Positions 1 to 13,874 of a stretch of DNA of 13,874 bases are shown here, piece by piece; within the stretch, counting starts at the first letter, position 1; each line of letters begins with the position of its first letter. Source of the stretch: Bdellovibrionota bacterium. Its GTDB lineage: Bacteria > Bdellovibrionota_C > UBA2361 > OMII01. The stretch spans positions 1 to 13,874 of the forward strand of contig JBIJBE010000063.1 in assembly GCA_044345405.1 (NCBI GenBank), given 5' to 3'. A program made the position numbers and the translations under genes. The notes beneath the pieces were generated by a model. The model had not been told where the DNA came from. It worked only from the letters and a program-made list of their open reading frames with translations, and did not search any database.

Positions 1-126
1 GAAACCATAGCGTGGAGCCACAGACAACTGATTTCGACCCTCGCTTGACCCATCTCGGCGGTACAAGTAGCGGCTGCCTACTACAGTTCAGCTACTTACA
101 AAAAAGCGATCGATCATCCTATCCTT
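1..126 (+). mobile_element. Right (oriIS) end of a second, diverged IS91-family element; the rest lies outside the window
   Basis: 1-126 aligns without gaps to 7775-7900, downstream of the IS91 transposase: about 87/126 identities by hand, 38/43 in the terminal block CAGTTCAnCTACTTACAAAAAAGCGAT...TCCTATCCTT. A terminal TCCTAT motif is typical of IS91/ISCR oriIS ends. Similarity stops after 126/7900. Confidence 0.8.
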
Positions 127-210
127 CGCAGGGGCCTTGAGCGCTCTGTCGTCGTTATCGTGGTCGTGGTGGTGGTGCTCGTAAGAGCAGGGTGCGGTCC
201 TATGCTGTAA
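127..210 (+). pseudogene. ilv operon attenuator leader peptide lacking its 5' end and start codon
   Basis: Frame reads RRGLERSVVVIVVVVVVLVRAGCGPML*, with 12 consecutive Val/Ile/Leu codons at 148-183. No in-frame ATG/GTG/TTG lies between the TGA at 46-48 and the Val run. Confidence 0.8.
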
Positions 211-270
211 AAAGTATAGGTAGAGGCGATAAAGCCCCCGCACCCGTAAAACGGTGCGGGGGCTTTTTTT
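148..270 (+). promoter_or_regulatory. Ribosome-mediated transcription attenuator for branched-chain amino acid biosynthesis
   Basis: Control codons at 148-183; hairpin TGCTC-GTAA-GAGCA at 176-189; antiterminator GGGTGCGG (190-197) is complementary to CCGCACCC (238-245) in the terminator's left arm; lies directly upstream of ilvB. Confidence 0.88.
231..270 (+). terminator. Intrinsic attenuator terminator
   Basis: AAAGCCCCCGCACC (231-244) pairs with GGTGCGGGGGCTTT (253-266); T7 tract at 264-270. Confidence 0.92.
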
Positions 271-294
271 ATATGTATATAGGAAAGGTTTCCG

Positions 295-2028
295 ATGAGT
301 ACGGCTCACATTATCACCCACGAAACAAGCACTCCTGATGCTCAGGAGTATACTGGCTCCCGACTTCTTCTCGAACTTTTGAAGCGAGAGAATGTCGACA
401 CGATATTTGGGTATCCGGGCGGAGCAATTATGCCGGTGTACGACGCGCTCTACGATTTCCGGGAGGATATTCAGCACATCCTGGTGCGGCATGAGCAGGG
501 CGCTGCGCACGCCGCTGAGGGGTATGCTCGAGCCAGTGGGCGAGTTGGCGTGTGCATGGCGACCTCTGGCCCCGGGGCCACCAATCTTGTCACAGGCATC
601 GCGGACGCGATGCTCGATTCCGTTCCTGTGGTGTGCATCACCGGCCAGGTCGCTCGATCCTTCCTGGGAACCGACGCTTTTCAGGAGACGGATATCATCG
701 GCATCACCGTGCCGATTACGAAGTGGAACTGTCAGGTGACGAGCGCGGAGGAGCTTCTCACGGCGATTCCAAAAGCGTTCGCTGTCGCGCGATCTGGGCG
801 GCCAGGGCCGGTTCTTATCGACATCACGAAGAATGCGCAGTTTGAGAAGGTAACGGTAGACCTCTCCAAGGCGCCTAAGGGGCGTTCGTTCGAATGTGAA
901 CATATCGTTGAGCTCTCAGGCTTACGTGAGGCGGCTCGTCTCATAAACGAAGCGAAACGTCCGCTCATGTTTGTTGGTCACGGATGTCTCATCTCCAACG
1001 CTCACGAGGAGGTTCGGGCGTTCGTGGAGAAGGCGCAGATTCCGGTTGCTTCTACCCTTCTTGGACTAACCACACTTCCGACCGAACATCCTCTCTATGT
1101 GGGAATGCTCGGCATGCACGGAAATTACGGACCGAACGTGCTGACTAATAAAGCAGATGTTATTATTGCGGTAGGTATGCGCTTCGACGATCGAGTAACG
1201 GGGAAGCTCTCGGAGTATGCCCGTGACTCCAAGATCATCCACATTGATATCGACCCAGCCGAGTTGAATAAAAATGTCCAGATCGCTGTAGGGATCGTGT
1301 GTGACGCGAAGCAGGCGTTGCGCGCTCTTACTCCTCTCATCAAGCGTGAGCCAACCAAGGAGTGGTTCGAAGAGTTCACTGTCTGCCATGAGCGTGAGCA
1401 CGAGAAGGTTATCTCTCGTGACCTCGCTCCTCGAGATGGATTGCCGACTATGAGCAAAGTTATCGGGGATCTCGGAATCGTAACGAAGGGAGAGGCGATC
1501 CTCGTGACCGATGTAGGGCAACACCAAATGGCAGCAGCTCGGTACTATCCCTTTAAGAATCCGAATACGCTCCTCACCTCTGGTGGCCTCGGTACCATGG
1601 GATACGCCCTTCCCGCGGCGATGGGAGCGGCGGTCGGTGTGCCACATCAACGTGTCCTCGCGGTTATCGGCGATGGTGGATTTCAGATGACCCTGCAAGA
1701 GCTTGGAACGATCGCGCAGTGGAAGTTGCCGGTGAAGATCGTCATCCTGAACAACAACTTTCTTGGTATGGTGCGGCAGTGGCAGCAGCTCTTCTTTGAT
1801 AAGCGGTATTCGTCAGTGGAGATGGAGAATCCCGACTTCGTCAAATTGGCCGAGGCCTACCGAATTCCGAGTAAGCAGGTCGCGCGGTGTTGTGACGTGC
1901 GGTCGGCGGTAACCGAGATGTGGGAGACCCCTGGTCCCTACCTCCTTGAGGTCGTGTGCGAAAAGGAGGAGAACGTATTTCCGATGATTCCAGCCGGCGC
2001 GTCGATCGCTGATATCCGTTTAGAGTAG
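295..2028 (+). CDS. ilvB: Acetolactate synthase, large (catalytic) subunit, biosynthetic type
   Basis: 577 aa; motifs IFGYPGGAIMP, VRHEQGAAHAAEGYAR, TSGPGATN, GMLGMHG, RFDDRVTG and the ThDP-binding GDGGFQM...NNNFLGMVRQWQ; RBS AGGAAAGG at 281-288. Confidence 0.98.
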   Translation: MSTAHIITHETSTPDAQEYTGSRLLLELLKRENVDTIFGYPGGAIMPVYDALYDFREDIQHILVRHEQGAAHAAEGYARASGRVGVCMATSGPGATNLVTGIADAMLDSVPVVCITGQVARSFLGTDAFQETDIIGITVPITKWNCQVTSAEELLTAIPKAFAVARSGRPGPVLIDITKNAQFEKVTVDLSKAPKGRSFECEHIVELSGLREAARLINEAKRPLMFVGHGCLISNAHEEVRAFVEKAQIPVASTLLGLTTLPTEHPLYVGMLGMHGNYGPNVLTNKADVIIAVGMRFDDRVTGKLSEYARDSKIIHIDIDPAELNKNVQIAVGIVCDAKQALRALTPLIKREPTKEWFEEFTVCHEREHEKVISRDLAPRDGLPTMSKVIGDLGIVTKGEAILVTDVGQHQMAAARYYPFKNPNTLLTSGGLGTMGYALPAAMGAAVGVPHQRVLAVIGDGGFQMTLQELGTIAQWKLPVKIVILNNNFLGMVRQWQQLFFDKRYSSVEMENPDFVKLAEAYRIPSKQVARCCDVRSAVTEMWETPGPYLLEVVCEKEENVFPMIPAGASIADIRLE

Positions 2029-2043
2029 CAGAGGGAGTGTTTT

Positions 2044-2589
2044 ATGAATCAGCCAATAACGTTTCTTGTATGGACCGACAACAGTCCCGGAGTTCTTCTT
2101 CGACTGACCACCCTTTTTACTCGACGAAAGATCAATGTCGAGAGCCTCACGGTTTCAGCGACCGAGCAGGAGGGGGTCTCGCGCTTTACGGTTGCCATCT
2201 CCACTGATCCGATCATTGCGGCAACGATTGGACGTCAAATTGAGCGAATGATTGAGGTTCGTCGGGTATTCGTCTTTGCGGAGCCTGACATCGTTCACCG
2301 AGAGGTTGCTCTGGTACGTGCTCGCCTTGATGAAGACGCGGAGAGCGCGTTGCCAAAGCTTTTTGTTGATTGCAAGATCGTGGAGCGCGGACAGCGTGGA
2401 ACGCTCGTACAGTTCACGGGTACGGAGGGTGAGATATCATCGCTTCTTTCGCACCTTGAGCCGCACGGGATCACTGAGTTCGTTCGCTCAGGGCGAATCG
2501 CGGTTACCCTTGCTGGAGAGTATGACAACGATCTTACAAAGTCGTTGCACGATCTACGGCCTGGTGCGTCGGAGGGACCGGAGGTGTAG
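2044..2589 (+). CDS. ilvN: Acetolactate synthase small (regulatory, ACT-domain) subunit
   Basis: DNSPGVLLRLTTLFTRRKINVESLTV ACT motif and EFVRSGRIAV near the C-terminus; 15 bp after ilvB with a GAGGGAG RBS. Confidence 0.95.
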   Translation: MNQPITFLVWTDNSPGVLLRLTTLFTRRKINVESLTVSATEQEGVSRFTVAISTDPIIAATIGRQIERMIEVRRVFVFAEPDIVHREVALVRARLDEDAESALPKLFVDCKIVERGQRGTLVQFTGTEGEISSLLSHLEPHGITEFVRSGRIAVTLAGEYDNDLTKSLHDLRPGASEGPEV

Positions 2590-2601
2590 GTGCGCTTATC
2601 C

Positions 2602-2690
2602 CGTGTATCGAAGTAGGACTATCGCGCTGGAATGTCTCACATGGCGAAGCCCTACTTCGATACACGACATGGCGACCGTCCTCGGTCGCC
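2602..2690. repeat. REP/REPIN-like inverted repeat plus a small hairpin
   Basis: CGTGTATCGAAGTAGG (2602-2617) is the perfect reverse complement of 2651-2666, and the arms contain GTAGG. GGCGACCG-TCCT-CGGTCGCC hairpin at 2671-2690. Confidence 0.7.
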
Positions 2691-2749
2691 GACCTAATAA
2701 CGTTTCACGGATGACCGAGACGTTGGACGAGTAAACTGCCCTTCCTTGA

Positions 2750-4027
2750 CTAGTACAGCCCAACTATCGCATACCCAACCATCGGTAGCGTCTGACGAGC
2801 GGGTCCGTCGCGGAAATAAATCAGACGAGATGTTTTACGTGGAGCTCTATTGAGCATTGACGTAACGAGAGGAACCCAACGCGACGTAAGGGCTGCCACT
2901 CGATGTTTATACTGGTACTCGCCTGGATTTTTCTAGCATTAAGGAATAACCGCTCCCATCACCGGATTAGTTGGCGTGCTCAAGAGTGTTAGATAGCGTT
3001 ACACAACCGGGGGATCGGCGGCTTGAAACATTCTGCAGGCCACGGGACATCCTGGTGCCCTTGCTTCGTAAGTCGATAACATTCAGCGCACCGCCTGATG
3101 AACGCCCGAAAAGTCTCTAAAAACGCCAAGCGAATTTTCTTGCAGGAGCCGTACATAAAGACCTTTCTCTCCTTGTTCTTAGGCACATGTCTATCATCGA
3201 CGATGAACCCCTCAATGTAGCGTGAGGGCTCTTTCTTTGGTGCGAGGCGTGCCTCCTCATGCCGAACCTGAGCGATGATCCTCTGGTGTATCTTCTCGAT
3301 CTTGATGGGGTCTACGATGTTGAAAGCTTCAAGCCACTTAAGGGGCATAACACGGATTGTGTTACGCTCTCTGACGAATGATTTCTGTTGAAGCGATTGA
3401 ATTAGGGTTCGCTCTTCAGACAGTCCCGGATTCTCCTGAGAGAGGGAAGTAATGTCAGTTGCAAGAATCCACGCAACCTCCTTTTCAACCACGGCGTTTA
3501 CATCGGCGGGAACAGATATGAATTCCTTCCAGGTGTTACATCCAGCATACGCATCAATAGAGCGAACGAGTCCTGCTTGCACGGGATTGAGGTAGGTGTA
3601 CACCACTCGATCAATAGCAGCCTCTAGGTCGAGCACCTCACCGATCGTAGTTCTGGTATCCCACAGACGAAGCTGGGGAAGATTGAGAAGGCGCTTTAGT
3701 AAATCAGTGAGGCGTTTCTTAAGCTGCTCATGGAAGCGGGTGAGAGCCGAACAGTCTAGGGAAAAGAGCTGTGTGTGCAGATGGTTGCTCATCCAGACGT
3801 ACCCGCACACAATCACAGCCTCAGAAAGAAGAATTCGTCCCATCGTGCTTTCAATCAGAAGCGCTGTTAGCGCCCGTGCCGGGAGAGGTAGTCCCTGAAG
3901 GGACCGAAAGCACAGGTCGTACATTTTCTTACTTCGAAGCATTCGTCGTCGGCGCATGATGATTCATACATCGAGATTATGCTGTGAGTGTTGTGTCATC
4001 TTCGATGAAAAAGTTGGCCTGTACTAG
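2750..4027 (-). mobile_element. Putative element carrying a Y1-HUH transposase between terminal inverted repeats
   Basis: CTAGTACAGCCCAACT (2750-2765) versus the reverse complement of 4012-4027, CTAGTACAGGCCAACT: 15/16 match. CTAG is outermost at both ends, and the repeats enclose only the transposase gene. Confidence 0.6.
2989..3957 (-). CDS. RAYT-like / IS200-superfamily Y1 HUH transposase
   Basis: HUH motif GYVWMSNHLH and catalytic-Tyr motif YTYLNPVQAGLV, typical of REP-associated tyrosine transposases; long C-terminal extension (322 aa in total). Confidence 0.82.
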   Translation of the reverse strand: MRRRRMLRSKKMYDLCFRSLQGLPLPARALTALLIESTMGRILLSEAVIVCGYVWMSNHLHTQLFSLDCSALTRFHEQLKKRLTDLLKRLLNLPQLRLWDTRTTIGEVLDLEAAIDRVVYTYLNPVQAGLVRSIDAYAGCNTWKEFISVPADVNAVVEKEVAWILATDITSLSQENPGLSEERTLIQSLQQKSFVRERNTIRVMPLKWLEAFNIVDPIKIEKIHQRIIAQVRHEEARLAPKKEPSRYIEGFIVDDRHVPKNKERKVFMYGSCKKIRLAFLETFRAFIRRCAECYRLTKQGHQDVPWPAECFKPPIPRLCNAI

Positions 4028-4085
4028 AGATGAAGGGTGTCGAGAGACATGCGTCACGAACTAGCTTCGCGAGGATCCTTCGGTC

Positions 4086-4245
4086 CGGAGGCCCTGTGTC
4101 CGTATAGGGCGGTCAGGCCCTACGGATAGGGGCTCTCCGACGTCCGTTCACGTTCGTAGCGCCGCGATCGGCAACGAAGCCCTCCCGAAGTCGCTTTGGA
4201 GGATCTATCCAAGCTCGCCGTGTAGGGCCGATCTCACAGCGCCAC
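4086..4245. repeat. Cluster of imperfect palindromes, REP-like
   Basis: Long hairpin 4086-4139 (CGGAG/CTCCG, TCCGTA/TACGGA, TAGGGC/GCCCTA). Nested arms GTAGCGC..GATCGGC (4156-4172) and GCCGATC..GCGCCAC (4227-4245) surround an inner CCTCC/GGAGG stem. GTAGGGC or its complement occurs at 4117 and 4222, and also at 2649. Confidence 0.5.
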
Positions 4246-4353
4246 AGATAATCCGGCTTGCGAGCGCCAAAAAAACCGGCATCATCGGCGAGGGGATTCT
4301 CTGACCCACTAGTATCGACCTGAAGGGTCGCACAGGTCTAAAGTCGTTTCGGT

Positions 4354-5505
4354 ATGTTGATCCTAACAATCATAACCATTCTTTTTGGCATAGCGGTTCG
4401 AGTGGCGCTGTCGATGCATGCCTGCGGGTCTTTTGATATCGCCCAAACGTTCTTTTGGGGAACCCTCATATGTGAGCGTGGATTTGTCGAAACGTACGCC
4501 ACGGTGTCCCCGTATCCATCGCACGCACCTTTGGGATTTGCGCTGCAGGGGTTATTTGCGTTCTTGGCCGGAGGGGTTGAAGAGAGATTTGGAGTAGTGT
4601 TTCGTCTCATCACCTCCGCAAGCGATCTGCTAACCCTAGGTATTCTCGCCCGAATTTTTTGGCGGAGAGATAGAAGAATCTCGATGTGGCTCGTCATGGC
4701 TTGGGCAGTTATGCCCTACATCGTCATTCAGGCATCTTTTCACACGAATTTGGATCCTCTCGTGGGGCTCTTGTTACTAGTGTCGGCTCTGCTCGATCGC
4801 AAAAGACCTGGGTTCTCCGGAGCGGTCCTAGGATTCGCGGCGTGCATAAAGATACCTGCTCTTTTTCCTCTTGCTGCTCTTGCCGCATATCATTGTGCTC
4901 GAGGGAGAGATGAGGGGTATCGCTTCTGCTGCGGAGCCTCGATTCCTATAGTGCTGTTCCTCCTTTCTCCGATATTCTTTATTCCTAATTATGTATCAAT
5001 TCTCTTTTTGCGCTATCGGGGAATTCAGGATTCGTACGGGCTGTGGGCTGTATTTCCTGGTCTTGAGGAGGTTAATTGGCTTTCCACGATACTCCCTCTA
5101 GGACTTATGGTGCTCGCCGCATTCATCGCTTGCTGGAGGGTACGCCACGGGCAGGGGGTAGAGTCCGCAGAGTTGATGATGTGCGCTCTTATGCCGGTGA
5201 TGTTCGCTAGCAGGGGGTTCGGTATTCAGTACTTCTATTGGATCGTACCTTTGTTGGCGTTAGCCTCGGGTCCACTATGGGCATACGGAGTGGCGTTACT
5301 CATTTCCCTATCTCTCCTCAATCTTTCAATGATTTGGGAGCTCTTGAATGCCGAGCGTTGCATGGGACCTCTCGGATACCGGCATCTAGACTGGCTAGGT
5401 GTCGTCTCTGGTGGAGATATAACGACCGAGGCGGAGGTTCTTTTAGCCGCGGCCGTTTGGGTTCTTTGTACTACTCTTTGGGCAAAGCTACTCTTGAGAA
5501 TGTGA
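4354..5505 (+). CDS. Polytopic membrane glycosyltransferase, GT-C fold (GT87/DUF2029-like)
   Basis: Many hydrophobic segments; Asp in the first loop (GSFDI), YPSHAPLG, HTNLDPLVGLLLL, LGFAACIKIPALF and IQYFYWIVPL motifs. The stop codon coincides with the recN-fragment junction. Confidence 0.7.
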   Translation: MLILTIITILFGIAVRVALSMHACGSFDIAQTFFWGTLICERGFVETYATVSPYPSHAPLGFALQGLFAFLAGGVEERFGVVFRLITSASDLLTLGILARIFWRRDRRISMWLVMAWAVMPYIVIQASFHTNLDPLVGLLLLVSALLDRKRPGFSGAVLGFAACIKIPALFPLAALAAYHCARGRDEGYRFCCGASIPIVLFLLSPIFFIPNYVSILFLRYRGIQDSYGLWAVFPGLEEVNWLSTILPLGLMVLAAFIACWRVRHGQGVESAELMMCALMPVMFASRGFGIQYFYWIVPLLALASGPLWAYGVALLISLSLLNLSMIWELLNAERCMGPLGYRHLDWLGVVSGGDITTEAEVLLAAAVWVLCTTLWAKLLLRM

Positions 5506-5675
5506 CCGGCGCCGGCAAGTCGATAATTTTGAACGCCCTTGAATTCATCCTTGGCGGCAAGGGCTCTCCCTCATTAATTCGTACCGGTGCGGAGAGCTTG
5601 GAGGTTCAGGCTCTCTTTGACTTGGCGGTGTTACCTCCAGAGGTTCGCTCTGAACTCCCCGAGATAGTAGAAGAC
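5505..5675 (+). pseudogene. recN: Internal fragment (about 55 codons) of DNA repair ATPase RecN
   Basis: TGAGKSIILNALEFILGGKGSPSLIRTGAESLEVQALFDL matches the RecN Walker A region (GETGAGKS..dAL...G.r.....iR.G). It has no start codon and no continuation. Confidence 0.82.
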
Positions 5676-5712
5676 CCCGGTTGTCAGCGCCTCTGCTTTT
5701 GTGGCGCCGGAC
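5669..5712 (+). repeat. 44-bp exact direct repeat, copy 1
   Basis: AGAAGACCCCGGTTGTCAGCGCCTCTGCTTTTGTGGCGCCGGAC is identical to 13831-13874. Confidence 0.98.
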
Positions 5713-6189
5713 GCGTGGATCATCGGAGACACCACCATCGGCGATAACGTCTCGATCTTTTTTAACGCCGTACTTCGAGGCGACATCCAAGCTATCAAGG
5801 TAGGTCGCGGCACAAACCTGCAGGAGCACACCCTCGTACACACAAGCCACGGGATGTCCACTGCCCTCATCGGTGAAGATGTAACCGTTGGACACCGAGC
5901 CATCATCCACGGTTGCTCGATCGGCGATCGGTGTCTTATCGGAATGGGAGCGACCGTTCTTGATAACGCTGAGGTTGGAGAGGAGTGCATTATCGGCGCA
6001 CACACTCTCGTCCCTAAAGGGATGAAGATACCATCGCGAAGTTTAGTGATTGGTACACCGGCGAAGGTGGTGCGATCTCTTACAGAGGATGAGATCAAGA
6101 GCCTCACAGACTCCGCGCGTGGATATCAAACTCTCGGCGCGACGTATACCTCCATCTTCTCTGCACTCGGGAATTCAGGACTATCCTAG
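5669..6189 (+). pseudogene. Gamma carbonic anhydrase family (YrdA/CaiE-like hexapeptide repeat) gene lacking its first 8 codons; may restart at GTG 5701
   Basis: APDAWIIGD, AVLRGD, TNLQEHTLVH, VTVGHRAIIHGC, LIGMGA and GTPAKVVR motifs. An in-frame TAG at 5668-5670 precedes KTPVV. The missing MPVIPFKE start is found at 13809. Confidence 0.9.
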
Positions 6190-7060
6190 CCTCCGCACCA
6201 TCTTAGTATTCGTTGAGGAGCTCCATCTGAGCACGCTCTGAACCAACTCCTGAATGCCCCACATCTATTCTGCCCGCATCTAACACACACCATCCCCTCC
6301 CCCTCCCGAATCAGCCTGCATGCTCAGGCGCTACATATGGGAGAAGGCAAAGGAGAAGCTCCAACACTACAGGAGGCGTACACCGGAAGCCTCGGTGCTC
6401 TACCAGATCGTCTACCACTCCAGGGATGACCTCCAGCTCCATTGGGAATCCAGGCTCCAGCACCAGTATGGGTGCTTACGCGACGAGGTGATGAAAACCT
6501 TCGACGAGTACCTGAATTGCGGCATCCTCGCGCACGGCGCCGCACGAGTGTATTGCGATGGATGCAAGCACTCGCTCCTTATCGCCTTCTCCTGCAAGCG
6601 CAGAGGGGTGTGTCCCTCATGCGGGGCAAAGAGAGCGGTAAAGTTCGCTGAGCACATCTATAGCGAAGTCATCGACGACGTCCCTCATCGCCATACCGTC
6701 TTTACCATCCCGAAACGCTTGCGAGTCTTCTTTAAGTATGACCGTAAGCTTAATACCATCCTCTTTCGAGCCGCTTGGGGAACACTATCTCAGGTCCTCG
6801 GCATTGACGAGCGTGAACTCGCCGCTATCTTTACCGTACAAACTGCTGGGGAATCATTAAACTATCATCCACACCTTCACGGACTTCTAGCTGACGGATT
6901 CTGGAAGGACGGCGTCTTCACTAGGTTTTCAGAGGTAGACCTCAAGGTAATCGAGGAAGCATTCGCCGAACGAGTACTTGCGCAGCTCCACAAACAAGAG
7001 CTTATCTCTGACGATGATGTGGCGCAGATCTTGTCGCAAGAACACACGGGGTTCGGCGTA

Positions 7061-7091
7061 CCTGTCCCCCGTAGCCTTGTGCGAAGGGGGA
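7061..7091 (+). repeat. 31-bp palindromic insertion, copy 1
   Basis: CCTGTCCCCCGTAGCCTTGTGCGAAGGGGGA; removal restores ...HTGFGV-WLGDPF... (boundary ambiguous by 1 nt). Confidence 0.88.
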
Positions 7092-7230
7092 TGGCTCGGA
7101 GACCCATTCCACGACAAAGAGAGTAAACAATTCGTCGCTCGCTACATCGAACGCGCTCCACTATCTCTTGAGAAACTCTCAATACAAGATGACATCGTTA
7201 CCTACACCACTAAGGACGGCGCGGCTCATG

Positions 7231-7262
7231 CCTGTCCCGCCGTAGCCTTGCGCGAAGGCGGA
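7231..7262 (+). repeat. 32-bp palindromic insertion, copy 2
   Basis: CCTGTCCCGCCGTAGCCTTGCGCGAAGGCGGA; removal restores ...DGAAH-E-FDALEFLAAL... Confidence 0.88.
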
Positions 7263-7869
7263 AGTTTGACGCTCTGGAGTTTTTGGCGGCGCTTTCGTGT
7301 CATGTACCGAAGACCTATGAATCAATCACAAGATACTACGGTCGCTACTCCTGTAGGCGACGGGGCGAACGCGCTAAACTCTCCCCTCCCCCAGACGATG
7401 AAACACAAAGCGACTATAGGAGAGAGTTCACGAGGAGCTGTTGGGCCGCGTGCATCAAGAGAATCTACGAAGTTGATCCTCTCGAGTGCCCCAAGTGCAA
7501 AGCGCAGATGCGTATTATCTCCTTCCTTCAGGATGCGCATTCAATCAAGGACATCATGAAATCTCAGGGGATCGCTGACTTCCGAGCACCTCCTCCCATC
7601 CCAAAGTTCATCGATACCTCTCACGCTATCGATGAAATAGCCTCCTACGACTCCTTTGAGCCGTCGCCTGATGATTTCTAAAACCCGCTTCCTCTGTGAC
7701 GGAGCCGGTGGAGTGTCGATAAAATGCTACTTTTCGCGACTTAGCTCACCCTTGCCCACTCCGCTTGAACTCTAGAAAACCTAGCTTGGCGCCACTAACC
7801 ACGCATCCCGGCCCTTCTTTGACCAATCGCCCCGGAGACATCAACAGTCCGCCACAGCAGTTCAACTAC

Positions 7870-8013
7870 TTACAAAAAAGCGATTGGTTTTCCTATCCTT
7901 AACAACAGGGCTGCTCCTAGTGTGCCGTTAAGGATCGCAAATTCCCGCGGAGCGCCTCCCAAGAGGATAGGCTGCGTGAGAGAGCGATGGACCGGAACTC
8001 TGAATCCTTCCAT
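7870..8013 (-). pseudogene. trbD: Conjugal transfer protein TrbD/VirB3, truncated by the IS91 end
   Basis: Not in the ORF track. MEGFRVPVHRSLTQPILLGGAPREFAILNGTLGAALLL (8013-7900) then runs into IS sequence (RIGKPIAFL*). Starts 9 bp after the trbC stop. Confidence 0.88.
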
Positions 8014-8022
8014 CTGAAGCCC

Positions 8023-8328
8023 TTACCAACCAAACAGGACGGGAGCCCAGGTAGAAGCGCCGATCGCTACCGCCCCACCAAACGTGGCCGCCATCGCTCT
8101 CCGGAAGAAGGAGCCTGCCTCTCCGACACACAGTGCCAGGCCAGCGATAACTATTGCTCCGATGATAATGGCCTGAGCCGTCGGGCCTTGTAGGCTTGCA
8201 AGTAATTGTCGCAGGGGATTCTCCCAAGGCATCGCCTGGGCGTGCGCCTCAGTGGTAACGGTCAAATAAGCGAGCGCGAAGCAGGTTATCGCGAATCGAA
8301 AGTCACGGTTGATTCGTTTTTTTTGCAT
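8023..8328 (-). CDS. trbC: Conjugative pilin TrbC/VirB2
   Basis: Signal peptide ending in AHA, then MPWENPLRQLLASLQGP, two hydrophobic segments and GEAGSFFRR. Start placed at ATG 8328 (AGAGGGA RBS), 101 aa. Confidence 0.9.
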   Translation of the reverse strand: MQKKRINRDFRFAITCFALAYLTVTTEAHAQAMPWENPLRQLLASLQGPTAQAIIIGAIVIAGLALCVGEAGSFFRRAMAATFGGAVAIGASTWAPVLFGW

Positions 8329-8839
8329 AGCTTTTGTTCCCTCTGTATGCGCACACAGTGCGTTGTTAGGGGGAACAATAGCTGAGCTCGGCTCAGGGAT
8401 AGTGGGCACCTGAATGAGGCAGCGTGAAAACGTCCCATATGAAATAGCTGCCCTGTTGCATTGTGAGGGCATCTTATCTGCGGGTAAGAACGCCCCAACT
8501 CGTGGGATGGTGTACCTCCAATCGAGCCGTGATTCGACTTTCGAGCAGACCGTCGAGCACTCGCCTGGCGATAGGATAGGCGCGTGTCGTAAGTGTCAAA
8601 GACTGGTAGCACGAAGCTTGCAGATTTCGGTACTTTCTATTATGTGCGGGCCAGCCTAGCCACGACCCGGATAACCTACGAGATGAAGGCTAATGCAAGC
8701 ACGAATGGGTAAAACTATGAGACATACAAAGAGCAAAGTCGCATCTAATGAAACCAAAAGCTCAAAAATAAAAACTGAGATGTCGCCATCGAAAACAAAC
8801 CAAAGCTTGGGTGGACTGCTATTTGCGCACCGGCCATTC

Positions 8840-9178
8840 TCAGAAGCCACTGACTCCAAGAGTATCTGCATCCAGCAGCTTCTCTAGTTTTGTCACCTGC
8901 TCCCAACATTCGCTTTTAAAGAGTTTGTGATAAGCGTCGATGGGGTGAGTAGAGCGATGCGCAATTTCGCCCGCCTTTTGCAAGTCAGCCGCACGCATAT
9001 AGTAAATTAAATAATCCCCATCCGATAGACTCAGCAAAAAAGCTGACTCAACAAGAACACCTTCATCTTCGAGGGTCAAAACCACTTCCGCTTTTCTATC
9101 GGACAGTGTTCGCGCCCATTCTCGAGCTCGTTCTAACGAACCTAGACGAAGCTTTATTAAGAAACATGAAACCTGCAT
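8840..9178 (-). CDS. DUF6176-like protein of unknown function
   Basis: AREWA...RKAEVVLTLEDEGVLVESAFL...DYLIYYM...STHPIDAYHK pattern recalled for DUF6176. ATG at 9178 preferred over the track start at 9199. Confidence 0.7.
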   Translation of the reverse strand: MQVSCFLIKLRLGSLERAREWARTLSDRKAEVVLTLEDEGVLVESAFLLSLSDGDYLIYYMRAADLQKAGEIAHRSTHPIDAYHKLFKSECWEQVTKLEKLLDADTLGVSGF

Positions 9179-9438
9179 GTGTTGTCTACAATGATTCAAT
9201 AGTAATTAAGAGGACTCCGCCAAACAAATGACTCTTCTACCAATAACAAAGGTTACTGTCCGAAAACGGACCCTTGTAAGTCAAGGTAGGATTTGTACCT
9301 TTGCAGTTTGGAGCATTCGGCCTCCAACCAGCTCCACAAATACTCTAGACCGCCACAATTCTAAGTGTCTGGGGGATGCCCCTCACTACCTGAAACCTGT
9401 TTCTGACTAGCGATGCACCGATTTCATGGCTGTGGTGG

Positions 9439-10233
9439 TTAGCGCTCCCCTCCACCTGCTAAGAAACCATTAAAGGCGAAACGAATTGGTAGCTCGTCGT
9501 TCTCCCTGTAGCAATTGAATACCTCCCTCACCTCAAGGTCTATCTGCGCGGCGTGTTTTGACCAAGGTACGTATGAGAAAGAATGCGTAAGGTCAAGGAA
9601 TCGAGACTCGGAATACGGGATAGTAATGTATTCATGCCAATGCTTGAACCCTGAGGACACAAAGAAGCAGTCAAGGTTCTGGGTTTTGACGAAATCAGGT
9701 TCTATAAGATTGCCTGTTTCCTTGGTGTACTTGGCTAGGGTCGCATCAAAGTCTCGCATGAATGGATTTTCTGTTGCAAAAGCGTACCAGGTGAGAAAGA
9801 CATGACCATTGGGGTTCAATATTCGATCAAATTCCCGACGGGTAGCCGCTTGCTCAAAAAAATGAAACGATTGTGCTGCCGTAATAAGATCAACACTGCC
9901 ATCTGGTAAACCTGTCGATTCCGCCGACCCCTTCAAGGCCTTAAGGCCATCCCTGTGGATCAAGGAACGCATGTCGTCTCCGGGCTCTATAAAGGACACA
10001 TCGGCTCCGCGATGCACTAAGTGGCGGCCCAACTTTCCAGTACCAGCACCGACATCCGCAACACGCTTTCCCGCAAAAGCTCCGGTTTCCCCCTCAAGCC
10101 AATCAATAAGCTCCCTGGGGTAGTCAGGGCGAGCATCATGGTAGAATTCTTGCCTACCATTGAAGCTCTCCACAGGATGAGCTGTTCCAGAATAGCCCCT
10201 TCCAGGTTTAATATCTTGTGCGAAATGAGCCAT
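9439..10233 (-). CDS. Class I SAM-dependent methyltransferase
   Basis: RPDYP, motif I VADVGAGTGKL, GSAESTGLPDGSVDLITAAQSFHFF and RILNPNG. Confidence 0.93.
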   Translation of the reverse strand: MAHFAQDIKPGRGYSGTAHPVESFNGRQEFYHDARPDYPRELIDWLEGETGAFAGKRVADVGAGTGKLGRHLVHRGADVSFIEPGDDMRSLIHRDGLKALKGSAESTGLPDGSVDLITAAQSFHFFEQAATRREFDRILNPNGHVFLTWYAFATENPFMRDFDATLAKYTKETGNLIEPDFVKTQNLDCFFVSSGFKHWHEYITIPYSESRFLDLTHSFSYVPWSKHAAQIDLEVREVFNCYRENDELPIRFAFNGFLAGGGER

Positions 10234-10379
10234 ATGCTGTCTCGTTTGATAGTCGTTGTATTGTTAAACAAATGTTACGAAATACTCATTAGCACAGCGG
10301 AACGAGGATGAGAGCGACGAATACTCGCTATTCTGTTGTTGGTCGCTTCCCATGTCATCCCCAAGAACCACTACAGCCT

Positions 10380-11363
10380 TTAGAAGAACGGATCGATTTG
10401 GTTGTTATGGCGCTCCCGAAAATCAGCCGGTTTTAAGCTCGATTCGCAGAAGGCAGACACAACCGAGAAATCCGAACGACTTATTATAGGCGCAATGAAC
10501 AATTGCCTCGCACCCTCTCCTAAGACGCGAAGAACGGTGACATCCACTGGGTCTTCTCGCTCTAGGTCGAGGTTACTCTGCGGGATTTGTCTTGTTACCT
10601 TTCCCAAGAACTGCTCTTCGGCCTTGGCGAAGCCACCTGCAACGTAGCGCTCGTATCTACCATTTCCCGCATCTGAGTTGTAAGCAGGGGCCTGGTTTCG
10701 CGACATTGAGTCAAACACCATGACGGCCTCTAGGAATGCCTTGTCAGCAGCCCTTCCAAGCGTACGCGCCATTGCGGACCCAACACACCAAAGCGACCCC
10801 TTCCCCTTAAGCGTTACGAGACAGAAGGGAACGGAAGGCTCCTCGTCCACTGTATAGTATTCTGCGACTATTCCTTCACCTGCTAGGCGCTCAGTCTTAA
10901 AGAGTCGGAGATGCACATCGTCTTCCCACCAGAATCTGGCGAGGACGTGACGTTCGCAAAGTTCCAGGACGGCTCTTTCCGATGCGTCATCGATACTTAC
11001 TCCGTACGCCAATCCAGTCGCATCACTTTTTGAACCCTTTTCCCTGAAACCCAACATCACTGAACTAGCCGCAATTGTGATTTGTTTTGAAAGATCGGGC
11101 CACGCAAAGGCCGGAAGCATCGACTTCGGATCGACCATGCCACTGCACGCGGGATAGAACGACCAGAACCTTTCGAGGAACTCAAAATGCGCAATGCGTT
11201 TAGCTTTAGAAGCATCATCAGACAAACCAAAGCCGATGATGTTGAGGCTCTCGCCACTGTCGCGCGACAGGGAGAGCCCTTCCTTTGCTATAAAGTAACC
11301 ATGAGGTCTGGCCGTTACCGAGACTGCGGTCGTAGCTGGTAGATCAGTTGGGAGGCGGTTCAT
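10380..11363 (-). CDS. Stand-alone YcaO-family protein (ATP-dependent backbone amide activation)
   Basis: YcaO ATP/Mg motifs GFG....A..IAHFEFLER, ATGLAYG....A...AVLELCERH and GSA.......AADKAFLEA; C-terminus DPFF; start overlaps the upstream stop (ATGA at 11360-11363). Confidence 0.85.
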   Translation of the reverse strand: MNRLPTDLPATTAVSVTARPHGYFIAKEGLSLSRDSGESLNIIGFGLSDDASKAKRIAHFEFLERFWSFYPACSGMVDPKSMLPAFAWPDLSKQITIAASSVMLGFREKGSKSDATGLAYGVSIDDASERAVLELCERHVLARFWWEDDVHLRLFKTERLAGEGIVAEYYTVDEEPSVPFCLVTLKGKGSLWCVGSAMARTLGRAADKAFLEAVMVFDSMSRNQAPAYNSDAGNGRYERYVAGGFAKAEEQFLGKVTRQIPQSNLDLEREDPVDVTVLRVLGEGARQLFIAPIISRSDFSVVSAFCESSLKPADFRERHNNQIDPFF

Positions 11364-12361
11364 TGCGGCTCCATGAGTGCAGCTTGGCGCAAAGTGGCGA
11401 CAACTTTCTTACCCGCTTCCGTGAGCCGGGCATGCCTCGCTACCGTTTCATAGCCCCTCTCAAATCGAGACAATGCCTTCTCGTATTCGGTATGAGCAAC
11501 GTCTAGCCCTGACGCCTCATTCCACTTTCTGAAAACTCTGGCCATCCTACTTAGGACAAACGTAGCATGGAATATTCCGTACATTGGCCTAAGATCCGCA
11601 CGAATTGGTGCGGGAAAGCGCTCCTCGTCGGAATTCAAAACGAGTCGGTCATGCATCATTATGCCATGTAAGTGGAGGTGTGCTCCTTCGTGAACTATGT
11701 GTTCGATGTAGTAGGCAACCTTCTCCTCTTCACTCAAATCTTGCTCGGGGATCCTAATATAGATCTTTCCAAACGCTCTCATGCTGGTGATACCAACTAG
11801 AACGAGTCCATCGAAGAGAACTATGTGGCTTGTATATTCCTGTATTTCTTCGTAGGAGCCCTCATCGACTTCCTTGATGATACGTAAAGCCTCTTCAACA
11901 TACTTGGATTGAACGTCCACCTCAATTTCACTAAGCGGGTGGACTGTTGGCATCTCACCTTGCTTCGACCGAGGCCCCTCCGAGCTCAATACATAATCCA
12001 ATATGGAGCTATCGGAAGGAGCCGACTCATCAAAAGTTGTAATTGCGAACGAAGAAACTGCAAGCTGCTCCTCCGGATAACGGGACAGGTCTACCAGCGC
12101 CTTCTTGAGGCCGGCACCGTCGCCGCTAGCAAGGGCTCTGAGTAGCTTTGCGTGAAAACCATACACGTCAGGGCTTAGTGCATCGTTAGAGCTCTGCAGT
12201 CTACTTAGTTTGTCAGAAATTTCGTGTAACGGAACACCTATGATGTCCTGCGCTCGCTCCACCAATCCAAGGAGCTCGTTCACAAGACTCCGTTGCAAAT
12301 GAGTGTGCAAGATGTGTGACATTCCAGGGGTTGGTAGTGATGAATATATGTCTTGGTTCAT
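11360..12361 (-). CDS. HExxH-motif peptide-modifying enzyme (aKG/Fe-dependent beta-hydroxylase type)
   Basis: IVHEGAHLHL followed by FPAPIRADLRPMYGIFHATFV, matching the family pattern S-P-x-R-x-D-x-R-P...H-A; upstream GITSMRAFGKIYI. Confidence 0.87.
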   Translation of the reverse strand: MNQDIYSSLPTPGMSHILHTHLQRSLVNELLGLVERAQDIIGVPLHEISDKLSRLQSSNDALSPDVYGFHAKLLRALASGDGAGLKKALVDLSRYPEEQLAVSSFAITTFDESAPSDSSILDYVLSSEGPRSKQGEMPTVHPLSEIEVDVQSKYVEEALRIIKEVDEGSYEEIQEYTSHIVLFDGLVLVGITSMRAFGKIYIRIPEQDLSEEEKVAYYIEHIVHEGAHLHLHGIMMHDRLVLNSDEERFPAPIRADLRPMYGIFHATFVLSRMARVFRKWNEASGLDVAHTEYEKALSRFERGYETVARHARLTEAGKKVVATLRQAALMEPQ

Positions 12362-12372
12362 GAATGCCCGTT

Positions 12373-12400
12373 AAAAAGCTACGGGGGCAAGCCCCCGTAG
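12373..12400 (-). terminator. Stem-loop with U-tract between the precursor and modification genes
   Basis: Minus strand reads CTACGGGGG-CTTG-CCCCCGTAG-C-TTTTT; it ends 11 nt before the HExxH ATG. Confidence 0.8.
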
Positions 12401-12419
12401 AGTTGGAGTAGTCCCAAAA

Positions 12420-12659
12420 TCAAGCCATTTGGATGTTGGTTGTTTGACAAGTAGCAGCGACCGCAGCGAGATAAGACTTACTGAGCTCTCTAACGTCAGC
12501 CGCCTTAAAGTCTCTAGGGTTATGATTGGCTAAAGCATCGGATAAGGTTTGCTTCCCGCTCCCAACATTCATAGAAGCCGAGCGCGACCCATTTCCATTA
12601 AACATTTCACCACTCAGTTTCGGTCCTTGTTGTCTTCCTGTAAGCGTTGCGTGTGACAT
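12420..12659 (-). CDS. Putative RiPP precursor peptide (79 aa)
   Basis: Small ORF at the head of the cluster; GGAG 11 nt upstream of the ATG; leader-end motif ELSKSYLAAVAA resembles ELSxxELxxVxGG; Cys/Thr-containing tail TCQTTNIQMA. Confidence 0.75.
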   Translation of the reverse strand: MSHATLTGRQQGPKLSGEMFNGNGSRSASMNVGSGKQTLSDALANHNPRDFKAADVRELSKSYLAAVAATCQTTNIQMA

Positions 12660-12870
12660 ATGTCGATTATCTCCGTTTCTATCGGATCCTTAAGCAGATC
12701 CTCACTTAGGTTCGCTGAGTAACAAGGACTGATACCGCAATCAAGCGGAAACTGCTTTTCTGATTTCATCACTGAAGAGGGGATGGATTAACTTATGGCA
12801 ACACCACCATACACGTTGTCGATGCTACCGGTCCCATGAGGCCTTTCACTGGGTAAATATCTCTCCCCAT

Positions 12871-13110
12871 TTAAGCTGTGATTGAGGTTTGAAACGATAG
12901 CTGCAAATCCTTGCAGGCGAAAGTCCTCTGCGACTGATACCAATGGTCGCCATCGAAAGAGGATCGAGTGTCTCGTAACACCCAAGCTGTTCGACGAGAG
13001 AGATTCGCAACGCTCGCGTTGCTGGAACTAAAAGTAGAGTGCGACAGTTTTTTGCTCTTCCTGATCTGCTCACTTCCAAGGATCTTCCGATTCCATTTGG
13101 TCTGCTCCAT
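12871..13110 (-). pseudogene. Possible decayed XRE-family HTH regulator
   Basis: KILG..QIRKSKKLSHSTFS...SVANLSR loosely resembles an XRE N-terminus; similarity is lost after LSR. Weak. Confidence 0.25.
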
Positions 13111-13291
13111 TCAATGGAGCTTAATTGCCGTATAAAGACGATCGGATAGGTTATTAGAATAAATTCATTTCAAGAGAACCTTTGATGCTAGAAGCACCAT
13201 GGCTATGGCATAAGCTGGCAACTCTGAATTAGCGATGATCGATCCCAGTGGAGCATCATAACTCAGACCCGAAAAGCTACGGATCTATGAC

Positions 13292-13783
13292 TCATCCACA
13301 CCTAAAAGTTACTAATTCATAGGCTTCAATAATCCTCCGCGACCGTTCAGTTGCGAATGCGTGAATGTTAGGGTCAAGCTGTGCAACCTTGTCTGGATGA
13401 TTTACCTGCAAAAGCTGCCGGTATCTGGCATTGAGTTCGGCCTCCGTGGCATCTCGGCTAATCCCAAGAACATGATAGGGATCGTTTGGATCCTCTGTAG
13501 GTTCGGCGTGATTTTCTTCTCCTCTTTGAGACTCTTCCTTACGCGAGGTTCGGAACGCATCGATCAAGGCTGCACAGACGCGATAGATTCTACGAACACG
13601 TACAAACACCGCTCGAAGCACGGTGCCTAGGAGCCCAAGCGCCGCCGACCCGACGATAAGGGCTATCACTCCCACAAAGAGGTAGGGGAGTACCGTGCCA
13701 AAAAACGCACGGTACTTGATAACGATGCCAAGTGGCCAAAACAGGAGCAGGAAGTGCGAGCTATCTGCGGATAACGCGAACAC
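13292..13783 (-). CDS. Membrane-anchored J-domain (DnaJ/DjlA-like) protein; start uncertain
   Basis: N-terminal hydrophobic segments; C-terminal DPYHVLGISRDAT...YRQLLQVNHPDKV...IIEAYE with the HPD motif. Confidence 0.88.
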   Translation of the reverse strand: MFALSADSSHFLLLFWPLGIVIKYRAFFGTVLPYLFVGVIALIVGSAALGLLGTVLRAVFVRVRRIYRVCAALIDAFRTSRKEESQRGEENHAEPTEDPNDPYHVLGISRDATEAELNARYRQLLQVNHPDKVAQLDPNIHAFATERSRRIIEAYELVTFRCG

Positions 13784-13808
13784 TCATAGAAAAAAGCGAG
13801 GCGCTGAT

Positions 13809-13874
13809 ATGCCGGTTATTCCCTTCAAAGAGAAGACCCCGGTTGTCAGCGCCTCTGCTTTTGTGGCGCCGGAC
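13809..13874 (+). CDS. 5' end of a gamma carbonic anhydrase family gene running off the window; includes copy 2 of the 44-bp repeat (13831-13874)
   Basis: ATG 13809 with a GAGG RBS gives MPVIPFKEKTPVVSASAFVAPD, which joins in frame onto the 5671-6189 coding sequence. Confidence 0.92.
   Translation, partial: MPVIPFKEKTPVVSASAFVAPD

Follow-up and report, generated by a model that had tools for sequence, protein, structure and literature searches.

The window, a stretch of 13,874 nucleotides from a Bdellovibrionota bacterium, carries an IS91-family transposase gene whose reading frame is broken at two points by short palindromic segments, and this raises the question of what these segments are and how they came to lie in the gene. 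The first, e1, occupies positions 7061-7091 (+) as a 31-nt single-hairpin micro-element and follows the Val codon of the motif GFGV-W. The second, e2, is its 32-nt sibling at 7231-7262 (+) and lies inside the Glu codon of AAH-E-FDALEF.

The interrupted gene is read in three parts, all on the plus strand. Part A (6320-7060, 247 codons) covers the Zn_Tnp_IS91 domain and the start of the Y2_Tnp domain and reads ..HTGFGV. Part B (7092-7230) comprises 46 codons (7092-7229) and the first base of the next codon and reads WLGDPFHDKE..KDGAAH; its frame is +1 because of the insertion of e1. With part C (7263-7681) the first frame is resumed (FDALEFLAALSCHVP..); this part completes the split codon with its last two bases and continues for 138 codons to the stop. 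The frame that reads through e1 ends at a TAA at 7124-7126 (+), the stop already noticed in the first-pass annotation of the window. With e1 and e2 ignored, the codons add up to 247+46+1+138 = 432, which is the length of the intact homologues, and the window copy shows no stop codon and no other indel; removal of both segments thus restores the frame and the family motifs, as that annotation had stated. It had also argued that the two lengths sum to 63 nt, by which the downstream frame is regained. The arithmetic is true, but the sum is incidental, because a related copy (L028) carries 31 and 31 nt at the e1 and e2 sites.

The host gene was identified as an IS91-family transposase with Zn-binding N-terminal and Y2 HUH domains by PF14319 (E 1.9e-20) and a partial match to PF04986. 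Its match to NF033538 (E 5.6e-33) scored 114 bits against a cut-off of 125 bits, a shortfall due to the split in the gene. DNA similarity to related IS91 copies (blastn against L015) extends over 6279-7898 (+), which approximates the element body. A TrbC/VirB2 pilin gene (8023-8472, -) adjoins this IS91 copy, and part of the window may therefore belong to a conjugative element. Elsewhere in the window, a row of genes at 9439-12361 (-) may be a modified-peptide (RiPP-like) cluster, as its products are a methyltransferase, a YcaO-like protein and an aKG-HExxH-type peptide beta-hydroxylase; a perfect palindrome with GTAG lies after this row at about 12370-12400.

The starts of e1 and e2 are 170 nt apart and their orientation is equal. 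Both begin with CCTGTCC, contain CCGTAGCCTTG-N-GCGAAGG and end with GGA, exactly as the earlier description of sibling palindromes had given motifs and spacing, and their stems covary (TCCCCC/GGGGGA in e1, CCGCC/GGCGG in e2). The layout of e1 is a CCTGT head, a 6-bp stem, a GTA/GAA internal loop, a GC/GC stem and a 5-nt loop. For both elements the predicted DNA fold consists of the outer stem, a 3x3 internal loop (GTA versus GAA) and the GC/GC stem with its 5-nt loop. The predicted energies, -7.6 kcal/mol for e1 (z -2.5) and -7.1 kcal/mol for e2 (z -1.5), are only modestly unusual for single sequences, and the support for the structure thus comes from covariation. The C-GNA-G arms of the hairpin resemble the known DNA mini-hairpin GCGNAGC as a partial match. 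No Rfam match was found at 7061-7262 at E<=1, and 12 other family loci gave only unrelated tmRNA and tRNA matches in Rfam.

A genome search had been proposed at first pass; in the 3.59-Mb genome the exact 19-nt core gave two matches, e1 and e2, and a reversed control pattern gave none; in this genome the e-type is confined to IS91. When the core was relaxed, a wider family of hairpins emerged, in which the centre, G(T/A)AGC-loop-GCG(A/T)A, is conserved and the outer stems covary. Eight copies served to train a covariance model (R1); counting these eight, it has 53 matches in the genome at E<0.01 and 72 at E<0.1. In an alignment of 37 distinct sequences, which was fitted to the model and so somewhat favours structure, 95.9% of cells were paired and 6 of the 8 pairs showed compensatory changes. 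The observed covariation score was reached by none of 500 shuffles, and slid controls gave 41-52% pairing.

Outside IS91, the family copies of this genome are intergenic or lie at gene ends. Candidates for other coding interruptions, both in the genome and in metagenome and viral loci, look like spurious GC-rich frames and were rejected. At two solo chromosomal copies the intergenic DNA was too variable for orthologous empty sites to be read. The genome also holds about 207 copies of a REP-like hairpin, GGCGRYC-N6-GRYCGCC, with the loop AGGAAT in 159, and 35 further REP-like hairpins have loops of 28-38 nt that hold a micro-element. In 17 of these 35 the arrangement can be accounted for by clean insertion into a common 6-nt loop (e.g. 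AGG^AAT); the other 18 are not explained in this way.

Further repeats of this genome (G000) were recorded. A third loop insert, of 25 nt and the form CCTGTCCCGAGC-N4-TCGAGGGAG, occurs in AG^GAAT loops of the REP-like hairpin of about 207 copies, for example at C1:63097, C77:18142 and C22:68129. An 84-bp tandem repeat with one family hairpin per unit is found at C82:1-242 (L006) beside tmRNA (L006:340-744), and similar tandem units are present in C36 (106 bp, beside two tRNAs), C57 (145 bp) and C78 (146 bp). At C40:11883-16100 (L232:383-4600) there are inverted repeats of about 500 nt, 95-98% complementary, with a 40-nt R1-like hairpin in each arm; this pair was rejected as a transposase-bracketing unit, the enclosed genes being BtpA and PfkB-family genes. 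Phased ACGT-rich palindromes lie in intergenic DNA beside a solo hairpin at C83:59730-59900 (L082), and in a relative (G020) palindromes of this type are present and the hairpin is absent.

Three independent lines of evidence establish that e1 and e2 are true insertions. The first comes from 43 related IS91 loci in other Bdellovibrionota MAGs, where six intact ORFs of 432 aa (L015, L016, L017, L019, L020 and L030) lack both elements and read ..HTGFGVW.. and ..KDGAAHEFDALEF.. (AAHEFDALEF) across the two sites; these are uninterrupted copies of the kind with which an alignment had been called for. The second is a paralogue at a contig end of the same genome (C25:1-189), which reads CATG^AGTTTGA in frame with exactly 7231-7262 missing, and this fixes the borders of e2 to the base. 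The third comes from contigs of lake-water metagenomes (Logan), assembled and not raw reads, that were aligned to 6700-7700. Record 9 of run X15 has an empty e1 joint, passing from 7059 to 7092, with no mismatch over 6802-7059 (258 nt) and one over 7092-7182 (91 nt), and the same empty joint was found in a second run, X17. Contigs filled with e1 come from other runs (X11 record 3 and X6 record 25). The empty e2 joint (7230 to 7263) was found in four of four runs, on copies of about 88% identity.

The empty alleles that the first-pass annotation had suggested looking for are thus present, as assembled contigs with identical flanks that skip e1. Since alleles with and without e1 coexist in the lake population, the insertion or the loss is recent. 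Base 7060 is T in the empty e1 allele and A in the filled one, which indicates that there was no simple precise excision of this very allele. At the e1 site in general (ORF position 741), the base before CCTG is A in five of five filled alleles; in empty alleles it is mostly C or T, with A in about 5 of 19. No target duplication was seen at any junction examined in the window, the C25 paralogue or the related IS91 copies, and every junction was exact. Both the clean insertion without target duplication and the tiny non-autonomous mobile units of the first-pass annotation are borne out by these results, the latter by the empty sites, the other copies and the homologues that lack the segments.

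When related IS91 copies were aligned to an intact copy, inserts of 30-34 nt were found at ORF positions ~198, 331, 741, 794(-), 880, 1127, 1135(-), 1200 and ~1260(-), of which 741 corresponds to e1 and 880 to e2. Their junctions are exact and without duplication, they lie in both orientations, and one IS91 copy (L027) has about seven of them. The subtype of e1 and e2 (loop CCTTGYGC) is represented by 22 copies in 10 of 60 relatives, about 15 of the 22 lying in IS91 at sites 741, 794, 880 and 1135. IS91 is a preferred target in this genus, in agreement with the earlier suggestion that mobile DNA is favoured. That transposases are disarmed, as had also been suggested, is right in effect, because the reading frame is broken, but a purpose is not supported.

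No shared target motif was found among the IS91 sites. GCGAA/TTCGC near the sites proved inconsistent across copies and was rejected as a motif. Three of eight IS91 sites lie in loops of perfect small hairpins, against background fractions of 0.008-0.067, and as this is true of three sites only, such loops were rejected as a general target. The ends of IS91 were rejected as the source of the hairpin, since the left end (aligned) and the right-end region are unlike it, and in the related IS91 loci no R1 match recurs at a fixed place beside the ORF.

Related IS91 ORFs also contain a second family of micro-inserts, 21-23 nt long (GGTGAGCYTGTCGAACC and its complement), which break them at positions ~15, 214, 276, 562, 702 and 738 and have a CYTGTC head as in e1 and e2. 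Members lie at L041:2473-2494, 2794-2814 and 3296-3318, L031:2477-2498, L047:2779-2799 and L051:2842-2864, and a 35-nt palindromic form lies at L038:2175-2209.

The distribution of the R1 family in the same genus is patchy, with 0-37 copies per genome and presence in 21 of 34 other genomes; among 25 genomes from other families of the order, 10 had it, the highest copy number being 45. The strict 31-nt e-type pattern is widely spread in the environment and was found in at least 121 metagenome contig stretches. We examined 80 of these loci, with 82 copies, 80 of which had enough flank on both sides. These 80 copies gave 73 unique flank contexts, not all independent since about 19 share one lineage-specific repeat, and the GC content of the loci ranges from 32 to 69%. 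No IS91 match was found in the 80 loci. Of the 73 contexts, 68 have A or T directly 3' of the element and 56 have a purine directly 5' of it; about 10% lie in a stem of 5 bp or longer, the figure for re-paired controls being 2.6%. However, a truly universal spread is spoken against by several searches: the strict pattern was absent from all 301 genomes of a Planctomycetota-centred sample and was present in 7 of 124 genomes of an own-phylum sample (6 of the 7 in this genus), blastn of the 31-mer against a plasmid collection gave no match, and viral contigs gave only two.

On this evidence, e1 and e2 are probably two copies of a single-hairpin mobile DNA unit of about 31 nt, REP/SDR-like, which was pasted into an otherwise intact IS91-family transposase gene and moved in trans. 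The unit has a C(C/T)TGT head, followed by a stem of 5-6 bp that covaries and by a conserved core, G(T/A)AGC...GCGAA, whose internal loop is rich in purines; the apical loop is short. Neither insertion duplicated its target, and the two sites belong to a set of nine or more points at which this IS91 lineage has repeatedly been hit; translation would be stopped by the TAG of the element or by the frameshift. Movement may take place as folded single-stranded DNA, by an enzyme that is not encoded in the unit, with a preference for an R^W junction and often for hairpin loops. Read most simply, the data point to recent insertion at selected sites, possibly accompanied by precise loss, and conversion between IS91 copies may contribute.

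Conversion may be given a larger part, such that most of the spread within IS91 would be due to homologous recombination or gene conversion between copies, in a homing-like manner with short co-converted flanks. We consider this unlikely. It accords with the fact that the same site is filled in copies that differ by 31-50% at third codon positions (50-69% identity over the flanking 300 nt), with elements that are 84-100% identical there and, between the window copy and L036, identical at 31 of 31 positions. Variants also look site-specific (sites 331 and 1200 have CCGAC/GTCGG stems, site 198 has CTCGCC); at site 741 every filled allele shares the A before CCTG where empty ones mostly have C or T; and the e-type lies only in IS91 in this genome and almost only in this genus in the phylum sample (6 of 7 among 124 genomes). 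However, the same variant is found at four IS91 sites in both orientations (741, 880, 794- and 1135-), for which real transposition is needed. Furthermore, the stems at site 880 differ between genomes by compensated pairs (CCCCC/GGGGG, CCGCC/GGCGG and CCTCC/GGAGG), the 73 unrelated contexts lie outside IS91, and no long conversion tract surrounds e1 in the comparison of the window copy with L036.

The state of the interrupted genes bears on another explanation, in which the inserts are tolerated or act as a reversible switch, the transposase still being made through frequent precise DNA excision or through removal or bypass at the RNA or ribosome level, with selection acting on interrupted copies. 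Once the inserts are ignored, the copies of the window, L028, L036, L024 and L027 are without stop or frameshifting indel; L024 has one 3-nt in-frame deletion, and L027 is clean in spite of its roughly seven inserts. Apart from the inserts, the frame is unbroken in five of the eight copies that carry them, and about 7 of 13 copies without inserts are likewise free of frame-breaking lesions. The IS91 transposase copies (L015-L041) are old and constrained, with dN/dS of 0.03-0.12 at dS of 0.4-1.8 over all pairs, insert-bearing ones included; high divergence at silent sites under such constraint, seen both within and between genomes, is unusual for IS copies in one genome, and the elements are more conserved than synonymous sites. 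But pairwise dN/dS mostly reflects history before insertion, and intact frames are equally well explained by recent insertion. Translational-bypass inserts (phage T4 gene 60 relatives and mitochondrial byp elements) are likewise short mobile inserts in otherwise intact coding sequence, yet they need matched take-off and landing codons and sense orientation, which the e-type inserts do not have: no matching codons surround e1 or e2 in the window sequence. Continued function of the interrupted genes is disfavoured because the inserts lie in both orientations, bring in-frame TAG stops (L027 ends ..AACPT*) and follow no rule in their lengths of 30-34 nt (31+31 in L028), and we regard this explanation as very improbable.

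That the segments are native to the transposase lineage, or are assembly artefacts, has virtually no chance of being right. Nothing was found in its favour, and the elements recur at the same sites in several assemblies. Neither element is present in the six intact homologues, and the C25 paralogue lacks e2; the segments cause frameshifts and introduce stops, and filled and empty forms are found in independent assemblies and four metagenome runs.

If single hairpins are moved in trans, the question is by what. The first-pass annotation had named a nearby RAYT gene as candidate. This ORF, at 2989-3957 (-), has 322 aa with the motifs NHLH and YTYLNPVQAGLV, and judged by its sequence it is a genuine but divergent Y1 HUH protein (RAYT/TIRYT-like). 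It matches NF047646 over the whole profile with E 3.5e-6, below the cut-off; no Pfam match was found even at E<=10, and a PDB sequence search gave nothing meaningful. Seven of its full-length paralogues reach or approach the Pfam Y1_Tnp cut-off.

However, the gene is bracketed by inverted repeats of its own type, CTGGTRCAGSCCAAC, at 2750-2772 and 4005-4027. We compared the flanks of 11 RAYT-like genes (4 of group A including that of the window, and 7 of group B), and all have other repeats (CTGGTRCAGSCCAAC; CTCTGTAGCCGGGCTAC etc.) and no R1 match; group B genes have tandem arrays of other GTAG-type repeats. Among 60 relatives, the RAYT subfamily of the window and the R1 family do not co-occur: the subfamily is present with no R1 match in G006 and G026 and absent with 8-45 R1 matches in G012, G055, G050 and G035. 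The RAYT-like gene of the window is thus probably not cognate to e1 and e2, and the earlier proposal is not supported.

The genome of 3.6 Mb has at least 13 RAYT/TIRYT-like Y1 genes of about 320-350 aa, each with its own short repeats in upstream tandem arrays and downstream inverted form (among them C18:70847-71800, C26:119432-120316, C52:36938-37852 and C67:31309-32232, as well as window 2750-4027), and the family occurs in 53 of 61 genomes of the order. Other candidates were rejected as well. The 230-aa RayT type was not found in G000, G012, G055 or G043 and shows no co-occurrence; IS91 itself does not co-occur with the R1 family; and Y1_Tnp (PF01797) in general is present in five of five R1-rich genomes tested, yet it is near-ubiquitous in the order and does not discriminate. 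The co-occurrence tests of these four (window RAYT subfamily, 230-aa RayT, PF01797 and IS91) tied no gene to the hairpin family. By analogy, a Y1 HUH enzyme of RAYT type would be the leading candidate mover, in view of the lack of target duplication, the folded single-strand character, the CT in the head and the required stem irregularity.

GTAG REPs are among the nearest known systems. As described in the main text of PMC3733652, they are imperfect palindromes of 20-40 nt with a GTAG motif and a required stem irregularity, present in many copies, mostly extragenic and in some cases inside ORFs, and the e-type shares these features: the elements have 30-32 nt, and the 53 R1 matches are mostly extragenic. 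Y1 HUH genes are abundant in the host in both cases. REPs nested in small palindromes have been described for GTAG-23 of T. roseum (PMC3733652), and the CT dinucleotide at which TnpA_REP cleaves, according to the text of PMC8266576, is present in the e-type head. On the other hand, the GTAG (or CGTC) tag of that superfamily is given as unpaired at one end of the palindrome (PMC3733652), forming a foot, whereas here GTAG lies inside the stem, in the 3x3 internal loop between the outer and inner stems, and it is often changed (31 of 73 metagenome copies have GAAG, and several copies in the genome have ATAG or GGAG). In REPtrons the RAYT gene is flanked by its own inverted REPs, whereas none of the 11 RAYT-like genes here is flanked by the e-type hairpin, although the arrangements of these genes resemble REPtron and TIRYT as these are described in PMC3733652 and PMC6006769. 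The intragenic REPs that the main text of PMC3733652 describes are in-frame additions, whereas e1 and e2 shift the frame inside a transposase. REP families are also mostly species-specific, in contrast to a 31-mer found in host DNA of 32-69% GC. GCGAAG, GTAGCC, CTTGTC and CCTGTC are absent from the main text of PMC3733652.

REPINs are likewise miniature non-autonomous DNA made of REP hairpins, with excision or absence alleles in population data (PMC3116915). However, they are inverted doublets, whereas each of the IS91 inserts, e1 and e2 included, is one hairpin of 30-34 nt. In the account of PMC3116915, singlets are immobile remnants, with no singlet excision in about 56 million reads. Unlike those, the singlet hairpin here has filled and empty alleles and many independent insertion sites. 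Rickettsia palindromic elements are palindromic repeats inside ORFs, like e1 and e2, but they are longer, in frame and translated as an extra peptide, whereas e1 and e2 break the frame (background in PMC3733652). MITEs, of 70-300 bp, have terminal inverted repeats and a target-site duplication, unlike these elements of 31-32 nt without duplication. Elements of the IS200/IS605 type (PATE) make no duplication, as here, but they have two differing subterminal hairpins where the e-type has one, and they insert 3' of a fixed tetra- or pentanucleotide, whereas the e-type shows an R^W bias only (A or T at +1 in 68 of 73). The Nostoc repeats SDR4-6 (Elhai et al. 2008) are said to be units of 21-27 nt, precisely inserted and often nested in other repeats; these are cyanobacterial and shorter than the e-type, and we know of no report of them as recurrent frameshifting inserts in a transposase gene. 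Our literature searches brought up neither REP-like inserts in IS91 transposases nor this 31-mer. Unusual here are the clean evidence of mobility and a transposase gene as recurrent target.

How REP-like palindromes spread is unsettled, and in the prevailing view only doublets (REPINs) move, with a flanking RAYT. In the present case the insertions lie in coding sequence, which defines their junctions to the base; recurrent sites are many and are filled in both orientations; filled and empty alleles occur in one natural population; and the strict 31-mer is traceable through different environments. With these four features, it becomes directly testable what moves a single hairpin. A more far-reaching version, which we hold to be rather doubtful, is that a single hairpin of about 31 nt would be a complete mobile unit, the smallest known, common almost letter for letter to unrelated bacteria, and that a widely distributed enzyme acting on single-stranded DNA would move it precisely and reversibly. 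In this genus the hairpin would then switch IS91 transposases off in a reversible way, as a parasite of a parasite, and this would account for copies with up to seven inserts that keep otherwise perfect frames. The case suggests that very small elements may silence the transposases of other mobile DNA.

Follow-up and report, generated by a model that had tools for sequence, protein, structure and literature searches.

Microcin C is made by the E1-like adenylyltransferase MccB, which acts on a C-terminal Asn, and to our knowledge it targets AspRS-type enzymes only. Tiarins, trifolitoxin-like peptides described in a preprint of December 2025, are Trojan-horse inhibitors of aminoacyl-tRNA synthetases (aaRS) (Travin et al., bioRxiv 10.64898/2025.12.02.691738). 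As set out there, they share one logic with microcin C, an aspartyl-tRNA synthetase inhibitor: aminopeptidases cut a ribosomally made carrier back until a warhead that blocks the aaRS is set free, and acetylating the free amino group confers immunity. The published tiarin rule comprises a conserved Gln, a specificity residue directly before it, a matching duplicated aaRS, a GNAT acetyltransferase and a MATE exporter; the ArgRS of one tiarin cluster confers resistance (10.64898/2025.12.02.691738). Clusters were mined and defined by TfxB/TfxC, SagB-like FMN dehydrogenases with RRE domains, and for trifolitoxin the YcaO-like TfxE is proposed to form a thiazoline (10.64898/2025.12.02.691738). The structure of the Gln-derived fluorophore of trifolitoxin is still unsettled. 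The main text of the preprint contains none of the terms "HExxH", "CysRS" and "cysteinyl" (10.64898/2025.12.02.691738).

A second group of described systems is formed by the aKG-HExxH enzymes of RiPP pathways (ChlH/ChlBH, BpmH, PflC/PosC, PesO), which carry the TIGR04267 catalytic domain, act on RiPP precursors and are described as hydroxylating Gln (PMC12636437; PMC13060819). Published partners of these enzymes are radical SAM cyclophane synthases, MNIO enzymes, an MNIO-nitroreductase fusion and an Asn-synthetase-like enzyme, with no YcaO among them. Nor did our literature searches bring up a paper that pairs HExxH with YcaO.

Such a pairing lies at the centre of the locus studied here. The window, the whole 13,874-nt stretch of DNA that we analysed, carries five same-direction genes on the minus strand, encoding a precursor peptide, an HExxH oxygenase, a YcaO, a methyltransferase and a DUF6176 protein. 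We consider it reasonably likely that this is a RiPP cluster of a widespread, uncharacterised family (precursor, HExxH and YcaO) that obeys the tiarin rule, with a predicted Trojan-horse inhibitor of CysRS as its product; a small modified peptide from the five-gene cluster probably poisons CysRS, and its two modifying enzymes have not been linked to tiarin-like antibiotics before. A first-pass annotation had read all five genes as a candidate new RiPP class with a layout that it knew from no characterised cluster. Much of it stands: the gene identities (matches to TIGR04267, PF02624, Methyltransf_11 and PF19673), the five co-oriented ORFs, the stem-loop behind the first of them, the ATGA overlap, the order of small ORF, HExxH and YcaO, which is kept in distant organisms, and, within our literature searches, the lack of a described counterpart. 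Its list of missing partners was also right, as the window ORFs scanned lack any E1/ThiF, TfuA, SagB-type dehydrogenase, radical SAM, protease or exporter domain. The part that falls away is the functional novelty, since precursors and accessory genes follow the published tiarin rule, together with the place of the methyltransferase and DUF6176 in the core.

The precursor gene (12420-12659, minus strand) encodes 79 aa without a family match in Pfam and TIGR-type profile scans, and in relatives, too, an ORF lies at this position and on this strand, upstream of HExxH. In the product of the window gene a long leader precedes a Cys-type core with the C-terminal end ...SYLAAVAATCQTTNIQMA, in which Cys71 is the specificity residue and the conserved Gln72 follows directly (ATCQT). 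It is 54% identical to the precursor of a related locus, L002, with an MSH start in both, and T70, C71 and T73 are invariant among seven aligned Cys-type precursors. We used 17 non-Cys precursors to build an HMM, and a search with it against 34,303 small-ORF tails gave eight matches at E < 0.01, all directly upstream of HExxH on the same strand. One of the eight (L097) was bound to match because it duplicates the seed locus L004; from about E = 2.6 onwards matches are at chance level. This HMM did not pick up the window's own precursor among these tails, and its family membership follows from a chain that leads from the window and L002 to L092, L093 and L094 (SYL...AATCQT) and on to non-Cys ...SYL...Q precursors. 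Judged from these sequences, the precursor is real. Between it and the HExxH gene lies a terminator-like hairpin (12379-12400, minus strand) with a 9-bp stem, seven G-C pairs, a 4-nt loop and a CTTTTT tail; the 64-nt stretch folds at z = -3.6, a stability that none of 200 shuffles reached. The hairpin is a probable attenuator yielding surplus precursor mRNA. In four studies, short RNA-library contigs match the window at 100% identity over positions 12405-12699 only, a faint hint that the precursor gene is expressed; the four contigs over the gene stop at 12405-12448, just short of the hairpin, which hints, again weakly, at the attenuator role.

The HExxH enzyme (11360-12361, minus strand; 333 aa) scores 85.4 bits against TIGR04267, the aKG-HExxH peptide beta-hydroxylase model (cut-off 40), and its profile matches ChlH (8s5f) at 1.3e-15, which makes it an Fe/2-oxoglutarate peptide oxygenase by family. 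The catalytic domain spans residues ~151-324, and H224, E225, H228, R254, R258 and H265 are invariant among 24 homologues. It differs from the described enzymes in its N-terminal 150 residues, for which no family match was found. The stop codon of its gene overlaps the start of the YcaO gene (10380-11363, minus strand; 327 aa) in an ATGA, so that on the evidence of this overlap the YcaO is translationally coupled to the oxygenase. Although the YcaO is marginal by sequence (26.8 bits against PF02624, cut-off 25.7), its AF2 model (pLDDT 86) has a clear YcaO fold, and the best 41 Foldseek PDB matches are all YcaO proteins. The best matches are stand-alone enzymes, MJ1094 (methanogen McrA thioamidation; 6pe3, profile match at 2.3e-9) and the M. 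kandleri YcaO, with McbD in the comparison group; 6cib is matched at 2e-11 with a TM of 0.61-0.63. Window and stand-alone YcaOs are alike compact and have the same two E-x-x-E-R motifs, whereas their identity is only 11-17%. In the family alignment E61, E64, E134, E137, R138 and E212 are invariant, the C-terminus reads DPF[CF] and the Glu/Arg motifs of the nucleotide site are preserved. The window offers the YcaO no TfuA, E1-like or dehydrogenase partner, and the cluster has no enzyme homologous to MccB.

When HExxH locus copies were merged at 95% identity, the core of ORF, HExxH and YcaO was present in 35 of 118 non-redundant groups. By tblastn, 22 of 74 genome loci had a YcaO-like gene beside HExxH, to which the family HMM added L012, L016 and L025. 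The hosts include Bdellovibrionota, Parcubacteria, Chlamydiae, Actinomycetes, Legionella, cyanobacteria and the archaeon Natrialba, and tiarins are similarly spread over many phyla, Legionella and archaea included. In both, precursors are short, the leader has an aliphatic/acidic motif and a Gln is conserved close to the C-terminus; in the module, leaders are acidic and Glu sometimes replaces the Gln (e.g. in L003), a replacement that carboxamide-dependent chemistry does not explain. Both also have a residue before Gln that gives the specificity of a cluster aaRS duplicated elsewhere in the genome, and recurrent GNAT acetyltransferases and MATE exporters. The difference lies in the enzymes: TfxB/TfxC define tiarin clusters, while aKG-HExxH and YcaO form the module core, and the SagB-type dehydrogenase model TIGR03605 found no match in the window's own genome (99.4% complete) or in four of five other module genomes.

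The locus might instead, much as the first-pass annotation proposed, make an ordinary azoline-type or hydroxylated RiPP, with the YcaO cyclodehydrating Cys/Thr of ATCQTT to thiazoline/oxazoline, the HExxH enzyme hydroxylating a side chain and the methyltransferase methylating, and with the aaRS neighbours of relatives unrelated to the product's target. Thr-Cys-Gln-Thr-Thr is indeed a run of classical azoline substrates, a thiazoline is proposed for TfxE, and the window has no aaRS. Yet the YcaO is kept where the conserved site has no Cys, Ser or Thr (e.g. ...LMQGD, ...PMQED, ...HLVQIK), X-Gln is the only conserved core feature among module precursors, and the type of neighbouring aaRS, a duplicate, follows X; we regard this reading as unlikely.

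This last correspondence holds in all seven loci in which both aaRS and precursor are readable, CysRS adjoining C-Q or C-E precursors (L002, L003, L092, L094, L110), MetRS an M-Q precursor (L018) and ValRS (NF009687, 918 bits) a V-Q precursor (L015), with the five Cys loci related, so that the independent cases number about three (one each for Cys, Met and Val). Cys/Met/Val-type aaRS genes lie near seven of 35 module groups against two of 83 other HExxH groups (Fisher p = 0.003). The aaRS genes were sought with queries for the Cys, Met and Val types and with Pfam scans covering part of the neighbours, and at this scope 28 of 35 module groups had no aaRS; one Cys-type locus (L093) had none within 10.4 kb. 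Four of five genomes checked carry the synthetase a second time elsewhere (CysRS in G001 and G002, MetRS in G003 and G004); a second ValRS was not confirmed in the genome of L015. Of 54 small neighbours, six belong to GNAT, the most frequent family (placed in L005, L009, with two, and L103), and MatE or MFS exporters recur beside modules in relatives. It is quite improbable, in our view, that these synthetases are biosynthetic rather than resistant targets, supplying aminoacyl-tRNA for a tRNA-dependent step or acting on the peptide, in which case the product need not inhibit an aaRS. Cluster aaRS genes can serve tRNA-dependent biosynthesis, for which the preprint names valanimycin (10.64898/2025.12.02.691738). 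Against this, 28 groups work without a nearby aaRS, which therefore does not belong to the core enzymes, GNATs and exporters stand in for it as in tiarin clusters, where the ArgRS was shown to be a resistance gene, and the amino acid concerned is already encoded in the precursor.

On the reading as an aaRS inhibitor, the conserved Gln (rarely Glu) would be the modified residue, the candidate for the hydroxylation by HExxH and cyclisation by YcaO that the first-pass annotation suggested, and the residue before it would name the aaRS inhibited by the mature peptide; because the window precursor has Cys at this position, the predicted target is CysRS. The hairpin would provide surplus precursor transcript, and the HExxH enzyme would then oxidise the Gln, most simply by beta-hydroxylation, as its relatives PflC and PosC do on Gln. 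The coupled YcaO could use ATP to activate the Cys-Gln backbone amide for cyclisation, giving an oxazoline closed by way of the newly installed hydroxyl, or else a ring of the amidine/imidazolone type, and in either case a Gln-derived heterocycle would replace the adenylate. Aminopeptidases of the target cell would trim the peptide to the free Cys amino group, releasing the warhead, and the producer would be protected by a second, presumably resistant, aaRS copy, a GNAT acetyltransferase or an exporter.

Domain scans of the window ORFs found no aaRS, GNAT or exporter, and the genome has a single CysRS of housekeeping type (65% identical to the G001 housekeeping copy, 39% to the L002 cluster copy), so the self-protection that the model needs was not found here. 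These absences would fit a cluster that is carried along silently, or is decaying, on a mobile element after loss of its CysRS or exporter partners and that yields no active product, as would the flanking TrbC/VirB2 conjugative pilin gene (8023-8472, minus strand; PF04956, 2.3e-16) and IS91-type transposase (6320-7126), DNA homology to L002 that ends at both edges of the precursor-to-methyltransferase block, and presence of the module in two of 61 related genomes, its own counted. We hold this to be very unlikely: the four genes shared with L002 are intact, three at identical lengths (333, 327 and 264 aa), the catalytic residues of HExxH and YcaO are retained, and the RNA-library matches to the precursor gene point, if weakly, the same way. 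G+C drops across the cluster, the contig extends 1.2 kb beyond the precursor gene on its upstream side, and the ORFs at 2989-3957 and 4354-5505 have no Pfam match.

Since no second CysRS, GNAT or exporter stands beside the cluster in its own genome, the methyltransferase or the DUF6176 protein may supply self-protection. The class I SAM-dependent methyltransferase (9439-10233, minus strand; 264 aa; Methyltransf_11, E = 6.6e-13) is 79% identical to its same-position counterpart in L002 and occurs in five of 35 module groups, which makes it an accessory gene and a candidate for tailoring or self-protection. DUF6176 (8840-9178, minus strand; PF19673, 101 bits) is likewise accessory, a candidate immunity or tailoring protein found beside the module in four of 35 groups against none of 83 other HExxH groups. 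Its ORF extends over 8840-9199, but both the Pfam match and the homologues set in at the ATG of position 9178; the protein (112 aa) probably starts there and not at the TTG of position 9199. The model (pLDDT 94) has a dimeric alpha+beta-barrel fold, with fucose/rhamnose mutarotases, LsrG, ABM and OAC cyclase as the best PDB folds.

In this analysis, we found the arrangement of precursor, aKG-HExxH and compact YcaO genes in the window to be a conserved module. Two collection scans with an HExxH alignment returned 74 genome loci and 80 metagenome loci (the relatives, given L-numbers here). With a crude gene caller, an HExxH gene was called in 140 of 155 sources, the window included; the 15 sources without one, for the most part high-GC loci (L008, L010 and L019 among them), were left out of the counts. 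Merging of copies at 95% identity gave 118 HExxH groups. In 35 of these, a YcaO of the window's clade adjoins the HExxH gene, and the order of small ORF, HExxH and YcaO that the first-pass annotation had described for the window is found in homologues. Module hosts include Bdellovibrionota, Parcubacteria, Chlamydiae, Streptomyces, Nocardia, Legionella, Okeania and the archaeon Natrialba. The closest relative, L002, lies in a Bdellovibrionota genome (69% identity), and the module is present in two of 61 related genomes, the window's own counted. The plasmid collection held no match to the YcaO and only distant HExxH domains.

Within the window, all five minus-strand ORFs of the first-pass annotation were confirmed, as were the ATGA overlap between the HExxH and YcaO genes and the hairpin at 12400-12379 (minus strand), the latter by stem inspection and a folding test. 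The protein encoded at 11360-12361 (minus strand) matches TIGR04267, 'aKG-HExxH-type peptide beta-hydroxylase', over residues 155-323 (85.4 bits, cut-off 40), and its gene is the sole one of this family in the host genome. Over residues 151-324, a 24-sequence HExxH profile matches the solved ChlH domain (8s5f) at 1.3e-15, and two motif blocks, HE..H and P.R.DLRP.G..HA.FV, line up in this match. In the 24 sequences, H224, E225, H228, R254, R258 and H265 are invariant. By these matches the window protein is a member of the aKG-HExxH family, for which Fe(II)/2-oxoglutarate-dependent hydroxylation of the precursor would be predicted. A metalloprotease role was rejected, because the protein falls in this oxygenase family by both TIGR04267 and ChlH. 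Complex prediction of the HExxH protein with the precursor (median score 0.21, mark 0.32) gave no verdict either way.

The adjoining gene (10380-11363, minus strand) matches the YcaO family PF02624 marginally (26.8 bits, cut-off 25.7) and over residues 111-229 only. YcaO enzymes activate peptide backbone amides at the expense of ATP. A profile of 17 module members matches the M. jannaschii YcaO MJ1094 at 2.3e-9, followed by TruD, MusD, LynD and McbD. The AlphaFold model (pLDDT 86, pTM 0.88) has 41 Foldseek matches in the PDB at E ≤ 0.001, every one of them a YcaO protein, with query-normalised TM scores of 0.49-0.63. Invariant in the 17 sequences are E61, E64, E134, E137, R138 and E212, and a C-terminal DPF[CF] is conserved; both E-x-x-E-R blocks align with their MJ1094 counterparts, and we take these Glu/Arg motifs to be the acidic ATP/Mg-binding motifs of the family. 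By sequence, modelled fold and motifs, the protein is assigned to the YcaO superfamily, and ATP-dependent amide activation would be its predicted role. Downstream lie a class I SAM methyltransferase, identified by domain match (9439-10233, minus strand), and a DUF6176 protein (8840-9178, minus strand; PF19673, 101.1 bits, cut-off 27, profile positions 1-105 of 109), whose start is most likely the ATG at 9178.

Domain scans of the window ORFs bore out the earlier remark that the usual YcaO partner, radical SAM enzyme, protease and exporter are all missing from the window. No E1-like/Ocin-ThiF protein, RRE or SagB-type dehydrogenase partner was found among these ORFs, and the SagD model TIGR03604 stayed below threshold on the window (17.7 bits, cut-off 219). 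The SagB-type dehydrogenase family TIGR03605, which we take to be IPR020051, was found neither in the window's genome (3.59 Mb, 99.4% complete, with the window as an entire 13,874-bp contig, C51) nor in four of the five other module genomes; the fifth has one match, on another contig than the module. A canonical azoline-forming TOMM/LAP cluster was rejected because E1-like and SagB partners are absent from the window and TIGR03605 from the genome.

In module loci, a short ORF lies directly upstream of the HExxH gene on the same strand; it carries the acidic block F-[DE]-x-[IV]-x-[DE] in its leader and, towards the C-terminus, a Gln with another 1 to 17 residues after it. An alignment of 17 seeds from genome loci contains this block and has the Gln invariant. 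An HMM built from these seeds was searched against 34,303 small-ORF tails from the window and the other loci and gave 8 matches at E < 0.01, each of which immediately precedes an HExxH gene (among them L097, which duplicates seed locus L004 and therefore matches by construction); the first match away from any HExxH gene has E = 2.6. The window precursor (12420-12659, minus strand, 79 aa) was not recovered by this general model. It sits in a divergent Cys-type subgroup with L002, L003, L092, L093, L094 and L110, of which L093 and L110 score 0.06-0.1 with the general model. The subgroup shares ...SYL-x-K-x-A-A-T-C-Q-T-[ST], with T70, C71 and T73 invariant, and in the window Cys71 is followed by Gln72. 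The long, 79-aa reading of the window precursor is supported by the MSH start that it has in common with that of L002 despite a 16-residue indel and two smaller ones. Four metatranscriptome runs from four studies yielded contigs of 235-290 nt that match the window at 100% identity and span 12405-12699 alone, a stretch that holds the precursor gene and stops at the hairpin. These are contigs, each a small share of the window, silent on strand, ends and expression level, and the parts left uncovered are uninformative; since contigs cannot prove a transcript, they hint only weakly at a short, abundant mRNA for the precursor.

Aminoacyl-tRNA synthetase (aaRS) genes lie beside the module in several relatives: CysRS in L002, L003, L092, L094/L095 and L110, MetRS in L018 and L032, and ValRS in L015 (NF009687, 918 bits). 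In all seven loci where both are readable, the synthetase is of the type specific for the amino acid that immediately precedes the conserved Gln or Glu, namely Cys in the ...ATCQT... or ...ATCETS precursors of the five CysRS loci, Met in ...HTMQSS of L018 and Val in ...SWVQIS of L015 (in L032 and L095 the precursor is off the contig, and both are left out of the seven). Synthetases of the Cys, Met or Val type were found near 7 of 35 module groups vs 2 of 83 other HExxH groups (Fisher p = 0.003), and one of the latter two is L094/L095, Cys-type by its precursor. A second copy of the synthetase is encoded in four of five genomes, the L002 and L003 genomes having two CysRS each and the L018 and L032 genomes two MetRS each. 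No second ValRS was found in the L015 genome, the next best match being 28% identical; the ValRS case and its copy number both depend on this genome, which is flagged unpublished. When five cluster CysRS were compared with three housekeeping ones, all cluster copies differed from the invariant housekeeping residue in 8 columns, unplaced relative to the Cys pocket. By identity the cluster copies are not one clade, that of L003 being 53% identical to the housekeeping copy of its own genome.

Pfam scans of 40 larger neighbours identified no further synthetase types, and no LeuRS, AlaRS, PheRS or GluRS was found in the scanned sequenced flanks of L-Q, A-Q, F-Q and E-Q precursors. The residue before Gln is Ala in L016:6798-6932, Phe in L096:2399-2515, Thr in L098:3-167, Glu in L104:6764-6880 and Leu in L024/L029/L112. 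If the X-Gln rule holds, X being the residue before Gln, these loci would encode inhibitors of AlaRS, PheRS, ThrRS, GluRS and LeuRS, respectively; no matching synthetase was seen in the available sequence of these loci. Among 54 small neighbours, GNAT acetyltransferases are the commonest family with 6 members, among them one in L005, which is divergent and adjoins the precursor on its upstream side, two in L009 and one in L103. MatE or MFS exporters, as well as a C39-ABC exporter, recur beside the module. L104 also has a MatE exporter, a DDE transposase and a TldD/PmbA-type metalloprotease pair (2019-3353 and 9178-10662), one copy immediately following the YcaO and the second lying some 3.6 kb from the HExxH gene on its upstream side.

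This logic is that of the tiarins, the trifolitoxin-like Trojan-horse inhibitors described in a preprint of December 2025. According to that preprint, trifolitoxin inhibits ArgRS once trimmed by PepN, and the precursors of tfx-like clusters have a conserved Gln, the residue in front of it corresponding to the specificity of a duplicated, cluster-encoded synthetase; immunity comes from GNATs or a resistant synthetase, and the scaffold can be retargeted among synthetases by a single-residue change (Travin et al., bioRxiv 10.64898/2025.12.02.691738). Like the tiarins as described there, module precursors have a conserved core Gln and an aliphatic/acidic leader motif. For the synthetase the picture is divided: those in clusters of the relatives match X (seven of seven readable loci) and are duplicated (four of five genomes), but the window itself has none and its genome a single CysRS. 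In contrast, tiarin clusters were mined through, and are defined by, an adjacent TfxB/TfxC pair of SagB-like FMN dehydrogenases with RRE, which the window module lacks. The terms 'HExxH', 'CysRS' and 'cysteinyl' do not occur in the main text of the preprint (bioRxiv 10.64898/2025.12.02.691738). HExxH partners in the published work found are rSAM, MNIO, MNIO-nitroreductase and Asn-synthetase-like proteins, and no paper on the HExxH-YcaO pairing was found in the openly accessible full-text literature, subscription-only papers being outside this scope. The earlier proposal of a new RiPP class therefore stands in part: the pairing is undescribed in the searchable literature and the module is conserved, but its logic is that of the recently described tiarins. 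On balance, we favour with some reserve the reading that the module makes tiarin-like Trojan-horse synthetase inhibitors and that the product of the window targets CysRS.

How the two enzymes might build such a product is more speculative. The structure and biosynthesis of the Gln-derived tiarin warhead are given as still unsolved in the preprint (bioRxiv 10.64898/2025.12.02.691738), and aKG-HEXXH enzymes have been reported to beta-hydroxylate Gln and to be able to cleave backbones oxidatively (PMC12636437; PMC13060819). In the simplest scheme, the HExxH enzyme would oxidise the conserved Gln and the YcaO would then drive cyclisation at the X-Gln amide, giving an oxazoline via the new hydroxyl or an amidine/imidazolone-type ring. 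Alternatively, the variable tail beyond Gln would be removed oxidatively and the YcaO would act on the new terminus. The L003 precursor has Glu in place of the conserved Gln, which argues against chemistry dependent on the carboxamide nitrogen. Any specific chemistry for the HExxH-YcaO product is, at best, improbable as drawn. A broader joint reading is likewise less likely than not: aKG-HExxH and compact YcaO may form a minimal two-enzyme route, unrelated to TfxB/TfxC, that converts X-Gln into a heterocycle mimicking an aminoacyl-adenylate, such that programmable synthetase inhibitors would have arisen twice with the target set by one codon, the window member would be a natural CysRS inhibitor, and DUF6176 would be a new immunity protein replacing the resistant synthetase or GNAT.

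With regard to immunity, no synthetase, GNAT or exporter was found in the window, and the single CysRS of the host genome is of the housekeeping type, sharing 65% identity with the housekeeping copy in the L002 genome and 39% with the L002 cluster copy. DNA homology between the window and L002 is confined to 9464-12509, from the C-terminal half of the precursor through the methyltransferase; in L002 a CysRS lies upstream of this shared block, whereas the window has DUF6176 downstream of it instead. The contig stops 1.2 kb upstream of the precursor, and missing partners may be located past this end. DUF6176 itself is specific to the module (4 of 35 module groups and none of the 83 other HExxH groups; tblastn adds a partial match in L031), accompanies Cys, Val and Met precursors, and in L004 occupies the place of the GNAT in the related locus L009. 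For these reasons we rate it a candidate immunity or tailoring protein, on the level of a hint. Its predicted fold is a dimeric alpha+beta barrel resembling sugar mutarotases, LsrG, ABM proteins and polyketide cyclases. DUF6176 (4 of 35 groups) and synthetases (7 of 35) never occur together, which hints at mutual exclusion and does only that, as about one overlap would be expected by chance. The cluster lies in DNA of lower GC, next to genes for a TrbC pilin and an IS91-type transposase; given these mobile-element neighbours, the base composition and its presence in two of 61 related genomes, it was probably acquired horizontally.

If true, a second family that shares the precursor and immunity logic of tiarins, with just two unrelated core enzymes, would be significant for four reasons. 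The reservoir of such inhibitors would extend to Chlamydiae, CPR bacteria, Bdellovibrionota, Legionella, actinomycetes, cyanobacteria and haloarchaea. A precursor with two enzymes would be a much simpler system in which to study the chemistry in E. coli. New targets would become predictable from sequence, with CysRS for the window and its Cys-type relatives. Finally, the aKG-HExxH-YcaO pairing and DUF6176 would each gain a first biological context.

Several further observations concern other HExxH loci. Glu stands at the conserved site in precursors of loci lacking the module YcaO (L017:6823-6981, L021:3828-3953 and L100:1851-1970; L023:6801-6992 and L113/L114); those ending ...SMET[YF]EGE[YV] adjoin an unknown protein of 300-324 aa in Bacteroidota, and those ending ...VETWDGDN[GA] a JmjC-type oxygenase in Actinomycetes. 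Both types may reflect additional exchanges of the partner protein, with the kind of precursor kept. Downstream of the module, an FAD_binding_2 oxidoreductase is encoded in five loci (L014:9623-11086, L016:10941-12428, L020:8996-10465, L022:8583-9986 and L025:10873-12354), and L020 additionally encodes a 955-aa TfuA-YcaO fusion. In a different HExxH subfamily of Xenorhabdus and Photorhabdus (L030, L033, L035-L040), an MFS transporter and a DUF6817/HD-domain protein follow in 8 loci, without a YcaO.

Elsewhere in the window, the IS91-type transposase at 6320-7126 (plus strand) has Zn_Tnp_IS91 and only the start of Y2_Tnp and is followed by an overlapping 193-aa ORF at 6978-7559 (plus strand); its appearance is that of a split or frameshifted gene. 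At 13292-13783 (minus strand), about 0.6 kb upstream of the precursor, a membrane protein carrying a DnaJ domain at its C-terminus is encoded; in L121/L122, a DnaJ-domain protein (L121:3470-5062) is encoded two called genes away from the HExxH gene, about 1.9 kb on its upstream side, possibly a coincidence. Two ORFs of 322 and 383 aa without a Pfam match (2989-3957, minus strand, and 4354-5505, plus strand) lie between ilvBN-like genes and the transposase, and the AT skew is strongly negative over 4500-5500.
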